Shown here: one piece after another, positions 1 through 64,000 of the stretch
How the letters are laid out: each line of letters opens with the position of its first letter
Numbering within the stretch: the stretch's first letter is position 1
NCBI GenBank assembly: GCA_030688545.1
Contig: JAUYHT010000002.1
Location: 135,891 to 199,890, forward strand
From: Candidatus Iainarchaeum sp.
Lineage (GTDB): Archaea; Iainarchaeota; Iainarchaeia; Iainarchaeales; VGJJ01
Reading direction: 5' to 3'
Length of the DNA: 64,000 nucleotides
Notes under the pieces: model-generated
Seen by the model: only the letters and a program-made list of their open reading frames with translations
Told to the model about the DNA's origin: nothing
The model's database searches: none
Made by a program: the position numbers and the translations under genes

Positions 1-1209
1 CTCCCTATCAAAGGAGGTGAAATGATGCGCATGCGCGGTGAGGATTCCCGTCATAACTTCCTGGAAACCCATTCCAACGAGGGCCAACCGGATATCGGCA
101 TTCAATTGGGTTTGGGGAAGAATGCCCCCGCGGGTGGACAATGCCACTTCCATGGGGGAAAGGTTATCGAAACCATAGGCGCGGGCCACATCATCTACTA
201 AATCCAAGGGGTGCAACACATCCACGCGGAAGGAAGGAACTTCCACTACCACCTGCTTAGGATTCATTTTAGGCACGCCATACAACATGCGCCCCAACAA
301 TTGGGACACTTGCTCAGAAGTGAAAGACGTTCCTAATGTCCTATTGACCACATCGATTTCCAATGGAACGAGGCGCGTGGCCAGCTCCGGGGTCACGCGA
401 GGCTGTTGTTCATTGAAAAAATGAATCTGAACCTCATGGATGTCGCCTTTCATGTCCGTGAATAGGTGCGCCAAAATATCGAGTATAACGCTTACGGTGG
501 GCCAATAGTGGCCAGACACTTCCACGAACAAATCGCGATCTTCCGGAGTAACCTGCCCCGCGTGCTGGGAATTGATAATGGGGGGCATGGAAAGGATTTT
601 TCCCTTGGCATCCCTGAACACTGGATATACGGGAAAATCCTTCAAGAGGTGCGCATATTTTTTCCCGGTAGGATGATTGACAAGGATGTCAGATCCGCGT
701 TGCGATTTCTCTTCCCCCAAGGGAGCGAAAAGAATATCGTGAGGGGGCAATCCCACGAAAGAAATGGGCCAGGCTATCTTTCTTAATGGATAAATTCCAA
801 TAGCCGCCTTCTTGCGCTCGCGGGCAAAGGTGGCATGAATCTTCTCCTGCACCCAAATCAATTCTTCCAACCGTTCGGGGGTCAAAGGGAGGTTCCGCAC
901 GACCATGGCAGCGGTAAATGGACGCACGGGGTGCACCGATTTTTCTACTAATACGCGGTAATCAGATGGTTTCTTTTCGATTGGTGGAAGCCCTTTTGTG
1001 TACCCCAAATAAGCATTCAGCACGCGCGCGATGCCAGCCGTGGATATCATGTCGGGGCGGTCCGCCGTGATGTCCATCTTCATCCATTTTGGATTGTTTT
1101 CAGTGAGTTCGAATCCCAAACGGGACAAGGCTTCCTCTAATTGGTCAAGGGTAATGGGCTTCCGCATGTACGCGTTGATTTGATCCAGGGAAGAATCAAC
1201 ATTAACCAT
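1..1209 (-). CDS. pheT: Phenylalanyl-tRNA synthetase beta subunit (archaeal type). The N-terminal part lies in the window; the gene runs off the 5' edge.
   Basis: The reverse-strand translation starting at ATG 1207-1209 reads MVNVDSSLDQINAYMRKPITLDQLEEALSRLGFELTEN...PKWMKMDITADRPDMISTAGIARVLNAYLGY..., the archaeal PheT N-terminal and B3/B4-type region. The start overlaps the pheS stop in ATGGTTAATG. It is absent from the ORF track because its stop is outside the window. Confidence 0.8.
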   Translation of the reverse strand, partial: MVNVDSSLDQINAYMRKPITLDQLEEALSRLGFELTENNPKWMKMDITADRPDMISTAGIARVLNAYLGYTKGLPPIEKKPSDYRVLVEKSVHPVRPFTAAMVVRNLPLTPERLEELIWVQEKIHATFARERKKAAIGIYPLRKIAWPISFVGLPPHDILFAPLGEEKSQRGSDILVNHPTGKKYAHLLKDFPVYPVFRDAKGKILSMPPIINSQHAGQVTPEDRDLFVEVSGHYWPTVSVILDILAHLFTDMKGDIHEVQIHFFNEQQPRVTPELATRLVPLEIDVVNRTLGTSFTSEQVSQLLGRMLYGVPKMNPKQVVVEVPSFRVDVLHPLDLVDDVARAYGFDNLSPMEVALSTRGGILPQTQLNADIRLALVGMGFQEVMTGILTAHAHHFTSFDRE

Positions 1210-2776
1210 CCATTTTACCTCCCGGGATGGTGTGACGAGTGATAGGATAGTGGCGGATGTAATCCAGATCCACCTCCGGGCCCAATATTTCCTTGAGAGT
1301 AGCCTTTTCATGGATGAATAACGCGGCGCGTTCCAGACCAAACCCCCACGAGATAACAGGAACATGGATCCCCAAAGGCGCCAATGTCTCGGGACGGAAT
1401 ATTCCCGAATTGATTAACTCCACCCATATCTTGAGACGGGGGTGAAAGGCTAAGGCCTCCATGCTGGGTTCAGTATAGGGATTGTAGGTGGGGCGAAATT
1501 TTATTCGGGTGAGGCCCAACTTGGCATAGAATTCCTTGATAACCCCCATGAGATGACGCAAGGTCAAATTCTCCCCCATGACGAGACCATCAACCTGATA
1601 GAATTCCGCCAAATGAGTGGGGTCAATGGCCTCGTTCCTGAAAACGCGTCCGATGGAAAACGTTTTGGAAGGAATGGGAAGGTTTGTTGCCAGCGTACGA
1701 AAGGTGGTCGCGCTCCCATGCGTGCGCAGGAGCAGCTGCATGGCGATGCGGGGGTCCCATTCATAGCCGAAGCCGGTGGAACCCGTTTTCCCTCCGTGTT
1801 CATGCATAGCCTTCACCCGCTTCACGAGTTGAGCGTCGGGCAACACCGCTCTCCCGGAGGGAAGGTAGAATGTATCCTGTATCTCCCGCGCGGGATGATC
1901 CTGGGGGATGAACATGACATCCATATTCCAGAAAGCGCTCTCCACAAGCGGGCTTTCTTGTTCCTGGAAACCCAATTCCACCATGATTTTTTGCACGTCA
2001 TAAATGACTGAGCGGAGGGGGTGAATGCGGCCTACTTGTTTTTCATCCACCCCGGCCTTGACATCATATGGTTTGAATGACCCTTTTTTCCAATCGCCAC
2101 TCATTAGGATGGAGGGGGTGAGGGGACCTATTTGTTTGGATGACGAAATTCTTTTTTGGGCCAGCGCCTTTTTCCCATCGGGGGTAAGCCGCGCCAACTC
2201 ATTGGTGGTGGTTTTAGGGAGGATGAGACCGCGGGCCTGAAGCTCTGCAACAATGGGAGAATCACGCGGAGGAAATTCGTCCCGCGCGAGGGCTTGGAGC
2301 ATCATCCACACGGGTGAATTGGCGATGGATTTCTTTCCCAAATGGGTTAATGCCACCATGGTCTGTTCCCCATCCCCTTTCACCTCAATCCACTGAGAAC
2401 GTTTGGCCAGGCCGAAGGCCGCGGTAAACTCTTGAGTGGTCCCATCGAATGTATTTCGCAGGTCATCCAAGGAAAGGGGTTTGGGATCAAGAATAGTGCC
2501 TAATCGCTGTTCCGGAAGGCTATTTTTTTCCAAAGCCGCTAAACCAGTGGGAGAAAGTATCCAATGGATGACCTTTTCCCTCGTCACACGCGCTAATCCT
2601 TGGGATTCGAGCTCTCCGAGCACACGGCGAATGGCATCCGCGGACATCCCCGTACTCTCAACGAGATGATGGATGTGTACATCCCGATCCAACTCCAACG
2701 CGCTGAGCACCCGGTGCAGGGAAAGGTCCATAGGAATGGAAATAGCCCCAAGGCGTTTAAAACTCCCCTCCTCCAC
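1202..2776 (-). CDS. pheS: Phenylalanyl-tRNA synthetase alpha subunit (archaeal/eukaryal type, with N-terminal winged-helix domains).
   Basis: The 524-aa protein has a class II catalytic core at its C-terminus (FRPTYNPYTEPSMEALAFHP...ISWGFGLERAALF) and N-terminal DNA-binding-like repeats typical of archaeal PheS. Confidence 0.9.
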   Translation of the reverse strand: MEEGSFKRLGAISIPMDLSLHRVLSALELDRDVHIHHLVESTGMSADAIRRVLGELESQGLARVTREKVIHWILSPTGLAALEKNSLPEQRLGTILDPKPLSLDDLRNTFDGTTQEFTAAFGLAKRSQWIEVKGDGEQTMVALTHLGKKSIANSPVWMMLQALARDEFPPRDSPIVAELQARGLILPKTTTNELARLTPDGKKALAQKRISSSKQIGPLTPSILMSGDWKKGSFKPYDVKAGVDEKQVGRIHPLRSVIYDVQKIMVELGFQEQESPLVESAFWNMDVMFIPQDHPAREIQDTFYLPSGRAVLPDAQLVKRVKAMHEHGGKTGSTGFGYEWDPRIAMQLLLRTHGSATTFRTLATNLPIPSKTFSIGRVFRNEAIDPTHLAEFYQVDGLVMGENLTLRHLMGVIKEFYAKLGLTRIKFRPTYNPYTEPSMEALAFHPRLKIWVELINSGIFRPETLAPLGIHVPVISWGFGLERAALFIHEKATLKEILGPEVDLDYIRHYPITRHTIPGGKMDG

Positions 2777-2807
2777 CCCGTTTGAGGGAGACTCGTGCGC
2801 CCCAAAG

Positions 2808-2820
2808 TTAACTATAATCA
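2808..2820 (-). promoter_or_regulatory. TATA-like element (TGATTATAGTTAA on the minus strand) about 32-44 nt upstream of the pheS ATG.
   Basis: An AT-rich TATA-like octamer sits at the expected distance for an archaeal promoter with a short leader. This is a positional guess only. Confidence 0.25.
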
Positions 2821-2913
2821 GGACCTTTATTCATGCGGGGAACGATTATTTTTAGCCGCATAAAATCTCCTCCAATGGTACTATTTGGGAAGGGGACCAG
2901 ATGAATAATCCTA

Positions 2914-3657
2914 TCACCCCAACGCGAGCAACACTACCATGATCCCCACTCCCAGAAGGAAAAATCCCAATTGGACCAGGGAAACATTCCATTTCACTTC
3001 TTTATGCAATTCAGGAATCAAATCGCTCCCCGCGATATAGAGAAAGTTTCCTGCGGCAAAGGGCACCAGCCAAACGGATAATCCTTCCGCGATTGCTCCT
3101 AATCCAAAAACCAGAAAGACCCCAAACAAGGACGTGAGAGCGGTGAAGAGATTTATCTTCAATGCCTCATTAACCTTGAATCCCCCGTGGAGAAGAATGC
3201 CGAAATCCCCGATCTCCTGGGGAATCTCATGCAGGGCCACCGCGATGGTCGTGGCGATGCCAGCGGGAATACTAATCAAATACGCCGCGGCAATGATTAT
3301 GCCATCAAGGAAATTGTGGAAAGCATCCCCCACTAAATTGACCCACACAAACGGATGCTTATGATCTTCATGGGGGTAGTGGCAATGGCGCCAATGAATC
3401 ACTTTTTCGATGATGAACATGACCACGATCCCCGCAAGGACGGTCAATGACACCTCAATCCCAAACCCTAATTCTTCCACACTCTCCGGGAGCAGGTGAA
3501 TAAATACATCCCCAAATAAGGCGCCGGCCGCAAATGCCACGAGAAAAACCAGATGGCTCCGCAGCCGCTTTTGATTCAGGGACAACGTAAAAATTCCAAT
3601 GAGGGAAATCAAACTCACCGCAATAACAGAAAGAAAAGCATATTCCAATGCCGCCAT
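2914..3657 (-). CDS. ZIP family metal (Zn/Fe) transporter.
   Basis: It carries the HEIPQEIGDFGILL signature of the ZIP/ZupT family and multiple transmembrane helices. Confidence 0.85.
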   Translation of the reverse strand: MAALEYAFLSVIAVSLISLIGIFTLSLNQKRLRSHLVFLVAFAAGALFGDVFIHLLPESVEELGFGIEVSLTVLAGIVVMFIIEKVIHWRHCHYPHEDHKHPFVWVNLVGDAFHNFLDGIIIAAAYLISIPAGIATTIAVALHEIPQEIGDFGILLHGGFKVNEALKINLFTALTSLFGVFLVFGLGAIAEGLSVWLVPFAAGNFLYIAGSDLIPELHKEVKWNVSLVQLGFFLLGVGIMVVLLALG

Positions 3658-3797
3658 AAATGCGCCTCCAACCCAGCGATAATCCGTAATACACCTTTAT
3701 AATAGGAATGAGCCCCCGATGATATAGCAGGCTGCATTGGCGTTTTCTTCCAGGACACCCCTAAGCGGCTTGCTAGGGAAGAATGGTGTTGGCCAGA

Positions 3798-3871
3798 TTT
3801 TTTGATCAACCTTTTTTCCCAAAAAAAAGGACGGAAGAGGTTTTTGATCAACCTTTTTCCCAAAAAGGTTG
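3798..3871. repeat. Two tandem AT-rich palindromic elements: TTTTTGATCAAC followed by a CTTTTT-CCC-AAAAAGG hairpin.
   Basis: Copy 1 is at 3798-3830. Copy 2 is at 3841-3871 and contains the perfect palindrome CAACCTTTTT-CCC-AAAAAGGTTG. The same family recurs at 16110-16270 and 34187-34210. Confidence 0.5.
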
Positions 3872-3950
3872 CGGGGTTGGCAGAGTGGTCGGCCAGTTTC
3901 GACTGGCCACTGCGAAAAAGGGCACCCATTTTAACAAACGGGTGCCCAGT
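3871..3950 (+). other. tRNA-Ser 5'-end duplicate (20 nt identical to the downstream tRNA) followed by two stable hairpins. Candidate pseudo-tRNA, split-tRNA 5' half, or other small RNA.
   Basis: GCGGGGTTGGCAGAGTGGTC at 3871-3890 is identical to 3973-3992. It is followed by the hairpin GGCCAGT-TTCG-ACTGGCC, then CTGC (which can pair with GCAG to give a D-stem), and then the hairpin GGGCACCC-(12 nt)-GGGTGCCC. There is no T-arm and no 3' acceptor strand. Confidence 0.4.
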
Positions 3951-3972
3951 CCATCCAAAGAAAATAAAGGAA

Positions 3973-4056
3973 GCGGGGTTGGCAGAGTGGTCTATAGCGG
4001 CAGCCTGCTAAGCTGTTCCGGGAAACCGGGCGAGGGTTCGAATCCCTCACCCCGCG
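3973..4056 (+). tRNA. tRNA-Ser (anticodon GCU), class II with a long variable arm.
   Basis: Acceptor stem GCGGGGT/ACCCCGC, discriminator G. Anticodon stem GCAGC/GCUGU with loop CUGCUAA. Variable-arm hairpin CCGG-GAAA-CCGG. T-arm GAGGG-TTCGAAT-CCCTC. The D-arm pairing is poor (GCA versus GCG) and there is one extra nucleotide in the D region, which could mean an unusual structure or a mis-parse. Confidence 0.65.
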
Positions 4057-4154
4057 TCACTATTTTATTTGAGTCGAGTTCTTTAGTGAATGAGTTTTCC
4101 TCACTCCTCCACCATCGAGTTTCTTCGTTACCCTTTTTTTGAAAGAATAATTGG

Positions 4155-4748
4155 CTAATCGACAACCAGAGGAAAGAGCTCCCTTTCTTTTTGAGAAATT
4201 CGTTGAGCAAGATCCTCAAACAATTCTTCCACCAAGGGATGCTGATTAATCTTTCCTCTTTTGGATTCTTTAACCATTTCAAATGTTATCCCGCGCTTCT
4301 TCCAGGTGCGGCCATCATCAAGGAAATTGTTAATCGTTGGGAGAATTTTATCCAAAGCATGGACGAAACGGGATTCCTTATCCAGTTTGGATTCATAGGC
4401 CGCGATCGTCGCATGCAAATCCCCAAACTCGGGGAATTCCGATTGTAATCGAATCGCGGCCAGGCGCTCATTCTCTTTCTTCATTGATTTATCTTTGGCG
4501 AACGTGTCGATGTCACCCGCATACACTTCGACGAGATCATGGACTAAGGCATACCGAATAACCTTATCGAGATCTAAATCCAAATGGTGGGATTGAACTA
4601 AGTACCATGCCACGAGAGTCAATTGGTACTGGTGCTCACAATCGTTCTCCAATTGGTCCTCACCTTTAACATATATGGCCCGCTTCACTTGCCGGAGCTG
4701 ATGGGTCATGCTCACAAAGCGCAGGAGGGGATCCAAATGGGGCATCAC
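4155..4748 (-). CDS. HD-domain phosphohydrolase (YfbR-like 5'-deoxynucleotidase family).
   Basis: It carries the H...HDLVEVYAGD metal-binding motif of the HD superfamily. Confidence 0.7.
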   Translation of the reverse strand: MMPHLDPLLRFVSMTHQLRQVKRAIYVKGEDQLENDCEHQYQLTLVAWYLVQSHHLDLDLDKVIRYALVHDLVEVYAGDIDTFAKDKSMKKENERLAAIRLQSEFPEFGDLHATIAAYESKLDKESRFVHALDKILPTINNFLDDGRTWKKRGITFEMVKESKRGKINQHPLVEELFEDLAQRISQKERELFPLVVD

Positions 4749-4788
4749 CCGGATAGGATAACGGGAATAATAACCATTTGCCCACTTC

Positions 4789-5412
4789 TTACACTACTAT
4801 GAGGGCTTCTCCATCCCGGAGGGCTTTGAACAGGATCTTTTTCTCAATCAGGTAGGAGATGGCCTTGTCCGCCAATTCCGTCTCTGGATGGGGAGATTTG
4901 TAATGAGGGACGATAGTATAGTCCAGTAGTCCCAATCCCTTCCAGATTATTTTGGATGGCTTGCCATACGGCTTTTGGGATAGGTCGTCCATGATATGAA
5001 TGCCTTTCAATGAAGGGCCTAAAACACAGATGCCAGCGCTGAATCCGCTGTAAACCACATCCGCTTTTTCCCGGTGCATTTTTTTTACTAATACATCAAA
5101 CCCGCTTTTGTGCATGGCTTGGCGAAGCACGAAAGCGTTGCCTCCTCGCACCCAAAAAACGCCAAATTCCGAACATTTTTTTTCGAGTTTTTTGGGTTTA
5201 GAAAAATAATCACGCAAATCCAGAATTTCCACTTTTAACCCTAATTCAGTGAGTGGAAGGATATCTGATTGAATGCTTTTCTTCCGGCGCGCGAGGTCGG
5301 ATGAAAAATCCAAGGCGTTTGGAATATAGGCCGTTTTCCTGTTTTTGGGAAATAATCGTTTGAATGCGGCGGTTTCCTTCCCAATCTTGTAGGAGGATAG
5401 GTAGAAGCGCAT
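4789..5412 (-). CDS. Peptidase S51 (dipeptidase E / cyanophycinase-like; class I glutamine amidotransferase-like fold).
   Basis: The 207-aa protein has a YSGFSAGICVLGP nucleophile region typical of PepE-family proteins. Confidence 0.65.
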   Translation of the reverse strand: MRFYLSSYKIGKETAAFKRLFPKNRKTAYIPNALDFSSDLARRKKSIQSDILPLTELGLKVEILDLRDYFSKPKKLEKKCSEFGVFWVRGGNAFVLRQAMHKSGFDVLVKKMHREKADVVYSGFSAGICVLGPSLKGIHIMDDLSQKPYGKPSKIIWKGLGLLDYTIVPHYKSPHPETELADKAISYLIEKKILFKALRDGEALIVV

Positions 5413-5472
5413 GCATTTAGGGTTGGGTGGGAGAATTTATAGGTTCCTCCCGGATTCAGGAAGGGATGGCAA

Positions 5473-5928
5473 TCAGGGTAACACGAAGGATTGGAAGGCT
5501 TCCCCCAATCGCTGAGCAATTTCTTCGGGGGATTTCCCTTCGATTTCGGACCGGGGCATGGTGAACACGCATTTTTTTCTATCCATGAGGAAGATGCTGG
5601 GAGAAGACGGAGGGGATGGTGTCACATACTCCCGGAAGCGTTGGGTCGCCTCATTGTCCACCCCGGCGAAAACGGTGGCTCGAACGGAGGGAAATTTTTG
5701 GTTTTGAGTGGCTAAAACGATTCCCGGGCGCGCGCTCCCCGCGGCACACCCGCATACCGAATTAACGACAACTAACTTGGTGCCGGGAGTTGCGAGGAAG
5801 GAATCCACTTCCTCCTTGGAATGCAACAGGGTGAAACCCGCATCGGCGAGCTCCTGCTGCATGGGCGCGGTCATCTCGGCGGGGTAACGGCTCTGGGCGA
5901 GGGGGATCATAAGAAGAATGGGTGACAA
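5473..5928 (-). CDS. Bacilliredoxin-like thiol-disulfide oxidoreductase (BrxA/BrxB, DUF1094).
   Basis: It carries the NSVCGCAAGSARP CGC redox motif characteristic of the YphP/YqiW family. Confidence 0.6.
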   Translation of the reverse strand: MSPILLMIPLAQSRYPAEMTAPMQQELADAGFTLLHSKEEVDSFLATPGTKLVVVNSVCGCAAGSARPGIVLATQNQKFPSVRATVFAGVDNEATQRFREYVTPSPPSSPSIFLMDRKKCVFTMPRSEIEGKSPEEIAQRLGEAFQSFVLP

Positions 5929-5959
5929 AACCTATATTAAATGCCCTGGAAAAAAAAAG

Positions 5960-6451
5960 TCACCGAGAAAGGGAACTTTTGAGGGCAGAAATGGATTCGC
6001 GCACCTCCTTTAGGTTGGAGGCCTTTTTCATGTATTTCTTGGCATATCGCATGATTGGCATGATAGATTCTATTTTCCGTCCAAACTTCTTTTCCATCCA
6101 CACATACCGGGGAAACAACCACACGTGAAAATGGCTGCTACTCGTATCTTCCTCAAGGATCATGTGGACGAATTCCACCCCCAATGTTTTTCGCATTGCC
6201 TTGCGTGTACGGGAAACGAACTCGATAAAATCCATACGCTCGTTTTTCGTCATGTCATCAATCCCATAAAAGTGACGTTTGGATACAATGATCACAAATC
6301 CAGGAATGGGATATTCGAAATCCTGCTCCGCCCGGAAATGAACAGAGGAGACTATGGTTCCCCCGATAGGAGTTGCGGAACCTTTTTGGATGGCACATGC
6401 GATGCAAGAGATGGAGTGGGTTTTCCCTTGTAAATCTACAATTCTTGCCAC
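5960..6451 (-). CDS. HIT (histidine triad) family hydrolase.
   Basis: It carries the HFHVWLFPR histidine-triad motif. Confidence 0.8.
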   Translation of the reverse strand: MARIVDLQGKTHSISCIACAIQKGSATPIGGTIVSSVHFRAEQDFEYPIPGFVIIVSKRHFYGIDDMTKNERMDFIEFVSRTRKAMRKTLGVEFVHMILEEDTSSSHFHVWLFPRYVWMEKKFGRKIESIMPIMRYAKKYMKKASNLKEVRESISALKSSLSR

Positions 6452-6457
6452 CCCAAA

Positions 6458-6652
6458 TCACTCCCGCAAAAGACTTGGGCAGCACCGGCTCAACACTTTC
6501 TTCTTTTCCTCGGAGTTGAAATGGGGCCAATTCAATATTTCCTCGAGCGTGCGGCCGCACCCCGTGCAATTGGATTCCTCATCCAGGGTACACACATTGG
6601 TGCATGGGGAAGGTATGTCCTGTTCCATAAAATTCGCCCCTACAGACTCCAC
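6458..6652 (-). CDS. DUF1289-like small Cys-rich (putative Fe-S/Zn) protein.
   Basis: The pattern PCTNVCTLDEESNCTGCGRTLEEILNWPHFNSEEKKKVL matches the DUF1289 family. Confidence 0.5.
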   Translation of the reverse strand: MESVGANFMEQDIPSPCTNVCTLDEESNCTGCGRTLEEILNWPHFNSEEKKKVLSRCCPSLLRE

Positions 6653-7179
6653 TTTATTTCAGTGTCATGGTGCAGGAGGAGGTAGACGAAGAATATCCAC
6701 GTGAGGAGTAATGGAACTAATAGAATAGAGAAAGTCGGCCCAACCAAGGTTAGTTGATTGTCTAACATGATATCTCCGGGAACGAAAAGAGTGGTGGCAG
6801 TAGCCGCGTGCGCGGGGGTGGGAATGTTGGCCCAATTCAGGAATTGGACAATGGGAAAAACGGGAGAAAACGTGGTCACGATGACGATTAATGATAACAC
6901 GAGAATAGACCATGAAAAAGGACTCCGCTTCACATACACGTTTCCCAAGCCCGGGATGACAATGTTGGAGAAGAGAGCGACGAGGAAAGAGATGCGGGGT
7001 TTCTTGTTTATGTCTTTTTCTTTTGAAATTGGACGGGGATGAACTACTTTTTCTCCCCGCTGGAGGGGCATGATCTTGGAGCGAATCCCTTTATCCATGG
7101 CGTGGATATCGAAACTTTCCGGATCAAATGTTTGGATGGGGGTCTTGCGCCTGGAGACGGAGTTCTTGGGAGGGGGCAT
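6640..7179 (-). CDS. Hypothetical integral membrane protein.
   Basis: The 179-aa protein has several hydrophobic helices. No family was recognised. Confidence 0.4.
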   Translation of the reverse strand: MPPPKNSVSRRKTPIQTFDPESFDIHAMDKGIRSKIMPLQRGEKVVHPRPISKEKDINKKPRISFLVALFSNIVIPGLGNVYVKRSPFSWSILVLSLIVIVTTFSPVFPIVQFLNWANIPTPAHAATATTLFVPGDIMLDNQLTLVGPTFSILLVPLLLTWIFFVYLLLHHDTEIKWSL

Positions 7180-7350
7180 GGTACAGAAGGGAATTCCGGG
7201 CTATTTAAAACTGGGCATGAAGGGAAAATAAAGCTAGAAAAAAATAGAGTATTGTGACGGTTCGAAAAATGTGAAACGCATAACGCGTCGGGAAAACAAC
7301 TCCTCGTCCCGCAAAGCGTCGCTCAAACTCCTAAAATTAGGTTACGAGTT

Positions 7351-7515
7351 CTACTGCATGTTTGCTTTCTGCTCCATATAGCAATCGCGGCAGAACACCG
7401 GTCTTCCCTGCCGAGGCTGGAAAGGCACTTGCGTCTCTTTTCCGCATTTGCTACAGGTGGCATCAAACATCTGGCGGGGACCTCGATCGAAGCCACCGCG
7501 TTCTTGGAACGCCAT
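7351..7515 (-). CDS. Small zinc-ribbon protein (54 aa, CxxC...CxxC).
   Basis: MAFQERGGFDRGPRQMFDATCSKCGKETQVPFQPRQGRPVFCRDCYMEQKANMQ. It is below the ORF-track length cutoff. The two Cys pairs form a zinc-ribbon. Confidence 0.5.
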   Translation of the reverse strand: MAFQERGGFDRGPRQMFDATCSKCGKETQVPFQPRQGRPVFCRDCYMEQKANMQ

Positions 7516-7685
7516 CCGTTGTTTTCTCCTTTTTCTCTATATACCGGAATCCCTCATTAATGGGAACCCGATACATCAAATGCCCTCCAAGGCATTATAA
7601 ACCCGAGTATGGGAGGCCGCCATAAAGCCCAAGCCCATTTTAATGGCCCTGCAGCCTTAAATAGAGCCCTTGATGTATATTTGCC

Positions 7686-7901
7686 ATGAAACCCGCCCTT
7701 TTCCTATTGGGAGTCCTGGCCCTCATTCTGCTACTTCCATCAACGTCGGCGAGTGACATCCAATACCCCATTGTTGGGGAATGTGCCGAAGACCAATATC
7801 CCATTGTGGGAGAATGCCCGGATGAAACACCACCCAAATTGGGACCCTCGTATTACCTCCAGCCCGAGTTTTATCTCCCATCAAAATTGAGAGAAACATG
7901 A
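7686..7901 (+). CDS. Small secreted protein/peptide with tandem QYPIVGEC motifs.
   Basis: It has a signal peptide (MKPALFLLGVLALILLLPSTSAS) followed by two DxQYPIVGEC(A/P)(E/D) repeats. Confidence 0.35.
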   Translation: MKPALFLLGVLALILLLPSTSASDIQYPIVGECAEDQYPIVGECPDETPPKLGPSYYLQPEFYLPSKLRET

Positions 7902-8065
7902 CATTCTATGTTTTAGGGAATTGAACCCCATTTTGCAGGGTGGACAAAAATCAAGAAAGCCTGGGGGATTCAGAACCAACCTTTTAGGAAAAGGTTGGCG
8001 AAAAGGCGTCTGGGGTACTGCAGTGGCAGTACCCCTAAGAGCGGGATCGAGGAACAAGACCTCGA

Positions 8066-8149
8066 TGCACGGGAGAGGATTCGAACCTCTGAAGGCACTA
8101 AGCCACCAGATCTTGAGTCTGGCCCCTTTGACCGCTTGGGTACCCGTGC
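8066..8149 (-). tRNA. tRNA-Leu (anticodon CAA).
   Basis: The reverse complement GCACGGGTACCCAAGCGGTCAAAGGGGCCAGACTCAAGATCTGGTGGCTTAGTGCCTTCAGAGGTTCGAATCCTCTCCCGTGC+A has perfect acceptor, anticodon and T stems, anticodon loop CUCAAGA, a long variable arm and discriminator A. Confidence 0.85.
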
Positions 8150-8384
8150 AACTGTATTTTCATGATGGGTCCATGGGGGTTACATACCCTTGGTACCCTT
8201 CACCATTCAAGATCGGGGAAGGGTTAAAAAGAATGGTCAGGGGAGGCCCAGGGCATTCCGAGCCAGGAGGAGGGCAAGGGCAAATACGAGGATGGTTCCT
8301 AGGGCGAGGTGGATGGTTTGTTGGGGGGTTATCCAGGGACGCATCCAGGGCATGCGAATGGGAAACGAAAGGGGATTATAATCC

Positions 8385-9131
8385 TCACGGGGAATGGGCA
8401 TCCAACCAATCCAGGAGATCATCCGCTAACGAGGGGTGGCGGATCAGCATATCCGTGCCATGACCAGATTCCTGGAGCAGGAGGAGTTGTTTGTCGTCGA
8501 GGGGGAGAGATGGGAAAATAGTCTGCGCGGATTGGGAGGAATAGGGGTCGTCCTTGCTGGCGACAATTAAAACGGGGACTTGTATTCGGGATATGTTTTC
8601 CTGAACATCAATGCCCTTGTAGCTCATTCCGGGAGAGAGGAGGATGATTCCCTGGAACGAGGCATCCCTGGAGGCCGCATTCAACGCGGCGTTGGCCCCA
8701 ATGCTGGCGCCTATGAGAAAAGCGTTTTCAGTTGGAATTAATTGTTTGGATTCCAAAATGTCCTTTTCAATTTTCTGGAACTCCGAATCAGGAAATTGGA
8801 TATAGGAAAGAGCTTCCTTGTTTCCGTCCTGGATGCGCGAATCGCCGTGGCCGCGCACGTCGAGTGAAATAATGGAATAACCCCGCGCAAAGGCTTTCTC
8901 AGCAAACCCATCAAAGGAGTGGTGGTCTTTCCCGAATTGATGGATGAGTATGAGGGTGGGCTTTTCGAGTGCGGGATGACGCCAGCGCGTCCCCACGATC
9001 TCGACCCCATCCTGGGTTTTGTATGAAATACGTTCGCCTGACATTAAAATTCCTCCCGGCACGGGAGAAGGGGCCGTGCACCCACTTAGAATGAATAGTA
9101 TAATCATCAATCCAATGAAATGGAAACGCAT
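8385..9131 (-). CDS. Alpha/beta-hydrolase lipoprotein (dienelactone-hydrolase / S9-like).
   Basis: It has a lipoprotein-type signal (LSGC) and a GASIGANAAL nucleophile elbow. Confidence 0.65.
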   Translation of the reverse strand: MRFHFIGLMIILFILSGCTAPSPVPGGILMSGERISYKTQDGVEIVGTRWRHPALEKPTLILIHQFGKDHHSFDGFAEKAFARGYSIISLDVRGHGDSRIQDGNKEALSYIQFPDSEFQKIEKDILESKQLIPTENAFLIGASIGANAALNAASRDASFQGIILLSPGMSYKGIDVQENISRIQVPVLIVASKDDPYSSQSAQTIFPSLPLDDKQLLLLQESGHGTDMLIRHPSLADDLLDWLDAHSP

Positions 9132-9139
9132 AACAAGCC

Positions 9140-9490
9140 TTAGTGCAGTAGGGGGATGGGTTGAGGCATGCGGGCATTATATGCCAGCAACCCCCCGCGG
9201 AAATTGTAAACCTGTTGATAGCCCCGCTCGCGCAGGAATAGGGTGGCCCGCAGGCTTCGTGCCCCCGAGCGACAGATGAGAATCATCTTCTGAGACTTTG
9301 GAAACGCGTCGAACGTGGAGGGAGTAATAGTGGACATGGATATGAGTTGGGCCTGGGGAAGGTGGCCAGAGTCCCATTCCTCTTTTTCGCGCACGTCAAT
9401 CCAAACCCATTCCTTGTCAGGGACGTAGGAGAGGGCTTCGGCCGCGTCCATCTCAAAGGGGAGTGCCATAGGAAGTATTCCGTATAACAT
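9140..9490 (-). CDS. Rhodanese-domain sulfurtransferase.
   Basis: It has an active-site CRSGARS loop and a single rhodanese fold. Confidence 0.75.
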   Translation of the reverse strand: MLYGILPMALPFEMDAAEALSYVPDKEWVWIDVREKEEWDSGHLPQAQLISMSTITPSTFDAFPKSQKMILICRSGARSLRATLFLRERGYQQVYNFRGGLLAYNARMPQPIPLLH

Positions 9491-9501
9491 GGTTTTAATG
9501 G

Positions 9502-10209
9502 TTGACCTGGGTGGAGAAGTATATGGCTCCTCTTACGACCGATGCCGTGCTGGGAATGAATGTCCAAAGGAAGGCGCAATGGAAAACAATTTTTCGTATC
9601 CTGAGGAAAAATTATCCTAATCTCAAAATAGGATTGACCCAATGGAAGAATCCATTCGAGCTTACCATATCCACCATCCTCTCCGCGCAATGCACGGATG
9701 CTCGAGTCAATTTGGTTACTAAATCGCTGTTTAAAAAATACAGGAAGCCCACTGATTATCTCAAGGTGGCCCCCGAAGAATTAGAGTTGGATATCCGATC
9801 CACGGGATTCTACAAAAACAAGACTAAAAACATCCGGGGGTTATGCACGCGTCTCATTTCCCATTATGGAGGGAATATACCCGAGCGCATGGAGGAATTG
9901 ATCACCCTTCCCGGAGTGGGAAGGAAAACGGCCAACATCGTGCTATTTGCGGGGTTCAATAAGAAAGAGGGGATTGCCGTGGACACGCATGTGTTCAGGG
10001 TATCCAAACGATTGGGTCTCGCGGAAGGAAAAACCCCGGAGAAAGTGGAGCGTCAGCTCATGGAGATTGTTGATAAAAAGGATTGGGGAAATCTCACCAA
10101 CTATCTAATTGGACATGGGAGAAAAATCTGCGTGGCGCAGAAACCGCGGTGTAGTATTTGCCCATTGACAAAAATATGCCCCCGGGTGGGAGTAACCAAA
10201 TGGGCCTAG
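9502..10209 (+). CDS. nth: Endonuclease III (DNA glycosylase/AP lyase).
   Basis: It has a helix-hairpin-helix (LPGVGRKTANIVL), the catalytic Lys/Asp region, and a C-terminal 4Fe-4S loop (CxxxxxxCxxCPLxxxC). Confidence 0.9.
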   Translation: MTWVEKYMAPLTTDAVLGMNVQRKAQWKTIFRILRKNYPNLKIGLTQWKNPFELTISTILSAQCTDARVNLVTKSLFKKYRKPTDYLKVAPEELELDIRSTGFYKNKTKNIRGLCTRLISHYGGNIPERMEELITLPGVGRKTANIVLFAGFNKKEGIAVDTHVFRVSKRLGLAEGKTPEKVERQLMEIVDKKDWGNLTNYLIGHGRKICVAQKPRCSICPLTKICPRVGVTKWA

Positions 10210-10241
10210 CATAAAAGAGGTTTGGGACGCAAGAATAATGT

Positions 10242-10748
10242 ATGGAAGGATGGACCCTCATCCCGGATGCGGGGGCAATGGAAGAGAGGCTCGAGGGGTT
10301 GGGAGCCACCATTGTCCAAGAATATGCGCGGGAGGACCGGTATCATTTTCTTCCGGGGCACACGAGCCTCGAAAAGGGATATATTCGAATCCGGGGACCT
10401 GAAAATGAAGGAGGTTTATTCCTCATCCAGAAAATGGTTCGCATGAAAGGAAAATGGGTGGAAGCCTACCGGAGCCACCACCCCCATTTTGGGGCCGCCA
10501 AACGAAAAACCATGGGTCACTGGCAAGCATGCCTATTGGTACGGAGGGGAAAGGCGTTTCTCCTGGGAGAAGCGCATATTCGGGTGGAACACATTGAGGG
10601 GTATGGGGATGTGGTCGCCATTAAAGCAGATAATGACCCCGCCTTCCAGGACATCATTTCCCGCCTCGCCCTCCTTGAAATGGCCGATACACGAGACAAG
10701 GACATCGCCCTGGATTTCCTGATCCAAAAAAACGCCAAGCCTCTTTAA
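10242..10748 (+). CDS. Hypothetical protein, possibly CYTH-like (CyaB/thiamine-triphosphatase fold).
   Basis: The 168-aa soluble protein has alternating basic and acidic β-strand motifs (IRIR...EAHIRVEHIEGYG). The assignment is weak. Confidence 0.3.
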   Translation: MEGWTLIPDAGAMEERLEGLGATIVQEYAREDRYHFLPGHTSLEKGYIRIRGPENEGGLFLIQKMVRMKGKWVEAYRSHHPHFGAAKRKTMGHWQACLLVRRGKAFLLGEAHIRVEHIEGYGDVVAIKADNDPAFQDIISRLALLEMADTRDKDIALDFLIQKNAKPL

Positions 10749-10770
10749 CTCCTAAATCAGACCATCCTCC

Positions 10771-12486
10771 ATGAGTAACAAGGAGATCGCCAACCTTCTC
10801 AATGAGATGGCCGACCTCATGGAAATTTTGGGGATTGAATGGAAACCCCAAGCCTACCGAAAGGCCGCGCGCGTTATCGAGGCGGATCCTGAGCCGGTTG
10901 AATTCTTGTTCAAGGAAAAGGGGGAGAAAGCCCTCCTTGAATTAGAAGGCGTGGGGAAAGGGATCGCCCACAAGATTGGCCAATTTCTCTCTAAAGGAAA
11001 AGTGGACGAATACGAGGACCTCAAGCATCGCATCCCACGGGGGCTGGTGGAACTATTGAATGTCCCCGGGTTGGGTCCCAAGAAAGCGGCGCGATTGTAT
11101 CACGAACTGAAAATTACCTCTCTCGCCCAACTGGAACAGGCCGCGCGCTCTGGGAAGATACGGAAACTCCCCGGGTTCAAGGAGAAGAGTGAGGAAGATA
11201 TCCTCATGGGATTGGAATTGATAAAAAAGGGGACTGAACGAAAATTGCTGGGGATTATTCTTCCCCACGCACGCGCCCTTGAGGAAACCATTTCCAAAAT
11301 GGATGGAGTTGTGGCGGTCGTTATCGCGGGAAGCCTGCGGCGACGCCGGGAAACCGTGAAGGACATCGACTTACTTGTTTTCACCAAAAAGGAGCAAGAG
11401 GTAGCCAAAGCATTGGAAGGATTAGAGGCGTTGGACACCATTGAACGCCAAGGAACCAGCTTGGTGAGCGGACGGCTCAAGATAGGATTGAACGTGGACA
11501 TGCGGATCCTCCCCCCGCACCTGATGGGATCGGGAATGGTGCACTTCACGGGAAGCAAGGCGCATGGGATCGCCCTCCGAAATCGTGCCATCAAGATGGG
11601 AATGAAGTTTTCAGAATACGGATTGATGAAGGGGAAAAAAATAGTAGCAAGCCAAAAAGAAGAAGAGGTGTATCGCGCGCTCCAATTGGAGTATATCCCC
11701 CCCGAGATGAGAGAGAACGAGGGAGAAATAGACATGGCGGCGCAAGGAAAATTGCCCACTCTCATAGGATATGGGGATCTCAAGGGGGATTTGCATACGC
11801 ACACAAACTGGAGTGATGGGGTCCATTCCACGGAACAGATGGTGCAACGGGCGATCGCCATAGGCCACGAATACTATGCCATCACCGACCACTCCTACTC
11901 GGATACGGTGGCCAATGGGCTGGACGAAAAAAGATTGAAACACCACATCAAAGAAATCCATGCTCTGCAAACAAAATACCCCCAAATCCACCTCCTCACG
12001 GGAAGCGAAGTGCATATCGATAATGCCGGAAAACTGGACTACTCCCAAAAAATGCTCAAGGAATTGGACATCGTTATAGCTTCCGTGCACTCGAGCTTCA
12101 AGATGGACCCCAAACAGATGACGAAACGATTAATGAATGCCCTAACGAATGAATATGTCACCTTCATCGCCCATCCCACAGGAAGGCTGATCAACCAGCG
12201 CAACCCCTATTCCTTCGACCTTGATAGAGTGCTGGAGGCGGCCAAGGAAAATGGAAAGGCGATGGAGATTAATTCCTTCCCCTCGCGATTGGATTTCGAC
12301 TACACCCATATCAGGGAATGCGTTAAGCGCGGGGTGAAATTGGTGATCAATTCGGACGCGCACTCCGTCCTCCACCTGGATAATCTTGAATATGGAATCG
12401 CTCAAGCCCGAAGAGGCTGGGCGGAGAAGAAAGACGTGCTGAATGCGCTGACTTGTAAGAAGTTTGAGAAGGCGATTGGGAGATGA
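10771..12486 (+). CDS. polX: Family X DNA polymerase with a C-terminal PHP domain (PolX).
   Basis: It has N-terminal helix-hairpin-helix motifs, a pol-beta nucleotidyltransferase core (GSLRRRRETVKDIDLLV), and a PHP histidinol-phosphatase motif (DLHTHTNWSDG...ITDHS). Confidence 0.9.
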   Translation: MSNKEIANLLNEMADLMEILGIEWKPQAYRKAARVIEADPEPVEFLFKEKGEKALLELEGVGKGIAHKIGQFLSKGKVDEYEDLKHRIPRGLVELLNVPGLGPKKAARLYHELKITSLAQLEQAARSGKIRKLPGFKEKSEEDILMGLELIKKGTERKLLGIILPHARALEETISKMDGVVAVVIAGSLRRRRETVKDIDLLVFTKKEQEVAKALEGLEALDTIERQGTSLVSGRLKIGLNVDMRILPPHLMGSGMVHFTGSKAHGIALRNRAIKMGMKFSEYGLMKGKKIVASQKEEEVYRALQLEYIPPEMRENEGEIDMAAQGKLPTLIGYGDLKGDLHTHTNWSDGVHSTEQMVQRAIAIGHEYYAITDHSYSDTVANGLDEKRLKHHIKEIHALQTKYPQIHLLTGSEVHIDNAGKLDYSQKMLKELDIVIASVHSSFKMDPKQMTKRLMNALTNEYVTFIAHPTGRLINQRNPYSFDLDRVLEAAKENGKAMEINSFPSRLDFDYTHIRECVKRGVKLVINSDAHSVLHLDNLEYGIAQARRGWAEKKDVLNALTCKKFEKAIGR

Positions 12487-12508
12487 ATTTTCTGGAAAAA
12501 AAATATTT

Positions 12509-13240
12509 TTAGCTCGTAAGACAAATTCGCTCGCAAACACCTGAGGTTGAGTAGTTAATAGGACATTGCTCAGAGGAGGTATAAGGAAAGGCCACAGGTG
12601 AACAGCCGTTAACCCCAACGTAGAAATCGTTGACACCATCATCTCCAAATTGTCCACCATGATTTGTCGGAATGACCATAAGTGCGTTTATTCCTGTGAT
12701 GTAGCACTGTACCCCCAAACCAACTGCAGGCCCTGTTGGACAGGGAGGAGGGACATCATTCGGAGGCAATTTATCTCGCCCTTGTTCATCTTGGCATTTT
12801 GTATTGTACCAATCTGGTGTTGGGGCTGGATTTTGAGTCCAAGCTGTCTGATATCCAGTCACCCAAGTACACTTTGTCGAATACGTACCCGCTCCACCCC
12901 CGCCTTGTCCCGAAAAATCCGTCGAGTCCAAGCCGTCCAACGTGTCGGCATTGATCCCCGAATATTGGTTCGGAAGCGATTCGCTCGCGGCATTCATGGC
13001 TTCGACGAAATGCGTGCCGTCCCCTTTGGGATCGAAAGATAAGGCGAACTGTTCCCACATGATCTGTAGAACTTCGTGGGATACGAGGGGGGTTCCGGTA
13101 TGACTGGCATAAGTAACTCCTACTCCCAGTCCAATGGCAAAAATAAGCGCTACCATGAGAAACGGCTTCTTGGACATGAAACCCTTTACACCCGAATCGG
13201 GTTTTCTGTTGGATTTCAATCCCCATTTACCCATCATCAT
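12509..13240 (-). CDS. Secreted Cys-rich hypothetical protein.
   Basis: It has a signal/TM segment (KKPFLMVALIFAIGLGVGVTYASH) and a C-terminal region with about 12 Cys. No family was recognised. It sits immediately downstream of the signal peptidase I gene. Confidence 0.45.
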   Translation of the reverse strand: MMMGKWGLKSNRKPDSGVKGFMSKKPFLMVALIFAIGLGVGVTYASHTGTPLVSHEVLQIMWEQFALSFDPKGDGTHFVEAMNAASESLPNQYSGINADTLDGLDSTDFSGQGGGGAGTYSTKCTWVTGYQTAWTQNPAPTPDWYNTKCQDEQGRDKLPPNDVPPPCPTGPAVGLGVQCYITGINALMVIPTNHGGQFGDDGVNDFYVGVNGCSPVAFPYTSSEQCPINYSTSGVCERICLTS

Positions 13241-13263
13241 CGCCCAGGGAATTCATTCCACCC

Positions 13264-13902
13264 TTAAATATCTTTCTCCTTTCCCGCCTGCGCCTTGGGA
13301 AACACCCTTCCTTTTGCCCAAGAGAGGGGGATAATCCCGTATTCCTTTGAATCTCTGCTCTCGTTGGGATTGTCCCCTCGGACTAAAATATACCCAGGAG
13401 GAATGTTATATCCTTGGTATTTGAGCTGGACCTGCAATGCATGAAATTGGTTCCTTTCCTTTCGATAGATCCGATCGCCTATTCGGAGAGTGTCATCCGA
13501 GAATTCCACCATCTCTCCAGGGACCCCCATTACCCTTTTTACCAACTGGATGCGATTCCCAAAAGCGTTCACATACACTAATCCAACCACCTGATCAGGG
13601 AGGATGAGATGATTCTCATAGTATCCATCCCAGAGCCATGCTTTATCCCCATCTTGAAAAGCGGGAAACATGGAATCTCCGACAATATTGATTTCGATAC
13701 AATCCGGATTCGTCTCTTGACATGCGTTTTCCGCGCTGGCGACATAGGAGAATAGGGTGATTAGCACCAGGATAAGGATGAGGATTGAGATGAGGAATGC
13801 GGCGTAGAAGATGGGCTTGGCCCAGCGGCGGAGATGATGCATTTTCTTCCCGTGAACATCCACGTCGAAGAACTCCCGCTCGTGCTTAGGACGGATGGGC
13901 AT
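13264..13902 (-). CDS. lepB: Signal peptidase I (S26 family, bacterial Ser/Lys type).
   Basis: It carries GDSMFP (box B serine), VKRVMGVPGE (box D lysine) and GDNPNESRDSKEYG (box E), plus an N-terminal TM anchor. Confidence 0.8.
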   Translation of the reverse strand: MPIRPKHEREFFDVDVHGKKMHHLRRWAKPIFYAAFLISILILILVLITLFSYVASAENACQETNPDCIEINIVGDSMFPAFQDGDKAWLWDGYYENHLILPDQVVGLVYVNAFGNRIQLVKRVMGVPGEMVEFSDDTLRIGDRIYRKERNQFHALQVQLKYQGYNIPPGYILVRGDNPNESRDSKEYGIIPLSWAKGRVFPKAQAGKEKDI

Positions 13903-14017
13903 GCTGGGTAAAAGACGGGAGAAAATATATGCTTTGCGAGAGGTATTTGGGAGGGCGTCTGGTATAAAAACTGGATTTCTCCCAATAGGTTATTACATCA
14001 GATGGGAGGAAGGGACG

Positions 14018-14347
14018 ATGGTGAAAGAGTTGGACACAAATCATTTCGAGACGGAGGTCGTTCAGAGCCCGATCCCGGTATTAGTGGATTTTTGGGCCGC
14101 GTGGTGCGGTCCCTGCAAGATGCTTTCCCCTATGCTCGAGGAAATGGAAAAGGATTTCAAGGGACGATTGATTTTTGCCAAACTTAACGTGGACGAAAAC
14201 CAAGCCCTGGCGCAGGAATATGGAATCATGTCCATCCCCTGCCTCGTGATGATCCAAAAGGGAAAAGAAGTGGGACGCATTGTTGGATTAATGCCCAAGG
14301 CCGAAATGAAACGGTTAATCGAAGACGAATTGAAGAAAGCTAAGTGA
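14018..14347 (+). CDS. trxA: Thioredoxin.
   Basis: It has a WCGPC active site. GGAGGAAGGG sits upstream of ATG 14018. The ORF-track start at 13895 is probably too far upstream. Confidence 0.9.
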   Translation: MVKELDTNHFETEVVQSPIPVLVDFWAAWCGPCKMLSPMLEEMEKDFKGRLIFAKLNVDENQALAQEYGIMSIPCLVMIQKGKEVGRIVGLMPKAEMKRLIEDELKKAK

Positions 14348-14348
14348 T

Positions 14349-15020
14349 TTACGCCTCGAGATAGAAACCCTTTTTGGTCCGGCGGAGCTTCACAACCAAT
14401 TTTTTCTTGGAAATAACCCTGGGGGATATGACCCACACCTTATGGGGGCCTTGCCGCGCTTCGTAGGCACGCCATGCTCCTACCACATACCGTTCGTTCA
14501 ATGCGTCGGGGGAGAAAAAAAAAGTTTGGTCGGCCGAGAATAGATGTACCGCTTCCCGCAAGTCAAATTTTTTCTTTCCTCGAGCGATTTTCACCCTGGA
14601 TTCTTGAGCGTGTTTGGCAGCCCACGCACGAATACGGGAGGAAATTCCTTTTTTGGATCGGGAGAATGTGGCATGAATACGCGCGGCCACACGGCGTTTC
14701 TTTTTCTTGAGCGAGTGGCGGGCTCGCGATGGGGCGTGGCGGAGGCGGTGGGCGAATAGGGAGGGGAAAGAGAGGATGCCCTCGCACATGGCCTTTAATA
14801 CGCGTCCCACGGAAGGGATGCGGCGCTCCTGCTGGTAGATGGAGAACAAGGTGGACCCGAAATAAAGAGCAAGGAGCGCGAGAAAAAACCGCACGAGAAA
14901 ACCTACATCCCCGAAAGGGGACCAGACACCCAGAAAACCGAATGGCATGGGAAAGGAAACGAGGGGGAGAATTAAAGGCTGCCCTCGAAATGCGTCTAGT
15001 ATGCTATTTCTATGGTTCAA
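14349..15020 (-). CDS. Hypothetical membrane protein with a basic C-terminal region.
   Basis: The 223-aa protein has an N-terminal hydrophobic segment. No family was recognised. The coding call is moderate. Confidence 0.3.
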   Translation of the reverse strand: MNHRNSILDAFRGQPLILPLVSFPMPFGFLGVWSPFGDVGFLVRFFLALLALYFGSTLFSIYQQERRIPSVGRVLKAMCEGILSFPSLFAHRLRHAPSRARHSLKKKKRRVAARIHATFSRSKKGISSRIRAWAAKHAQESRVKIARGKKKFDLREAVHLFSADQTFFFSPDALNERYVVGAWRAYEARQGPHKVWVISPRVISKKKLVVKLRRTKKGFYLEA

Positions 15021-15259
15021 GGAAATTTATATGGTTCTACTTACAGAGGTTTAAGATTGGTTAAGCGGAAGGTGGAATATATGAGCCCAAAAAAGACTAC
15101 CATCCAAAAAACTGAAAATATCCAATTGAAACGGTTGGAGAAACTCGATTTCGATCTAATCCACCAATTCAAGGATTCACTCAATGATTTGAAGGAAGGG
15201 CGATTTAGGCGCCTCGCATGAGGATTATTTTGAGCCAAGCGGTTCAATAGAAATGATAA

Positions 15260-16006
15260 TTACCCATGTGCGCCGAACCAGGCGCCGATGAGATATCCCA
15301 CGAGGGCGGCGAGGCCGCCGATGAGGGCCAATTCTAATCCCGACCGCCACCAGGGGACTTTGGTGAATTTTCCTTTCCACGCCCCCGCGAGGAATAGAAC
15401 TAGCAGGGAGAAAAGCAATGATATTGGAACCGCCATTGACACCGGGAAAAAGAAAAAAGGGAATAGGGGGAAGATGGCCCCCACGTGCGCGGCGATCCCC
15501 ACCAGGATGCCCGAACGCAAGGGGGATTGGCGCTCAGGAAAAATCTTCAATTCCTCCTGCATCATCGTATCGAGCCAGCGGGCGCGGTTGGCGGTGATTT
15601 TTGTCACGATGTATTCCAGGTGTTTTCCAGTGAATCCTTTGGCGCGGTAGATGCTGCGGACTTCTGCTTTCTCCTCATCGGGAAAATGGTCTATTTCTTG
15701 CATCTCGCGACGGCGTTCCTTGTCATAGTATTCCTGCGCGGCCTTGGAGGAGGTGTAGGCCACGGCCCCCATGGAGATGCCTTCAGCGAACATGGCGGCC
15801 AGCCCCGCAATGATGACGAGGCGCGCATCCTGCGTGGCGGTGGCGACACCGAGGATTAAACCTAATGTATTCACTAACCCATCCTGACCCCCCAGGATGG
15901 CATCGCGCAACCATTCCCCTTTCACGGAATCGTTATTCTCGATGGGGTGATGCGGTCGGCGACGAGGGAAACGTGAATGGCTCTTTTTCTTCCGGGAAAC
16001 CCGCAT
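15260..16006 (-). CDS. VIT1/CCC1 family iron/manganese transporter.
   Basis: It carries the ILGGQDGLVNTLGLILGVA signature and C-terminal TM helices. Confidence 0.8.
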   Translation of the reverse strand: MRVSRKKKSHSRFPRRRPHHPIENNDSVKGEWLRDAILGGQDGLVNTLGLILGVATATQDARLVIIAGLAAMFAEGISMGAVAYTSSKAAQEYYDKERRREMQEIDHFPDEEKAEVRSIYRAKGFTGKHLEYIVTKITANRARWLDTMMQEELKIFPERQSPLRSGILVGIAAHVGAIFPLFPFFFFPVSMAVPISLLFSLLVLFLAGAWKGKFTKVPWWRSGLELALIGGLAALVGYLIGAWFGAHG

Positions 16007-16109
16007 AGATTTTCCAATGCGCGCGACTATTTAATGAATGCCTCCCCGACCTAAAGGAGGGGCATCCTTCATCGAAAAACGCCAAATGCCCTAAGGGCGT
16101 TGTATCGGC

Positions 16110-16270
16110 TTTTTGATCAACTTTTTTTCCAAAAAAAAAGGCCCGTTTTTTGATCGAACTTATTATTAAAAAGTTCGTTTGATGAAACTTTTTTTCTCAA
16201 GAGTAGGGTTTTTGATCAAACTTTTTCTCAAAAAGTTTGATGATGAAGCTTTTTCTAAAAAAGTTTGAGG
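16110..16270. repeat. Cluster of four to five AT-rich palindromic hairpin elements (GATCAA/GATGAA followed by CTTTTT-N3-AAAAAG) in the scpA-VIT intergenic region.
   Basis: Examples are CAACTTTTTTT-CC-AAAAAAAAAG at 16118-16141, CGAACTT-ATTATTAAA-AAGTTCG at 16153-16177, and TCAAACTTTTT-CTC-AAAAAGTTTGA at 16216-16240, followed by a further degenerate copy. T5-T9 tracts are present on both strands, so these may act as bidirectional oligo-T terminators. Confidence 0.5.
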
Positions 16271-16277
16271 GGAAGAA

Positions 16278-17183
16278 TCACGCGGGCGCGTCTTGGGTTT
16301 CGAAGGAAGGGGTTCCATTCTCCCCATCTCCCGGAGTGGCCACCGCCACCATGATTTCTCCGAATAGATCATCCTGCCACGCGTTCACACGCTTTTCATG
16401 AAGGAGAAAGAGGAGCGAGAGGAAGAAATCGATTACCTCATGGGAAGAGCGCCCGTGCACGATGGAGTGGAAACGCGCGAACCCTGATTCGTCCGCGTGG
16501 CGGGGGATGAGGTCCATGAATTCCTCCATCTTGCCCTCAAGATTCATTTTGGGGATGGGGAGTGAAAATGCCTGATGGGATTTGCCCTCGCGTTCCTTCT
16601 GCGCTTTGGCCTTCGTCTTTTCGAGAATGGATTCAATGCTCTCCACGAGCATATCTAACGTGACTTTTCCTTCACGAGAAAAGCGTGGGGGAAGGAGTTC
16701 GGGCATCATGCCCCCCAATAATTCTTCCTCGGTGAGGAGTGCGCGAAGCTCAATTCCTTCTTCCTCCAGGGATGAAAGACGCAAGGCGCGTGCCTTGAAC
16801 TTGAGGAGGATGGCGGATGCCAGGATGGCATTGGCGGGGAGACGCAAGTCTGTGGATTGGAGGGAACGGATTTTCTCCAAATATTTGTGGGCCAACTCCT
16901 TCACGTCGATATTCCATGGATCCATCCGCTCGCGTTTCACTAGTGAAATTAGAATGGTCTTCCACGCGGGCTGGTCGATGAGATCCACCATGTCTTCCGT
17001 TTTATTTATTTGGGCGGAAGGATTTTCCATCAACTCGACGCCCTCGAAATCGGCATCTGGATCGTCAACCTTCTTTTTTTCAGTCACCCGTTTTCGATGG
17101 GACCGCGCAGTCATCCTTCGGGGGAGGGGGATTATCCATATAATCCTGTCTTTTGGGGGAGGGAAATTTTCTTCAATGGTCAT
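16278..17183 (-). CDS. scpA: Segregation and condensation protein A (kleisin).
   Basis: It carries the ScpA/Rec8-like motifs DPWNIDVKELAHKYLEKI...RLPANAILASAILLKFKA. The true start may be an internal Met (MENPSAQ...). Confidence 0.7.
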   Translation of the reverse strand: MTIEENFPPPKDRIIWIIPLPRRMTARSHRKRVTEKKKVDDPDADFEGVELMENPSAQINKTEDMVDLIDQPAWKTILISLVKRERMDPWNIDVKELAHKYLEKIRSLQSTDLRLPANAILASAILLKFKARALRLSSLEEEGIELRALLTEEELLGGMMPELLPPRFSREGKVTLDMLVESIESILEKTKAKAQKEREGKSHQAFSLPIPKMNLEGKMEEFMDLIPRHADESGFARFHSIVHGRSSHEVIDFFLSLLFLLHEKRVNAWQDDLFGEIMVAVATPGDGENGTPSFETQDAPA

Positions 17184-17282
17184 TATATGGGGAAAAAAAA
17201 TGCTATGGAAAACAATGGTTCTTGGGGGAAATCGTTTCAGGAAGGCCTAAACGGGCCCCACGGCTTTTTATTCCCCGAGAGA

Positions 17283-18011
17283 ATGGCTCGGAGTATGAAG
17301 CGCATGGCCTCCGGGGTGCCGGGATTTGACGAGCTGGTGGAAGGGGGTTTTCCGGAAGGGGCATCGGTGCTCATCAGCGGTGGACCAGGGGCGGGAAAAA
17401 CCATTTTCGCGATGCAATACATCTATGAGGGGGCCCGCTCGTACAACGAACCCGGGTTGTATGTCACCCTCGAAACGGGTTTGAAGGACATCACCTGGAA
17501 CATGCAGAGCTTCCGGTGGGATATCAAATCCCTTCAAGACAAAAACATGATGAAGATTTACCGGCTTAATTTTTCCCCTACTAATTCCACGGAGGAGGTG
17601 GAGGACCAAATCTCAAAAGAATTGTCGATTATCACCAAGATGGTTGACTCCATCGACGCCAAACGCCTGGTGATTGATTCCACCACCGCCTTCGGGGTTT
17701 GGGTCAAAGACCATGGGGCTCTGCGCCACCTCCTCTTCGAATTCGTGAATGGCCTAAAGGATATTGGATGCACCACCCTCCTCACGAGCGAAGTAGCAGG
17801 AGAAGATCGGAACAAGTTTTCCGCTTTTGGGGTGGAAGAGTTTGTGGTTGATGGAGTGGTGGCCCTGTATTTCATCCCTCCTAACCGGAGCATTTTCGTG
17901 CGTAAACTCAGGGGAACGGACCATTCTAAAGCCGTTCATGCCTTCGACATTGAAGAAAACGGCATCGTCGTCAGGCCTAAGGATGAAATTCCCTGGGGCG
18001 GGTTGCGTTAA
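17283..18011 (+). CDS. KaiC-like RecA-superfamily ATPase (single KaiC/RadA-like domain).
   Basis: It has a Walker A motif (GGPGAGKT), a GVPGFDELVEGGFPEGASVLISG N-terminus and a KaiC-type Walker B region. The start was chosen at an internal Met. The ORF-track start at 17010 would overlap scpA. Confidence 0.8.
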   Translation: MARSMKRMASGVPGFDELVEGGFPEGASVLISGGPGAGKTIFAMQYIYEGARSYNEPGLYVTLETGLKDITWNMQSFRWDIKSLQDKNMMKIYRLNFSPTNSTEEVEDQISKELSIITKMVDSIDAKRLVIDSTTAFGVWVKDHGALRHLLFEFVNGLKDIGCTTLLTSEVAGEDRNKFSAFGVEEFVVDGVVALYFIPPNRSIFVRKLRGTDHSKAVHAFDIEENGIVVRPKDEIPWGGLR

Positions 18012-18082
18012 CACCCATCCAAAAGAAAGAATTTTATTCTCAAGAGGAGTTGGATGGGGCAGGGTTGTACTGGAGGAGTTGG

Positions 18083-18475
18083 ATGAATCGGGTTAAGGTT
18101 TGTGGGATTATAGGGTTGGGAATCGTCATCGGTTTGATTTTTATGGGAAGTCTTGTGGTCGCGCGCCAACCGGAAGGCGCCCCCCAACGGGTGTGGGTGA
18201 CGAACAAACACGACGGCCAGAGTTTTGCTATGTTTTTGCTGGCCACGGGAAGGGTATCCAGGTGCCACGATACGGATGGGGGGATCAACCCTATGATATT
18301 CGGCACACTCTATGCCACTAATTGGGAAGGAAGCGGGACGCGGCACCTCACGGAATACTGGACGTCCTCTCGAAGAATAAGGGAGTTCGCGTGCGGGAAA
18401 GATATATTTATCAATGGCATTCGGGGAGACCCCCACCTGGCCTATGCCTTCGATTTCTACCGTTTTCCCCACTAA
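18083..18475 (+). CDS. Secreted hypothetical protein, paralogue A (conserved C-terminal REFACG...GDP..AYAFD motif).
   Basis: It has a signal/TM segment (VCGIIGLGIVIGLIFMGSLVVA) and a C-terminus RIREFACGKDIFINGIRGDPHLAYAFDFY shared with the next gene. Confidence 0.5.
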   Translation: MNRVKVCGIIGLGIVIGLIFMGSLVVARQPEGAPQRVWVTNKHDGQSFAMFLLATGRVSRCHDTDGGINPMIFGTLYATNWEGSGTRHLTEYWTSSRRIREFACGKDIFINGIRGDPHLAYAFDFYRFPH

Positions 18476-18540
18476 ACCAGGGCCAGAACCCATAAAAACT
18501 CCAACATCCATCGAGGGACATTACCTCAGGAGGTTTCAGG

Positions 18541-18963
18541 ATGAAACGAAATATGATGATAGGAATAATTCTCCTTGCCCTGCTCGCATTTGGCGGGTTG
18601 GCCCTGGCGCGGGATCCCCAGACCATCCCACCCGGGTCGTGGGTGGAGAACCTGGACGATGGTTCAGGGTATTTTGCCGATGTGTTGATGGCAGCCAATG
18701 TTGATAATTGTGTCGATTCGGATGAGGGGATGAAGCCCCTTGAGATGGGAAGCATTGATGTCACCATGCCTGGGGCGAACCGAGCGCGACACTTAGGGGA
18801 ATATAATACTCCCACCGGGAAAATTCGCGAATTCGCCTGCGGAAGTGATATCCTGATTGATGGCCAACCGGGAGATCCCGGGAAAGCGTATGCATTTGAT
18901 TACACGCCCAGCCCCCCCATCCAGAAAGGGAATCAGACCGCATTCAATATCCAGACAATATAG
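18541..18963 (+). CDS. Secreted hypothetical protein, paralogue B.
   Basis: It has a signal peptide (MMIGIILLALLAFGGLALA) and a C-terminus KIREFACGSDILIDGQPGDPGKAYAFDYT. Confidence 0.55.
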   Translation: MKRNMMIGIILLALLAFGGLALARDPQTIPPGSWVENLDDGSGYFADVLMAANVDNCVDSDEGMKPLEMGSIDVTMPGANRARHLGEYNTPTGKIREFACGSDILIDGQPGDPGKAYAFDYTPSPPIQKGNQTAFNIQTI

Positions 18964-19098
18964 TGAAGAATGGGGGGCGCGGCCCCTCTCTTTATTTTCT
19001 TTTTTAACTTTGCCCTATGAGAAGAAACATTTCAGCATGGTCATTTTTATCATAATGACCCCTCGATCCAAACGCTGGTAATTCCACGATATTATAAT

Positions 19099-19734
19099 TC
19101 ACTTCACCATGTTCTCGATAAAGGGTTTCACCTGCGCCACCACATCCCGGTGAACGGATTCAATGGTTTGGTTGGCATTGATGAAGACAATATTTTCCTT
19201 GGGAAGCTTTTGGGGGAGCTGGGCGAATTCGTTCTTGACCCGTTCCAAGAAAGCGCGCTTCTCGAATTTGGCCAACGGCTTCCCGGCCTTCTCCATGCGG
19301 GAAACGCTCTCCTCCACGGGAATGTTGAATATCAGCACCAGATCGGGGATGGGAAAACCCTCATTCTCCTTGATGGCATGGGAAGAGAGAACCCCCTGCG
19401 CGGTTTGGTAGGCGATGGTGGCGTATTTGTACCGGTCGCAAATGATGAGAGCTCCTTGCTCCAGCATGGGGGCGATGATATGGTCGACATGATCCTCCCT
19501 ATCTAAGACAAATAGTTCGAGCATGCGCTCCTTTTGGGTCGACGAGTCATCCGCTGTCTTGAACAGGCGCTCGTGGATCTCTTTCCCAAATTTGGAACCA
19601 GTGTATTCCTTGGTTAATACAATGGTGAATACGGGCTTGTAATGGTTGAACACCCATTCAGCCAGCTTTCCCGCCTGCACCGTTTTTCCACTCCCATCAA
19701 TTCCATCCAGGACGATAAACAATCCCTTTCCCAT
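19099..19734 (-). CDS. tmk: Thymidylate kinase.
   Basis: It carries the GLFIVLDGIDGSGKT P-loop and a dTMP-kinase LID region. The start was taken at the internal MGKG Met (19734) rather than 19776, which would overlap adk by 37 nt. Confidence 0.85.
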   Translation of the reverse strand: MGKGLFIVLDGIDGSGKTVQAGKLAEWVFNHYKPVFTIVLTKEYTGSKFGKEIHERLFKTADDSSTQKERMLELFVLDREDHVDHIIAPMLEQGALIICDRYKYATIAYQTAQGVLSSHAIKENEGFPIPDLVLIFNIPVEESVSRMEKAGKPLAKFEKRAFLERVKNEFAQLPQKLPKENIVFINANQTIESVHRDVVAQVKPFIENMVK

Positions 19735-19739
19735 GCCAA

Positions 19740-20408
19740 CTACCTTCCTTTTTTCTTTTTTGGGCGAGTTCTCCAATTATCCAAGAGCCGCACAACCCGT
19801 TTAAATACGGTGGTAGGAGACCCTTTCCCATTGACTTCAAACACGGGATACCGCTCCGCGGCCCAATCGAGTAAGGGAAGGGTTTGCGTCCTATAAACGC
19901 GAAAGCGCTCACGGATGACAGCAGGTTTATCATCGTCGCGCCGAATAAGCTTCCCGCCATCCGCATCGCACACTCCTACTTTTTTAGATGGATTCTGTTT
20001 TCCATACACGCGACCGCACATGGCGCATTGACGTCTGTTCGCCAGGCGTGCTACTACTTCATTCGTGGAAACTTCAAGAAAAATAAAGGCATCGAAATCC
20101 ATTCCCAGAGGATTTAAACGGGTTCGGGCTCCCTTTCCCTGGGCGAGGTTCCGGGGAAACCCGTCGAAAAGGACGTTTTTTCCTTCCAATCGGGATAGGT
20201 TTTCCTGGAGAACATGATACGTGATGGCATCGGAGGCGAGATGACCTTTCGATAACAAGGTATCGATGCGCGCCGCGAATTTTCCTTTTCGCGCGGCATG
20301 ATCACGCAAAGCTTGACCCGTGGAAAAGTGAACCCATCCTTTCTTGGTGAGCAACTGCGCAATCGTTCCTTTTCCCGAGCCGGGGGGGCCCATTAAGACG
20401 AGGTTCAT
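19740..20408 (-). CDS. adk: Adenylate kinase (long, bacterial type with a Zn-binding LID).
   Basis: It has an MNLVLMGPPGSGKGT P-loop and a LID with CAMCGRVY...CDADGG Cys pairs. Confidence 0.9.
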   Translation of the reverse strand: MNLVLMGPPGSGKGTIAQLLTKKGWVHFSTGQALRDHAARKGKFAARIDTLLSKGHLASDAITYHVLQENLSRLEGKNVLFDGFPRNLAQGKGARTRLNPLGMDFDAFIFLEVSTNEVVARLANRRQCAMCGRVYGKQNPSKKVGVCDADGGKLIRRDDDKPAVIRERFRVYRTQTLPLLDWAAERYPVFEVNGKGSPTTVFKRVVRLLDNWRTRPKKKKGR

Positions 20409-21496
20409 GCCACTGCCCTCACCCGGTTTTTTTTAGGGGGTTGACGAATGGGCTTATTGGTTTTGGTGATACGTTTTCGAATGAATGACACCGAATGAAT
20501 TTTTCGACGAGCGGATTTTGTTTGACCCACCTTGATTCCCACGCACACCTGTTGCACACTGGGAGAGAAATCGCTGACCTTCCGGAAGAAGGATATGCGC
20601 CAGGAACGAGTGGAATTGGAAAGAGATTCTGTAATGGCCGTGCGCAAAGAAATCTCTCCTCCATCCTTGGGCATGAACGCATACAAATGAATTAACCCCC
20701 CCTTGGGGGAAACCCATTCCACGGCCCGCGCGAGATAGGTGATGGCCGTCTCAGGGGCGGGCATGATCACGTGATCAAATTCAGGGATTGGGGAAATCTT
20801 GGAAATATCGCCCTGAAGAGGAACGATAATATTTTCCACTTTATTGCGCCTGATATTTTCATTCAGGAAAGGAATTGCTTGAGGATTCCATTCGATGGCC
20901 ATAACACGAATGGGATGGGCATGTTTGGCAATGGTTATAGCAAAAGGCCCTACGCCCGCGAAGAACACGCATACCTGTTGGCCTTTTTTTATGTCAGCGG
21001 CCACCCGTTGGCGCTCGGTGCCCAAGCGGGGATTGAAAAAGGCTTCCCCCACTTCCACTGCGAACACGCACCCCCATTCCTTATGAAGCGTGCGCGTCCC
21101 TTTTTGGCCGGCGAGCCAACGCACGTTTTCCAAACGGAATTTCCCCCCATGCTGACCCACTTTTTCATAGACGCGCGTCAGTCTTGGGTTGGCATCTAGC
21201 AGGGCATGGGCGATTTTTTTCTTTTTCTTCTGGAGGGGTTGGGGAATCTCGATCAGGGCTAAATCCCCGACCATATCAAAGGCATAGACGGCGTGACGCT
21301 TCTCGGCCGGGGTAAGGAGGGCATCCAAACGCTTCCGGAAGGGGGTTACTGGTTCCATCCCCAAAAATTGGGAATAGAACTTAAAAGAACCAAGGGTGAA
21401 AGGATGCGTGATGGCCTTCCCAAATGACTTCATCCAGGAATTCTTTATCCGGCCCATCGTGGACTCAAGTGTGCCGGGATATAACCCGGTGAACAC
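20405..21496 (-). CDS. trm5: tRNA (guanine37-N1)-methyltransferase Trm5 / Met-10+-like class I SAM-dependent methyltransferase (could be Taw2).
   Basis: It has the Met-10+ fold motifs VFAVEVGEAFFNP, VCVFFAGVGPFAI and NII...D. Its stop overlaps the adk start by 4 nt. Confidence 0.7.
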   Translation of the reverse strand: MFTGLYPGTLESTMGRIKNSWMKSFGKAITHPFTLGSFKFYSQFLGMEPVTPFRKRLDALLTPAEKRHAVYAFDMVGDLALIEIPQPLQKKKKKIAHALLDANPRLTRVYEKVGQHGGKFRLENVRWLAGQKGTRTLHKEWGCVFAVEVGEAFFNPRLGTERQRVAADIKKGQQVCVFFAGVGPFAITIAKHAHPIRVMAIEWNPQAIPFLNENIRRNKVENIIVPLQGDISKISPIPEFDHVIMPAPETAITYLARAVEWVSPKGGLIHLYAFMPKDGGEISLRTAITESLSNSTRSWRISFFRKVSDFSPSVQQVCVGIKVGQTKSARRKIHSVSFIRKRITKTNKPIRQPPKKNRVRAVA

Positions 21497-22265
21497 CCTC
21501 GTGTACGGGTTGATCCTCCTGGGGGTCGCCTTCTATGTCATCTATCCCTATCTCACCAAGCGAGGAGTGGTGTTTAATTGGGATTTCATGCGGATGCTGA
21601 TTCCCTATATCCTTTTTGGGATTTCTTTGCGCGTGCTGGAGGACCAGGATATTATCCAGCGGTCGGTGAATCCCCTTGACGCGGGGTTCTATGTATTTAC
21701 TCCCGGCATTTGGATACTTACCTTTGTATTGGTTGTACTGGGAATGGGTTTGGGGAAATTACTGTCTACCCCCCTCCACCGGAACGCCACAACCATTACT
21801 TTCGCCTTTGGCTTACTGGTGGCATTGCCGGTGTTCCTATTCAATCTGATGCGGGGAATGGAATGGGGAGCTTTCTTAGGCATCCTCGCGCTCGTCGCCA
21901 TCGTGAGCGGGATCCTATTCTACATGGCCAAACGGCTAAAATGGGAATTTTTGGATGATAACCTCGCCAAGCTCGCCGTGAGCGGGCAGATTTTGGACGC
22001 CGGAGCCACATTCGTGGCATTAGAATTCTTCCAGTGCGCGGAACAGCACGTGCTCCCCCGCCTCCTGTTTGGGGCATTCGGAAATATTTCCTTCTTCTTC
22101 ATCAAGATACCCCTCATCCTTTTCATCGTGTACTTCCTCCATAAAGAATTCACCAAGGACAACGACCCCAACATGCGGGGATACGTCCTCATCTTCCTCG
22201 CCATCTTAGGTTTAGCCACGGGGGGAAGGAATCTCCTGACCATCCTCGCAGGGACGTGTAGCTGA
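21396..22265 (+). CDS. Archaeal integral membrane protein (DUF63-like).
   Basis: It has about 7 TM helices. Its size and hydrophobic pattern resemble archaeal DUF63. The family assignment is tentative. Confidence 0.4.
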   Translation: MKGCVMAFPNDFIQEFFIRPIVDSSVPGYNPVNTLVYGLILLGVAFYVIYPYLTKRGVVFNWDFMRMLIPYILFGISLRVLEDQDIIQRSVNPLDAGFYVFTPGIWILTFVLVVLGMGLGKLLSTPLHRNATTITFAFGLLVALPVFLFNLMRGMEWGAFLGILALVAIVSGILFYMAKRLKWEFLDDNLAKLAVSGQILDAGATFVALEFFQCAEQHVLPRLLFGAFGNISFFFIKIPLILFIVYFLHKEFTKDNDPNMRGYVLIFLAILGLATGGRNLLTILAGTCS

Positions 22266-22319
22266 CACCCCATTTTTTAGCCCATAGGCCTTAAATGCCC
22301 CTCCCGACTTTCCTGGTTC

Positions 22320-23081
22320 ATGTTCTCCCTCATTGGATTGGGATTAAATCCACGGCAACTGACGCTGGAAGCCCTGCATGCCATCCAAGCGAGCGATTCG
22401 GCGTGGGTGGAGGGATATACATCCATGTATGCGGAAGGGAACCTGGAGGGGTTGGAAGGAATCGTGCATCGTAAATTATCCCCCATTGGGAGGAGTGACA
22501 TAGAGGAAGGGATGAAAGGGTTTCTCTCGCGCGCCCAGCAAAACCACATCGCCCTCCTGGTTTATGGGAATCCCCTCACGGCCACGACGCACATAAGTCT
22601 TATCCAGGAATGCGTCAGACAGCGCATTCCCTATCAAGTCATTCCGGGGGTGTCGGTGTTCGATTATCGCGGGGTATGTGGATTGGACGAATACAAATTC
22701 GGGCGCACAACAACTTTCGTTTTCCCCGAGGAGGGGCATGAGCCTTTATCCCCATTTGACATCATCGTGAAAAACAAGTCCATGGGATTGCACACCCATT
22801 GCTTATTCGATCTGCACCCTGAGAAACAGCGAATGATGCGCGTGGACGAAGCCATTTCTTTCATCCTGAAAGCGGGAGAGGCCCGCCGGGTCGTTGTGCA
22901 CGAATGGGTGGGGGTAGGGTTAGGGGGGATGGGTTCACCAAATCCTGAGATTCGTGCCGCTAGGTTGGGGGAACTGCAGAAACAGAATTGGGAGAAATTC
23001 CCCCAATCCCTCATCGTGTGCGGGGACATGAATGCGCATGAAAGAGACGCGCTGCGCGCCCTCGGGGGGTGGGGAGGATGA
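22320..23081 (+). CDS. dph5: Diphthine synthase (EF-2 diphthamide biosynthesis methyltransferase).
   Basis: It belongs to the tetrapyrrole-methylase superfamily, with the start MFSLIGLGLNPRQLTLEALHAI and LVYGNPLTATTH. The family occurs only in archaea and eukaryotes. Confidence 0.85.
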   Translation: MFSLIGLGLNPRQLTLEALHAIQASDSAWVEGYTSMYAEGNLEGLEGIVHRKLSPIGRSDIEEGMKGFLSRAQQNHIALLVYGNPLTATTHISLIQECVRQRIPYQVIPGVSVFDYRGVCGLDEYKFGRTTTFVFPEEGHEPLSPFDIIVKNKSMGLHTHCLFDLHPEKQRMMRVDEAISFILKAGEARRVVVHEWVGVGLGGMGSPNPEIRAARLGELQKQNWEKFPQSLIVCGDMNAHERDALRALGGWGG

Positions 23082-23410
23082 ATGAAAATGAGCAGGAAAA
23101 ATGGCGGCTCGAGAATGAGAAACTGAGGGGGGATTTGGAGATACGAGTGGAGAAATATAAGAACACCACTCAATCGGCATTGCAAAAAGTGAGCCTCATC
23201 CCCAAAAAGGATACGAAAGAATATACCATTGCCATGGATTTTCTGACCATGGCCAACCACTACTTCAACGACGGCCTCCATTTCCAGACGCAGGGGGATC
23301 TGCTCCTGGCCCTGGCCTCTTTCTCATACGCTCACGCCTGGCTGGACGCGGGGGTGCGGGCGGGCATCATGGATGGGAAGGACGACGACAAGCTGTTCAC
23401 CCTCCCCTAA
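23069..23410 (+). CDS. Small helical hypothetical protein (DUF357-like).
   Basis: The 113-aa protein has FSYAHAWLDAGVRAG, recalled as resembling the archaeal DUF357 family. It overlaps the dph5 stop. Confidence 0.35.
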   Translation: MGRMNENEQEKWRLENEKLRGDLEIRVEKYKNTTQSALQKVSLIPKKDTKEYTIAMDFLTMANHYFNDGLHFQTQGDLLLALASFSYAHAWLDAGVRAGIMDGKDDDKLFTLP

Positions 23411-23446
23411 GCAAGCCTAAAAAAGGAGAACGGGGGGAATGGAAGG

Positions 23447-23914
23447 ATGAAGCTCTACCAGAAACAACTCCCGGGATGGGAAATCGTATCGGCTTTGAAG
23501 GATGGGAAATGGATTCCTTTGGCGTTGGGAATTGTGCTTTTGGTGCTGATCGGGGCGCTCCTTCTGGATGGGGCCACCCAACCCATCGCGCTATCATTCT
23601 CCAAGAATCCAGTATCGTTATCCCAAAACGAATCAACGGTGTTGGAGGTGACCATTTCTAATCCCACGGGCCAACCGACGTATGGGTTGGTTATCCGTCC
23701 CACGGTCATCGACCAGGAGCAGGTGAGCATCTCCCCCGAACAACAAACCATTTCCTCATTAGGAGCGCAGGAAAAAAGAAAATTGCAGTTCCTCGTGCTC
23801 CCCCTCAACCCCACGTCCCATCCCTTCCTGCCCGGGAGCTACCGCATTGAGGTAAGTGTGGGAATGAATGAGCAATCTTATTCGCAGGCCATATTCTTGA
23901 ATGTGGAGAAATGA
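23447..23914 (+). CDS. Hypothetical membrane-anchored/secreted protein.
   Basis: It has an N-terminal TM segment (WIPLALGIVLLVLIGALLL) and a β-rich ectodomain. No family was recognised. Confidence 0.4.
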   Translation: MKLYQKQLPGWEIVSALKDGKWIPLALGIVLLVLIGALLLDGATQPIALSFSKNPVSLSQNESTVLEVTISNPTGQPTYGLVIRPTVIDQEQVSISPEQQTISSLGAQEKRKLQFLVLPLNPTSHPFLPGSYRIEVSVGMNEQSYSQAIFLNVEK

Positions 23915-23959
23915 CACATCTGATACTCAAATAGGATGCATCTCCACCCAACTTTTTTG

Positions 23960-25123
23960 TTAGGTCTGAGCGGCCGACGCGGCATGGGCGCGGAGGAAGG
24001 CTTTCACTCGCTCCATGAAGATCGCCTCATCCTCAGCCCGAATGATGCCTCCGGCCGCGGGAACATGACCCCCGCCATTGGCCTCAGGCAAACCCCGGGT
24101 CGCGGTTTCCAAGAGCACATTGATGGGAACCTTGAAGTCCTGCCGCCGACCAGAGATAAGAATCTTATCCTTAAATTCCTCGAGGAGAAGGATGGTTTGG
24201 TTGGGCATCTTCTGAGACAATTTATTGATGAGGATGCTCTTGATGTTGTGCCTGGGTTTGACCTTGCCAATATGGAGCTCGAGCTCGGGGAAATATTCCA
24301 TCTCATTGGGAAGGCGCTCCAACCAGAAGTTCATCTCTTCCTCCATGATGGCCACCAAAGACATGAAACCGGAATCCAGCATGACCTTGGGAGAATTGGC
24401 TTCGATAAGGAGATCAAGCACCTCGGGTAATTGTCGGGAAGACAGGGCGCCCGTGGCATAAATCATCCCCGAAAGTCGGCCAAAGGCATTCTCAAAAGGA
24501 ACATCCATGACTGGGTAATTTCCTCTCATCAAAGAGGCGTCAACGAAATCTTTCCAGCGAGGATACGCAGCATCGGAAACAATGCCAATGCACGCGATCC
24601 AATCCGAATCCGTCACATCCATGAAGTGGGAAAACAACGTGTACGCGAACATCGCGGTGGGAAAAGAACTACTTTCGGTCTCCCAGATGATGTCGGGTTT
24701 GGCGATGATCACTCCCTGCATTTGGAGAGGGGTTACGACGCGGTGGTGGTCGATGATCAATGTCTCGCAAGCCTCCCCCAAGCGGAGAAGGAATGGGACC
24801 CCCATCTGGTCTACGCTCTTGTCGAGGGTAATGAGCTTAGTCACTCCCAGTTTTTTCAATTGCTCAGGCAGATCATCCGCCACATACCCGCGAGAAAAAG
24901 GAAAAGGATGAATGTACTCGGGGCGTTTGCCCCGCCACTTCTTAAGCGCCCGCACCGTCACCGCGGCGGCGGAAATGCCATCCCCATCGGGGTCATAAAT
25001 AATCGCTACCCGGTCTTCGACTGAAATCTCTTGAAGGAATGAAAGGGCCGCGTCCAGGTTGGATTGATCCTTGATAGGTAGTTTTGCAATCCATTCAGGT
25101 GAAGAAAGAGGCATCAAAACCAT
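23960..25123 (-). CDS. DHH/DHHA1 phosphoesterase (archaeal RecJ-like / NrnA-like nuclease).
   Basis: It carries DHH motifs (DPDGDGISAAAV, IIDHH) and the DHHA1 motif GGGHVPAAGG. Confidence 0.8.
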   Translation of the reverse strand: MVLMPLSSPEWIAKLPIKDQSNLDAALSFLQEISVEDRVAIIYDPDGDGISAAAVTVRALKKWRGKRPEYIHPFPFSRGYVADDLPEQLKKLGVTKLITLDKSVDQMGVPFLLRLGEACETLIIDHHRVVTPLQMQGVIIAKPDIIWETESSSFPTAMFAYTLFSHFMDVTDSDWIACIGIVSDAAYPRWKDFVDASLMRGNYPVMDVPFENAFGRLSGMIYATGALSSRQLPEVLDLLIEANSPKVMLDSGFMSLVAIMEEEMNFWLERLPNEMEYFPELELHIGKVKPRHNIKSILINKLSQKMPNQTILLLEEFKDKILISGRRQDFKVPINVLLETATRGLPEANGGGHVPAAGGIIRAEDEAIFMERVKAFLRAHAASAAQT

Positions 25124-25166
25124 TCAAACATAAAATCCTTTTAAGGACACTTATTTTAGTTGAGGA

Positions 25167-26222
25167 ATGCGCCCCCTCCCTCCCGAATGGTTTACCCAAA
25201 ATCGGGTGGACACTGTACTTATCCGCACCAGCGAGGCGATCCAAGACCCCCTGCTCACCGGGTTTACAAATCTCTATCCCACAGATTTCACTTTCTTTTT
25301 CATCCAATCCCCCCAACGAAAACATTTTATCTGCGGCCACATGGAGAAAGGGGCCGTCAAAAAGAATTACCGGGGACCCCTCACGGTGATACAGAAAAAG
25401 TCTGATTGGGTCCGCGCGCTTAAACCATTCATGAGAGGGAAGAGAGTAGGAATCAACCTGCCCTATTTAACGGCGGCCCAGCTGGCCAATCTCAAAAAGG
25501 AATTTCCGCGCACGCGATTCACGGATGTGAGTGGGGCGCTGGAGGAGACGCGGAAAATAAAGGAAAAGGATGAACAGAAAAAGCTGATGGAGGGCGCGCG
25601 CATCACTCAAGAGGTGTTGCATGGCATGCATCATGTGGTAAAAACCGGGATGAAAGAAATAGAACTCGCTGCCGAAATTGACCACCAATTCCACAAGAAT
25701 GGGTGCACCAATTCCTTTTCCACCATCGTGGCGTTCGGGAAGAATTCAAGGAACATCCACCATTATAATTCGAGCGCCAAATTGAGAAAAGGAGATGTAA
25801 TCCTGATGGACGCGGGAGCGCGATATCAGGGGTATTGCGCGGACCTCTCGCGCACATTCGTTTTTGGGAACGCCACTTCCGAGCAAGAAAAATGGTATGC
25901 ATTATGCCATCGCGCGCTCCAGGAAGGAATGCGAGCCATTTTCCCTGGCGAAAAAGGGAAAAAAGCGTTCGCGATCGCGGAAAAAACATTGGGGAAAAAA
26001 ATCCCGCATGCCTTGGGCCATGGTATCGGATTGGAGACCCATGATGTGCCCAGTGGGATTGGTCCCTCTGCAGAATGGGCATTCGAAAAGGATATGTGCT
26101 TGGCGGTGGAACCAGGATATTATGGAAAAACATTCGGGATCCGCATCGAGGAGAATGGGATGGTCACGCGCGAGGGATTCAAACCCTGGAGCAAGGCCCC
26201 TAAGCGGCTGGTGGTATGGTGA
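25167..26222 (+). CDS. pepP: Xaa-Pro aminopeptidase / M24B metallopeptidase.
   Basis: It has the M24 metal ligands (DAGARYQGYCADLSRTF, HGIGLETHD, E...E) and an N-terminal creatinase-like domain. Confidence 0.85.
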   Translation: MRPLPPEWFTQNRVDTVLIRTSEAIQDPLLTGFTNLYPTDFTFFFIQSPQRKHFICGHMEKGAVKKNYRGPLTVIQKKSDWVRALKPFMRGKRVGINLPYLTAAQLANLKKEFPRTRFTDVSGALEETRKIKEKDEQKKLMEGARITQEVLHGMHHVVKTGMKEIELAAEIDHQFHKNGCTNSFSTIVAFGKNSRNIHHYNSSAKLRKGDVILMDAGARYQGYCADLSRTFVFGNATSEQEKWYALCHRALQEGMRAIFPGEKGKKAFAIAEKTLGKKIPHALGHGIGLETHDVPSGIGPSAEWAFEKDMCLAVEPGYYGKTFGIRIEENGMVTREGFKPWSKAPKRLVVW

Positions 26223-26280
26223 AAAGGGGATATTTGAAAAAAAAAGAATCTTCTTGAGCGTATTGCCCCTCCTGGCTTGA

Positions 26281-27102
26281 GTGGAATATACGCTTAAAAC
26301 ACAGGGCGCCGTAATGAGAAGGATGAACCTGGAAGCGGCCAAGAGACGGTTGGATAATGCACTCGCGCGGAAAGACCTCGTCATGCTCGTGGGAGAATGC
26401 AAGGTAAAATACCAGGGGCGGGCGGCCAGCAACCTGGCTTATGGGAGTAGGTTGTTGCTCATCAAGGGGGATGGGAGTTTTGCCATTCACCAAAACAGGT
26501 TGTTGCGTCCCACCAACTATTTGATGTCCTCTCATTGGTCAACTTCCCTGGAAGAAGGAAGATTAATCGTATCGGCCACGAAACGGAATCCCAAGGAGAC
26601 CCTCATCGTCTCCCTGAAAGATGTGGAGATGCTCCAAGTGCACACCATGGAGGACCGGGATGACGATTTCAAGCTTGTGGGGACAGAGAAAGAGCTGAAT
26701 GACCAGCTCATGGGGAGCTTGGATGTCCTGGAAAAAGGATTGCGCCCGCTCAAGCAGGAGAGCGTACTAAGGAAGGGGTTGGTGGATATCATGGCGGAGG
26801 ATACGAATGGAAATCTCTGCGTCATTGAACTGAAACGACGGCAGGCGGACTACAATTCCGTGATGCAATTACAACGATATGTGCACGAGGTGCGCAAGCA
26901 GAAGAATGCCAAGGTCCGTGGTCTCCTCGTGGCCCCCACCATCGGACGGCAAGCCCTGGAACTCCTGAAAGGGTATGGATTGGAATACTTCTCATACACA
27001 TTTGATGTTACTCAACCCCGGGTAACCATTGATGGTATCGACACCAAACAACGCACCATATTCCAGGCGCTCGGGAATAATGGGGCTACTAAAAAAATAT
27101 AA
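26281..27102 (+). CDS. nucS: Endonuclease NucS (EndoMS, mismatch-specific endonuclease).
   Basis: The 273-aa protein has an N-terminal dimerisation/ssDNA domain and a C-terminal RecB-like nuclease with DIMAED...CVIELKRRQADYNSVMQLQRY. Confidence 0.85.
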   Translation: MEYTLKTQGAVMRRMNLEAAKRRLDNALARKDLVMLVGECKVKYQGRAASNLAYGSRLLLIKGDGSFAIHQNRLLRPTNYLMSSHWSTSLEEGRLIVSATKRNPKETLIVSLKDVEMLQVHTMEDRDDDFKLVGTEKELNDQLMGSLDVLEKGLRPLKQESVLRKGLVDIMAEDTNGNLCVIELKRRQADYNSVMQLQRYVHEVRKQKNAKVRGLLVAPTIGRQALELLKGYGLEYFSYTFDVTQPRVTIDGIDTKQRTIFQALGNNGATKKI

Positions 27103-27173
27103 TCGACCGACGAGGAGAAAAATAGGATAACAAGGGAAATATTGATTTGGTTTAACACTTCCATTAAATTATT

Positions 27174-27449
27174 CGGCCGCCGGGGATTCAAAGAATCCCC
27201 TCGTCCATCGGGGCGGCCGATCGAAAGCGGCCCTGGTTGAAAAGTGGACATAGGAATGAAACAAATTGTTACGGCCGCTGGGAGGTCAACGACCTCCCAC
27301 GTCCCTCGGTGCGGCCGGACGAAAACGGCCCTCAAAATCGTGCAGCCGGAGGAAAGCGGAAATTGTCGTCGTTCGGATTAAGTGTCGTTCCGGCCGCCGG
27401 GAGGGTGTAACCCTCCCTCGTCCATCGGGGCGGCCGGACGAAAACGGCC
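27174..27449. repeat. Three tandem copies of a 59-nt GC-rich double-hairpin repeat (at 27174-27232, 27272-27330 and 27391-27449), separated by unique 39-60-nt spacers.
   Basis: Each unit has the form CGGCCGC(C/T)GGG-[hairpin A]-(C/A)CGTCC(A/C)TCGG(G/T)GCGGCCG-[loop]-CGGCC. Hairpin A differs between copies but stays paired: GGGGATTC/GAATCCCC, GGGAGGTC/GACCTCCC and GGGAGGGT/ACCCTCCC. A second 3' hairpin is GCCG-(ATCGAAAG or GACGAAAA)-CGGC. The array lies between the convergent nucS and a membrane-protein gene. Confidence 0.65.
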
Positions 27450-27946
27450 TAGTGCTGCTGCAAAATCCCCCCCATGTAGATTAGGGGGAGGCCGCTCACC
27501 AGGGCAAGGGCTATGGATCCATTGTTCGCCAAGGTGGCAGGGGAGAATGTCAAGACGAGGAAGAGGAGCAGGTGCAATCCCCCCACGCCATACCAGAAAT
27601 GCTTAGTCGTCCATACCAATCCGGTGGCCAGGAATCCGATGGCCGTGACCAATGCCCAGTAGGCCCATGGATCAGGGATGAGCGCGGGAACCAATTGGGA
27701 GGCAAACAGCCAATGATACACCATCCCGAGGATGACCACGACCAGCCAGACATGCACCACTTTGTTCTTGGACCAATGGGGAACCCATTTGATCATTCCT
27801 CCAATGCCAATGAGGGAGAGCAATGTCCACAATGGCAAGGGGGTTGGGAAGGATGGATTATTCAAATAGAATTGATAAATCCCATATCCGAAGAGGGTGA
27901 TGAGACCCCACAATAGGATGGATTTGGAAAACCCGCTCATGGCCAT
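27449..27946 (-). CDS. Hypothetical polytopic membrane protein.
   Basis: The 165-aa protein has about 5 TM helices. Its stop is adjacent to repeat copy 3. Confidence 0.45.
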   Translation of the reverse strand: MAMSGFSKSILLWGLITLFGYGIYQFYLNNPSFPTPLPLWTLLSLIGIGGMIKWVPHWSKNKVVHVWLVVVILGMVYHWLFASQLVPALIPDPWAYWALVTAIGFLATGLVWTTKHFWYGVGGLHLLLFLVLTFSPATLANNGSIALALVSGLPLIYMGGILQQH

Positions 27947-28020
27947 ACGCTTTCTCCTCCAGTGTTGGATGTTAAAAGAGAAGGCTCAAAGGTTTAAAAG
28001 CCTGAAGCGGGTGGGAAGTA

Positions 28021-30453
28021 ATGGTTGATATGGCAAGGAAAATGGGAATCATTGGCCTACTCCTTTTACTGGCTACCAGTGGGTTCGCCCTGGCCGCCGA
28101 TCCCCCGAGTGGGTTGGATGCCACGCTCGCGTCGATGGTGACGAATGGATATGATGCCATTTATTCCAATCGGGGATGGTCCTCCTTGTATGACTTGCCC
28201 CAGACACGATTTTCGTTAGACGAAGCGGATTTTTATGATAATGCCGCCGACTTTGGAGAAACCGGGATGTATGGCCTTGCGCTGCGTCAATTGGCCAACC
28301 CGGAGTATGACCCATTCGGTATTTCGGAGGATGTAGAAACGCAAACTAAGAAATTGGGAGCCAATATCCTACCGTGGATTTGGGTTCCCGATACGGAAGA
28401 TTTTGGGACGGCGGATGGGGCGTTAATGCCCAATGGGGGATTGGCCTATGTTCGGCCGGAGGTGCATGGCATTGTTGTCACGGACAACCAGTGCCGGGAT
28501 GCCACGCTTCCCTATAATGAATATAGCATTCCTATTGACACGGTTAACAAGATCCCATTCTCCAACCTGCAAGGGATTGCGGGAACAGGGATCGCCTTAC
28601 TTAATGCCGCCCAGAAGGATGAGACGAATCGAGATTCCTATTTGCGCATTGCCGAGCGCATGGGAACCCTCATTCTGGACAGCATGATTACTCCCGAAGG
28701 GGAAACATTTGGATTTCACCCCAATGAGATAATGGACAAATATGATAAAAGTATTCCCATCGGGATGGTGCCGTACCAATTCGCCCTAAAAACCACGGGG
28801 GAAGACACCCTTTCCTGTGGGGATGGGGGGACCATCAAACTCAATGAGAACCGGAAGACCTATCTGGCTTTGGCGGGGGTGTTCCTACAACACTTGCATG
28901 CCCAAACCGGGGAAGAAAAATTCGAGCGCGGCGCGAACTATATCTCGGAAGCCATCCTCTCCCAATTACAGTGCGACGGGAGCTTTGTGGATTACACCCG
29001 TTGGGAGGGGCCGGGGATCTATTCATACGTATGCAAACCCACTGATGGGAGCGCGGAATACGAAGCCTATCCTTCCAATGTGGCCGTGAGCCAGACGCAG
29101 GGATGGATAATTGATTCGGCGCTCATCCTCAACCTCTTGCGTCTGAAAGATGACACCATTTATGTGTCGGATAAAGAATACAAGCGGTCGGTGCACTATT
29201 TCTTGGAGCTTGAGGAAACCGAAACGGGATCGGGATTCACTCGAAATGGAGACCCCATCAAGTACGCGAGCTATTCATTGGACATCCAAAACAGAGCGTA
29301 TGGCCAGGTGCTCTTGGCCAATGTTTTCCTCCGCGCCTCCTGCCAGGAAAACGATTCTGGTATTGAATCCCGGCTCCAGACGAAAGCCTATCAATTAATC
29401 AACGGGGCCAACACCGTTGTTCCCGCGGAATTGGATTACAAGATCGGCAGTGCCTTCATAGGAGACCCGGGGTTGCATGCGTATGCGCTCTCGGCCGCTG
29501 CGGACTCATGGAAAATAATCACGCGGGGATGTGAGGATTGCCGTGATAACGATGGCGACGGATACATTGATGGGGGGTGCGCCGGGGATATTGTGAAATA
29601 CGATTGCAACGACAACGATGCCTCCATCCACCCAGGGGCAGAGGAGGTATGCGATATGGTGGACAACGATTGCGATGGCGTGGTTGATAATGGATTCGAT
29701 TTTGATGGGGATGGTTATAGTGTGTGCAGCGAACCGGCGGACTGCAATGATGACGAATCGGATATTTATCCCGGGGCACCCGAAATAATCGACCAGAAGG
29801 ATAATGATTGTAATCTCATCCCAGATGATACGGGGGTGCAGATCCATGTCACTAATGATTTGAACGCGGGAATAGGGAACGTGGATATTCTCCTCGTGGA
29901 TTATGGGAACGCCTGCATCAATGCGTTCAGCGATTTGGTGGGGAGTTTCGACCTGATTCGAAATAAGTGCACCATCGTCAAAACCTGCACCACGGATGAA
30001 AATGGGAGCTGCCTCATGTCCCTTACTAATAGTGGAAAATTCCAAGCATTGGGGGTGGTGGGGGATAAGGGATTGGAATCCGGACCCATCGAGTTCTCCC
30101 CGGGAGGACGGAATGAGGTTTCTCTCCAGGCCAAAGGGTTTGACGATAGCGCCGTGGATCAGAATGATAGTCGGTTGGCCAACAACCCCTCTCTGCTGGA
30201 ATCAAACCCCTATTTGGGATTGGGACTTCTCGTGGTGGTATTGATCATCCTCGGGCTGGGAGGACTCTATATGCACAAGACCGGGAGACTGGGTGCAAAA
30301 GGAAAAGGGAATAGTAGCCCATCGGCCTTGGCCACCCCAAAGAAAGGGTTTTCATTTCCCAAGATTACATTGCCAAAAATCCCCAAAGTAAAAATTTCAG
30401 TTGAGCCGGAAAAGAAAGGAAAAGTGTTGGGAAAATCGGATGGGAAGAAGTGA
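28021..30453 (+). CDS. Large cell-surface protein with MopE-like DNDCD metal/Ca-binding repeats and a C-terminal TM anchor.
   Basis: It has a signal peptide (IIGLLLLLATSGFALA), a unique N-terminal domain of about 480 aa, then CxDxDGDGY...DCNDNDASIHPGAxExCDxVDNDCDG repeats (putative metal-binding motif family). The C-terminus is LGLGLLVVVLIILGLGGLYMHK plus a basic tail. Confidence 0.6.
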   Translation: MVDMARKMGIIGLLLLLATSGFALAADPPSGLDATLASMVTNGYDAIYSNRGWSSLYDLPQTRFSLDEADFYDNAADFGETGMYGLALRQLANPEYDPFGISEDVETQTKKLGANILPWIWVPDTEDFGTADGALMPNGGLAYVRPEVHGIVVTDNQCRDATLPYNEYSIPIDTVNKIPFSNLQGIAGTGIALLNAAQKDETNRDSYLRIAERMGTLILDSMITPEGETFGFHPNEIMDKYDKSIPIGMVPYQFALKTTGEDTLSCGDGGTIKLNENRKTYLALAGVFLQHLHAQTGEEKFERGANYISEAILSQLQCDGSFVDYTRWEGPGIYSYVCKPTDGSAEYEAYPSNVAVSQTQGWIIDSALILNLLRLKDDTIYVSDKEYKRSVHYFLELEETETGSGFTRNGDPIKYASYSLDIQNRAYGQVLLANVFLRASCQENDSGIESRLQTKAYQLINGANTVVPAELDYKIGSAFIGDPGLHAYALSAAADSWKIITRGCEDCRDNDGDGYIDGGCAGDIVKYDCNDNDASIHPGAEEVCDMVDNDCDGVVDNGFDFDGDGYSVCSEPADCNDDESDIYPGAPEIIDQKDNDCNLIPDDTGVQIHVTNDLNAGIGNVDILLVDYGNACINAFSDLVGSFDLIRNKCTIVKTCTTDENGSCLMSLTNSGKFQALGVVGDKGLESGPIEFSPGGRNEVSLQAKGFDDSAVDQNDSRLANNPSLLESNPYLGLGLLVVVLIILGLGGLYMHKTGRLGAKGKGNSSPSALATPKKGFSFPKITLPKIPKVKISVEPEKKGKVLGKSDGKK

Positions 30454-30506
30454 GGAAATATTTTTTATTCGTTAAGGGACAATTTTTTTCTTTTGCAGGA
30501 AATAAT

Positions 30507-31787
30507 TTATTTCTTTCCGCCGAATTCGGCCTTTTTACCTAATTCTTCCTCGATGCGGAGGAGGCGGTTGTATTTGCTGGTGCGCTCGCCCCGCATGAGG
30601 CCGCCGCACTTGATGTAATTGGATTCCCATCCCACCGCGAGGTCAGCGATGAACGTATCTTCAGTATCTCCCGCGCGATCCGAGATGATGGTGGTCCACT
30701 TCGCGGTTTGGGCGAGCATAAATGATTCCAGGGACTCGGAAAGCGTACCCACTTGATTGGGTTTCAAATCTAACCCATTGCAGGCCTTGAGATCCAGAAC
30801 GCGTTTGATTCGGGTGGGGTTGGAAACTAACAAGTCGTCCCCAACTATGGCATGCTTGTGGCCGAAACGCGTCATGGCCCCCTGGAAACCGGGAATGTCA
30901 TCCTCGGCAAAAGGGTCAATGAGCAAGGAAATGGGATAGGATTCAAGAAGGTTAGAATAGAAATTGACGAGCTGACGGTGCGTCATGGTCTTCCCAGTCA
31001 GGTGATACATCCCTTTTTTCCTGAAATGAGACGCAGCCACATTGATGCCTAAACGGATTTGCTTATCGTATCCCAACTCTTTCACGGACGCGAGGATGAG
31101 GTTGAAGGCAACCTCAATATCGGCGGTTGCGAGCGCCATGCCCCCCGAATCCCCTGCATTGAGGGAATGGGAATCGAATTGTTTGGAAGCGGAATCGCGC
31201 ACGGTATGATAGATCTCTGACCCCATCTGGATGGCATGGGCCATGCTCCGGGCCTTCAGGGGTTCGAGGAGAATCTCCTGAAAGGGCAAAACATTTCCCT
31301 TGGCATGGCTCCCTCCCGTGAATAGGGTGAATAATGGCATGGGCAAGGAAAAGGGTTTGGTACTCCCATCCTTTAGGGTGCGCAGATGCTCATAGAGTGG
31401 TTTTTCCTGGAGCAAAGCCCCCAACCGGGCGACGGCGAGGGAGGCGGCGATGGTGGCATTCCCCCCCAATTTGGTCTTTTGAGGGGTTCCATCGGCGTCA
31501 AGAATGAGCTTATCTACCTCATTTTGAGCGCAGGCATTCGCATCCTTGAGCTCGCGGGCTAATACGGTGTGGATTGATTTCAAGGGGGACTGGACCCCCA
31601 TTCCGAGAAAGGGTTTTTCGCCATCCCTCAAATCGTGGGCCTCAAACCGACCTTTACTGACTCCAGATGGGGCCATGGCCGTGCCGATCATCCCATTGGA
31701 ATGGGCCTCAACCTCCACTGTGGGAAACCCCCGGGCATCCAATACCCAGCGCCCCTTCAGTTTTTCGACAGCAAACGGACTTTTCAT
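30507..31787 (-). CDS. eno: Enolase (phosphopyruvate hydratase).
   Basis: The 426-aa protein has the enolase signature regions (SHRSGETED-like GDDLLVSNP, IKxxACNGLDLKPNQVGT). Confidence 0.95.
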   Translation of the reverse strand: MKSPFAVEKLKGRWVLDARGFPTVEVEAHSNGMIGTAMAPSGVSKGRFEAHDLRDGEKPFLGMGVQSPLKSIHTVLARELKDANACAQNEVDKLILDADGTPQKTKLGGNATIAASLAVARLGALLQEKPLYEHLRTLKDGSTKPFSLPMPLFTLFTGGSHAKGNVLPFQEILLEPLKARSMAHAIQMGSEIYHTVRDSASKQFDSHSLNAGDSGGMALATADIEVAFNLILASVKELGYDKQIRLGINVAASHFRKKGMYHLTGKTMTHRQLVNFYSNLLESYPISLLIDPFAEDDIPGFQGAMTRFGHKHAIVGDDLLVSNPTRIKRVLDLKACNGLDLKPNQVGTLSESLESFMLAQTAKWTTIISDRAGDTEDTFIADLAVGWESNYIKCGGLMRGERTSKYNRLLRIEEELGKKAEFGGKK

Positions 31788-31985
31788 GCTTGATTCACAC
31801 GGGGAAAAATACTGCTGTTGTTATGCGTGTAACCCTTTAAGAGCTCATGGGTGGGAGTGAATCGGCCTATGTTTGAGGAATAATTGGAATTTTCATGCAT
31901 TGATTTGTTTTTTAAAGAGGGGGAAAATTGATTAGAAATCTATTAATTATGTAGCAGTAAGGTGGGCTTATTTATGAAAACAGGA

Positions 31986-32705
31986 TCAGGACACCCCAGA
32001 TCGTTCACGCTGGCGTTCCAAAACCACCTTCTTGATGAGGGGAAAACCCTTCCCGCCCAACAATTCCTCGGCGATGGTGGTGGTGACGAAGGTATCGAGA
32101 AAATTGTAATTGGGAGGAGATTCTTTCCCCTCGAGGAGACGCTGAATGCTATTCCAATCCCGCGACACATACCATAACCCTTCAATTTTTTCAGCGATGG
32201 GTTTGTCTCGGGAGGAAAGGGCATCGGTCATGAATGCCATGTCCACTTTTGAGAAGCGCCGGGTGTAAAACCCATCAAACCAATAATCATGCCCGATCAG
32301 GAGGGCTTTTTCAGGGGTGGCTCCCTTTTTCTCCAGAATGGCTTGCATCTGGACCTGACGAAAATACTCATCTTTGCAGTATGGGTCTTCCCCGCAGCGT
32401 TGATCATAAAGGATTTTATCCTCAGGGGACTTGGACGCGATATAAGCCTCATCCACGGCAAACACCATGGAGGGGTCAAAATAGGAAAAGAGGCTGAAAT
32501 CTTTCATTTTAGTGTCGAAAACCTCTTTCTGGAGGGTCGAAATGAGAAAAATCCTCAATTCTGGATGGGATTTTCCGAATGTTTTCATGCCATCTAATAA
32601 TGCCTTCGTCCCCTCTATCTTTAGGTTTGGATTGATCTTCCCGGGGATGAGGATATCCTCCAGGCAGAAAATAAGTATATCCTTAACCAAGGTGGCCATT
32701 CCCAT
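31986..32705 (-). CDS. Hypothetical protein.
   Basis: The 239-aa soluble protein has plausible codon structure. No family was recognised. Confidence 0.35.
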   Translation of the reverse strand: MGMATLVKDILIFCLEDILIPGKINPNLKIEGTKALLDGMKTFGKSHPELRIFLISTLQKEVFDTKMKDFSLFSYFDPSMVFAVDEAYIASKSPEDKILYDQRCGEDPYCKDEYFRQVQMQAILEKKGATPEKALLIGHDYWFDGFYTRRFSKVDMAFMTDALSSRDKPIAEKIEGLWYVSRDWNSIQRLLEGKESPPNYNFLDTFVTTTIAEELLGGKGFPLIKKVVLERQRERSGVS

Positions 32706-32781
32706 AAGGGGGGATGAACCCTTAAAAGGACTCCCGCATGACCCCTTTAAAACATTTTTTCACGTAAAATAGTTAAATATT

Positions 32782-33054
32782 ATGAGGGCACTATCTATGG
32801 CAACCCGGGCGATCCAAAAAATGAGTGCGTGCGTGGTATGCGGAAAAAAGGCCACAGTCGAGAATACCTTCAAACTAGCCAGTTGCGGGACGCACGCGGA
32901 GCTGGGCACGCAAGCGCCTCCGTGTCCGGACTGCGAAACCAAAATGGTGGTGAAGATGGGCACCTCCCGCGCGTTCTGGAGCTGTCCCAAATATCCTCTT
33001 TGCTTCGGCACCCGAAACCTGCTCAATCCATTCGAGGAAGTGGATCAGCTGTAG
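32782..33054 (+). CDS. Small double zinc-ribbon protein carrying a topoisomerase-I-type C4 zinc finger.
   Basis: It has CVVCGKK...CGTH, then CPDCETKMVVKMGTSRAFWSCPKYPLCFGT, which matches the zf-C4 topoisomerase motif CPxC...W.C..YP.C..T. Confidence 0.5.
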   Translation: MRALSMATRAIQKMSACVVCGKKATVENTFKLASCGTHAELGTQAPPCPDCETKMVVKMGTSRAFWSCPKYPLCFGTRNLLNPFEEVDQL

Positions 33055-33161
33055 CTCGCCCTTAAAAAAGTAAAAATGGTCACACGGGAAAACTTATCTA
33101 ATTGGATTTGACCTATTTTTTCCTGCTAATCGCTCCCATTTTTTATTACCAATTAAAAATA

Positions 33162-33809
33162 TCATTCCTCTATTTTCTCTTTCGACTCCACTTCTTCTTC
33201 CACTCGAACATCTCGGGAACGCAAGGGGTTGGGAATTTTCCCCAAAGCTTGGCGCAACCGCTCACGGTTGCTGACGCGACTGGGAACCTCTCCCTTCCAA
33301 CGGGGAATATCCCCTATATGCGCCAAACGGTGTTCCAAGAGGGTATGCCAATGGTAAAATTTAGTAATATTGGACACATCCACGAAGAATGAACTCGTCT
33401 CCATCGCCTGCCCCGGAAACTTTTCCCTGAACAGCTTGATGAAGACCTGGTATTCCCCATAATCAGGGTGCAGGGATTCTAGAAGGAAATGATGATTATT
33501 CAATCCCTCTCCTTCCGCGGCGAAGACCACATTCCCCTGCTCATTCCCCCATTGAATAATTTTTTTAAGAATGGCCGGGTGGGCGGCCTTGACGAATGTG
33601 AACGCATGAAAATCCAGGCCGAACCTTTCCAGATTAGGGAGGATGAGAAACCGATCCACGAACTTCTCCTCCCACAACCTAGTGCGGATGCGGGTGATCG
33701 TGGGTTGGGAGGTCTTCAACCGCGACGCGAGCTCCCTATCCGACAAACGGGCATTACGCGAAAGCTCGAGCAAAACCCTCTTTTCCTTGGATGAAAGGCC
33801 ATTCTTCAT
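33162..33809 (-). CDS. Lrp/AsnC-family transcriptional regulator.
   Basis: It has an N-terminal helix-turn-helix (KRVLLELSRNARLSDRELASRLKTSQPTITRIRTRL) and a C-terminal ligand-binding domain. Confidence 0.75.
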   Translation of the reverse strand: MKNGLSSKEKRVLLELSRNARLSDRELASRLKTSQPTITRIRTRLWEEKFVDRFLILPNLERFGLDFHAFTFVKAAHPAILKKIIQWGNEQGNVVFAAEGEGLNNHHFLLESLHPDYGEYQVFIKLFREKFPGQAMETSSFFVDVSNITKFYHWHTLLEHRLAHIGDIPRWKGEVPSRVSNRERLRQALGKIPNPLRSRDVRVEEEVESKEKIEE

Positions 33810-34455
33810 ATAAGAAACATGGTTTCTCTCCTTTTAACGCTTCTCGCCCTCATGACAGAAAAACAAGGAATGGCCTCCATTCTCCAAATAATGGGATAGT
33901 ACATCCTTCAATATGACCATTTTCATACCAAATATGAATTTTTGATACAGAATAACGGAATTATGGTTTTGGCAGGATTAAATATCAGGAGAGATGTAGA
34001 ATGACACGAGGTGGTTGATGAAAAACGTCGGAAAAAAGATTTCCTAAACCTTGGTTTGGGAGGATAGGCTCACTCGGCTTGAACGAGAACCGACTCCCAA
34101 CCACCTTTTTTCCTTTTTTCCCCAATGCCCCTCCAATCCTCTCCATAAATTCTCCTCCGGGGCCGGGCTCGCGCCCGGCTCCACCCAAACTTTTTTTGGA
34201 AAAAAATTGCCCAATATGCAACTCCTTTTTAGAGAATGGTTTTCCATTACTGACCTCTTTTTTGTAAAAATGGCCAAAATATACATTGTTTTGTTTTGGA
34301 TAAAAAATGAGTTAGATGAAATACCAAACAGGTAGAGGGTGTCACGGCCCAAATCCCTTCCCCCACTCCGAAAGCGGCGCCGCCCCGCCACCGGCATTTT
34401 AACCCTATCCACGCCATTTCTATATCATCCATCCTTTCCCCCTTTATTCCATCGC

Positions 34456-37050
34456 ATGATCACCACCCTCACCCAAAAAGCGTCCGAGAAGGAGGTCTAT
34501 GCCTCGCTCCATCCCCTATTGGGGGGATATTTCCGTCACCACTTCAAGGGATTCACCGAGCCCCAATTGTATGCCATCGTGAATATCCACCAGCGCCAAA
34601 ACATTCTCGTCTCGGCCCCCACCGGAACCGGAAAAACCCTTTCAGCATTCGCCGCGGTGCTGAGCGAACTCATGCAGTACGCGGATGCGGGAAACCTGGA
34701 GGACAAAGTATACTGCGTCTATGTCTCCCCCCTCCGAGCGCTTTCCAATGACATCGAAAAAAACCTGAATCAACCCCTCGAAGAACTCCAGAAAGCCGCC
34801 CAAAAAATGGGAAAAACATACGACATCCGGGTGGGGGTACGCACAGGGGATACGCCGGCCAGCGAGCGCAGCAAGATGCTCCGGAAGCCCCCCCATATCC
34901 TCATAACAACTCCCGAAAGCCTGGCCATCATGCTCGTGGCCCCCAAATTCTCCCAATCCTTCACCTCCACCCAATGGATTATTGTGGATGAGATTCATGC
35001 CCTGGCCTCCGGAAAAAGAGGGACTCAATTGGCCCTCAACCTTGAGATATTGCAACGGTTCTCCCCCTCCGTGACGCGAGTGGGGTTATCGGCCACGGTG
35101 GCGCCCATCGATGAGATGGCCCAATTCCTTGTGGGGAATTGGCACGCCGGCACCCCCCGGGATTGCAAAGTGGTTGATATTGCGCACTTCAAAAAGATGG
35201 ACATGAAAGTCCTATCCCCATTGCCTGACCTGATCAACACTTCCCAGAAAAAAATGGATGCGGCCGTTTACAAAACCCTGGATGATCTCATCTCGGCGCA
35301 TCGCACCACCCTTATCTTCACCAACACCCGCGCGGCCACGGAAAGGGTCGTGCACCATCTCAAGGACCGCTTCCCCCACAAATACGAAGGGTTGATCGGG
35401 GCGCACCATTCGTCATTATCACGCGAACACCGATTGCAGGTGGAAGACCGACTGAAAAAAGGGGAATTGAAGGTGTGCGTGAGCTCCACTTCCCTTGAAT
35501 TGGGAATCGACATCGGATATATTGATTTAGTCATCCTCCTGGGCAGCCCCAAAGGGGTGGCGCGTGCCTTACAACGCATTGGACGCGCCGGACACAAGCT
35601 CCACGACCAAGTGAAGGGACGCATTGTGGTGTTGGATAGGGATGATTTGGTGGAATGCGGGGTGCTCCTCAAGAACGCCCTCGAGAAAAAGATTGACCGA
35701 ATCCACATCCCCCAACGCCCATTGGATGTTTTGGCGCAACACCTTATTGGATTAGTTGTCAATGAACCCCGGGGCATCGATGAAGTGTATGAGGAGGTGC
35801 GACGGGCCTACCCCTATACTAATCTTTCCCGGACGGAATTCCAGAGCATCCTGGACTACCTCTCCGGGGTGTATGCGGGGTTAGAGGTGCGGCATGTCTA
35901 CGCCAAGATTTGGATGGACGAGAAAACAGGATTGATGGGCAAGCGGGGAAAGATGGCCCGTATTCTCTATATGACGAATGTGGGGACGATTCCGGATGAA
36001 GCCAAGATAACCGTGAAGGTAGGCGAAACCCGTATTGGGACATTCGACGAGGCCTTTCTGGAACGCTTGCAAAAGGGAGATCGATTTGTATTGGGGGGAA
36101 ATACGTTCGAGTTCCAATTCGCTCGAGGAATGACTGTTCAAGCCAAGGGGGCCATTGGAAAGCTCCCCACCGTCCCCGCATGGATATCCGAGATGCTTCC
36201 CCTCTCCTATGATTTGGCCACCGACATCCAGGCCTTCCGCCGGCTCATGGAAGAGAAACTGGCCGCCAAGCGGTCAAAAAAAGAGGTAATGGCATTCATC
36301 GATTCGTATTTGTACGTGGATAAGAATGCGGCGGCCGCCATTTATGAATACATGCGCGAGCAGTACCGATTCTCCCACATTCCTCACTCGGGAAAAATAG
36401 TGGTGGAACAAGTGAAGGAAGAAGGGATGACCAACCTCGTATTCCATACTCTCTACGGCCGCCGCGTGAACGATGCCCTATCCCGAAGCTATGCGTATGC
36501 GCTTGGAAAGCTGATCCACCAGGATGTGGATATTTTATTGGGAGATAATGGGTTTGTGTTACGCCACAACGGGCGGGCGAGCGTGGAGAAGCTCATTGAT
36601 GTCGTCCATTCATGGGAATTGGAAAAGATCATGCACGTGGCCCTGCGCAACTCCGAAGTATTGCGGCGACGATTCCGCCATTGCGCGACACGCGCCTTCA
36701 TGATACTGCGTACTTATATGGGGCGAACCAAATCCGTTGGAAGGCAACAGATGAGCTCCCGCCTATTGCTATCCGCCATCCAGCGCATGGACGAGAACTT
36801 CCCCATTCTCCAAGAGGCCCGGCGGGAAGTCCTTGAGGATCTTATGGATGTCCATCACGCCCAAAAGGTGTTGCAGGACATCGAACAACACATGATCAAG
36901 GTCCAGATTGTTCATCTTCCTACTTTCTCCCCATTCGCCTTCAACCTGGTGGCCCAAGGACACTATGACATCGTCAAGATGGAGGACCGGCTCAGCTTTA
37001 TCAAGCGCATGCACGAGAAGGTATTGGCTCATGTCGCCCAAACTGCCTGA
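34456..37050 (+). CDS. lhr: Lhr-like ATP-dependent DNA helicase (SF2, large helicase-related).
   Basis: It has a Q motif, Walker A (APTGTGKT), DEIH, helicase C motifs (HHSSLSREHR...GRAGH), and a long Lhr-type C-terminal domain. The start was set at MITTL (34456). Confidence 0.85.
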   Translation: MITTLTQKASEKEVYASLHPLLGGYFRHHFKGFTEPQLYAIVNIHQRQNILVSAPTGTGKTLSAFAAVLSELMQYADAGNLEDKVYCVYVSPLRALSNDIEKNLNQPLEELQKAAQKMGKTYDIRVGVRTGDTPASERSKMLRKPPHILITTPESLAIMLVAPKFSQSFTSTQWIIVDEIHALASGKRGTQLALNLEILQRFSPSVTRVGLSATVAPIDEMAQFLVGNWHAGTPRDCKVVDIAHFKKMDMKVLSPLPDLINTSQKKMDAAVYKTLDDLISAHRTTLIFTNTRAATERVVHHLKDRFPHKYEGLIGAHHSSLSREHRLQVEDRLKKGELKVCVSSTSLELGIDIGYIDLVILLGSPKGVARALQRIGRAGHKLHDQVKGRIVVLDRDDLVECGVLLKNALEKKIDRIHIPQRPLDVLAQHLIGLVVNEPRGIDEVYEEVRRAYPYTNLSRTEFQSILDYLSGVYAGLEVRHVYAKIWMDEKTGLMGKRGKMARILYMTNVGTIPDEAKITVKVGETRIGTFDEAFLERLQKGDRFVLGGNTFEFQFARGMTVQAKGAIGKLPTVPAWISEMLPLSYDLATDIQAFRRLMEEKLAAKRSKKEVMAFIDSYLYVDKNAAAAIYEYMREQYRFSHIPHSGKIVVEQVKEEGMTNLVFHTLYGRRVNDALSRSYAYALGKLIHQDVDILLGDNGFVLRHNGRASVEKLIDVVHSWELEKIMHVALRNSEVLRRRFRHCATRAFMILRTYMGRTKSVGRQQMSSRLLLSAIQRMDENFPILQEARREVLEDLMDVHHAQKVLQDIEQHMIKVQIVHLPTFSPFAFNLVAQGHYDIVKMEDRLSFIKRMHEKVLAHVAQTA

Positions 37051-37786
37051 GAAAAAGCATTTCCTCCCCGTGGAGATCATTCCCGGATTCCATGCTTTAG
37101 ATTTAGGGTTGTATATTCCTTCCGAGGATTGCCTAATCATTTCGGATTTACAATTAGGTCTCGAAGAACAATACAACCAACAAGGAATATTCATCCCCCG
37201 CTTCAATTACAAGGAAGTGAAACAGCACTTGTTGGGCATATTCGAGAAGAAGGAAAACTTCTCCAGAATCATCCTGAATGGGGACATCAAGCACGGATTC
37301 GGAAAGGCATCCAACCAGGAGTGGCGGGAAGTCATCGACCTACTTGAAACCATTTCCCCCCACGCGGGAAAAATAACTCTTATCAAGGGCAACCATGACA
37401 TCGCCCTTGACCCTATTGCCCGATTTGCCAAGCTCCACATCCTGAAAGAAGGATTGTTTCTCCCGCATGCCAACGCTTATGTGTGCCACGGCCACGAAAT
37501 CCCTAAAGAAGCGGCCTTTCAGAAAGCCCAAACCATCATCATCGGACATGATCACCCTGCCATCCAATTGCAGGATGGGGCCACCCGGCAAAAATACAAA
37601 TGCTTTCTCTCCGGAACCTGGGAAGGGAAACAGTTGATCGTCCTCCCGGGATTCAACTTCGCCCACATGGGGAGCGACCCCCGAGAAGGCGCCCTATCCC
37701 CCTTCCTACAACAGCGATTGGACCACTTCCGTGCGTGGCTGGTGGAAGACCACGTGTACGAATTCGGGATGCTGGGGGATATTTGA
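37031..37786 (+). CDS. Lhr-associated metallophosphoesterase (MPE / PdeM-like DNA-repair phosphoesterase).
   Basis: It has calcineurin-like motifs (GDIKHGFG, GNHD, CHGHE). Its start overlaps the lhr stop by 20 nt, matching the bacterial lhr-MPE operon arrangement. Confidence 0.75.
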   Translation: MSPKLPEKKHFLPVEIIPGFHALDLGLYIPSEDCLIISDLQLGLEEQYNQQGIFIPRFNYKEVKQHLLGIFEKKENFSRIILNGDIKHGFGKASNQEWREVIDLLETISPHAGKITLIKGNHDIALDPIARFAKLHILKEGLFLPHANAYVCHGHEIPKEAAFQKAQTIIIGHDHPAIQLQDGATRQKYKCFLSGTWEGKQLIVLPGFNFAHMGSDPREGALSPFLQQRLDHFRAWLVEDHVYEFGMLGDI

Positions 37787-37893
37787 GCCAATTGGCCCTA
37801 TTTTTTCCGCGAGCCTCCCACCTATTTTGAAAATTTATTATTCTATTTTGGTTTCATTTCCATAATAAAATTCCTATCTAACACTGAAAAAAA

Positions 37894-38256
37894 TCAACGT
37901 CCTGGTCTCTTACGGGAACCGGGACCCTGATGGGGCTTAGGACCCTGAAGGGGCTTGCGACCTTGGGAGGGCTTGGGTGGCTTTCTATTAATGGAATAAT
38001 AACGCATGAGTCTTGAGTCGCTTATAACTCTCTTTCTTCGTAAAATCGCTAAATCTCGGGACGTTAAATTCATTTCTATTTCTCTAATAGTAGGAACTTT
38101 TCTATCCACTGTATATTTATCGACAATCTTATACGCATCAAAAATCAGAATCCTTAAACCTGTTGTAAGTTTCAAAGCCAATTTTAATTTTCTCCCCTCT
38201 AATGTACCAGAAAACCACTCTTCACTGAACATTTTATCAGGCCCTTTATCCGCCAT
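37894..38256 (-). CDS. Hypothetical small basic protein with a C-terminal Pro/Gly/Lys repeat tail.
   Basis: The 120-aa protein ends in KPPKPSQGRKPLQGPKPHQGPGSRKRPGR, encoded by 3 x 18-nt tandem repeats at 37923-37976. It was chosen over the overlapping plus-strand ORF. Confidence 0.35.
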   Translation of the reverse strand: MADKGPDKMFSEEWFSGTLEGRKLKLALKLTTGLRILIFDAYKIVDKYTVDRKVPTIREIEMNLTSRDLAILRRKRVISDSRLMRYYSINRKPPKPSQGRKPLQGPKPHQGPGSRKRPGR

Positions 38257-38320
38257 GCACCATCACCTGGTTCCTTCACCAGGTAGACCTATAATAAGCT
38301 TTCGGATGGGTGGAAAAGGA

Positions 38321-38506
38321 TCAAGAATCCACGAGCATGTTAGGAATCCCATTATGGATAGGGTATACGGTGGCGCAGGTTTGGCACGTGAGGGTGTGCT
38401 TGGTTTCATCGTAATCCAATTTGGAATGATCCTTGGGACAGACAAGAACTTCGCGGAGAAGGGGGGATAGGGATTTGTTTTCGGGGCTGGGAGGAAGGGG
38501 TTCCAT
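38321..38506 (-). CDS. trm112: Trm112 family protein (methyltransferase activator).
   Basis: REVLVCPKDHSKLDYDE...LTCQTCATVYPIHNGIPNMLVD matches the Trm112/DUF343 consensus. Confidence 0.75.
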   Translation of the reverse strand: MEPLPPSPENKSLSPLLREVLVCPKDHSKLDYDETKHTLTCQTCATVYPIHNGIPNMLVDS

Positions 38507-38534
38507 GCACCCATTGCCCCATTAGGGGTTTTTA

Positions 38535-39728
38535 ATGGCGTTTGGACACGATTCCCGGATGCCCCCTCACTACCTTCGCATAGGCGAAAAAGACATCATC
38601 CTCTTGGGGACGGCGCACATCTCCCGGGCGAGCGTGGACCAGGTGCAGCAGCTCATCCTGGATGAAACTCCGGATGTCGTGGGGGTGGAATTGGATGATC
38701 TCCGGTTGCGCCAATTGGTTTCCGGACAGAAATGGGAGAATACCAATATTCTTCACCTGGTGCAACGGGGGGAATCCGGGTTAGTACTTCTCAATTTGTT
38801 CCTCGCCAACCTCCAGAAACAATTAGGGGAACAGGTGGGGGTGAAGCCCGGGGAAGAGATGCTCGTGGCGGTGCGGATTGCGCAAGAGAAGAAAATTCCC
38901 ATTTTGCTCATGGATAGAAGCGTGCAGATCACCATGAAACGCGCCCTCAAAGTATTGTCCCTCTGGGAAAAGATGAAACTGGGCGGCAGTCTGGCCATGG
39001 GGTTGTTCATGGGCGGGGAAGGATTGGATGCCCAGAAGATTGAGGAACTGAAAGAGGATGATCTGCTGAACAAACTCATGCACCAATTGAGTAAGGAATA
39101 TCCCAAACTGAAACGCACGCTCGTGGACGAAAGGGATATGCATATCGCCCATGCCCTCATCCATGCTCCCGGAAAGAAAATCGTTGGAATTGTAGGGGCC
39201 GGACACGTGGAAGGAATACTCCTCCACCTTCGGGCGCATCAAGAGAAGAAAGAATGGCCCATTCCCATTGAGGAGTTGAACCGGGTTCCCGAGGACCGGC
39301 CCAACCTATTACTCACGTGGGGCATCCCTATCCTTTTTTTGGGCATCCTCATGTATCTCCTCCTTCAGGAAGGATTCACATCATCCTTCCAATTCATCGC
39401 CTTCTGGGTCATCGGCCATGGAATATTAGCTGGATTAGGGGCGCTCATCGCCGGGGGGCACTGGCAAACCGTTTTGGGAGTAGTGGCCACCGCGTGGTTG
39501 GCGGCCCTGCATCCCTTAATCGCCGCGGGCTGGATTGCCGCCGCCCTGGAGACCAAACGCCACAGTCCCACCGTAAAGGACTTCACCCAACTGAATACCC
39601 TCAACTCGATCGGGGATTTCCAGAAGAACCGGGTAACCAAAATCCTGCTAATCACCGTCCTCACCAACATCGGCAGCATGCTCGCCACGTTCGCGGTTAT
39701 TCCGTATTTGATCGGGGTCCTTGGGTAA
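38535..39728 (+). CDS. TraB/PrgY/GumN family protein.
   Basis: It has an N-terminal DIILLGTAHISRASVDQV...VGVELD motif and C-terminal TM helices. Confidence 0.75.
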   Translation: MAFGHDSRMPPHYLRIGEKDIILLGTAHISRASVDQVQQLILDETPDVVGVELDDLRLRQLVSGQKWENTNILHLVQRGESGLVLLNLFLANLQKQLGEQVGVKPGEEMLVAVRIAQEKKIPILLMDRSVQITMKRALKVLSLWEKMKLGGSLAMGLFMGGEGLDAQKIEELKEDDLLNKLMHQLSKEYPKLKRTLVDERDMHIAHALIHAPGKKIVGIVGAGHVEGILLHLRAHQEKKEWPIPIEELNRVPEDRPNLLLTWGIPILFLGILMYLLLQEGFTSSFQFIAFWVIGHGILAGLGALIAGGHWQTVLGVVATAWLAALHPLIAAGWIAAALETKRHSPTVKDFTQLNTLNSIGDFQKNRVTKILLITVLTNIGSMLATFAVIPYLIGVLG

Positions 39729-40056
39729 GGAAAAACAAAAGATATATATTCTATTATTGGTTCCCGTCGGGATGAAGGTATGGGATTTTGTCCGCCCCAC
39801 TTTTTTGAAGGTAATTTTAGCGATTGTATTGTTTTTCGTTTTTTCCCTCCTGTGGGGGGAGATCAACGTCATGTTCGATGCTACAACATTCGGGTTTCCA
39901 TTCACTGTCTCTGCCGCGAATGGTTTTTGTGGACCGATTGAATTCGATCCCACCTGCGGACAACCCGTTTACAATTTTAGTGGTATCATTTTGAATGCCG
40001 TTTTTTGGTATCTGGTAAGTGCGGGGATCCTTTCATTATGGAATAAAGAGAAATAG
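39721..40056 (+). CDS. Small hypothetical membrane protein.
   Basis: The 111-aa protein has 3 hydrophobic helices. Support is weak. Confidence 0.3.
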   Translation: MGKEKQKIYILLLVPVGMKVWDFVRPTFLKVILAIVLFFVFSLLWGEINVMFDATTFGFPFTVSAANGFCGPIEFDPTCGQPVYNFSGIILNAVFWYLVSAGILSLWNKEK

Positions 40057-40262
40057 GGTAAGTGCGCATTGGTGACGGGGTTCTGTTGCAATTACCTGAG
40101 TGGAGCTAACCATGATCCCATCATTGATCAGGAGTGTTCGGGTAAAAGCGGTATTGCGAATGCTTCATATATTCAAAGGACGCCGATCGAAACCGGCCCC
40201 ATTATATACTATTTCATACCTATTAGATACGAATTCATATCATTTCCTGATGAGAGAATCCT

Positions 40263-40580
40263 ATGCAAACTACCTCCCAAAATCAGTATACTCCTTCCCC
40301 TACGCTGGACACCATCCGCATGGTGGAAGAGACGATCCGCCAAGCCCCCACCAGTGTCATCAAATTAGCCGATTTGAAACGGTTGCTCCCTCGCCAGGTT
40401 AATCATAATACGCTTAAGGTGATTCTGGAATATCTCGAGGAAAGCGGAAAAATATACGTAGGGATAAAAGGCATTGCCTGGATCGAAAACAACAACCCGA
40501 GATTCAGGGAAATGCTGGAAAAGAGTTGGGTATATGAAGGTCCAGGTCATCTTGAGCCCTACCGCAAAAGAGACCTATGA
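40263..40580 (+). CDS. Winged-helix-like small protein (possible antitoxin).
   Basis: The 105-aa protein has a helical/winged-helix-like composition. It overlaps the downstream RelE/ParE-like gene. Confidence 0.3.
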   Translation: MQTTSQNQYTPSPTLDTIRMVEETIRQAPTSVIKLADLKRLLPRQVNHNTLKVILEYLEESGKIYVGIKGIAWIENNNPRFREMLEKSWVYEGPGHLEPYRKRDL

Positions 40581-40884
40581 TTTTCTGGTGCGTAAAGCTC
40601 CCTTCGATAAAAAATCCAAAACCATCCTTCGGGGACTTGAAGCCAAACTCGAATTGATCCGAAATAATCCTAATTATGGAAGGCCAATCGCCAAAAAACG
40701 CATTCCTAAACGCTACCTCGATGCCTATGGCATCACCAATTTATTCTGGATTCCTTTGCCAGTCTATTGGCGAATGCTTTATTCGACGGCGAGAGACCCT
40801 GATGTGATAATCCTTATCGTCACGGTGATCGAAATCATTGATCATCCTACTTATGATAGGCATTTTGATTACGGGAAAAAATAA
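40534..40884 (+). CDS. RelE/ParE-family toxin-like protein.
   Basis: The pattern LIRNNPNYGRPIAKKRIPKRYLDAYGITNLFWIPLPVYWRMLYSTARDPDVIILIVTVIEIIDHPTY resembles the RelE/ParE consensus (NP..G..L..., GI.NLF...LP..WR.LY, ...VIIL.I..H). Confidence 0.45.
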   Translation: MKVQVILSPTAKETYDFLVRKAPFDKKSKTILRGLEAKLELIRNNPNYGRPIAKKRIPKRYLDAYGITNLFWIPLPVYWRMLYSTARDPDVIILIVTVIEIIDHPTYDRHFDYGKK

Positions 40885-40901
40885 TCCCCGTTAAACACCC
40901 A

Positions 40902-41348
40902 TCACCTAATTTCCGTTCCCGACTTTACCGGACGCTCACTCACGAGCAGGGAAAAATGCCCCTCATCATCTAACGCACCCAATAGCATCCCCTGGCTCAA
41001 AACCCCTCCCAATTTCTTGGGCTCGAGATTGGCGACGATGGCAATTATCTTCCCCCGCAAATCATCTTTAGTATACCATTTCTTGATTCCCGCCACCAGG
41101 GTACGCGTCTCTTCTCCCAGGAGAATGGTTAATTGATATAGGTTATCTTTTCCCGGAATATCATCTACTTCCACGATTTGGGCGGTGCGCAATTGCACGG
41201 TAGACTTGAATTGATCCACAGACAAGGGAGGGAATTTTTGGGGTAAGTTATCGGGGGAATTAGTGGGGGGCATCATGAAATAATGGAGGGTCAAATGGGA
41301 TTTTAAATCTTCCAAAAGGATGGCGGGTTTTTTCCCTGATGAAACCAA
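40902..41348 (-). CDS. tRNA-binding protein (CsaA/Trbp111, OB-fold Myf domain).
   Basis: LRTAQIVEVDDIPGKDNLYQLTILLGEETRTLVAGIKKWYTKDDLRGKIIAIVANLEPKKLGGVLSQGMLL is the typical EMAP/MetRS C-terminal domain. Confidence 0.75.
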   Translation of the reverse strand: MVSSGKKPAILLEDLKSHLTLHYFMMPPTNSPDNLPQKFPPLSVDQFKSTVQLRTAQIVEVDDIPGKDNLYQLTILLGEETRTLVAGIKKWYTKDDLRGKIIAIVANLEPKKLGGVLSQGMLLGALDDEGHFSLLVSERPVKSGTEIR

Positions 41349-41423
41349 TTGGTGCCATGTCTGAACAAAAAAAATGGCACCATGTCTTCAGGGAAAGATA
41401 CATTGTTTTATCCGGGCCATCGG

Positions 41424-42068
41424 TTACCTTTCCTTCCCGGATTTCAAATAAGGCAACACGTTCCCTTCTTTTTCGGCCGAGGCGATAAGCCGTTTGGCAT
41501 AGGTCATACGTTGGAGTGTGCCAATGAATGAGATGATGGCAATAACCCAGAGAGTAATTTCAAGGATATCCATTCCCTGGAAGGACGGATAGAAAATCGT
41601 GAGGAGGGTACCCAAAAACAACAGAACGAATTTATCAGCATGTTCACCAACCGCTGGCCAGTCGCGATTATCCGTAACGATAACCAATCCCACGCGGGGT
41701 TTGGCATAGCTGCTCCATAAACCGAAACCCAGTGCGGCGATGGCCGCGATAGGATATACAAAAGCCAAGCCAAGGAAGAGGATGATTTCAATGAGCTTAT
41801 CCACCATGGTCTCGAAATAATTCCCCCAGAGACTCTGCTTTCCCTGCGCCCGCGCCACGGCACCATCGATTCCATCCCAGATGGTGGCAAGAATGAGGAG
41901 GATGAGGGCGAGAGAAAAGTTTTGGTTGGCGTAACCCCAAGCGGCAGCCAGGGCAAAAGGGATGCCTAACCAGGTAATCCAAAATGGATTAATTCGTAGG
42001 ACGATGAAGGGCTGGGCGAGCGCCCTGAAAAAGGGTTTGGTTATTCCACGGAGGAGCGCACCCAGCAT
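41424..42068 (-). CDS. CDP-alcohol phosphatidyltransferase family enzyme (archaeal lipid head-group synthase).
   Basis: It carries the DGx2ARx8Gx3Dx3D motif (DGIDGAVARAQGKQSLWGNYFETMVDKL) and 5-6 TM helices. Confidence 0.8.
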   Translation of the reverse strand: MLGALLRGITKPFFRALAQPFIVLRINPFWITWLGIPFALAAAWGYANQNFSLALILLILATIWDGIDGAVARAQGKQSLWGNYFETMVDKLIEIILFLGLAFVYPIAAIAALGFGLWSSYAKPRVGLVIVTDNRDWPAVGEHADKFVLLFLGTLLTIFYPSFQGMDILEITLWVIAIISFIGTLQRMTYAKRLIASAEKEGNVLPYLKSGKER

Positions 42069-42446
42069 ACGAAGGAATGGAAGGTGATGTATTTGAACGA
42101 GGGGGGTGTGAGGATGAAAAAATATATATTATGTAGTAATATGGCTATATCTTTCACCCTTTTTTGAAACCTATTTACAAAAAAAGTAAAGGGCCAATTG
42201 ACGAAAAATTAATTCACTTCTAACCGTGAAAGCATTACTTTTTCTCTCCATTTGGTGAAATAAGGGTATTCCAGGCACCCTTTTTCATTCAAGAACCAGA
42301 AAGCCGGCCGTAAGGCATATAAAGGAGAAAGTATAGAAAGCGAAACCAGAGGGCACGGGAGGGTTCGGTTTTGCCCACCAGAACCTTAATGAATGCCCGA
42401 AACCAGAAAAGAGCGCCCGAAAAGGGCGGAATGGGGTGATAGAAAC

Positions 42447-42818
42447 ATGAGTCTCGTAAGCCTAACGTTCGGCGATGGCCGAAATAAAATGAGCGTGGCC
42501 TCGCCCATTCGGGTGATCCACCGCCCGGAGGACCGCATCCAGGTCAAGGAGGGAGCAGAACCCAGGCTCCACGTTCAGAAAGTATCGACCTTTTTGGGAT
42601 TCGATGGGGTATATATCATCGGCAAGGTTACCTCGGGTTGCATCTCCACGGATATGATTGGCATGGCCAATGGCCGCCCCTTTACCATTAGTGAGATTGA
42701 GAGCAAATACCCCAATTGCCAGGTCGCTAAGGAAGGAATGACGGTCGGAATTTCCGCGCACGGGGTAAACAAGCACGACATCATGGAAGGGGCGGAACTT
42801 CAATTCGATTCGGCTTAA
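42447..42818 (+). CDS. Hypothetical β-barrel protein (EF-Tu domain-2-like).
   Basis: GVYIIGKVTSGCISTDMIGMANGRPFTISEIESKYPNCQVAKEGMTVGISAHGV resembles the translation-factor domain II barrel. The start is at the internal Met 42447. Confidence 0.4.
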   Translation: MSLVSLTFGDGRNKMSVASPIRVIHRPEDRIQVKEGAEPRLHVQKVSTFLGFDGVYIIGKVTSGCISTDMIGMANGRPFTISEIESKYPNCQVAKEGMTVGISAHGVNKHDIMEGAELQFDSA

Positions 42819-42875
42819 CCCCCTCTTCGTCGCCCGCCACCCTTAAATCATCCCATCTCCCAACCTTGACTTATC

Positions 42876-43451
42876 ATGCGTCGGGTCCATTCGACTATCC
42901 CCGCTTTCGTCCGGGAAACCCTTCCCGTCCTCTTTTTCGCCGCCACCATCGAGATCTTAGCTGGGATGTGGCTGCAGGCCAATATTACCCTCATTGCCTC
43001 CTTCCTGGGAGCATTCATTTTGTTGCCGGCGCTCAACAACATCCGGGGAAGCATCGCCGCGTCGACGGCCTCCCAATTAGCCAGCCACACGCACTTGGGG
43101 CTTATTGACTTGCGGCGGAAGAACATTGATTCCAATCCCGATGTGAAAACCATATTCGAGAGCCGACGCATCCTCACATTAGTCTTATGCATCGCCACAG
43201 GGGTGGGGGCCTTCCTCCTAATCCCGCAGGCCACTTTTCCCCATCTTCTCCAATTAGTGGGAATATCCGTGGTAACTGGATTAGTGACGGGGGAAATCCT
43301 CCACGTGCTGCTCATCCAATTGCTGCTTCTCTCCCATCGACGGGGGTGGGATCCTGACAACACCCTCATCCCTCCGATTATGGCTTTGGGGGATTTGTTC
43401 ACCATCATTTTCATCATTTTCTTCCTCCAAATTTTAGGGGGCTTGGCTTGA
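42876..43451 (+). CDS. MgtE-family divalent cation transporter, membrane domain only (copy 1).
   Basis: It has 5 TM helices and a terminal GWDPDNTLIPPIMALGDLFTIIF motif, which matches the MgtE TM-domain signature DPDN...P..T..D. Confidence 0.75.
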   Translation: MRRVHSTIPAFVRETLPVLFFAATIEILAGMWLQANITLIASFLGAFILLPALNNIRGSIAASTASQLASHTHLGLIDLRRKNIDSNPDVKTIFESRRILTLVLCIATGVGAFLLIPQATFPHLLQLVGISVVTGLVTGEILHVLLIQLLLLSHRRGWDPDNTLIPPIMALGDLFTIIFIIFFLQILGGLA

Positions 43452-43479
43452 TGAATTCCATTCGCCGAGGGTTTCTCGC

Positions 43480-44037
43480 ATGAACCACGCGACGCTATCC
43501 ATATTGCGGCAGAGCGGCACCGTCCTGTTAATCTTACTTTTCTTCTCCCTCATGGCCGGGGAGGCTATCGAATCCAGCGTCCTCCTTTTCCAGGCATTCC
43601 CGGTGCTCCTCATCATCCTCCCCGCGTTCATCAATGCGTGCGGAAGCATCTCCGACAATGTATCCAATCATGTGACTACTGCATTGGGATTGGGCGGATG
43701 GAAATCCTCCCGCGTGACCCGGGTTTGGTTCACGAGCGGGGTGGGGGGGTTGCTGACCACCTTCCTCCTTTTCGGCGTATTAGTGGGGGTGCTCCACACC
43801 CTCTCCCCTTTCGTGGGATGGAGATCCCCTTCTTTGCCGGCATTCATGCTCGTCGTCATCCTTCCGGGAATACTCACCGTCCTCATTGGAAGCCTCGCGG
43901 CCCTGGCCATCGCCTATGCCGCCACCAAGTATGGGTGGGACCCCGATAATGTGGAAACCCCCATCCTGAACACCCTTTCCGATTGGGTCGGGGTCTACCT
44001 TTTTATTTGGACAAGCGGGTTATTACTGCAAGGATAA
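43480..44037 (+). CDS. MgtE-family divalent cation transporter, membrane domain only (copy 2).
   Basis: It is a paralogue of the preceding gene and carries GWDPDNVETPILNTLSDWVGVYLF. Confidence 0.75.
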   Translation: MNHATLSILRQSGTVLLILLFFSLMAGEAIESSVLLFQAFPVLLIILPAFINACGSISDNVSNHVTTALGLGGWKSSRVTRVWFTSGVGGLLTTFLLFGVLVGVLHTLSPFVGWRSPSLPAFMLVVILPGILTVLIGSLAALAIAYAATKYGWDPDNVETPILNTLSDWVGVYLFIWTSGLLLQG

Positions 44038-44045
44038 AAAAAGGA

Positions 44046-44627
44046 ATGTTAATGCGTATGGTCGAGAACGAATTCAAATCGGTCCTGGATTACATCCATG
44101 AGATGTACAACCGTTCCTCCGTCGCCATCAACCTGGCTTTTTCAGCGATCATCCTGAATGATAAGGAATTGGCGGAGGATGTCATTGCCATTGAACACCA
44201 GATGAATGAATTGAAAGTGGAACTGGAAAAACGGGTTATTTCCTCCCGCGTCCCCGCGGAGGAAGTGGAAAGTATGGCCGGCGTCCTCGAAGTGGCCCAC
44301 GCGACGGAACAGATTACCAATAATGCCCGCACCATCGCGGCCTTTACGGCCTCGGATAGAAAACATCATCCCATTCTCACCAAAGCCCTTTCGCACCCCA
44401 ACAAACAGGTGTATAAGGTGGCCATCAAGAAAGGAAGCACGGTGGACGGGAAACTGCTGGGGGAAGCGCACATCGAGGATTTGAGCGGGGTGAGCCTCGT
44501 AGCGGTCAAGCAGAAAAAACAATGGCTCCGCTCCCACCTGGTGGAAGGAACGTTGAGTGCGGGGGATTTACTCTTGGTCAGCGGCACGGAGGAGCAGTTC
44601 AAAAAGCTCGAAAAAATGGTGCACTGA
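44046..44627 (+). CDS. PhoU-like plus TrkA-C (RCK_C) domain regulatory protein associated with the split MgtE genes.
   Basis: It has an N-terminal PhoU-like helical repeat and a C-terminal KVAIKKGSTVDGKLLGEAHIEDLSGVSLVAVKQKK...GDLLLVSGTEEQ RCK_C fold. Confidence 0.55.
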   Translation: MLMRMVENEFKSVLDYIHEMYNRSSVAINLAFSAIILNDKELAEDVIAIEHQMNELKVELEKRVISSRVPAEEVESMAGVLEVAHATEQITNNARTIAAFTASDRKHHPILTKALSHPNKQVYKVAIKKGSTVDGKLLGEAHIEDLSGVSLVAVKQKKQWLRSHLVEGTLSAGDLLLVSGTEEQFKKLEKMVH

Positions 44628-44649
44628 CCGCACACAGGGGGAAAAGCAT

Positions 44650-44994
44650 ATGTTGGAACAAGGACCCATGTCCGTGGAAAAATGGAAAGAAACCATGCAT
44701 GCGGGTATACGTCGGTGGAAAGGGGTCACGCAGGAACGGAAGGGGTTGGGGGACATCTTCCATGTGAATGGGAAGGTATTCGCCGAGACGCATGACACCA
44801 TGCGCCTCATCCAGATGCGCGTGCGCTTACCTAAGACGCATCAAGGACGGGCAATCCAATTAGGGATGGCCGAACCCTCTCGAAATCCCATAGCTGCCAA
44901 GGAGGGATGGGTGGAGATCGAAGTGGATTCCGATACCGCCCTCCAGAACGCCCTCACCCTGGCCCGGCAAGGGTACATGGGGGTGGCGCGATAA
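44650..44994 (+). CDS. Hypothetical protein (possibly MmcQ/YjbR-like).
   Basis: The 114-aa protein has KVFAETHDTMRLIQMRVRLP...KEGWVEIEVD. The family assignment is tentative. Confidence 0.3.
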   Translation: MLEQGPMSVEKWKETMHAGIRRWKGVTQERKGLGDIFHVNGKVFAETHDTMRLIQMRVRLPKTHQGRAIQLGMAEPSRNPIAAKEGWVEIEVDSDTALQNALTLARQGYMGVAR

Positions 44995-45090
44995 GCTAAC
45001 GGTGAAATAAATAATTAGGTTTCAAAACCAAAAATAATATTTCCGAGAAAGAAGAAAACAGTTCCAATGGCTGTCCAACTTTCATTGGCC

Positions 45091-45606
45091 TCAATCCGGT
45101 AGCTCGTATTCCACATAGGGTTGTTCGGACGAATAGATGGATTCCAGCCACGTCGAGGTGAGGGGCCCGATGCCCCGGAAGGTTTGGAAGCATTCCCTCA
45201 GGTCGGGAGCTAATACGGGTGATTTTTTGATTTCCTCCTTCGCGTGAGCGATCCAGTTCAAGACCGTTTCATGGTTGTCCCTCAGTTCCGCGCATTTCCT
45301 GGCATTGATGAGGACAGAATGAATCTTCCATGGGTTTTTTATCATTCCGGGAGCGCGGAGGAAGGGTTCGAGGTCATTCTCATCCATTTTGGATAATCTA
45401 TCGATATTGAAATGAAAGAATGCCTTCTCAATCTGCGGCCATTTCGCCTCCACCACTTTGTAGTTGAACCGCACCACGAACACGATGAATGACACCTGAT
45501 TCAGGAAGTTATCATCGGTCTTCGCTTTGTAGGCGCGCTTTTTCATACGATCATTCCGCCAAAGACCCCTTTTAACTCGAACGAGGGCGCGCCGCCGCGA
45601 TCCCAA
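45091..45606 (-). CDS. tag: DNA-3-methyladenine glycosylase I (Tag-like).
   Basis: NFLNQVSFIVFVVRFNYKVVEAKWPQIEKAFFHFNIDRLSKMDENDLEPFLRAPGMIKNPWKIHSVLINARKCAEL matches the Tag family pattern (LFE.L.LE..QAGLSW..IL.KR..FR.AF..FD...VA...E..VE.LL.D.GIIRNR.KI.A.I.NA). The true start is probably the internal MKKR Met. Confidence 0.6.
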   Translation of the reverse strand: MGSRRRALVRVKRGLWRNDRMKKRAYKAKTDDNFLNQVSFIVFVVRFNYKVVEAKWPQIEKAFFHFNIDRLSKMDENDLEPFLRAPGMIKNPWKIHSVLINARKCAELRDNHETVLNWIAHAKEEIKKSPVLAPDLRECFQTFRGIGPLTSTWLESIYSSEQPYVEYELPD

Positions 45607-45638
45607 AGGATTTTATATCCGCCCCCCCTTTCCCCAGA

Positions 45639-45926
45639 ATGGCATCTAATCCACCCCCCCGACGCCCAGATTTGGAAAGGTTGAAAGAAGGGTGGAATGC
45701 GTTTGTGAAAGCAAACGGTGGAAAAGAGACGAGGAAATTGTTGATCAAATGGTACCAACATTGTGGGTTTTCCAAAGCTGAAGCTGAGGTGGCAGTCAGA
45801 CTTCATAAAATCGAAATCGCCCGGGCCGAGATGGCTGAACGCATGAGGAAAGAACATGAACGCATCAATCCCCCAAAACCCTCTAAGCCCCCCAAACCCC
45901 CCAGGCGTCGCCCGGGTTCCCGTTGA
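45639..45926 (+). CDS. Hypothetical small protein with a Pro/Lys-rich tail.
   Basis: The 95-aa protein has weak support. Confidence 0.25.
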   Translation: MASNPPPRRPDLERLKEGWNAFVKANGGKETRKLLIKWYQHCGFSKAEAEVAVRLHKIEIARAEMAERMRKEHERINPPKPSKPPKPPRRRPGSR

Positions 45927-45966
45927 ACCTTTTTTCAGGGAAGGCTTTTAATCGGCTTCCCGCCCC

Positions 45967-47073
45967 ATGCAGGACATGACCACACCCTTCTTGGATCCCT
46001 GGGGGGATAATCTCATCGCGGATTATTCCAGGGTGGCCACGCATTTCGGTTTGGAACCATTCGACGCCAAACTATTCCCCCAGCCCAACCGACTCATGCG
46101 CCGGGGCATCGTTTTCGCCGGGCGGGATCTGAAACGCATCGCCGATGCCATCAAGGGAAAAAAACCCTTCTATGTGCTAACGGGCATCATGCCCACGGCG
46201 GAACGCCTGCATTTTGGGAACAAGAGCGTGGTGGAGAATGTGGCCTACTTCCAAAAACAGGGAGGACAAACTTACGTCCTCGTGGCGGATCTGGAGAGCG
46301 CGGCCGCCCGCGGGGTAAAAATAAGCGAGGCAAGGGAACGCGCCTTAGAATTCCACATCCCCGCCTACCTGGCATTGGGATTGGACATCAAAAAAACCCA
46401 TTTTTATTTCCAGAGCGAAAACCGAACCGTTTCTAAATTAGCCTTTGAGGCCGGGCAGCGCATCACCCTCAATGAATTCAAAGGAGTATATGGGAACGCC
46501 GAACCCGGACGCATCATGTCGGCCGTAACCCAGATCGGGGACATGATTTATCCTCAGGAAAGAGAAGGCCACCCCCTCCCCGGTATTATTCCGGTGGGGA
46601 TTGACCAGGAACCCCATATCCGGTTGTGTCGGGATTATTTGCACAAGATAGAATCCCAAAAAAGGTTTACTCCCATCTCCTCCATCTACCACCAATTCCT
46701 CCCCTCTCTCGATGGAAAAATAAAGATGTCCAAGTCCAACCCCAAAGGAAACATATCCATCCCGGAAGATCCTTCCATCGCTGAAAAAGCCATCCGCTCC
46801 GCGGTCACGGGTGGAAGAAAAACCATTCTGGAACACCGCCAACTGGGGGCCGAAATAGAGAAAGATATGGTTTATGAATTATTGAAACACCACCTGGTGG
46901 AGAACGATAACGAGCTGAAGAAAATCCATGATGATTATGCAAGTGGAAAAATGCTATCCGGGGAATTGAAACAGATAGCCGTAGAGAAGATGACTGCGTT
47001 CCTCCAAACATTCGAGGCAAATATAAACAAATGCAGAAAAAAGATGGATCGGGTCAATTTCGTGTCGGAATAA
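45967..47073 (+). CDS. trpS: Tryptophanyl-tRNA synthetase (archaeal class I; a TyrRS paralogue is not fully excluded).
   Basis: It has a HIGH-like motif (PTAERLHFGN) and KMSKS (KMSKSNP). The 368-aa size fits archaeal TrpRS. Confidence 0.65.
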   Translation: MQDMTTPFLDPWGDNLIADYSRVATHFGLEPFDAKLFPQPNRLMRRGIVFAGRDLKRIADAIKGKKPFYVLTGIMPTAERLHFGNKSVVENVAYFQKQGGQTYVLVADLESAAARGVKISEARERALEFHIPAYLALGLDIKKTHFYFQSENRTVSKLAFEAGQRITLNEFKGVYGNAEPGRIMSAVTQIGDMIYPQEREGHPLPGIIPVGIDQEPHIRLCRDYLHKIESQKRFTPISSIYHQFLPSLDGKIKMSKSNPKGNISIPEDPSIAEKAIRSAVTGGRKTILEHRQLGAEIEKDMVYELLKHHLVENDNELKKIHDDYASGKMLSGELKQIAVEKMTAFLQTFEANINKCRKKMDRVNFVSE

Positions 47074-47461
47074 TTTCTTTACCTTCAACAATACGGATGG
47101 GGATGCGAGTGGATTGACTCATATCTTTTACCAGCTGATGGATGGATAATTCCCCTTCCGGGTTATGCACCACTATTTCCCCCACCTGCTTCATCTCTGC
47201 TATTTGAGCTATTTTTTCAATGGTGGGACCCCATTCCAGAATATCGTGGCATAACTTCTTCTTCCCTTTCACCTGCTCTTTGATAGAATCCACGACCACG
47301 CGCCCTTTCATGATGTCACTGGTCTTGAATCCAAACCCCCCGCGGGAGGAAGAGGAATCGAGAACCAATAACACATACACCACACTCCCCTTCGCCACCG
47401 CCTTATCCACGAAATGGGGGGAATGATCCTTCACTGATAGCACGGGCATAAGAATCTTCAT
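47054..47461 (-). CDS. Adenine-nucleotide alpha-hydrolase (USP-like) superfamily protein.
   Basis: MKILMPVLSVKDHSPHFVDKAVAKGSVVYVLLVLD has the β-α pattern of USP/ETFP-like proteins. The start was set at the internal Met. Confidence 0.35.
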   Translation of the reverse strand: MKILMPVLSVKDHSPHFVDKAVAKGSVVYVLLVLDSSSSRGGFGFKTSDIMKGRVVVDSIKEQVKGKKKLCHDILEWGPTIEKIAQIAEMKQVGEIVVHNPEGELSIHQLVKDMSQSTRIPIRIVEGKEIIPTRN

Positions 47462-47462
47462 G

Positions 47463-48251
47463 TCAACCCACCCACTGATATAAATCTTTTTTTGGCTCGA
47501 TGACCAACCCATCCTCTTTGGCGAATTCCATGGCGATCCGCACCAAGACACGTGGACCCTTTACCCCATCCGCCAGGGAGGATAAATCCATTTTTTTATT
47601 GGCCCGCATAACGGCCATCACGTTTCTCAGATGCTTCTCCAGGAGAGAGGACTCGATGATATAATAGAAACCGTCGAACGAACGAATACCTTTGATTTCC
47701 CCTGATTTGATGCGGGATGCCAAATCATAGGAAGCCATTTTGGCCGCGCCCTCGGAACGCAACACTACAAACCCATCGGTGGGAAGGGAATACTCCTCCG
47801 CCTCCCGCTCAGGAATAGGGGGCTGAACCTTAATGGAAGGGGATGCCACTTCTTCTCCTGGCCGGGGTTCGGCATACAGGGCTTTGGAAAATTTCTCAGA
47901 TGACTTGCGGGTTATGATCTTCCCTTCCCGCCGCAACTCATCAAAAGCTACCTTCTCCTCCTCCGTGAGGAATTTTTGGAAACGCCCCTCGATGAGATCG
48001 GGGGCTTTATGCGTGCGCAGGAGCTTCAACACCTTGTGGTGAATGGGCTTCATCTCCCATCCGGGGGGTGGGGGGATGAAGGTTAGGGTGAGTTGGTCTC
48101 CATTACGGGATATTTCCCATTCCCCTTCTCGGGGGAGGGATAGAATGTCGCTCTGGGATTCATCCAGGGCACGCCGCAAAGAGGAGGCTTGGATACGGAG
48201 GGGGGGCATACCCATCACGTACTGGGAATGAGATAAAAGGGTAGCGCTCAA
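47463..48251 (-). CDS. Hypothetical protein (possible winged-helix domains), co-oriented with the KaiC-like ATPase.
   Basis: The 262-aa protein matched no recognised family. It lies in an apparent operon with 48285-49112. Confidence 0.35.
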   Translation of the reverse strand: MSATLLSHSQYVMGMPPLRIQASSLRRALDESQSDILSLPREGEWEISRNGDQLTLTFIPPPPGWEMKPIHHKVLKLLRTHKAPDLIEGRFQKFLTEEEKVAFDELRREGKIITRKSSEKFSKALYAEPRPGEEVASPSIKVQPPIPEREAEEYSLPTDGFVVLRSEGAAKMASYDLASRIKSGEIKGIRSFDGFYYIIESSLLEKHLRNVMAVMRANKKMDLSSLADGVKGPRVLVRIAMEFAKEDGLVIEPKKDLYQWVG

Positions 48252-48284
48252 TTACCCATTCCCCATTCAAAAGAAACCCGCCCT

Positions 48285-49112
48285 CTATTGAGGCACTTTG
48301 ATAGTCAATCCCTGCTTGGTGAAAAGCATCTCCGCGACCCCATTATAGTGGTCGGTTCCCCGCATCTTCAAAATCTCGATCGTGTGCCTCCGTTTGAAGG
48401 ATCCTAAATCATCCTCGCTCCGAGAATACGAGAAGGAAACGATTCCATCCGTCAGGAAACCTATTTCCCCCGCCCGCGCATCCACGACTCCCGTGAGCTG
48501 CTCCGCGATGATGAGGGAGGTGCACCCCCACTTCACGAGCATCTCGAAAAACAGGAGCAGGGCTTCTCTCTGCTTGTAATCATCCCGGAACAACAACCCA
48601 TACGCGGTAATGGAATCGATGACCAGACGTTTCGCCCCAATCTCCGCGATGGTATCACGTACCGTCCCCCCGCCTTCCTCCAAGAGTTTGTTTACTTGGT
48701 GGGCCTTGTAGTAGAGGTGACGCACCATGTTCTGTTTTTCAAGCGCATAAAAGTCCCATCCGAAACTATTGCAATGGCGGTAGATGGATTCCTTGCTCTC
48801 GGCGAAACTCAAATAGACCCCGGGTTCATCCCAGAGAGTGATGCCATTGTAAAGAAACTGCATTGAAAAAGTGGTTTTCCCAGTACCCGCATACCCCGCG
48901 AGCAACGTATTGGTGCGCTCCTCAAAACCCCCTTCGATCAATTCATCAAAGCCAGGTATGCCGGTTGGAACCCGATTGGGACGAGTGCTCTTATCGCCCG
49001 ACTTGGATACGGGAGCCACCTCCCTTACCCCTTGAGGACGGGAAGCGATGAATGCGGGCTCCCTCAATTCGAACGAGGGCGCGGCATCGGGGGGGGCACG
49101 CACATCTACCAT
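48285..49112 (-). CDS. KaiC-like RecA-superfamily ATPase (second paralogue).
   Basis: It has GIPGFDELIEGGFEERTNTLLAGYAGTGKTTFSMQF (Walker A) and a Walker B/KaiC core. It is paralogous to 17283-18011. Confidence 0.8.
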   Translation of the reverse strand: MVDVRAPPDAAPSFELREPAFIASRPQGVREVAPVSKSGDKSTRPNRVPTGIPGFDELIEGGFEERTNTLLAGYAGTGKTTFSMQFLYNGITLWDEPGVYLSFAESKESIYRHCNSFGWDFYALEKQNMVRHLYYKAHQVNKLLEEGGGTVRDTIAEIGAKRLVIDSITAYGLLFRDDYKQREALLLFFEMLVKWGCTSLIIAEQLTGVVDARAGEIGFLTDGIVSFSYSRSEDDLGSFKRRHTIEILKMRGTDHYNGVAEMLFTKQGLTIKVPQ

Positions 49113-49194
49113 CCCGAGGGCACGGAATTCTCCTATTTAAACCGCACGAATTCATCGGCGATGGGGTGGGAACAGCGTTATAATCCTGTTTCCC

Positions 49195-51114
49195 GTGGTT
49201 CCTCCCACCATGCTCTCCTCCACCCTTCCTTTCCGGTTTGACACCCCCCGCGAAGGGCAGGAACAACTCATCCGCGACGCCCACACGGCCTTCCGAGAAA
49301 GGAAAATATTCCTGGCGCACGCCGAAACCGGGTTGGGAAAAACGGATGCCAGCCTTAGCGCCGCGCTGGAAGTCGCCTTAACCAGCGACCCCCGAAAAAC
49401 CATTCTCTTCCTCACGCCTAAAAATTCCCAGCATGCCATTGCCGTGGAGGCCTTACGGGGGATCAAGGAAAAATATTCCCTCGATTTACGCGTCATTGAC
49501 CTCGTGGGAAAGAAACACGTGTGTGTGGAAGAGAGTGTGATGCACAAAGAAGGGAGGGCGTTCTACGAGGCCTGCGCTAAAAAGAAGGAGATGGAGGGTT
49601 GCGGGTTCTTTGCGAATGCCCGAGGGTACAACCCCCTACAGCGGGAGAAAGCAGGGCTGTACCGGAAGGCCTTCCAGGAACAAGTCCAAGGGGTGCACGC
49701 GGCCATGGCTATCAAGGAAGCGGCCGCCACCTTTTCGGTGAATGGAAACGCGTGCGGATTATGCCCGTATGAGATGTCCATGGACCTGGCCAAACGCGCG
49801 GATGTGATCATCGCGGACTATTACCATGTGTTCTCCCCCGGAGTCGCCGAGTTAGTTCTCCCCAAGCTGGGGAAGAAACCTGACAACTGCATCCTCATCG
49901 TGGATGAAGCGCACAACCTTCCCGAGCGGGTGAGGAATTTACTCTCCGCCACCCTCACCACGCGCCAGGTGCAAAAAGCCAAGGAGGAAGCCCTCTTCCT
50001 GGGGAAGGATGATCTCGCGTCCCGGCTGCAAGCCATCGACGACGCGCTTATGGCCCGCGGGAATGGTATTGAGGCCCCTGAAGCATTAGTGAACGACCAA
50101 TTTTTTTCATCTATTTTTCCTGGGGAAGACCTGAATATGTTTTCTCTGGAATGCGAAGCGGGAGGCGCGGATTATTTGGAAAAATCGGGACGCGAAAACG
50201 CCGCCCTCATCCAAGTGGGGGAATTCATGGAACGCTGGGCCGCCCCATCTGAAGGAAACGCGCGCATCCTCAAGCGGCGGGGAAGCACTGATGTGTCGCT
50301 CGCGGTGAAAGCCCTGGATCCCAAACCCCTCACCCAACCGGTGCTCGAGAAGATGCACGCCTGCATGCTCATGTCAGGCACCCTGCACCCACTGGACATG
50401 TATGCGGATCTTTTGGGCATTTCACCACAACGATTAGCCACCGGATTCTACCCCTCCCCCTTTCCCAAGGAAAATCGCCTTTCCCTGATCGCCCCCATCG
50501 GCACCACCAAATACACGGCCCGCTCCGAGGAGGCGTTCGAGCACATGGCCGCGCGCCTTGGAAGCATCGTGAATGCCATCCCGGGGAACACAGTAGTATT
50601 TTTCCCATCATTCAAACTGCTCGAGAACATGGGAAACAAGCTCCGCGATTATACCCCACGCGTATTATTATTCCAGCATGAAAACATGAAGGTGCACCAG
50701 ACGAATGAATTGGTGAAAAAATTCCGCCAGTATGCCCATGGGTTTGGCGGGGTGCTCCTCGCGTGTGCCAATGGAAGTTTAGCCGAAGGAATGGATTTTC
50801 CTGGAAATGAATTATTGGGCGTCGTTATCGTAGGAATCCCCCTCGCGGAGATGAATATGGAGACACGGGCGCTCGTGGACTACTATGAAAAAAAGTTCCA
50901 CCGGGGTTGGCACTATGGTTACATCTTCCCCGCCATGGGAAAAGCGGTGCAGGCCGCCGGAAGGGTCATCCGCTCCCCCACGGACAAAGGGGTTATCGTC
51001 TACCTCGACACGCGCTACCTCCAGGAAAACTACAAAACCTGCCTGCCCCCCACCCAAACCTATGAGGTGACAAAATACCCGGAAGAACGGGTGAAGGGAT
51101 TCTGGAAGGATTAA
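49195..51114 (+). CDS. xpd: XPD/Rad3-family 5'-3' DNA helicase (SF2, FeS-containing).
   Basis: It has Walker A (HAETGLGKTDASL), DEAH (IVDEAHNL), a 4-Cys FeS domain (C...C...C...C between motifs Ia and II), and C-terminal helicase motifs (GRVIRSPTDKGVIVYLD). Confidence 0.9.
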   Translation: MVPPTMLSSTLPFRFDTPREGQEQLIRDAHTAFRERKIFLAHAETGLGKTDASLSAALEVALTSDPRKTILFLTPKNSQHAIAVEALRGIKEKYSLDLRVIDLVGKKHVCVEESVMHKEGRAFYEACAKKKEMEGCGFFANARGYNPLQREKAGLYRKAFQEQVQGVHAAMAIKEAAATFSVNGNACGLCPYEMSMDLAKRADVIIADYYHVFSPGVAELVLPKLGKKPDNCILIVDEAHNLPERVRNLLSATLTTRQVQKAKEEALFLGKDDLASRLQAIDDALMARGNGIEAPEALVNDQFFSSIFPGEDLNMFSLECEAGGADYLEKSGRENAALIQVGEFMERWAAPSEGNARILKRRGSTDVSLAVKALDPKPLTQPVLEKMHACMLMSGTLHPLDMYADLLGISPQRLATGFYPSPFPKENRLSLIAPIGTTKYTARSEEAFEHMAARLGSIVNAIPGNTVVFFPSFKLLENMGNKLRDYTPRVLLFQHENMKVHQTNELVKKFRQYAHGFGGVLLACANGSLAEGMDFPGNELLGVVIVGIPLAEMNMETRALVDYYEKKFHRGWHYGYIFPAMGKAVQAAGRVIRSPTDKGVIVYLDTRYLQENYKTCLPPTQTYEVTKYPEERVKGFWKD

Positions 51115-51138
51115 ATATCTCCTCTCCCTCTCGCGGAT

Positions 51139-51912
51139 ATGCCACGCGCCACTAGGAAACCCTATGCCGGAACGAAAATAGGTTTTGATCGAGGCCCTGG
51201 TCGATCTGTCACTAAACCCAAGGCCCCCACCCTTGTCCCTGCACTCGGCCGCACACGTCTCTGGATCCGCCGCTGGATGCACCCTTTCAAATCCCAACGT
51301 CAAAGGGCGCGTGCCATTTTGGCCACGCAGAAGAATGACCGCCTGAAAGCTAATCCCTATGGAAAAACCGCCATCGCCCGGGCCGAAGGGAAGGTAACTC
51401 GTATCAAAGAAAAGAGAGATACGCGAGCGAGTCAATGGTCCATCGCCCACGCACGGAAAAAAACATCCATCTTACTCAAACCCTTCTGGGTCGCGCGGGT
51501 GGCCTTTCTGACCCGCCGCCACCGGCGCTTAAGCAAGCTGGCGGAGGCCATGACGGGGTATGCTCGTAATGTGAAGAAACGCTATGATTTGAAAACCAAA
51601 ATAGCCATGCGCCGGAATACGACGCGCCGGGATAAGGCATTCCACTATTTGGAAACGTTCAAAGAGAAGATCCGATTGGACCTGCTCGGAAAAACAAGAA
51701 CAGTGATAGCCAACATGGGAACCACTACCAAACAGAAAAAACGAATAACCCAAAATACTCGCGCCGGCACCCAATTGCTCCTGACCTTCAATCAAACGGC
51801 CTCCTTGATCGAATACGAGACCATCCTCCTTGCCATGGAACACGCCATTCAAAAAGACGATTTGACGCTCGCTGAAGGACTTTCTACCCTGCTCCTGGAT
51901 ATCCAGGATTGA
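51139..51912 (+). CDS. Highly basic hypothetical protein. The coding status is uncertain.
   Basis: The 257-aa ORF is Arg/Lys/Thr-rich with no recognisable family. It fills the gap between xpd and the surface-protein cluster. Confidence 0.3.
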   Translation: MPRATRKPYAGTKIGFDRGPGRSVTKPKAPTLVPALGRTRLWIRRWMHPFKSQRQRARAILATQKNDRLKANPYGKTAIARAEGKVTRIKEKRDTRASQWSIAHARKKTSILLKPFWVARVAFLTRRHRRLSKLAEAMTGYARNVKKRYDLKTKIAMRRNTTRRDKAFHYLETFKEKIRLDLLGKTRTVIANMGTTTKQKKRITQNTRAGTQLLLTFNQTASLIEYETILLAMEHAIQKDDLTLAEGLSTLLLDIQD

Positions 51913-51940
51913 TCCAGGCCCAAAGTATATAAACCCAAAA

Positions 51941-53596
51941 ATGCCTCCTGGGAGGATGCAACCCACCCATTGGGTCATCATCGGAATATTTCTCCTCGCG
52001 GGAGCGCTGGTGGCTATTCTCCCGGGAACAGAAGCTCAGGTCCAAACCACTTCCTCCTATTTCGCCCCTATCCCGCCGGAGGTGGAGGGAAAATTCCTTG
52101 TCACCCGCCCGGGAACGCCAATTTATGATGTCCTATTGGCTATGACCCAACCCACCTACAAGGGAGCGGGATTCTTAGGCTACACCTCTTCCGGAAAACT
52201 GTTTGCGGTTGTGCATAATGGCGAAAAGTTGATTGGCTTGGACGTGTTAACCCCCATTATTCGGCCCACTGCCTATGTTTACGAATATGCTCCCGAATCC
52301 AATACGTTCTGGGAACTCGATTGTTCACTTGGAGGAACACATGGACGAATCATACTCGTCACGGAACAAACGAAGCATGCATTTACAGGCCCAGCCACCA
52401 TCACCCCCGGCATGACATTAGACACCCTCATCCAACAGAAATGCACCGATTCGGCTGGCGCCCTGGACCGGGAAGCCGAATATTCTTTCAATGAGGACCT
52501 GTATTATATCGGTGAACAATATTTCAAGGATGCCCTACCCATCGGGAATCGTATTTTCTCAGATCTTATCGCGCAAGGAAAACTTTCCACTACTCATCTC
52601 ACGTCCGAATCCCTGATCGTAACCAATGCGATCATCACGGATGTCATCAAAGATGTCCCCAAAACCCTCAATTGCCCGACCCCGAAGATAATGGCGGGTG
52701 GTCAGGGCGGAATTTGGACCATTACGGCTACTTCCAATGCAGAACATACGCCAGCCAATGCTTTTTGTATTCAAGCCGATGGAAATCCCGCGTATTTGTT
52801 GGAAGTGTGGCGGTATGCCCCTTTTGAAACCAACCAGCCGCAAGTTGATTATTTCAAAGTGGGTATGCGATTGTACACCCGCACCGGAGGCCAATGGAGC
52901 AATATTTGGAGTGATGCTATTTTCACAGAACGTTATTCAATTATCGGGGGAAACCCTGTACTCGCATCCCTAGACCCCAATGTCATTCAAACGGTGCCGG
53001 TAAACCAGCCAGTCCTGGTCCAGCCTGGAAATCGTTTCGTCCGATTCGTAAATCAAGAGAGGGGGGACGTGAATATTTCATATTCCATTAATCCGACGAC
53101 CGGTATTTCCATTACAAAAATAGACGCATCCGAACGATTGTCGCAAACTACGTCCAATACGGTTTTCCGTTTCAAATTCGAATCTCAAAGTGAAGCCCTA
53201 ATCAGGGAAATATTGGACCTTCCGACCTATGATATCTATGGGGACCCGGAAAATAAGATGGCGGTGTACCTCCAAAAAACCAGCACCACCCGCGAATCCG
53301 AAAAAGACAAGATGATTTCTGCGACGGTTGATGGCGTTCCTCATTTCGTGACCAATAAAGACATTACTATAGGAAAATACACGCTCATCATTCAAGTAAC
53401 CGGAGCGAAAGAAACCAAGATCACTGAAATAGGGATTGGGGAAAATGATTTATCCCCATTGACAGGGGCCCTAACCAGCGATATCCATATCCTCTCCCTG
53501 CTTGAGCCACTGACCCCAGACCCTTGTGGGAAGTGTGACAGTCTATTAGCCTGCTTTGCGTGCGTGAATGCCAAAGTGGTGGAAGAATACGAGTGA
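51941..53596 (+). CDS. Secreted/surface hypothetical protein (N-terminal anchor, Cys-rich C-terminal tail).
   Basis: It has an N-terminal TM/signal (WVIIGIFLLAGALVAIL), a β-rich ectodomain of about 500 aa, and ends PDPCGKCDSLLACFACVN. Confidence 0.5.
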   Translation: MPPGRMQPTHWVIIGIFLLAGALVAILPGTEAQVQTTSSYFAPIPPEVEGKFLVTRPGTPIYDVLLAMTQPTYKGAGFLGYTSSGKLFAVVHNGEKLIGLDVLTPIIRPTAYVYEYAPESNTFWELDCSLGGTHGRIILVTEQTKHAFTGPATITPGMTLDTLIQQKCTDSAGALDREAEYSFNEDLYYIGEQYFKDALPIGNRIFSDLIAQGKLSTTHLTSESLIVTNAIITDVIKDVPKTLNCPTPKIMAGGQGGIWTITATSNAEHTPANAFCIQADGNPAYLLEVWRYAPFETNQPQVDYFKVGMRLYTRTGGQWSNIWSDAIFTERYSIIGGNPVLASLDPNVIQTVPVNQPVLVQPGNRFVRFVNQERGDVNISYSINPTTGISITKIDASERLSQTTSNTVFRFKFESQSEALIREILDLPTYDIYGDPENKMAVYLQKTSTTRESEKDKMISATVDGVPHFVTNKDITIGKYTLIIQVTGAKETKITEIGIGENDLSPLTGALTSDIHILSLLEPLTPDPCGKCDSLLACFACVNAKVVEEYE

Positions 53597-53689
53597 CCCT
53601 AAAATATCCTGAATAGGCGAGGGCCCTAAAAAAAAATTATTTGGATACCCTAACACGATTTTTTTCAAATTTTATTTGTGGACGTAAAT

Positions 53690-55384
53690 TTACCGCTTTC
53701 TCTTCTTCCGAACAATCTTTGGCCCTTTTTCTTCCTCTTCTGTGGGCAGTAGGGTTGTGCTGTCGTCGGCTTCCTTTTTTTCTTCAATCTCTTTCATGTC
53801 CGGTCCGCCTTCTTCCAGGGGACGGATGTGGTGCTGCTGGATGGTTTTGTCCACTTTCTCGTCGCGCACCCGGATACCAGAAGAAGGGGATCGGTATAGC
53901 TTTGCCCTAACAAAATCCCGCACGCGAGAGGAGAAGATGAGCACGAGGAGGATAAGCAGCAATATACCCAAGAATATGGGACCCGGGGTCAAAACGAAAA
54001 GTCCTGAAAAGGGATCCCGCTCTTCCCCTTGGAATTCAATGGGAACCCGGTCCACTTCCACGCCATCGTTAAACACCTGAAGGTCGAACGACCCGGATTC
54101 CCCTTCGGGGCGGATGACGTCAATGGTGACATTCACTCCGGATTGGAAGGGAATAGAGGTCCGGGTTGGAGATATGCGAACGTCCCATCCTTGCGGAATA
54201 GAGGTGGGAATAATGAACACATTCCCCCAGGGTGAATCCGTGGCATTGGATATGAGTATCGTTTGGGTCACGCGTTCTGTTTCTCCCGGAATGATTTTGG
54301 TTGGAATAGTTTGCACCGTGAAATGCACTTGCGCATCGAAATCCGGGGACACGATGAATAAGGATTCACTTCTCAGGCCTGGGGAATCGGATCCAAAAAT
54401 AGTGATAGGAATGCTCAAACTGGATTTGGGAGGAACCCGGATGGAGGGAGACGAGACTTTAATGCGGGGAGAGGAAGTGGTAATCAGCACATCCAATTCA
54501 TTCCATTCGGTGTTCTCAATGGTGATATAGGATGCCACGGTTCCCTGTTCTTCCACTTCATACAGGAGAGTGGGTAAGGCCACCAAGGCATGGGACACTT
54601 TATCCACGCGCACCAAAACAGTGCCCAGGAAAGTCGTATCTTGCGTTACCAGGTTCCGCGCGCGAAGGGAAAGGGAGTAGGTGTCGAAAGGGGTTCGGGT
54701 ATCCGTGGAAACCTCAATCACGGACTGCACCCTTTCCCCGGGTTGCACGAAGCGATGCACTCCCCCCTGAATGCGGGCTTTAAAATGGACAGGTTGCTCG
54801 GTGAATTCAATACGATAATCCGTGGCCGACCCCTGGTTCACGAATGAAACACTAAACAGCTCGGTATCGTTCCGATTTAACTCGATGTCCTGTTCCGAAA
54901 ACACGATTTGGGTGATGAAAGGGGCTAATGTGGAGTCAGGGGTGGTGCGGAATTCAGTAAAACCGGAAGGCATTACCTTAACCGCATACGTTTGGGGAAA
55001 CGCATACCGTGCGCCCCCGATAAACGCCTCCACGAATAAGGTAATGGTGTGGTCCCCCGGAGGGGCGTTGGGGGCTGCTTTGATAGTCAGATGCCGGGTG
55101 AATGAAAAAGGACTCGTGATGGGGTGCAACTGACCATCCAATTGGAGAAAGGGGTGGGCTTGCGGGGTGAAAGAAAGAGTTACGGCTTCATCCCCCTGAA
55201 TAACTATGCTCACGTCAATGGGTAACGAGGTGCCGGGCTTCAACTGGAAAGCATGGGAAGACGAGGACACATCCACGAATGCAGTGGCCTGGACTTGGGG
55301 GGCCATCATGAGGAGGAGGATTCCCACTCCCACTAATGCCACGCGGAGGGGGTGATATTTTATCCATTTGAAAAAAGATTTCAT
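53690..55384 (-). CDS. Cell-surface protein with repeated β-sandwich-like segments and a C-terminal TM anchor plus an acidic/basic tail.
   Basis: It has a signal peptide (MKSFFKWIKYHPLRVALVGVGILLLMMAPQVQA) and a C-terminus TPGPIFLGILLLILLVLIFSSRVRD...KKRKR, reminiscent of a PGF-CTERM-like anchor. The start was set at the internal Met. Confidence 0.55.
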   Translation of the reverse strand: MKSFFKWIKYHPLRVALVGVGILLLMMAPQVQATAFVDVSSSSHAFQLKPGTSLPIDVSIVIQGDEAVTLSFTPQAHPFLQLDGQLHPITSPFSFTRHLTIKAAPNAPPGDHTITLFVEAFIGGARYAFPQTYAVKVMPSGFTEFRTTPDSTLAPFITQIVFSEQDIELNRNDTELFSVSFVNQGSATDYRIEFTEQPVHFKARIQGGVHRFVQPGERVQSVIEVSTDTRTPFDTYSLSLRARNLVTQDTTFLGTVLVRVDKVSHALVALPTLLYEVEEQGTVASYITIENTEWNELDVLITTSSPRIKVSSPSIRVPPKSSLSIPITIFGSDSPGLRSESLFIVSPDFDAQVHFTVQTIPTKIIPGETERVTQTILISNATDSPWGNVFIIPTSIPQGWDVRISPTRTSIPFQSGVNVTIDVIRPEGESGSFDLQVFNDGVEVDRVPIEFQGEERDPFSGLFVLTPGPIFLGILLLILLVLIFSSRVRDFVRAKLYRSPSSGIRVRDEKVDKTIQQHHIRPLEEGGPDMKEIEEKKEADDSTTLLPTEEEEKGPKIVRKKRKR

Positions 55385-55415
55385 TCTTTCTCCAACCCAG
55401 AAGGAAGAAACTATT

Positions 55416-57254
55416 TTAGTCCGAAATGAGGAATGCATCCGGTTCCCCCCGCCCCTTCCGCACCCACACGGGTTGCGGCCCTTGGGTACGTTTCCCTAGC
55501 CAATAGATTCCCAATAATATCAGGATGAGCCCGCCCAACCAAATCCCCCGCTCTCCTACGAAGGCCACGAGGCCACTCAGGAAGCCCGTAAATCCAGCAT
55601 CGGTATGGATGCGCAATGGCACCCGTTGGGTCCCGGCCTGGGAATGGAGGGCTAACTGACGCTCAACCACTCCGGTAACTGGGGAATCGGCCTCGCGGAA
55701 CAAGGTTACCTCCATGGTTTTAGTTTCCAGGGGCTGAATGATGGTGGCGGCACCACGGGGAACCAAGAAGATTCCTTCACGCGCATCCCCGGGAAGGGTG
55801 AAGCGCACCTCGGAAACGGCCGTGGAATTAGGGTTATGGACGGAAATGCTGATGGTGCGGGTTTCCCCCTGTTGAAGGGAAACATCAATGGGATAACTCA
55901 CGACCTGCAAGGGTTCCAACGGGGGTCCTCGGGCGGGTTCCACCATGAAGCTCAGGGGGATGGTGGCCGTCACGGATCCTTGGGCCTGAATAAAAGTGGT
56001 AACTTGACGCACGGGGGTGTCGATTTGGGCTTCTACTCCCACCAAAACGAGGAGGCTATTTCCTTTAGTGAGGATGAACTGTTGCGGGACAAACGTAACA
56101 GTGATACCAGGAATGGCATCGGCGACCATCATGGAGACGGACTGGTCTATATCCCCATCATTAACCACGAGAAGTTGGAGGAAGGCCTGTTCCCCTTTCC
56201 GAATATGGGTAAAGCCTTCTATTTGTTCCATTGTCAATCGCGAGAGGGGCAATACATCCACTTCCAATACCACCGTCTGGGAATACGTGGAAGTCATTCC
56301 CGTGATTTCCACGCGCTGGCGACCGGGTTCCACGTGTTTACCCGGGGTTAGGGCCAACTGGAGCGTCGCTTTCTGCCTCGGTCCTATTTGGACTTTCACG
56401 TTATCTGCGGCCACCACCGAAATAGGGATGAGCGTGACATCCTGGGGAACATCGGTGAGATTCTCCACCGTAATAGGTACGAAGGTGGTCTCCAATTTTG
56501 GAAGCTGTGGAACTCTAGTTGGAAGGGAAATGGAAATGGTTTTGATGACGGGCGCGGGGCAATCGCTCACGTTCACCATGAAGGGACGCTGGACCCAGAT
56601 GTCATTCGTTTGAACGAATAAACGCCCCTCATAATCTCCTTCCTGGGAGGGCGCCACGTTCAATACAATGGATACGAATTCCCTTTCTCCTCCCGTGAGA
56701 CGGATCTCCGGAGGGTTCACTTGAGGCATGAGCAAAGGGTGCGAGGCGGAGATATTGGCATCGACGATGCGCCCGGTGCGGTTCTGGATCTCCGCGGAAA
56801 TCGTTCCCACATAGTCATTGGCGCACACGCTTTTCTCGAACGGATTCACGATCAGGAAAGGATTGCTTCCCACGTAAACGGTAAAAGGGATGCGGGTGAT
56901 CTGACCTTCCGCGTCCAGGATTATTTCGGCATCATACGTGCCAGAGCGGGCATCCTCGGTGGCAATAAGCTCAACCCCAAAACGGAATTGCTCGTAGGGA
57001 GATACATTCACTCGGGTGAAGGCGGGTTTCAACTGGATGAATGGCGAAGACGTGTCCACCCGGATACGCACGTCATGAGAACGAAAATCCACATTGTCGA
57101 TAACCAAAGGAACGCTCATACGGTCTCCGGAGAGCAAAGAGAAATTAGAGGGACTCTCGATGAATCCACGGAAAGGAAAGGCGTGGGCGGTTCCCGCTAT
57201 TAGAATGAAGGCGAAAAGCCCAAGGATGATCCATCTAAAAAAATTGTTTGTCAT
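55416..57254 (-). CDS. Cell-surface protein (paralogous architecture: signal peptide, β-rich repeats, C-terminal TM anchor).
   Basis: It has the signal MTNNFFRWIILGLFAFILIAGTAHA and a C-terminus GIWLGGLILILLGIYWLGKRTQ. The composition is Thr/Val/Pro-rich and β-strand-like. Confidence 0.55.
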   Translation of the reverse strand: MTNNFFRWIILGLFAFILIAGTAHAFPFRGFIESPSNFSLLSGDRMSVPLVIDNVDFRSHDVRIRVDTSSPFIQLKPAFTRVNVSPYEQFRFGVELIATEDARSGTYDAEIILDAEGQITRIPFTVYVGSNPFLIVNPFEKSVCANDYVGTISAEIQNRTGRIVDANISASHPLLMPQVNPPEIRLTGGEREFVSIVLNVAPSQEGDYEGRLFVQTNDIWVQRPFMVNVSDCPAPVIKTISISLPTRVPQLPKLETTFVPITVENLTDVPQDVTLIPISVVAADNVKVQIGPRQKATLQLALTPGKHVEPGRQRVEITGMTSTYSQTVVLEVDVLPLSRLTMEQIEGFTHIRKGEQAFLQLLVVNDGDIDQSVSMMVADAIPGITVTFVPQQFILTKGNSLLVLVGVEAQIDTPVRQVTTFIQAQGSVTATIPLSFMVEPARGPPLEPLQVVSYPIDVSLQQGETRTISISVHNPNSTAVSEVRFTLPGDAREGIFLVPRGAATIIQPLETKTMEVTLFREADSPVTGVVERQLALHSQAGTQRVPLRIHTDAGFTGFLSGLVAFVGERGIWLGGLILILLGIYWLGKRTQGPQPVWVRKGRGEPDAFLISD

Positions 57255-57258
57255 GGGT

Positions 57259-57798
57259 TCACATCCGGTTCCGCAAGCGGAATATCAATGAAATGCCTAA
57301 TACGATGACGATGAGTATGAGGAGGGCATCCACTATTTGCGCCCCGTCACCTAACGAAAGAGCAGCCAAACCGGCAAAGGGGGAAATAGGGGTATCCTCT
57401 TTGGACGCCTGAATGATGATTTCGCGTGAATCGTCCCCGGCTATTACCCGAATACGGCCGAAGTACGTATCGCCTTCCCGCAAGCCCTCATTGGGGAATA
57501 AGGAGAACTGGATGACCTTCAATTCCCTCGGGGCCACGTGGATGGAGGTAGGGTCACCTGCGAAGGCGAGTGAAAAAGGGCCATCGGCGATGAAACTAGG
57601 TTGGATGGATTCCGTCCCGGTATTGGTTACGGCAATGGGATAAGGAAAAGGCTCATTTCCCGTGAAAACAACCGTCGAGGGGGCATTGACCTCGAATCCC
57701 CGCACAAAAGTAAGGGCGAGAAAGAAGGCTAAGACGATGAGGACCAATTTCAGCTCATTAGGGATGAGGGCTTTTCTCTTGGGCATGGGAGTATTCAC
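57259..57798 (-). CDS. Small surface protein with a C-terminal TM anchor (first gene of the three-gene minus-strand surface operon).
   Basis: It has signal/TM (LKLVLIVLAFFLALTFVRG), a single β-sandwich-like domain, and a C-terminus IVDALLILIVIVLGISLIFRLRNRM. Confidence 0.45.
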   Translation of the reverse strand: MNTPMPKRKALIPNELKLVLIVLAFFLALTFVRGFEVNAPSTVVFTGNEPFPYPIAVTNTGTESIQPSFIADGPFSLAFAGDPTSIHVAPRELKVIQFSLFPNEGLREGDTYFGRIRVIAGDDSREIIIQASKEDTPISPFAGLAALSLGDGAQIVDALLILIVIVLGISLIFRLRNRM

Positions 57799-57879
57799 TT
57801 ATTCATGTGAATAACTTAAATAGGTATTCTGTTCCTTATAAATGGGGTAGATTCCTTAAAAAAGCCTATTTTTCCCCTT

Positions 57880-58335
57880 TTGCCTATGCTCGACCTCTTT
57901 ATTGCCTCCAATGACATCCTTGCCCAAATCATTCATTTCGATGAAGACGTCTCGCATTCCCACCAAGCGGCCGGGCTGGAAAAAACCTATCCTATCGTGA
58001 AGACGATTGTCTGTTATACGGGGGGAAAAGACCCTTTGATCTTGGCTATCCTCGAAGCCACCCAAAAGGTTGATTTCCAAAAAATAAAAGCCCTTCTCGG
58101 GGTCTCCGAGGTTCGGCTCGCGACCCCGGAAGAGGTGCTTAACGCGACAGGGTATGAAGTAGGTGGGGTGCCGCCCATCAGCATCTATGGCAGCCCCACT
58201 CTAATAGACCCGGGAGTATTGACGCATCCCTGGGTCGCCTGCGGGGGAGGGGACACCCACTCCCTGCTCAAGATCCAGAGCGCGGACATCCTGAAATGGG
58301 CATTCGAACCCCGCGTCGAACCTATTGCGAAATGA
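57880..58335 (+). CDS. YbaK/ProX-family aminoacyl-tRNA deacylase (Cys-tRNA(Pro)/Ala-tRNA(Pro) editing).
   Basis: It has GYEVGGVPPI and ACGGG motifs of the YbaK/ProRS-INS editing domain. Confidence 0.75.
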   Translation: MPMLDLFIASNDILAQIIHFDEDVSHSHQAAGLEKTYPIVKTIVCYTGGKDPLILAILEATQKVDFQKIKALLGVSEVRLATPEEVLNATGYEVGGVPPISIYGSPTLIDPGVLTHPWVACGGGDTHSLLKIQSADILKWAFEPRVEPIAK

Positions 58336-58475
58336 CTTGTCTTCCGCAGAAAAATGTAGAATATCCCCGTATTTTATTGAACATTTTTATTGTACTTATT
58401 TTTCTATTAATTTTCACCAACAGATTGAATGAAACGAATTCTTGCCTGCTGGGATGTAGAAAAGCAATCCGTTTC

Positions 58476-58862
58476 TCAACGTCCATAATATCCATAATAC
58501 TGAAATGACGGGGTCGTGGTGTGAATGGGAACGGGGGCATATCCTGCCACATAGTGACCCGGATAGGACGCGCCGTACGCATAGGAAGTTCCATACGGGG
58601 CATAAGAAGGATACATATTGTACGAGGGATACGCATAGATCCGCCCGCCCCCGAGAGTGGGATAGCCCAGATGATTGTACATCGGGTACACCCAGTTACC
58701 ATAGGCGGCGGGCCGGGAGTAGGCGCTCACCAGAACCTGGTTGGAATTCCAGGTATCAGTATAATAGAATCCCCAGGCCCACGCCGAGCTGGCTAGGGTG
58801 AGGAAGACGAGGACTACTATGGCGATGCGCAGGTGCATGAGTATATTCGTACGCACTAGCAT
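58476..58862 (-). CDS. Secreted Tyr/Gly/Pro-rich low-complexity protein.
   Basis: It has a signal peptide (MHLRIAIVVLVFLTLASSAWA), then YPxY/YGxS-rich sequence (PMYNHLGYPTLGGGRIYAYPSYNMYPSYAPYGTSYAYGASYPGHY). Confidence 0.4.
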   Translation of the reverse strand: MLVRTNILMHLRIAIVVLVFLTLASSAWAWGFYYTDTWNSNQVLVSAYSRPAAYGNWVYPMYNHLGYPTLGGGRIYAYPSYNMYPSYAPYGTSYAYGASYPGHYVAGYAPVPIHTTTPSFQYYGYYGR

Positions 58863-58948
58863 TTAATTATGTAGGAAAAAGATCCATGAAAAACCGTCGA
58901 TGCGAGTAAAAAAGGATAATTCTGAATGATGGACTGACCAGGAGGGCC

Positions 58949-59010
58949 CGGCCGCCGGGGGATTCGAAGAATCCCCCTCGTCCATCGGGGCGCACGATCG
59001 AAATCGTGCG
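58949..59010. repeat. Fourth copy of the GC-rich double-hairpin repeat family.
   Basis: CGGCCGCCGGGGGATTCGAAGAATCCCCCTCGTCCATCGGGGCG plus the 3' hairpin CGCACGAT-CGAA-ATCGTGCG. Hairpin A is GGGGGATTC/GAATCCCCC. The 3' hairpin has a different sequence from copies 1-3 but the same position and pairing. It lies immediately 3' of the 59012-59206 gene. Confidence 0.55.
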
Positions 59011-59011
59011 A

Positions 59012-59206
59012 CTAAAAGTCGAATGGCTTCACCGTCTTCCGCCCGCCCTGCGAGCAGCGTCCAATGGCGCGCTTCAACATCTCCTGAACTTGTTCATTCA
59101 ACGCATCATAGGCGTCGGATGACATCATCATATCCTTTCCGCGAATAAAATCCGCGACTTTGCTCTTCACAATATAGGTTTCGGCCATATCAACCAATCC
59201 TCCCAA
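59012..59206 (-). CDS. Small histone-fold-like protein (DUF1931-like).
   Basis: ETYIVKSKVADFIRGKDMMMSSDAYDALNEQVQEMLKRAIGRCSQGGRKTVKPFDF resembles the archaeal DUF1931 histone-fold family. Confidence 0.45.
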   Translation of the reverse strand: MGGLVDMAETYIVKSKVADFIRGKDMMMSSDAYDALNEQVQEMLKRAIGRCSQGGRKTVKPFDF

Positions 59207-59436
59207 TATATCGGCCTTGAGGCCGATTTAGGAAAGTCCTCCCCTTCAAACTATATAAAAGCACCCGCCCAGATTCTCAAAAAAGGCCGTTATTCGGCGA
59301 ATTAAAGGGGTTTATTGGGATTGTCGAACTGGTATCGCCTATCTCAAAACTCAAAAAAAATGCGAGATCACCGTCGGCACGCCCATCACTCATCATGGTT
59401 CAGGAATGGGTTTCTCGTCATCCGGTGTGGATGATT

Positions 59437-62400
59437 TCAATCCCCTGATCGTCTATTAAACGCATTCTTTGGGGGGACGATTTTAGCATAGCCCACGTGT
59501 TCCCAATACTGGAGCATCTTCACCAAATACGTGGCGCCGATGAACCCCGCGAACTCGATGATGGCGAAAATGAACCCCATGGCAAGAGAGAGAAATAACC
59601 CAATGAACAAGGGCAATCCCATGAAGATGCCCGCGAGCACGGTGCGGATGACCCGCTCGCGCTGCTGCTGCGAAAAGGGTATCACCCCCTGCTGATGGAC
59701 TTGGCGATACAGATTATCCGATCCTATTCCAGCCAGGGCGCAGAATGCGATGAAGATGGCAAACGCCATGGGCCCGGCGATGGCGATAAGATTGGAGGTA
59801 AATAGCACGAGCGCACGAATCCCGCCGAAGATGGCATCCACCACCGTCCGGGGAATGTATAGGGGGGTGCCCACAAGGACAAGGTTGCCTTCCTCATCAA
59901 AACGGAACACGCCCGAGAATATTGGTCGCTCGGATGGAGGGGGGGTGGTCACGCTCCCCCCAGGTAGGCTAAATGAAAAGGTGTGCGTGCGCTCATTTCC
60001 TAACCCATCCATGGTTTCCACCACTAATTCCCCTCCCGTGGTGGGGGTGGATAAGGGAATGGTGCAGAGAATTGAGGGTTTGTCTCCCCCGCCCTCCACG
60101 CAGGAAGACGATAACGCACTCCCCCCCATCCGCACCGTTTGAAGTTGGGGAATGGAAAAATCCGTCAAAGTGAATGAGAGCGACGTCACGGGTGATTCGA
60201 TAACGCCACTCGGAAAAGGATTCACTATTTCCGGGCCAATATAATCCAGCACCACGTCTTCCAATAATTGCACGGCATTCTCGCGTCCATCCTCGCGCGC
60301 CGTAACCACTAAATCATACTTCCCTTCTTTCAGATCGGGGGAAGGGGTAAAGGGGATGGTGCATGAGTAAAGGGACCGCGTGCCCGTGCAACCTGTTTTC
60401 ACCCCGCGATGATCGGCGACGGGAAAGGATGCCAATTCAAATGGGTGTCCATCTGGTGAAAAAAATGCCACCATCACATCCAATGTTCCAGCAAAGGACG
60501 AATCAAATAGGCTCATCCGGAATGAATGGGGATTAGTTCCCCCCCATGACGAATTAGGTAAAGGATCATGAACCTGCAGACTGAGGGCGCTCACATCCAA
60601 GCGGATAGGGTTGGCACTCGAATCGATGGATTCCCCACCATCGCTATCTTGTAGGCGCATCACCACATAGTATTCCCCATCCGGGGCCACGGCGCCCGAG
60701 GAGGGGGCATACAACGTTACATCCACGCGGCAGGGTTGGGAAATGGAAAAATCTGTTCCCGCACAAATCCCTAATCCCCCGGAATTCTGCCAATGGGATA
60801 AAGGGGCGTGTTCGATCAGGGGGTATGTCAGTTCCCCCGGGTTGGGAGAAAGGAAGATGGAGACATACCCCTCCTCGGAGTCCCCATCCTGGGCGAGGAA
60901 AGAGACGTTTTCATTGTATGTGGTTGTAATATCCCCGGGTCGCACCCACTGCGCGGGCGATGCGGGATGCGTGACGGTTACCCGGGGTTGAACATTGGTT
61001 TCGTCCAGGGCATCACTTGAATACAGGTAGGCAATCCCATCCCGGTGAGCGGTGAAAAAGAATGTTTCATCCCCACTTGAAGCTGTCATCCCATCTGAGA
61101 GGCCAGTGAGAATCAGGGCTTGCGCATCCGGCCCGCTGATTGAACGGGGAGAAATGACAGTATTCTGCCCATCCAAGGAAGCGAAAATACTCATGGGATT
61201 CCGATCGGAAGGCTTGCCGGTTAACAGGTGCAAGCGCGTCCGTGAATTTGGATGAGTCACCAAACCATGGATAGCTACTTCTTCCAATCCTTCCCCATAT
61301 GCCTGGGCGACTCCATTCCAAATGGTGCGGGTGCAGTTGGATGCGCATTCCCATCCCACCGCATTATTTCCTTGGCGCGCGCCCATGAACCATACGCCCC
61401 CTCCAAAATCCAAAATGGGCTCGACAAAATTCCCGCTAGCTGGGAGAATCGCATGAGGGATTGTCCATTCATTGGCGGCGGGATCAAACTGCGCGAAATA
61501 CAACATCGTGGACCCCACCCCTCCCGGAACGGGATAATCCACCCACCCCGCGACCAATGCCCCATCCGAGGATAATGCTAGCGTGGGCGAACGCGGATTA
61601 CCATTACCTCCCCCCACTAGGATATCGGGACCATCCGATGGGGGTATCCAATTCACATGGGTGGCGGTGCAGTCCGCGAACGCGGCGCACGCATAATGAA
61701 ATATTCCCTGGAGTCGCGTGACCAGGTTGGATTGTGCATCGTCGAACATCACATGCAACGCGTCCCCCCGAACCACCAGTTTAGGTTGCGAAAAGGAATA
61801 ACGCCATCTCCCATTCTCGGTGGCGACAAGGGGATTTACGATACTAATGGCTTTGGACCAATCAGACCCCGAGGTGCAAGCACGGGAGGAAGGACATTGG
61901 CTGTAATAGATGGCTGACTTCCCATTAGTATTATCGACGAGGGAAAACACCAGATGACTATTTCCATTAGGCGTTCGGGCCAGGGCGGGATGACGAGGAG
62001 TAACCGAACCTAATTCTAGATTCGCAGGCAACGCATCTTTGGTAATAAGCGTTGACAGGGGAAAGGGCGGGGAGAAAGAAGCCCCTCCATCATCAGTACG
62101 ACGGAGCATCGCTCCTTGAGTCGTCTCATAGGCCACAAGTAAGCTCCCGCTCCCCAAATGGATTACCTTGGATTGGCGGAAATCCTGATCCGGCAAAACC
62201 ATGGTGCCCCCACTCACGAGATACTGTTCGAATCCCACCACGCGAGAAGAATTAGGAAGAGGAGCACACGTGCCGGTAGCGAGGTTACAACACGCCCCAT
62301 ACACGGGGGCCCACCCCAAGTGCGCGGGAGTCGCGGGGCCGCTGCAGGAAAGGATGGGGGATAACGATCCTCCCGAGGTGCAAAGCGAGGACGTCGTACG

Positions 62401-62592
62401 CGAGCAGGGAAGGGAATCACAGACCACTAATGTTTGGAACGCCCCCTCCTCCGGGCAAACGGCTTGGAAAGAAGTAAACCCCCCCATTGGGGAAGGAGAA
62501 TCGTTAGTAAAGCTACCGGATTGGCCAAATACCCCAGGGGTTAATAGAAGAATAACGATGAGACCAAACCCCCATTTTCCCCAGCCACGCAT
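59437..62592 (-). CDS. Giant (1051 aa) secreted surface protein with a C-terminal multi-TM anchor.
   Basis: It has a signal peptide (GFGLIVILLLTPGVFGQ), a long β-rich and Cys-containing ectodomain, and a C-terminal 100 aa with 3-4 hydrophobic helices. Confidence 0.6.
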   Translation of the reverse strand: MRGWGKWGFGLIVILLLTPGVFGQSGSFTNDSPSPMGGFTSFQAVCPEEGAFQTLVVCDSLPCSRTTSSLCTSGGSLSPILSCSGPATPAHLGWAPVYGACCNLATGTCAPLPNSSRVVGFEQYLVSGGTMVLPDQDFRQSKVIHLGSGSLLVAYETTQGAMLRRTDDGGASFSPPFPLSTLITKDALPANLELGSVTPRHPALARTPNGNSHLVFSLVDNTNGKSAIYYSQCPSSRACTSGSDWSKAISIVNPLVATENGRWRYSFSQPKLVVRGDALHVMFDDAQSNLVTRLQGIFHYACAAFADCTATHVNWIPPSDGPDILVGGGNGNPRSPTLALSSDGALVAGWVDYPVPGGVGSTMLYFAQFDPAANEWTIPHAILPASGNFVEPILDFGGGVWFMGARQGNNAVGWECASNCTRTIWNGVAQAYGEGLEEVAIHGLVTHPNSRTRLHLLTGKPSDRNPMSIFASLDGQNTVISPRSISGPDAQALILTGLSDGMTASSGDETFFFTAHRDGIAYLYSSDALDETNVQPRVTVTHPASPAQWVRPGDITTTYNENVSFLAQDGDSEEGYVSIFLSPNPGELTYPLIEHAPLSHWQNSGGLGICAGTDFSISQPCRVDVTLYAPSSGAVAPDGEYYVVMRLQDSDGGESIDSSANPIRLDVSALSLQVHDPLPNSSWGGTNPHSFRMSLFDSSFAGTLDVMVAFFSPDGHPFELASFPVADHRGVKTGCTGTRSLYSCTIPFTPSPDLKEGKYDLVVTAREDGRENAVQLLEDVVLDYIGPEIVNPFPSGVIESPVTSLSFTLTDFSIPQLQTVRMGGSALSSSCVEGGGDKPSILCTIPLSTPTTGGELVVETMDGLGNERTHTFSFSLPGGSVTTPPPSERPIFSGVFRFDEEGNLVLVGTPLYIPRTVVDAIFGGIRALVLFTSNLIAIAGPMAFAIFIAFCALAGIGSDNLYRQVHQQGVIPFSQQQRERVIRTVLAGIFMGLPLFIGLFLSLAMGFIFAIIEFAGFIGATYLVKMLQYWEHVGYAKIVPPKNAFNRRSGD

Positions 62593-62853
62593 GTCTTCAC
62601 GAGGCGCGCCCGATTAAAAAAGGCTCCGGCCCGATCCGTTGGGCCGCTTTCGATCGGTCGCTCCGAACCCGGATTATTTACGATACCCCTGGAGAAATAT
62701 TTGAATCCCCCTCACGAACTCGAGTAAAGAGATTCTTTTGGATTCCAATTCTCCTTGAGGTCTCAGGTGGGAATCTGAACTCATCCAAATACCTTTATCG
62801 GCACAGATCGATTATCCAGTGAATATTAAAAGGCACATCCGTCTTTTTTCTTC

Positions 62854-63642
62854 ATGGAGAAAAAGAAACTTTGGTGGCGGATTCGAGGACTTTCAGAATT
62901 GAATGTCCGATTTGATTCTAATATCGAACGTGTTGTCGAATCTCAATTGAAAAAATCAGGTAAAATACGAATTTTAGAAATTGGATTTGGAGAAGGTCGA
63001 TTGCTCCTGGATTTGCAAACCTTATTTCCTAAAAATTTGGAATTATTTGGAATTAATTTTACAAAAGAACACGGAATGCACCAGCGAAGCGATTTTGCCA
63101 AGAATGCCAAAATATTTGGATTAAAACCCATCAAAAAATTACCTAAACCATTTTTTTATGATGCGGGGCAAGGATTACATTTCAAAAATAGATCCATTGA
63201 TGTTGTTCTAAGCCAGGTTGCCTTTCATTATGTCTCAGATAAAGCCCGCTTGTTAGAAGAAATTTGGAGAGTGCTCACGGTTGGCGGTATCGCTTTTGTC
63301 CACATTGAAACAGTCGGAAATGATGATACGTTGCCCGATTTTATGGAAATTTCTCACGAAACGCCCCGTTTTGTAATCTACAAAAAAGGAAAAATAGTTA
63401 AATTATCTTCGATCATTAAACAATGCCGGAAAAAAGGGTTTGATATCAAATTTATTCGTCCAAAAGGGCATGAACGAAAACCAAACCTGATAATGAGAAA
63501 GAACACCATCAAGCCATTGAAGCTGAATCTCACGTTTGACCCGATTTCAACATTCAATTTGACTAAAATAAGAGGCGAAGACAAGCACAAAACAACCGGG
63601 AACGGCTGGTGGGGAACTCGAAGCGTTTACCATACAAAATGA
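62854..63642 (+). CDS. Class I SAM-dependent methyltransferase (type 11/12-like), in a low-GC islet.
   Basis: It has motif I (KIRILEIGFGEGRLLLDL) and motif II-like FDVVLSQVAFHYV. The codon usage is markedly AT-rich relative to the rest of the window. Confidence 0.7.
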   Translation: MEKKKLWWRIRGLSELNVRFDSNIERVVESQLKKSGKIRILEIGFGEGRLLLDLQTLFPKNLELFGINFTKEHGMHQRSDFAKNAKIFGLKPIKKLPKPFFYDAGQGLHFKNRSIDVVLSQVAFHYVSDKARLLEEIWRVLTVGGIAFVHIETVGNDDTLPDFMEISHETPRFVIYKKGKIVKLSSIIKQCRKKGFDIKFIRPKGHERKPNLIMRKNTIKPLKLNLTFDPISTFNLTKIRGEDKHKTTGNGWWGTRSVYHTK

Positions 63643-63914
63643 ATGGGAATGGTAACAATTGAATGACAATACGAGACTAAATGTTAAGTTGAAAAAAAAG
63701 GATCAACCCCATCGTGGGAAGCATTAGGGGGGTGAATAGGAGAAAAAAGACCATCCCCGCTTTCCAGGGGAAAAAAACCGCTCTCTGGAAAAATAGATAC
63801 TTAGGGGCCCTAATCAATAGGGTACGAAGAGGGAGGGTCTTTTGAAGGGGCACGTTGCCTTTAAAACTGGATTTACCCTATAGAAAGACTATAGACGGGG
63901 GTTGGATAATCTTA

Positions 63915-64000
63915 TGGCCGATGACGAGACAATGGAATCAGAAACACCTACTCCTGAAGAGGCACCTTCAACGGTTCTTTCGGAAGAGGAAGGGACGATG
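63915..64000 (+). CDS. 5' end of an ORF with an acidic N-terminus, running off the window.
   Basis: MADDETMESETPTPEEAPSTVLSEEEGTM... It is partial, with no stop in the window. Confidence 0.2.

Follow-up and report, generated by a model that had tools for sequence, protein, structure and literature searches.

Probable insertion of a dispersed two-hairpin repeat into a tRNA-Ser(GCU) gene of a DPANN archaeon, with duplication of the first 20 nucleotides of the gene

Why should an exact copy of the first 20 nucleotides of a tRNA-Ser gene stand a short way upstream of the intact gene? The question is posed by a 64-kb stretch of DNA (the window, by which we mean this whole stretch) from a DPANN archaeon ('Ca. 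Diapherotrites'/Iainarchaeia MAG), at a locus flanked by genes for a ZIP metal transporter (2914-3657, minus strand), an HD hydrolase and an archaeal-type PheRS alpha subunit. A sequence-only reading of the locus had offered the 5' half of a split tRNA, a pseudo-tRNA left by an old insertion and a tRNA-derived small RNA gene, the last of which is conceivable. Our analysis favours, with a probability of about 60%, the interpretation that the fragment is the stranded original 5' end of the gene, into which a two-hairpin element of about 82 bases was inserted with duplication of the first 20 bases, and that it is not part of a split tRNA. The idea of a relic of insertion into a tRNA gene is thus right in outline and the split-tRNA idea is wrong. 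The new part of the picture is the identity of the inserted DNA, a member of an undescribed repeat family.

The 20-mer GCGGGGTTGGCAGAGTGGTC is present in exactly two copies in the 64 kb, even with three mismatches allowed, whereas shuffled sequences lead one to expect 0 chance matches at that same tolerance. The match ends abruptly, with 20/20 identity and nothing beyond; upstream it widens weakly, to 27 nt at 93% identity (3864-3890 versus 3966-3992). The right-hand copy opens a complete gene recognized by both ARAGORN and Rfam and followed by a T-rich stretch, TATTTTATTT (4061-4070); the left-hand copy spans the 5' strand of the acceptor stem, the 5' strand of the D-stem and most of the D-loop, and it lacks a T-arm and a 3' acceptor strand, as had been noted. 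The 3' end of this tRNA occurs in the window only within the intact gene. Between the copies lie 82 nt (3891-3972) containing two stable hairpins that match their earlier description, GGCCAGT-TTCG-ACTGGCC and GGGCACCC...GGGTGCCC; 3' of the first, after one intervening A, is the sequence CTGC (3910-3913). The 102-nt stretch has a predicted folding energy of -40.0 kcal/mol (z = -4.4 versus shuffles). The AT-rich palindrome CAACCTTTTTCCCAAAAAGGTTG (3849-3871) does adjoin the 5' end of the fragment, the first G of which is common to both. The features of the locus and the other copies of the repeat are listed in Table 1.

Table 1. Features of the tRNA-Ser(GCU) locus and copies of the two-hairpin module elsewhere in the window
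Feature	Position	Strand	Basis or remark
Conserved upstream block CCTTTATAATAGGAATGA...TATAGCAGGCTGCATTGG, TATA-like box inside	3694-3740	+	Alignment with L002
Two AT-rich repeat units (TTTTTGATCAACCTTTTT..CCCAAAAA..)	3799-3870	.	Second unit forms palindrome CAACCTTTTTCCCAAAAAGGTTG
Orphaned copy of tRNA-Ser(GCU) nt 1-20, left direct repeat	3871-3890	+	Exact 20/20 repeat
Hairpin A, 7-bp stem, loop motif TTTCGR	3891-3908	+	Covariance-model matches
Module linker ACTGCGAAAAA, family consensus ..CGAnnA..	3909-3919	+	Alignments; includes CTGC
Hairpin B, 12 bp with one mismatch, TAAC loop	3920-3947	+	AT-rich centre with TTTTAA at 3929-3934
Element tail and predicted short 5' leader of intact tRNA	3948-3972	+	Start predicted from TATA spacing
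tRNA-Ser(GCU), intact, first 20 nt are the right direct repeat	3973-4056	+	ARAGORN; Rfam 55.3 bits
Module copy	27181-27232	minus	R2 26.8 bits
Module copy	27279-27330	minus	R2 22.5 bits
Module copy	27401-27449	minus	R2 18.5 bits
Module copy	58957-59009	minus	R2 30.1 bits
Module copy	62642-62682	plus	R2 19.9 bits

The 3891-3948 hairpins make up a single copy of a two-hairpin repeat that is dispersed and covaries as a family. Few hairpins fit the pattern N6-TTTCGR-N6': there are two in the window, versus 0.29 expected, and four were found within 8 kb of CP064981, a complete genome of Ca. Iainarchaeum (locus L006), each followed by a short linker (..CGAnnA..) and then by a second, GC-rich hairpin. 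A first covariance model was built from 11 module copies; a second, R2, was built from only eight, all from L005, L006 and L010, with no sequence of the window in its training set. The best R2 match in 131 kb of other sequence is 3891-3948 (40.2 bits, E 3.5e-8). In total, six module copies are present in the window, including this one, and eight in L005, L006 and L010; three of those in the window form a tandem array near 27,200-27,450 (27181-27449). The C and the G of the linker CGA are invariant among the copies, CAGTCCATC (3947-3955) is common to the tRNA-Ser locus and the copy near 59009, and two homologues of hairpin A in L006, GTCCAATTTCGATTGGAC and GGCCTGTTTCGGCAGGCC, differ by compensatory changes. 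In a 17-member alignment, which was itself fitted to the structure of the model, a caveat on the covariation figures, pairing extends to 86% of cells, both sides have changed in 12 of the 16 pairs, and covariation scores 0.51, where shuffles give 0.17 and slid structures no more than 0.13, with support for both helices. The R2 match and the covariation together identify the hairpins as a dispersed structured repeat rather than relics of a D-arm and an anticodon arm. Accordingly, the CTGC that had been assigned to a GCAG/CTGC D-stem belongs to the linker of the module, and the hairpin that had been taken for an anticodon arm with anticodon UUU is the module's second stem. Rfam 15, searched at the gathering threshold, returned only the two tRNAs, leaving the module without a family, and permissive Rfam scans of 3780-3975 and 27120-27340 gave far-sub-threshold matches only. 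A pattern scan also flagged hairpin B as a minus-strand intrinsic terminator; this signal is explained by the module, and the host is an archaeon. Hairpins are not needed for archaeal termination.

Copies of the module are found repeatedly at the ends of genes. Some begin at or just past a stop codon. The 27449 copy overlaps that of a 165-aa ORF, the L006:3020 copy likewise overlaps one, and the copy at 59009 comes after a 64-aa histone-like ORF. Four others begin 0-2 nt past the discriminator base of a tRNA, namely tRNA-Leu in L005, L006 and L007 and tRNA-Ser in L006, and the tRNA-Leu of L006 is bracketed by two inverted copies. Flanking direct repeats are significant (p about 0.001) at two of the 15 copies tested, those associated with tRNA-Ser in the window and in L006. 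Both cases comprise 20-nt repeats within tRNA-Ser, with 0 nt between the left repeat and hairpin A, and 82 nt (window) or 84 nt (L006) from the start of hairpin A to that of the right repeat. Decayed duplicates of the 3' end of tRNA-Leu past its modules were considered as a further case and are not claimed (p 0.16 in the window and 0.04 in L006, versus shuffles). The family is thus located repeatedly at tRNA gene ends, at least twice with duplications of about 20 nt of tRNA-Ser; given that most copies have no flanking repeat, it may serve a function at gene ends and not be mobile.

Comparison with about 20 related loci, obtained by 20-mer scans of a genome collection and metagenomes (12 loci) and from contigs anchored on ZIP homologues, indicates what the locus looked like before the insertion. 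The sequence-only reading had suggested such a comparison as a check on whether relatives carry the duplicate: most have a single intact tRNA-Ser, and a 5' fragment is also borne by two, L002 and L022, the only ones besides the window among the related loci examined. The tRNA-Ser(GCU) gene is single and uninterrupted in L003, L005, L007, L014, L015, L016 and L023-L028. The composite sequence TTTTGATCAAACTTTTC[TC]CAAAAGTTT touches the first G of the intact tRNA-Ser in L016 and L028, and touches the fragment in the window; the composite of TTTTGATCAA plus the palindrome, as it stands in L016 and L028, is the pre-insertion look of the site. Since the native composite abuts an intact tRNA in those two genomes, the fragment in the window is the original 5' end of the gene, and 3891-3992 is added material. 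The spacer at 3891-3972 has no significant similarity, by local alignment on both strands, to the upstream flank or to the tRNA. A parallel insertion is found at the other end of the same gene in L006, where nt 64-83 of tRNA-Ser, its last 20 nt (GTTCGAATCCCTCACCCCGC), are immediately followed by hairpin A as the start of 84 nt of new DNA, then by GTTTGTATCCCTCGCCCCGC (a 17/20 copy) and then by the native T-rich flank, whereas in L005, a close relative, these flanks are present and the insertion is absent. The occurrence of these events at opposite ends of tRNA-Ser with one geometry is our main reason for preferring an insertion of the module, with duplication of about 20 nt, to a local duplication that slowly decayed.

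According to the mechanism that we propose, about 82 nt of DNA (3891-3972), consisting of one module copy and a short tail, would have entered tRNA-Ser(GCU) at the D-loop, 3' of nucleotide 20, and the first 20 nt of the gene would have been duplicated during the insertion. The upstream 20-mer would then be the original 5' end, still positioned behind its native AT-rich palindrome but severed from the gene and reduced to a non-coding relic, and the downstream 20-mer would be the head of the working gene. We infer both the direction of this event and the absence of an independent function for the fragment. As at the attachment sites of mobile elements, direct repeats of part of a tRNA flank the inserted DNA, and empty sites are present in relatives (L014-L016 and L023-L028; L005 in the case of the L006 insertion). 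No integrase or recombinase is encoded between or beside the repeats, the former interval being only 82 nt long and the neighbours being the ZIP transporter and the HD hydrolase. The earlier proposal of a pseudo-tRNA from an old insertion therefore stands with respect to the uninterrupted gene and the same upstream context in relatives, and fails with respect to a decayed integrase-bearing element, none being visible. Like transposons and MITEs, the module exists in multiple copies, but no terminal inverted repeats were seen in it, and duplications of fixed length do not accompany most copies. To our knowledge, no family of elements makes 20-bp target duplications. The lack of an associated known transposase or integrase, of terminal inverted repeats and of a known family with 20-bp duplications speaks against the insertion reading.

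The module may supply the intact gene with a promoter. The promoter word derived from 51 ORFs of the window is TTTTAA (CTTTTAAA), which is enriched about 14-fold upstream and usually begins 27-31 nt before the ATG, a spacing that suggests mostly leaderless mRNAs. The same word lies in the AT-rich centre, or loop, of hairpin B, 44 nt before the intact tRNA, and CTTTTAAG is found in L002 at the same distance from its tRNA. The copy in hairpin B is a candidate TATA box that would probably drive the intact tRNA-Ser; by analogy with the ORF spacing, transcription would start near 3956-3960 and produce a leader of 13-17 nt for removal by RNase P. The spacer of L022 does not contain TTTTAA, and the word is located instead 26 nt upstream of the L022 fragment, which may accordingly be the 5' end of a 72-nt leader. 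In both L002 and L022, nt 11-19 of the fragment form a helix with sequence lying just 5' of the tRNA, one pair of which shows a compensatory change (A-T to G-C), and the leaders of the window, L002 and L022 fold with z values of -3.2 to -4.4.

The fragments of L002 and L022 complicate the history of the locus. L002 is a syntenic orthologue (ZIP 67% and PheS 64% identical) with a 17/20 fragment, its copies being 69 nt apart; the fragment of L022 matches at 15/15, with copies 72 nt apart. Assembly artefact is excluded for the L002 homologue, the structure of which is reproduced exactly in two independent Logan assemblies; for the organism of the window, two other assemblies break near 3705 and no independent one spans the stretch. 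Hairpin A is not present in the spacer of L002 or of L022. These two have in common the junction GGCARAG|CAGTCC and spacers that are weakly similar (p about 0.04), which suggests common descent. Position 5 of the fragment matches the tRNA of each genome (G in the window and L002, A in L022), and a variant of the tRNA variable arm is common to all three organisms. The three fragment-bearing genomes are not clearly grouped in neighbour-joining trees of ZIP and of the PheS N-terminus, both of which are star-like. The fragments are near-identical (20/20, 17/20 and 15/15) although the nearby intergenic DNA is randomised, at about 65% protein identity. The insertions may be independent and fairly recent, lineage by lineage; alternatively they go back to a single old event, in which case fragments this alike would require gene conversion or selection, which speaks against a pure relic.

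Several other explanations of the duplicate can be weighed against module insertion. If a virus or plasmid had integrated using the 5' 20 nt of tRNA-Ser as its att site, the 20-mers would represent the cores of attL and attR, with the 82 nt as the arms left over after deletion of the interior and the integrase. Direct repeats of a tRNA end around foreign DNA are the classic footprint of integration, and the arm beside the rebuilt gene contains the promoter-like TTTTAA that any element targeting a 5' end would need to provide; a 5'-end case is on record in Caldiarchaeum subterraneum, where 1.8 kb separate a 27-nt 5' fragment of tRNA-Thr(GGU) from the intact gene downstream and a recombinase is encoded in the insert (Sugahara et al. 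2012, PMC3293823). Such a remnant is nevertheless unlikely here, in view of the lack of an integrase or any ORF between the repeats, the sufficiency of one module copy to explain the whole spacer, the presence of the module at non-tRNA sites and the lengths of the spacers in L006 and the window (84 versus 82 nt), which two independent large deletions would hardly have produced. Nor do viral contigs offer a plausible attP with the 20-mer: scanned twice, with the 20-mer and the junction of the L002/L022 type, they yielded only chance matches in coding sequence and a phage tRNA-Ser(UGA). Tandem duplication, through slippage or an unequal exchange, of the segment between about -82 and +20, with subsequent divergence of the upstream copies and no mobile DNA, would be the simplest route to a partial 5' copy directly upstream of the gene; it would fit the location of a TATA-like element about 45 nt before the tRNA, comparable to the native T-run at about -47 in L014 and L015, and the continuation of the repeat through 5/7 nt further upstream (AAAGG). 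The beginnings of the would-be units also have GGCCAG (window) or CAGCAG (L022) in common, within what chance allows. This route is decidedly improbable, considering that similarity between the spacer and the upstream flank is not significant in any of the three genomes, that the spacer significantly matches a repeat family defined in other genomes and that the 84 nt of new DNA in L006 are absent from the empty site of L005.

It is also conceivable that selection maintains the fragment as a working part of a small RNA or of a long, structured 5' leader, transcribed from the native promoter and pairing with the leader or the 3' acceptor strand, with an influence on the processing or expression of tRNA-Ser. 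The retention of the fragment in three genomes at about 65% protein identity, while their spacers are nearly unalignable, the tracking of the tRNA by position 5, the compensated pairing in L002 and L022, the low z values of the leaders and the TTTTAA that would make the L022 fragment the 5' end of a transcript all point in this direction. We consider it quite unlikely all the same: only three sequences are involved, the pairing partner is differently placed in the window, position 5 would track the tRNA by coincidence in about 3-4% of cases and does so equally well under independent recent insertions or gene conversion, the window fragment has runs of T5-T8 upstream but no consensus promoter, and the protein trees, in which the three genomes are not clearly grouped, allow a recurrent origin. 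As for a split tRNA, of which the fragment would be the 5' half, or a permuted or intron-containing tRNA, of which it would be exon 1, with joining by a splicing endonuclease, the host does belong to DPANN, the group of the first split-tRNA finds, the fragment has kept its native upstream sequence, and a related DPANN tRNA-Cys with the same 5' 20-mer shows gain or loss of an intron (L001 and L011 versus L008). The probability of such a half or exon is nonetheless close to negligible. An intact gene with the same anticodon is 82 nt away, the fragment is followed by a generic repeat module and not by a GC-rich pairing leader, and the 64-kb window contains neither a second 3' half or copy of the tRNA 3' end outside the intact gene nor a second or complementary copy of the hairpin sequences. 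ARAGORN, allowed introns of up to 200 nt and a relaxed threshold, a search that had been proposed for this purpose, reported the intact gene alone. In a bulge-helix-bulge, likewise proposed as a test, a 4-bp helix separates two 3-nt bulges that each contain a splice site. A splice giving the correct tRNA would have to cut the two repeat copies at one position, and the 4 nt that precede the cuts, identical in both copies, would have to pair with one another; the 20-mer contains no such self-complementary 4-mer, and the structure is therefore impossible.

Among known systems, the Caldiarchaeum tRNA-Thr(GGU) gene is the nearest described case. There, too, the upstream copy has retained the native 5' flank and the gene is uninterrupted in relatives or other strains; however, its insert is 1.8 kb long with a recombinase, whereas that of the window is 82 nt long, contains no ORF and is a dispersed hairpin module, and the fragment of the window, unlike that of Caldiarchaeum, has homologues in genomes that differ at the genus level or beyond. 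The module resembles bacterial REP/BIME and archaeal MITE/PATE-type repeats in being short, structured, multi-copy and mostly intergenic, often after stop codons and sometimes in tandem, and in its covarying stems and conserved loops. It differs from them in having no terminal inverted repeats, and the window encodes no RAYT/TnpA; the only Y1 transposase gene seen was that of L016. Insertion of the REP and IS200/IS605 types causes no target duplication, in contrast to the two module copies flanked by 20-nt repeats, and several module copies are set 0-2 nt past a tRNA discriminator base. With the split tRNAs of Nanoarchaeum equitans and Caldivirga maquilingensis, the locus has in common a stand-alone 5' segment with its own upstream region and a DPANN host, but it possesses an intact gene and no 3' half, GC-rich joining sequence or bulge-helix-bulge. 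Small RNAs released from tRNAs by tRNase Z, such as those of dicistronic tRNA-C/D box transcripts, provide a further parallel, in that the module copies of L005, L006 and L007 begin 0-2 nt past a tRNA 3' end, the predicted tRNase Z cut. Unlike such RNAs, the module has no C/D or H/ACA boxes and no Rfam match, and the copy under study follows a 20-nt fragment that could not fold as a tRNase Z substrate.

How interrupted, split and fragmented tRNA genes of archaea originated is a long-standing question, for which integrating viruses and plasmids are the usual model. The loci of the window and of Ca. Iainarchaeum present a tRNA gene interrupted by a tiny structured repeat, with a duplication of about 20 nt and no recombinase left, in the archaeal superphylum in which split tRNAs were discovered. 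Tentatively, and as a possibility to which we give limited weight, the module may be an undescribed miniature mobile element of DPANN (Iainarchaeia) that inserts into tRNA genes in a fixed orientation, with a duplication of about 20 bp and about 82-84 nt of new DNA, and that can bring a promoter with it; alternatively or additionally, it may be a small RNA released by tRNase Z, with the retained 5' fragment, which tracks the tRNA sequence in three genomes, as a working part of a leader. If the miniature-element reading is true, tRNA genes can be broken up without an integrase-bearing virus or plasmid that lasts. If mobile, the module would offer a simple way for an intact tRNA gene to become a gene accompanied by a fragment, and an example of an insertion that replaces the promoter of a tRNA. 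For annotation, the warning is that such tRNA fragments in DPANN genomes are by-products of insertion rather than halves of split tRNAs.

The conserved upstream block at 3694-3740 is context, outside the insertion. It accompanies tRNA-Ser in at least eight related genomes (L014, L015, L022, L025, L027 and L028 among them), and in L014 and L024-L028 nikR is situated between it and the ZIP gene. Within this block, 3725-3735 is the exact reverse complement of nt 27-37 of tRNA-Ser, an 11-mer match with p~0.001 versus shuffles.

The two-hairpin module beside the tRNA-Ser(GCU) gene is a dispersed element: five further copies, each consisting of a hairpin with a TTTCGR loop, a ..CGAnnA.. linker and a GC-rich hairpin, occur elsewhere in the window (see table), and none of the five has a match in Rfam. 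The complete Ca. Iainarchaeum genome CP064981 (L006) carries an inverted pair of copies that brackets a tRNA-Leu(CAA) gene, with hairpin A pointing toward the tRNA in both. In the window, tRNA-Leu(CAA) is followed directly by two hairpins, TCGAGG-TCTTGTT-CCTCGA and GGGGTACTGC-CAC-TGCAGTACCCC, that have the same layout as the module, but the first loop is not the same. A possible decayed repeat of the 3' end of this tRNA-Leu, farther downstream in the window, was not significant (p 0.16).

Features in the window and in the complete Ca. Iainarchaeum genome (L006)
Feature	Position	Strand	Remarks
Conserved block CCTTTATAATAGGAATGA..TATAGCAGGCTGCATTGG	3694-3740		association with tRNA-Ser shared by at least 8 related genomes
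AT-rich palindromic repeats	3799-3870		upstream of the tRNA-Ser 5' fragment
HD_3-domain hydrolase gene	4155-4748	minus	neighbour of tRNA-Ser
AT-rich palindromic repeat	7978-7996		shortly downstream of tRNA-Leu
tRNA-Leu(CAA)	8064-8150	minus	two hairpins directly downstream at about 8010-8063
AT-rich palindromic repeats	16110-16270		4-5 copies in tandem
Module copies, tandem array of three	27181-27449	minus	array begins on a stop codon, that of a 165-aa ORF
Module copy	58957-59009	minus	downstream of a 64-aa histone-like ORF
Module copy	62642-62689	plus	within a divergent intergenic region
Module copies, inverted pair around tRNA-Leu(CAA)	L006:4727-4779 and L006:4867-4920	minus and plus, respectively	complete Ca. 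Iainarchaeum genome

A second repeat family in the window comprises AT-rich palindromes of the pattern TTTTTGATCAAC[CT]TTTTT..AAAAAG... The same composite adjoins the 5' end of tRNA-Ser in two genomes where this tRNA is uninterrupted (L016, L028), and the 5' end of a tRNA-Cys at three loci (L001, L008, L011). The latter, near-identical loci from another DPANN lineage encode a tRNA-Cys(GCA) that shares its 5' 20-mer with tRNA-Ser, and a 68-nt canonical 37/38 intron, composed of an AT-rich palindrome and a C(UUCG)G hairpin, is present or absent among them (L001:7371-7509 and L011:334-472 versus L008:1892-1962); this is a presence/absence polymorphism of a tRNA intron.

The conserved block stays with tRNA-Ser even where a nikR-like gene separates it from the ZIP metal transporter gene. 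Such a gene occupies the interval from ZIP to tRNA-Ser in approximately half of the related genomes (L013, L014, L024-L028); it is absent from this position in the window, L002, L015, L016, L022 and L023. Within the block, 3725-3735 is the exact reverse complement of tRNA-Ser nucleotides 27-37, the 5' strand of the anticodon stem plus the loop (p about 0.001 against shuffles). Possible roles for the block are as a palindromic site for a protein (GCAGnCTGC) or as part of a leader that can base-pair with the anticodon arm.

Two other assemblies of the same organism (L017, L018) both stop upstream of ZIP, approximately 50 nt from its start, at about 3705, immediately before the repeat-rich stretch upstream of tRNA-Ser, which is therefore evidently hard for short-read assemblers. 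The nearest homologues of the HD_3-domain hydrolase beyond its own genome are in Patescibacteria (54% identity), suggesting transfer of the gene between these archaea and Patescibacteria, both small-celled groups.

Follow-up and report, generated by a model that had tools for sequence, protein, structure and literature searches.

A tandem pair of rapidly diverging, predicted exported beta-domain proteins in an Iainarchaeum-like archaeon and their relation to an uncatalogued six-cysteine repeat

Two adjacent genes of the 64-kb window (the whole stretch of DNA that was analysed), here called A (Q8P05_01355) and B (Q8P05_01360), are genuine protein-coding paralogues and belong to a small, rare and new family that is uncatalogued in domain databases. 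Our favoured account, advanced with moderate confidence, is that they are lineage-duplicated, Sec-exported beta-domain derivatives of a six-cysteine repeat, which would serve the cell envelope as modules for binding or structure. It builds on the genes themselves, their paralogy, their family and its homology to the repeat, the synteny of the site, the fast evolution of the copies and the lack of any catalogued relative, and adds a probable export, a predicted disulfide, a putative cation site and a candidate binding role. DPANN archaea are thought to depend on cell contact, and most of their exported proteins are hypothetical. Taken alone, the pair adds another lineage-specific hypothetical family, with about 20 known members and a context without functional clue; its interest would lie in tying a rare, fast-evolving and predicted exported family to a six-cysteine repeat that stands outside domain databases and solved structures.

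The gene pair and its flanking signals

Gene A (18083..18475, + strand, ATG start, 130 aa) encodes a predicted signal peptide and a beta domain of about 100 residues of the two-cysteine subfamily, and gene B (18541..18963, + strand, ATG start, 140 aa) a predicted signal peptide, a beta domain and a C-terminal tail of 20 residues modelled with low confidence. NCBI lists both as hypothetical proteins from the MAG of a Candidatus Diapherotrites archaeon. The sequence-only reading had proposed two adjacent co-oriented genes sharing a C-terminal module, and the ORFs are indeed found at these coordinates on the + strand with both quoted peptides present, RIREFACGKDIFINGIRGDPHLAYAFDFY in A (18374..18460, +), which holds the invariant Glu and Cys3, and KIREFACGSDILIDGQPGDPGKAYAFDYT in B (18820..18906, +), which holds the invariant E97 and C100. 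The two proteins are 42% identical over 102 aligned residues without a gap (BLASTP, E 1e-28), and gene A, the more divergent copy, matches the pair profile at E 7.7e-58 (hmmsearch). The shared module is real, with 19/29 identical positions (66%), but the likeness is not confined to it: the remainder is identical at 23/70 positions (33%) and carries a second motif, C-x-D-x-D-x-G-x-x-P, so that similarity spans the whole mature protein. No third copy was detected by tblastn in the 64-kb window.

Putative expression signals, read from the sequence, precede each gene. For A, the candidate promoter and ribosome-binding region (18032..18078, +) comprises a TATA-like TTTTATT (18032-18038, +) about 45-50 nt 5' of the ATG and a putative ribosome-binding GGAGGAG (18072-18078, +) 4 nt before it. 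For B, the corresponding region (18492..18533, +) comprises a putative TATA-like ATAAAAA (18492-18498, +) and a putative ribosome-binding AGGAGG (18528-18533, +) 7 nt before the ATG. Equivalent TATA-like boxes and GGAGG sequences are found upstream of the orthologues in the loci L005, L012, L010 and L001. Directly 3' of gene B, a scan revealed a terminator-like element (18972..19005, +), made of a G+C hairpin (18972-18988) with a T-rich run behind it, and a comparable hairpin and T-run lie 3' of the single-copy orthologues in L005 and L012.

That A and B are spurious ORFs rather than real genes could be argued from their shortness and missing database annotation, from an antisense ORF of 167 aa that overlaps gene A, and from a codon-usage score that only weakly favours the frame of gene A over the antisense one. 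However, two other genomes have intact orthologues at the corresponding position of the syntenic block, so the ORFs stand with respect to frameshifts and lack of conservation in relatives, which the sequence-only reading had named as grounds for rejection. Moreover, a GGAGG ribosome-binding site lies before each gene and a terminator-like hairpin after B, the family of about 20 members recovered by HMM has invariant residues, and AlphaFold2 gives a confident model from just 16 sequences. The probability of spurious ORFs is thus negligible, the view being effectively refuted by the conservation of the family. In addition, gene A is called identically in GCA_034375545.1.

Synteny, divergence and the KaiC-like neighbour

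Two Iainarchaeum-like loci, L005 and L012, harbor one copy at the site that holds A and B in the window. The gene order in both is Trx, x, VIT1, ScpA, KaiC, the family gene, Tmk, Adk, Trm5, DUF63 and Dph5, and the window is alike, L012 ending within the gene after DUF63. The A and B pair is also present in two other assemblies with 99.9% DNA identity (L014 and L015), and L005 is the same as L013 at the DNA level; beyond these near-identical assemblies, the next relatives share 36-42% protein identity. Since related genomes have just one copy at this site, a duplication in the lineage of the window is the simplest reading, and A and B therefore most likely represent a lineage-specific tandem duplication. 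In the family tree, the clade uniting them has a bootstrap value of 40% and the duplication is not placed.

The family gene diverges faster than its surroundings. Between the window and L005 it is 36% identical, against 54-82% for ten neighbours, and between L005 and L012 it is 42% identical, against 58-92% for the neighbours. Together with the paralogy of A and B and the heuristic signal peptides described below, this agrees with the earlier suggestion of duplicated, diversifying exported proteins.

The gene upstream of A codes for a KaiC-like ATPase (PF06745, E 1e-63), as had been read from the sequence; it is co-oriented and lies 72 nt 5' of the family genes. This spacing and orientation, and an adjacency retained in L005 and L012, could suggest that A and B are accessory proteins of the ATPase within an operon-level unit, for example as substrates, partners or pilin-like subunits, which is highly improbable in our view. 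About ten housekeeping genes form one syntenic block, so the adjacency to KaiC carries no specific signal. It is restricted to the window, L005 and L012, and no KaiC gene adjoins the family members of L001/L003, L004, L008/L009 and L010. Moreover, each family gene is preceded by its own TATA-like box and Shine-Dalgarno sequence, and the KaiC protein is cytoplasmic and 82% identical, whereas the family gene product is predicted to be exported and is 36% identical.

A pilin-like role draws on the likeness to archaeal type IV pilins and KaiC-like (ArlH-type) systems, namely small size, predicted export, a hydrophobic N-terminus and a single-domain KaiC-like gene as neighbour. However, the small residues of A and B stand after the hydrophobic run and not before it, and the N-termini do not have the class III (prepilin) [KR]-[GA]-hydrophobic layout, with P0010 as an ambiguous exception. 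Unlike pilin loci, the neighbourhood has no assembly ATPase or platform genes: none of the genes scanned at 13.9-23.1 kb is of the PilB/ArlI or PilC/ArlJ type.

The family and its relation to the six-cysteine repeat

An exhaustive HMMER search of 1.84 billion protein representatives retrieved about 20 small single-domain relatives (E 5e-17 to 1e-4) as well as Cys-rich multi-repeat proteins, so that the C-terminal module flagged at the outset does define a family. WD40, ankyrin-kinase and RCC1 proteins in the tail of the list (E 1e-4 to 1e-3) were rejected as repeat-driven matches. Additional small members came from a word-index search and a cluster look-up; in the word-index protein search the sequence of B returned B alone, the family profile returned eight proteins and the repeat-unit alignment had no match. 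The hallmarks of the small family are all found in A and B: a predicted signal peptide, a V-x-N hairpin, the motifs C-x-D-x-D-x-G-x-x-P, R/x-x-L-x-[DE] and E-[FY]-x-C-G, and a length of about 100-150 aa. The family alignment shows C57, D61, G63, P66, E97 and C100 (B numbering) to be invariant, and D59 and G108 nearly so.

The motif had not been recognised from the sequence, and the databases agree. Neither A nor B has any match in Pfam or NCBIfam at E values up to 10, and nothing recurrent was found there among 16 family members, 27 repeat units and 20 long repeat proteins, the sub-threshold hits being one-offs (DUF6120, Tryp_inh and MXAN_6577-like). Three profiles searched against PDB sequences yielded no hit below E 0.2 (hmmsearch, best E 0.22), so the module does not correspond to a known domain of these collections. 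A scan of GTDB genomes and JGI metagenomes with the pattern IREFACGxDI retrieved just the already known Iainarchaeum contig, and a literature search on DPANN cysteine-rich or secreted proteins, protein families and Iainarchaeum found nothing on the family or the repeat.

The repeat, which is uncurated, has no Pfam or NCBIfam model and was defined in this analysis, spans about 65 residues and reads C1-x-D-x-D-G-G ... D-x-C2 ... L-x-E-[FY]-x-C3 ... C4 ... C5-x-x-G-x-C6, with C1, D5, G7, G14, D25, C27, E34, C37, C49, C53, G56 and C58 invariant. Comparison by hhalign links the two-cysteine subfamily of A and B to a six-cysteine single-domain subfamily (probability 99.5%, E 2.7e-23, 116 columns), the latter to the repeat units with all six cysteines aligned (98.3%, E 1.2e-14), and the two-cysteine subfamily to the repeat units directly (97.1%, E 7.7e-11, 53 columns). 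In the family alignment, the first cysteine and acidic loop of A, C-H-D-T-D-G-G (18263..18283, +), and of B, C-V-D-S-D-E-G (18709..18729, +), align to C1-x-D-x-D-G-G of the repeat. Both proteins have the sequence IREFAC, of which E97 and C100 align to E34 and C37. With repeat proteins such as P0006, P0013, P0014 and P0021, A and B thus share Cys1, the D-x-D-G/x-G loop, Gly14, an acidic residue before the position of Cys2, the L-x-E-x-x-Cys3 segment and the next strand, in addition to predicted N-terminal export signals and an all-beta prediction.

The differences are equally clear. A and B have one copy of the unit, whereas the repeat proteins have 4-6, and they have lost Cys2, Cys4, Cys5 and Cys6 along with the C-terminal Cys knot, the position of Cys2 being occupied by residues in a Y/N/W context. 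They have gained an N-terminal beta hairpin (V-x-N-x-D-D-G...) and a second hairpin inserted after Cys3 (G-x-D-I-x-I-x-G...A-Y-A-F), which is part of the motif first noticed in the sequence. With Cys2, Cys4, Cys5 and Cys6 missing, A and B are derived relatives and not canonical repeat units, and on these profile alignments the two-cysteine family is a single-copy, cysteine-depleted derivative of the six-cysteine repeat.

The six-cysteine single-domain subfamily (P0007, P0018, P0019, P0026/P0043, P0030 and P0038-P0040) resembles A and B in length, predicted signal peptide, N-terminal hairpin and a single unit with the inserted hairpin, but keeps all six cysteines and has many sequons. Its genomic contexts also differ from that of A and B, being a deoxyhypusine synthase/MFS/PPIase block or including a TrmB-like neighbour. 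One member, Q8P05_04365, is encoded in the same genome as A and B, and L004 harbors an independent tandem pair of the six-cysteine type.

Predicted export, structure and possible roles

The N-termini of A and B have a positive n-region, an uncharged hydrophobic run of 19-22 residues and small residues at -1/-3. The predicted Sec signal peptide of A (18083..18163, +) covers residues 1-27, with MNRVK, a 22-residue hydrophobic run and VVA|RQ, and that of B (18541..18609, +) residues 1-23, with MKRN, a 19-residue hydrophobic run and ALA|RD. Every family member with a complete N-terminus has the same layout. These assignments come from a heuristic analysis of n-, h- and c-regions and not from a trained predictor; within that scope, the N-terminal signal or membrane segment noted earlier turns out to have a cleavable Sec-type layout, and A and B are probably exported through Sec with removal of the signal peptide. 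No recognisable surface anchor is present in either protein, which counts against a place at the cell surface. The one or two extra cysteines that the sequence-only reading had counted in each protein are not variable: the mature proteins have exactly two each, C61 and C104 in A and C57 and C100 in B, at positions that are invariant throughout the family, and the third cysteine of A, C7, falls within the signal peptide. C7 was also rejected as a lipoprotein cysteine, as it stands before the hydrophobic run.

The AlphaFold2 model of B is all-beta, with eight strands and pLDDT above 90 at residues 31-120, and the model of the repeat unit is likewise all-beta (core pLDDT 92.8). The Foldseek check proposed at the outset returned no significant match, either to the PDB (best E 0.25 for B and 1.9 for the repeat unit) or to BFVD (best E 0.075), so that family and repeat combine confident models with no known fold match. 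Hits to HIV-1 protease (E 0.25, TM about 0.2, rmsd 11 A) and Sac7d (E about 2) were dismissed as noise.

In the account we favour, the mature part of about 100 residues would fold into a compact all-beta domain in which C1 and C3 (C57 and C100 in B) may form one disulfide. The acidic positions D59, D61, E86 and E97 of B show conservation throughout the small family and line up with acidic residues that the repeat conserves as well; they could make up a cation (Ca2+-type) site, or else a fixed polar network, beside the disulfide. Outside the cell, A and B would then serve the envelope as binding or structural modules without enzymatic activity, contacting for example a surface, a glycan or a partner cell, and their rapid divergence would reflect surface exposure. 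An adhesin tip or binding module, as first suggested, is the most reasonable guess, drawn mainly from homology to the multi-repeat Cys-rich proteins. Should a cation-dependent binding domain be correct, it would represent a new building block of archaeal cell-surface biology and a handle for finding DPANN surface proteins.

The acidic loop, D-T-D-G-G in A and D-S-D-E-G in B, resembles the DxDxDG calcium motif with non-canonical spacing. Loops of this type, in the definition of Rigden and Galperin, reportedly occur in EF-hand-like, dockerin and thrombospondin type 3 domains. The likeness consists of a conserved acidic, Gly-containing loop in a family predicted to be extracellular and disulfide-containing, but the loop of A and B lacks a third Asp at position 5 with Gly next to it at position 6, and the family has no sequence or fold match to DxDxDG-type domains. 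A bolder reading, possible if rather doubtful, takes family and repeat together as an undescribed extracellular fold, a disulfide- and Ca2+-stabilised adhesion module of DPANN archaea in which A and B would act together, for example as a heterodimer; the Iainarchaeia two-cysteine form may in that case be a soluble or envelope-bound derivative.

Since the sole invariant polar residues are carboxylates (D59, D61, [DE]86 and E97), a small secreted enzyme with Asp/Asp/Glu catalysis could also be considered, for example of glycoside hydrolase or lytic type acting on envelope polymers. This is very unlikely: the same residues recur in every copy of a repeat present 4-6 times per protein, which is the usual pattern for structural or metal-binding repeats and not for enzymes. 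The domain is also very small, and neither the PDB profiles nor Foldseek point to an enzyme similar in sequence or fold.

Secreted conflict proteins, such as a toxin, an inhibitor or a host-manipulating effector of a DPANN symbiont, in which an arms race drives duplication and divergence, are an unlikely explanation, somewhat less so than an enzyme. They would fit the small size, the predicted export signal, the divergence relative to neighbours, tandem duplication on two occasions within the family and a patchy, rare distribution. However, related genomes have a single copy at a fixed site in a housekeeping block and not in a variable island, and no immunity partner gene, toxin domain or secretion-system gene lies nearby. 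Nor was any PADLOC or PHROG-type context or any viral relative seen: the pattern search of IMG/VR contigs yielded no confirmed relative and a direct scan of them for CTDSDGGIN was without match, so a viral form of the receptor-binding module suggested earlier is not supported. The toxin/immunity-like pair also proposed is at odds with two homologous proteins that both have predicted signal peptides and with the single copy in two related genomes.

The long proteins that contain several copies of the homologous repeat, moreover, begin with signal or lipobox-like sequences, as would fit a structural or adhesive role, in line with the envelope modules we favour. Several of these proteins are sequon-rich, with up to 29 N-x-S/T sequons, and one contains a CARDB domain. 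Many relatives of the pair are sequon-bearing as well, whereas A and B, as a point against the favoured account, have just 0 and 1 N-glycosylation sequons, respectively.

The gene pair and its products

Genes A (18083..18475, + strand, 130 aa) and B (18541..18963, + strand, 140 aa) are two co-oriented ORFs lying exactly where the sequence-only reading had placed them, and no third copy was found within the 64-kb window. They are real genes and paralogues, their products aligning over 102 residues with 42% identity and no gaps (BLASTP E 1e-28). The C-terminal module on which that reading had focused is indeed the best-conserved part of the pair (19/29 identical), but the likeness is not confined to it: the other 70 aligned residues are also homologous (23 identical) and include a second conserved motif, C-x-D-x-D-x-G-x-x-P. 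One or two extra cysteines had been attributed to each protein; mature A and mature B harbor exactly two, both in conserved columns, and the third Cys of A lies inside the predicted signal peptide. Both N-termini do present the signal segment noticed earlier, with a Sec-type layout as judged by a heuristic on the sequence: a positive n-region followed by 19-22 uncharged hydrophobic residues, with cleavage predicted between ALA and RD in B and between VVA and RQ in A. Both proteins would be exported by Sec and their signal peptides cleaved.

GGAGG ribosome-binding sites are found 4-7 nt 5' of both ATGs, TATA-like boxes ~45 nt upstream of A and B, and a G+C hairpin followed by T-rich sequence directly after gene B; every family gene seems to be flanked by a promoter-like box and a terminator-like hairpin of its own. 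A 167-aa antisense ORF overlying gene A (18008..18511, - strand) is without backing from homologues or annotation and was taken as spurious. NCBI lists A (Q8P05_01355) and B (Q8P05_01360) as hypothetical proteins from the MAG of a Candidatus Diapherotrites archaeon, and the same pair is present in two other assemblies with 99.9% DNA identity. The window shows only four differences over 6.4 kb from one assembly, GCA_034375545.1, of which one (18617, C>G) replaces Pro26 of protein B by Arg, three residues past the predicted cleavage site.

A rare family related to a six-cysteine repeat

When 1.84 billion representative proteins were searched exhaustively with the A/B profile (hmmsearch), 37 matched at E <= 1e-3. 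Sixteen of them, A and B included, are small proteins (97-150 aa) aligned over their whole length, for example P0003 (E 5e-17), P0004 (E 4e-14) and P0005 (E 5e-14), and four further small members came from a word-index search and cluster look-up. Proteins carrying the C-terminal module do form a family, a point that the sequence-only reading had left to a profile search. WD40, ankyrin and RCC1 proteins at the tail of the list are false positives. In the family alignment, C57, D61, G63, P66, E97 and C100 (numbering of B) are invariant, D59 and G108 nearly so. Two subtypes are present, with two Cys (A, B, P0003-5, 8-10, 12, 22 and 28) or six (P0007, 18, 19, 26/43, 30 and 38-40). A six-Cys member of 141 aa (Q8P05_04365, P0043, MDP2666703.1) lies on another contig of the same MAG, and the organism therefore has both subtypes. 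The subfamily is rare, since the pattern IREFACGxDI was found in GTDB species genomes and JGI metagenomes only on the contig of L005, a Candidatus Iainarchaeum MAG locus, and no relative was found on viral contigs.

Most other matches are long proteins made of 2-6 units of ~65-75 residues with six Cys each (C1-x-D-[ST]-D-G-G ... G ... D-x-C2 ... L-x-E-[FY]-x-C3 ... C4 ... C5-x-x-G-x-C6). Their N-termini are signal or lipobox-like, N-x-S/T sequons number up to 29, and a CARDB domain is present in one of them. Profile-profile comparisons show that the small family is homologous to this repeat, linking the two-Cys to the six-Cys single-domain proteins (probability 99.5%, E 2.7e-23, 116 columns), the latter to the repeat units (98.3%, E 1.2e-14, six of six Cys aligned), and the two-Cys proteins to the units directly over the C1-to-C3 core (97.1%, E 7.7e-11). 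This supports a chain of homology, which makes A and B single-copy derivatives of the repeat that have lost its C2, C4, C5 and C6. An additional N-terminal hairpin is common to A, B and the six-Cys single-domain members, and so is a hairpin inserted after C3, which is the 'GxDIxIxG...AYAFD' part of the C-terminal motif.

Neither A nor B matches Pfam or NCBIfam even at E = 10, no family of either database recurs across 16 members scanned singly, and profile searches of all PDB sequences gave nothing better than E 0.2; the motif, which the sequence-only reading had not recognised, thus matches no domain in these resources. The six-Cys repeat likewise lacks a Pfam model, an NCBIfam model or a PDB relative, making both the family and its parent repeat new to these resources. 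An AlphaFold2 model of B built on a 16-sequence alignment predicts eight beta strands over residues 31-120 (pLDDT >90). Foldseek, also proposed at the outset, gave no significant match in PDB (best E 0.25, TM about 0.2) or BFVD (best E 0.075), and the modelled fold would be without known match among solved and viral structures. The repeat-unit model (pLDDT 92.8) is all-beta and also unmatched (best E 1.9). Spurious ORFs have practically no chance as an explanation for A and B, since sequence conservation and the confidently predicted fold exclude them.

Genomic context and divergence

The neighbours of the pair are housekeeping genes (thioredoxin, VIT1, ScpA, KaiC-like ATPase, thymidylate kinase, adenylate kinase, Trm5/TYW2, DUF63 and a diphthine-synthase-like methylase), and this context gives no hint of any specific or surprising function. 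The gene order at 13.9-23 kb (Trx, x, VIT1, ScpA, KaiC, X, Tmk, Adk, Trm5, DUF63, Dph5) is the same in two related genomes, at L005 and L012, the L012 contig stopping inside the gene following DUF63. Site X holds one family gene at these two loci and two in the window. A and B are mutual best matches, B is nearer to the single-copy orthologues, and the family tree leaves the branching order unresolved; the simplest explanation is a tandem duplication specific to the lineage. At L004, two six-Cys genes form a tandem pair of independent origin.

The family gene diverges far faster than the adjoining genes: identity between the window and L005 is 36% against 54-82% for the neighbours, the KaiC-like ATPase being the most conserved gene of the block (82%), and between L005 and L012 it is 42% against 58-92%. 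No pair of family genes lies at intermediate distance. Such rapid divergence and duplication, together with small size and predicted export, could suit a secreted effector or toxin, but this is unlikely given that the gene holds a fixed position as a single copy within a housekeeping block and that no partner gene accompanies it. The toxin/immunity-like pair of the initial interpretation is not supported, the two products being homologous, both with a predicted signal peptide, and related genomes having one copy at this site; the observations of that reading and its view of duplicated, diversifying exported paralogues stand.

The only other fast-evolving gene of the block lies between thioredoxin and VIT1 (14349..15020, - strand, 223 aa, no Pfam match); it shares ~30% identity with genes of 105-108 aa in the equivalent position at L005 and L012, and its start is probably over-extended.

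The KaiC-like ATPase reported next to the pair is confirmed as a single-domain protein (PF06745, E 1e-63). Its ORF (17010..18011, + strand, TTG start, 333 aa) is over-extended, the call in GCA_034375545.1 corresponding to 17295..18011 (238 aa). This adjacency is limited to the syntenic clade (window, L005, L012); other members neighbour deoxyhypusine synthase/MFS/PPIase, ThiI-like/ThiS/ThiF, membrane protein, dCMP deaminase or TrmB-type regulator genes. A KaiC-linked module or pilin-like role is highly improbable, as the context is not conserved, the predicted signal peptide is of the wrong type and assembly genes are missing among the genes scanned at 13.9-23.1 kb. At L001 (6855-7916), L002 (1303-2364) and L004 (697-1437), in two otherwise unrelated contexts, a gene for a TrmB/MarR-type HTH regulator is found close upstream of the family gene and in divergent orientation. 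The Tmk/Adk (19740..19776) and Trm5/DUF63 (21396..21496) ORFs seem to overlap when ORFs are listed mechanically, probably because their starts are over-extended: the calls at another locus, L014, make both Tmk (211 aa) and Trm5 (317 aa) shorter.

A proposed extracellular module

A and B are best seen as a tandem duplicate, specific to this lineage, of a rare and fast-evolving beta-domain protein, predicted to be exported, whose genomic site is conserved and whose sequences quickly diverge. C57 and C100, equivalent to C1 and C3 of the repeat, probably form a disulfide, because they are the only Cys retained and are retained jointly in every member. The small family also keeps acidic residues at four positions (D59, D61, [DE]86 and E97), and the matching repeat positions (D3, D5, D25 and E34) are invariant or nearly so. 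Judging from these alignments, they may make up a cation site, or else a fixed polar network, adjacent to the putative C1-C3 disulfide; the acidic loop has no canonical DxDxDG motif. Conservation of the carboxylates in every repeat copy points to a structural role over catalysis, and a small enzyme is very unlikely for a unit present 4-6 times per protein. The A/B domain would serve extracellularly as a binding or structural module without enzymatic activity, since the homologous repeat sits in multi-copy, sequon-rich, cysteine-rich proteins. It falls within the wide class of extracellular repeat modules stabilised by disulfides and is no new kind of system; that its fold may be new, and that it is linked to a DPANN surface repeat, make it worth structural attention. 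Directly 3' of the gene for the six-repeat protein P0014, and overlapping its stop codon, a gene at L018 (1485-2999) encodes a 504-aa product without Pfam match that may be a co-transcribed partner of this repeat protein.

Follow-up and report, generated by a model that had tools for sequence, protein, structure and literature searches.

Analysis of a 64,000-nt stretch of a Candidatus Iainarchaeum genome (the window) revealed that the tandem array at 27174-27449 belongs to a multi-copy family of two-hairpin repeats, restricted to a small number of lineages of tiny DPANN archaea. We consider it probable, at roughly 55%, that these are lineage-restricted, non-autonomous and structure-dependent repeats with a small core (~50-60 nt), an archaeal functional counterpart of REP and MITE elements. 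Among the four roles put forward in the original prediction (a small-RNA family, a structured 3'-UTR or terminator module, a REP-like extragenic palindrome or a miniature mobile element), the last two fit best because the family is patchily distributed, is absent from orthologous sites, includes decayed copies, accretes in tandem, duplicates its targets at tRNA genes and breaks contigs. The genomes of DPANN archaea are tiny and tightly packed, and knowledge of the mobile DNA and of the RNA 3'-end biology of these organisms is scant; as the family shows, structured repeats are tolerated and propagated in them at the ends of genes and in the leaders of tRNA genes.

The four ~59-nt units described originally were all recovered on the + strand at the positions expected (Table 1). 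In u1 the 5' segment CGGCCGCC precedes hairpin A (GGGGATTC-AAA-GAATCCCC), the linker TCGTCCATCGGGGC and hairpin B (GGCCG-ATCGAAAG-CGGCC). As had been stated, hairpin A is in each unit a perfect Watson-Crick stem of 8-9 bp with a 3-nt loop, and its sequence varies among copies: (T)GGGAGGTC-AAC-GACCTCCC(A) in u2, GGGAGGGT-GTA-ACCCTCCC in u3 and GGGGGATTC-GAA-GAATCCCCC in u4. Two apparent mismatches of u2 to the consensus flank (C>T and T>A) add the ninth pair to its stem. Hairpin B reads GGCCG-GACGAAAA-CGGCC in both u2 and u3; in the distant u4, the linker of which is identical to that of u1 and u3, it is replaced by the compensated and, as reported, fully paired stem CGCACGAT-CGAA-ATCGTGCG. Identity of the other units to u1 is 72-77% over 61 nt. 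The core CTCGTCCATCGGGGCG is present without mismatch in three units and with 3 mismatches in u2, and its 5 matches in the window (0.8 expected) were reached in 0 of 100 shuffles. A further outer stem, formed by the 5' CGGCCGCC with GGCGGCCG, was rejected as a selected helix; it competes with hairpin B and is uncompensated in u4, leaving A and B as the selected helices, and it has no counterpart in other subtypes.

Within the array, the units start 98 and 119 nt apart and are separated by spacers of 39-60 nt. These spacers are not all unique, as had been thought: the second holds a decayed 3' half-unit. An origin of the spacers as displaced copies of the 3' end of the membrane-protein gene was unsupported, the one common stretch being GATTTTG (p=0.03) and the other comparisons not significant.

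Table 1. Members of the repeat family in the window, with neighbouring genes and the tRNA-derived duplicate.
Feature	Coordinates	Strand	Remarks
Exact displaced duplicate of tRNA-Ser nt 1-20 (GCGGGGTTGGCAGAGTGGTC)	3871-3890	+	Abuts hairpin B of the element at 3891-3947
Diverged intact member in tRNA-Ser 5' leader	3891-3947	-	R2 44.8 bits, E=5e-11
nucS	26281-27102	+	Convergent with the membrane-protein gene; 71 nt separate its end from u1
Unit u1	27174-27232	+	R1 85.9 bits; R2 53.8 bits
Unit u2	27272-27330	+	R1 83 bits
Decayed 3' half-unit in spacer 2 (GCAGCCGGAGGAAAGCGG)	27342-27359	+	78% identical to hairpin B
Unit u3	27391-27449	+	R1 85.3 bits
Membrane-protein gene, 165 aa	27449-27946	-	No Pfam match; TAG stop abuts u3
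Unit u4	58949-59010	+	R1 80 bits
Small histone-fold-like gene	59012-59206	-	TAG stop at 59012-59014, 1 nt from u4 hairpin B
Degenerate u1-like copy between divergent genes	62642-62689	-	R2 21.7 bits, E=2e-4

Searches beyond the four units revealed at least three more intact and two decayed copies in ~78 kb of the same genome. Two models of the family, R1 and R2, detected 5 strong copies and a degenerate one in the window and 2 more in the next 10 kb, and the 78 kb contain in all at least nine copies or remnants, all of them intergenic, with at least seven elements carrying seven different A stems. The inventory given for the window in the original prediction was thus incomplete, having missed the intact, diverged element in the tRNA-Ser leader and the degenerate copy near the end of the window, both on the - strand. 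The former consists of hairpin A (GGGCACCC and GGGTGCCC around a 12-nt loop), the linker TTTTTCGCAGT and hairpin B (GGCCAG-TCGAAA-CTGGCC); in the latter, hairpin A is broken and hairpin B contains one A·C (G·T on the other strand). This copy and the half-unit of spacer 2 indicate birth and death of copies.

Across the family, a variable but perfect hairpin A (8-11 bp with a 3-4-nt loop) is followed by a 10-16-nt linker with an invariant TCG and by hairpin B, the stem of which co-varies around a conserved loop, NCGAAA, which reads UUUCGN on the other strand. Neither the TCG of the linker nor the CGAAA of the loop varies between elements. Co-variation of the stems, claimed from four copies, proved real and far beyond chance once the further copies were included: over 10 elements 97.9% of cells were paired, 12 of 14 base pairs were altered on both sides (38 cells) and one-sided changes numbered 0. 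None of 500 shuffles matched these values for pairing and co-variation, and slid controls paired at 35-55%. A reading of the pairing as pointing specifically to RNA was not borne out, however, as no G·U pair occurred in 137 paired cells; both strands therefore stay complementary. With loop and linker fixed, compensated stems and no wobble pairs, the family offers a clean natural data set on the features that a hairpin-recognising enzyme reads.

Hairpin B is in every case located at a sharp junction. Five times (u3, u4 and the three copies of the relative L038, designated L038a, L038b and L038c) it is flush with the stop codon of a gene reading towards the element or no more than 2 nt away, this codon being TAG four times and TAA once (TAG makes up 11 of 68 stops overall). 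The array does lie, as described, between the convergent nucS and membrane-protein genes; the stop of the latter occupies 27449-27451, so that the last base of u3 is the first base of the reverse-complemented TAG, and the C-terminus of the encoded protein is of normal length compared with its orthologues. The placement of u4 directly after a stop codon also held, but the label given to the gene concerned, DUF1931-like, was not reproduced, Pfam giving only a weak histone-fold match (PF00808, E=0.0025). The general claim that the units sit 3' of genes is correct for u3 and u4, which directly follow minus-strand stops, but does not extend to all copies, three being in tRNA 5' leaders and one, decayed, between divergent genes.

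In four further cases hairpin B abuts a displaced duplicate of the end of its target gene, namely tRNA nucleotides 1-12, 1-18 and 1-20 and the 3' end of an enolase gene. In a flank-repeat test, the longest of the tRNA pieces, in front of the functional tRNA-Ser at 3973-4056, reached a score of 44, the highest null score being 21 (p<0.003). At tRNA-Ile the upstream region contains two insertions in series: the distal one comes after nt 1-12 (one mismatch) and the proximal one after an exact nt 1-18. Such serial insertions that duplicate the 5' end of a tRNA from +1 are unusual, and an enzyme, should one be linked to them by phyletic profiling, could represent a new site-specific or RNA-mediated insertion activity. 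In the relative L041 the 3' end of enolase is present a second time after the element, a duplication of ~45 nt in which the copies differ mostly at synonymous sites. No significant target duplication was detected at u1-u4, and no significant flank repeat at u1-u4, L038a or L038b. Terminal inverted repeats were likewise not found for u1-u4, in which hairpins A and B are unrelated and only the internal stems pair.

Comparison with relatives showed a patchy distribution. Outside this genome, R1 and R2 identified the three copies in L038 and one in L041, both of which belong to a second lineage, and none in L036, L037, L162, L163 and L164-166; at the corresponding syntenic sites, five other relatives had no element. 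The interval between the membrane-protein gene and nucS measures 347 nt here; relatives have 11-75 nt at the syntenic loci, L036 with an additional gene, and the syntenic intergenic regions of L036 and L037 have no element, while that of L038 contains one of another subtype. The two carrier lineages, that of this genome and that of L038 and L041, are not sisters by enolase comparison, being 58% identical to each other and 60-68% identical to an element-free cluster.

Searches for known families or for an enzyme that could move the elements were negative over a wide range. No known RNA family matched the elements of the window or of the relatives, in keeping with the family not having been recognised originally; at gathering score Rfam returned only two tRNAs from the window, and its best E-value matches over elements, all to generic hairpins, reached 13-18 bits against cut-offs of 45-175 bits. 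The statement that the units are not CRISPR repeats also stands, given non-identical units, uneven spacing, a decayed unit in one spacer and no significant Cas family in the Pfam scan. The only Cas trace in the window is a sub-threshold Cas4 (DUF83) similarity inside NucS. Among the ~68 ORFs of the window the same scan revealed no transposase, integrase, reverse transcriptase, Cas, Rep or RAYT gene, and a mobilising activity is for that reason hypothetical. Plasmid and phage collections gave no blastn match to the array; pattern scans of viral contigs gave 0, 0 and more than 120 chance matches, of which one weak R1 match (26.9 bits) survived. Pattern scans also gave 30 matches in GTDB genomes (all chance, in GC-rich genomes and without hairpin A) and 3 in metagenome contigs (all chance, in coding DNA), and six-frame translations of the units had no match with E<=10 in a protein database. 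Several structural classes were rejected because their defining motifs were absent by eye: H/ACA and C/D sRNAs, K-turns, hammerhead and other small ribozymes, guanidine riboswitches, tRNA-like minihelices, ORB origin boxes and SECIS/PYLIS-type recoding signals. A DGR target hairpin was excluded by the lack of a TR/VR repeat.

REP/BIME elements of bacteria are GTAG- and CGTC-tagged palindromic repeats, some of which are mobilised by RAYT transposases. The elements described here resemble them as short, GC-rich extragenic hairpins in many copies, with a conserved unpaired tag and stems that vary between subfamilies (here by compensated pairs), and in forming arrays and occupying sites just past stop codons and between convergent genes (PMC3733652; PMC12306157). 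REP families likewise keep the unpaired tag while stems vary, and some have no linked transposase (PMC3733652). In contrast to REP/BIME elements, each unit here contains two different hairpins, of which one has a fixed loop, and array units run head-to-tail rather than in alternating orientation. Neither GTAG nor CGTC occupies the defining position: the CGTC of u-type units follows hairpin A on its 3' side and so is misplaced in both side and strand, and L038-type elements and the tRNA-Ser leader element have neither. The host, moreover, is a DPANN archaeon, and the insertions at tRNA genes carry long target duplications.

MITEs, including the IS200/IS605-derived palindrome-associated elements (PATEs), share with the family small size, lack of coding capacity and multiple structured copies; both are patchily distributed, include decayed copies, disrupt short-read assemblies and show presence/absence polymorphism at orthologous sites. 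Unlike MITEs, the elements here have no terminal inverted repeats, their two hairpins being unrelated, and no parent IS element was seen among the window ORFs; nor is the target-site duplication of fixed length (12, 18 and 20 nt at tRNA genes, ~45 nt at the L041 enolase). Integron attC sites are also recognised by folded structure and have conserved ends with a variable but paired centre, but the R''/R' boxes (GTTRRRY), the cassettes (the spacers being only 39-60 nt) and an integron integrase are lacking here.

From the architecture, co-variation, copy distribution, junctions and duplications seen in the sequence, we infer mobility in trans. Probably, a protein encoded elsewhere than in the window acts in trans by reading a folded single strand through the hairpin B loop and the linker, so that stem sequence would be free and pairing, loop and linker constrained. 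New copies would enter with hairpin B at a sharp junction, either directly after the stop codon of a gene reading in or within the 5' part of a tRNA gene; duplication of tRNA nt 1-12, 1-18 or 1-20 keeps an intact tRNA downstream. Repeated insertion at one site may then produce same-orientation tandem arrays such as the one at 27174-27449. Once inserted, an element would necessarily become part of a transcript, either in the 3' UTR of the gene upstream or in a tRNA leader, where its very stable hairpins may have a secondary role in protecting or delimiting that RNA.

The strict placement beside stop codons could, however, reflect RNA function instead of an insertion preference. The elements would then be host-functional RNA modules at transcript 3' ends, in the order stop codon, B', linker', A', spread by duplication and kept by selection on each mRNA, with B' displaying a U(UUCG)R tetraloop right after the stop and A' serving as a generic, very stable clamp; they might block 3'-to-5' decay, mark a site of 3'-end processing or termination, or slow terminating ribosomes. 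We view this as possible, though on balance improbable. Consistent with it are the five junctions at stop codons, an antisense loop N(UUCG)N' that is closed by U-A or U·G in most copies, conservation of loop and linker across lineages with such divergent enolases, and the co-orientation of all non-convergent cases (u4 and the tRNA leaders) with upstream transcription; in addition, REPs of E. coli have been reported to stall ribosomes where they lie no more than 15 nt from a stop codon (PMC12306157). The elements downstream of enolase in L038 and L041 have a related hairpin A (GGGTGCTTT and GGGTACTTTTT, with a compensated G-C>A-T) and compensated changes in both stems, a pattern that looks like the long-term conservation of one particular copy and suggests a host-level function rather than pure selfishness. 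Against an RNA module stand the complete lack of wobble pairs, which is unexpected for selection on a single RNA strand, the element-free orthologous genes of five relatives, and the copies in tRNA leaders (three) and between divergent genes (one, decayed). An RNA module would also give no account of the target duplications and the tandem accretion. Nor is there a consistent U-tract after the hairpins. A role as a bacterial-type or archaeal oligo-T terminator found no support, as no T-run follows the hairpins of the units (a terminator scan found none there), T-runs following the element in L038b only.

A more unusual version of the mobile-repeat reading, which we regard as unlikely, is a hitherto undescribed archaeal insertion system. 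It would recognise the folded two-hairpin single strand, DNA or RNA, and attach its B end where a transcribed segment stops: just past a stop codon, or past tRNA nt 12-20 with the tRNA regenerated from exactly +1. Joining might be RNA-mediated, with ligation or priming followed by reverse transcription, or be carried out by a structure-guided recombinase with no known relative. In extent, the displaced tRNA pieces equal 5' tRNA fragments, which reach from the mature 5' end to the D-loop.

The duplications at tRNA and enolase genes raise the prospect, in our estimation distinctly unlikely, that the elements are what remains of plasmids or viruses integrated site-specifically and accreted in tandem at att sites, as cis-mobilisable elements are. 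The two hairpins would be the part next to attP, possibly a bipartite rolling-circle origin in which the non-conserved palindrome is the bind site and the conserved hairpin the nick site. In line with such an origin, target-end direct repeats flank the inserts at tRNA-Ser, tRNA-Ile (twice) and the L041 enolase, the functional copy is always element-proximal and the enolase copy differs at synonymous sites, as for an imported attP; tandem accretion of integrative elements similarly gives direct repeats per insert, serial inserts and a functional gene that is kept. Rolling-circle origins of the pT181 family and the Rep-Arvir origin of the virus SNJ2 are bipartite in the same way, with a non-conserved palindrome beside a conserved hairpin in which loop and pairing matter and stem sequence does not; the SNJ2 origin lies at the end of an integrated provirus (PMC13107129). 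The inserts here, however, are only ~80-110 nt, non-coding and free of gene remnants, and at tRNA genes they duplicate the 5' part (exactly +1 to the D-arm or D-loop) rather than the usual 3' part. Nine copies or remnants in 78 kb are far too dense for independent provirus relics, and seven A stems, many palindromes in one chromosome as compared with rolling-circle origins, would need seven binding specificities. The lack of att duplication at u1-u4 and L038a-c, of an integrase or Rep gene in the window, of a plasmid or virus context and of matches in plasmid, phage and viral collections also argues against this origin.

Independent small non-coding RNA genes, a multicopy sRNA family with its own promoters, seem highly unlikely: structure is conserved with fixed single-stranded segments and the units are GC-rich (65-75%) in a genome of 51% GC, but there is no promoter-like AT-rich box at a fixed distance and no Rfam match, the units adjoin stop codons, decayed copies are present and the family is absent from close relatives. 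Chance, or simple local tandem duplication without structural selection, might have been entertained while only four copies were in view but is refuted by the core count, the further copies and the co-variation, which is carried by ten or more elements in three genomes with all changes compensated.

The family also accounts for the fragmentation of short-read assemblies of these organisms at particular sites, as several assembly breaks fall within units. One Logan contig spans exactly window positions 27399-59008 and the next begins at 58980, a MAG contig ends at 27362, and the ends of L039 and L040 both fall inside the L038a element.

The four units of the original prediction, an array of three (u1 to u3) and a distant copy (u4), lie exactly where it had placed them. 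Their 16-nt core, CTCGTCCATCGGGGCG, has five matches with at most three mismatches in the window versus 0.8 expected, a count reached in none of 100 shuffles, and the window is enriched in perfect hairpins of 8 bp or more (14 versus 0 to 7 in shuffles). As described, hairpin A is a perfect Watson-Crick stem of 8-9 bp with a 3-nt loop and a different sequence in each of the four copies, and the 3′ hairpin of u4 (hairpin B) differs in its stem from the other units, yet is fully paired. The 5′ CGGCCGCC is able to pair with GGCGGCCG in an outer helix competing with hairpin B; in u4 the outer helix is uncompensated and hairpin B compensated. The second spacer, claimed like the other to be unique, holds a decayed half unit. 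The window, from a DPANN archaeon, has a GC content of 51%; no other protein in the collection searched exceeds 65% identity to its enolase, and the nearest named relatives are 'Candidatus Diapherotrites'. The array lies between convergent nucS and membrane-protein genes, in a gene order kept in relatives (DHH phosphoesterase, prolidase, nucS, array, membrane-protein gene, MopE-repeat protein, enolase), and u4 is flanked by a histone-fold gene and the following gene of the same strand.

The search that the original prediction had proposed, with a covariance model (R1) built on the four units, also recovered weaker relatives, and a second model (R2) was built from eight elements and run without filters. 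The relatives share a common plan: hairpin A is perfect and variable, TCG is invariant in the linker, and hairpin B has 5-8 bp with a loop always reading NCGAAA. The model search found no copies in the compared contigs L036, L037, L162, L163 and L164-166, nor in the 4 kb flanking the window on the left. The enolase of L041 is 86% identical to that of L038, the two contigs representing a second carrier lineage. By enolase comparison, an element-free cluster is nearer to both the window lineage and the L038 lineage than these two are to each other, and the distribution of the elements is therefore patchy.

Coordinates of the elements, their junctions and other repeats in the window and in compared contigs
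Feature	Contig	Coordinates	Strand	Remark
u1	window	27174-27232	+	R2 match
u2	window	27272-27330	+	R2 match
Decayed half unit	window	27342-27359		in spacer 2
u3	window	27391-27449	+	R2 match
u4	window	58949-59010	+	R2 match
Intact diverged copy	window	3891-3947	-	R2, E=5e-11
Degenerate copy	window	62642-62689	-	R2, E=2e-4
n1, n2	L167			two more intact copies; next 10 kb of same genome
tRNA-Ile(UAU) upstream region	L167	10108-10364		~5 kb beyond window right end
Two strong copies, one weak	L038			R2; another lineage
One copy and enolase ends	L041	1296-1490		R2
Stops adjoining hairpin B	window	27449-27451, 59012-59014
Stops adjoining hairpin B	L038	11095, 14233, ~8063
Uncalled Zn-ribbon gene	L038	8063-8340	-	orthologue at window 32782-33054
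AT-rich hairpin family	window	3797-3871, 16108-16267, 7976-7998
ZIP transporter gene	window	2914-3657
~18-nt tandem repeats	window	37900-37975		three copies
GC-rich segment	L038	6850-6900

The observation is real and the co-variation genuine. In an alignment of ten elements, with long A stems cut to the outer 8 bp and linkers to the last 10 nt, 97.9% of 140 cells are standard pairs, both-sided changes occur at 12 of 14 pairs (38 cells) and one-sided changes in no cell. None of 500 shuffles reached any of five measures (an eight-element version was also made), so that the central claim of selection on pairing over sequence holds; sliding the 3′ partners, as a control, lowered pairing to 35-55%. 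Both hairpins co-vary, with B stems of GGCCG/CGGCC, CGCACGAT/ATCGTGCG, GGCCAG/CTGGCC, AGCCAG/CTGGCT, GGCCTG/CAGGCC, GGCCCG/CGGGCC and GCACGC/GCGTGC, while the linker TCG and the B loop CGAAA are constant. The trimmed alignment contains no G·U pair, and both strands therefore stay complementary; two G·T pairs lie outside it, in the inner stem of the 3891 copy and a second hairpin of L041. Such a lack of wobble is expected of a DNA hairpin or cruciform, of structure on both transcripts, or of template-switch correction of palindromes, and is less expected under selection on a single RNA strand. Loop composition also differs by strand: A loops on the modelled strand read AAA, AAC, GTA, GAA, GTA, GATA, GAA, AAC and GCA, and the opposite strand of B reads N(UUCG)N′.

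In the best-supported reading, to which we assign a probability slightly above one half (about 0.55), the elements form a REP/MITE-type family of mobile repeats that is non-autonomous and depends on structure. Its main rival, a purely host-functional RNA module, is favored by the loop of UUCG type that the gene-sense strand carries and, downstream of enolase in both L038 and L041, by the related copy with its compensated changes, but appears unlikely given the absence of G·U pairs and the patchy distribution.

Several loci carry signatures of insertion, and the existence of decayed copies also counts among these. The membrane-protein gene is separated from the next gene by 347 nt in the window versus 11-75 nt in L036, L037 and L038; the syntenic interval lacks an element in L036 and L037 and carries another subtype at the same place in L038. 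Nucleotides 1-20 of tRNA-Ser are repeated exactly at 3871-3890, adjoining hairpin B of the 3891-3947 copy (score 44 versus a null maximum of 21), with the intact tRNA starting 25 nt past hairpin A. In L167, tRNA-Ile(UAU) is preceded, in this order, by the native TATA region, GGACCCGCAGCT, n1, 20 A-rich nt, GGACCCGTAGCTCAGCCT, n2 and 24 nt, where GGACCCGTAGCTCAGCCT equals tRNA nt 1-18 exactly and GGACCCGCAGCT nt 1-12 with one mismatch (U8>C), U8 being universally conserved in tRNAs. This arrangement is that of two serial insertions, of which the distal is the older. The tRNA is probably made from a ~190-nt leader holding both elements, because the sole good TATA box (CTATAAAAC) precedes the distal duplicate. 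Position +1 is the exact first nucleotide of all three tRNA duplicates, whose other ends fall in the D-arm or D-loop.

Directly after the L041 element comes a second enolase 3′ end (~45 nt in each copy). The displaced copy encodes GKKAAFGK* and the functional one GKKAVFGK*, with 12 differences, mostly synonymous, and the displaced end is more like the L038 gene end than the resident end is. Comparison of these ends suggests that the current one was imported along with the element, by an att-like event or homology-facilitated illegitimate recombination. Flank-repeat tests gave no significant duplication for u1-u4 or for L038a and L038b, two of the L038 elements. Target duplications and copies in tRNA leaders count further against a host RNA module. 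Also improbable is descent from integrated replicons that had a bipartite rolling-circle-type origin (PMC13107129): such relics would account for the att-like repeats but not for how dense and tiny the elements are, how many different A stems they have, or why some copies lack repeats.

Independent short-read assemblies (Logan, NCBI MAG) break within units. One Logan contig equals exactly window 27399-59008 and the next begins at 58980, a 29-nt overlap inside u4; a MAG contig ends at window 27362, and contigs L039 and L040 both end inside L038a. Because assemblies end inside elements and two Logan contigs overlap in u4, this implies further copies or population variants sharing at least 30 nt with u4, including its special hairpin B.

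Hairpin B lies at a precise boundary in every intact element; in five cases this is the stop codon of a gene reading towards it (u3, u4, L038a, L038b and the third L038 element, L038c), and in four a displaced target fragment (tRNA-Ser, tRNA-Ile twice and the L041 enolase). The predicted location at gene 3′ ends is borne out at u3 and u4, where B touches the stop of a minus-strand gene: the TAG of the membrane-protein gene overlaps the last base of u3, and that of the histone-fold gene is 1 nt from u4. The membrane-protein gene is not truncated, because the C-terminus of its product matches those of relatives in length. In L038b, the stop is reached through a B-like mini-hairpin overlapping the stop codon, and in L038c, B immediately follows the TAA of a Zn-ribbon gene (Top1-type) absent from the contig's gene calls. 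The adjoining stops are TAG (four) and TAA (one), never TGA, and among 68 stops in the window TGA is the commonest (31), followed by TAA (26) and TAG (11); this bias could reflect insertion preference, a junction-supplied stop or chance. Placement at stop codons speaks for a host RNA module. If the family is mobile, stable hairpins directly after a stop codon may also matter; E. coli REPs stall ribosomes when at most 15 nt from the stop (PMC12306157).

Under the mobile-repeat reading, a factor acting in trans would recognize the B loop and linker on the folded strand, and stems would therefore drift by compensated pairs with the unpaired parts frozen. Insertion would put B where a transcribed segment ends, repeated hits at one site would give head-to-tail arrays, of which u1-u3 would be one, and the elements, once inserted, would unavoidably lie within 3′ UTRs and tRNA leaders. 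No Rfam family matches them, plasmid, phage and viral collections show no similarity, and a terminator scan found no T-run following the units. Searches of the ~68 window ORFs revealed no transposase, integrase, reverse transcriptase, Rep or Cas gene, and the array is, as had been argued, not a CRISPR. Unlike the REP GTAG and CGTC superfamilies, the elements lack the defining tag, and unlike MITEs they lack terminal inverted repeats and a fixed target duplication. The elements do not make up an RNA family whose function is established; they are structured repeats, REP/MITE-like, from a little-explored group of archaea, unusual in their two-hairpin plan and insertion signatures.

A repeat search of the window also revealed six copies of a second, AT-rich hairpin family, (G)GTTTTTGATCAAnCTTTTT-NNN-AAAAAGnTTG, of which two are located upstream of the region with tRNA-Ser and the other four arrayed in tandem between the genes VIT1 and ScpA, with a similar hairpin near tRNA-Leu. 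Its stems vary with pairing kept and its 5′ TTTTTGATC is conserved; it may act as a bidirectional terminator, serve as a promoter element or be another repeat family. The first nucleotide of MAG and Logan contigs L169 and L170 falls ~50 nt past the ZIP transporter start codon and roughly 90 nt before the first AT-rich copy. Elsewhere, tandem copies of a GGACCCTGA(T/A)GGGGCTT-like sequence occupy part of a 219-nt gap separating called ORFs, possibly as a short repetitive stretch of minus-strand coding sequence, and a GC-rich segment of L038, GGCCGGCCCCGCATGGGTTGGCGTGACCGGCC, in an unusually long intergenic region (668 nt), could be a structured RNA gene.
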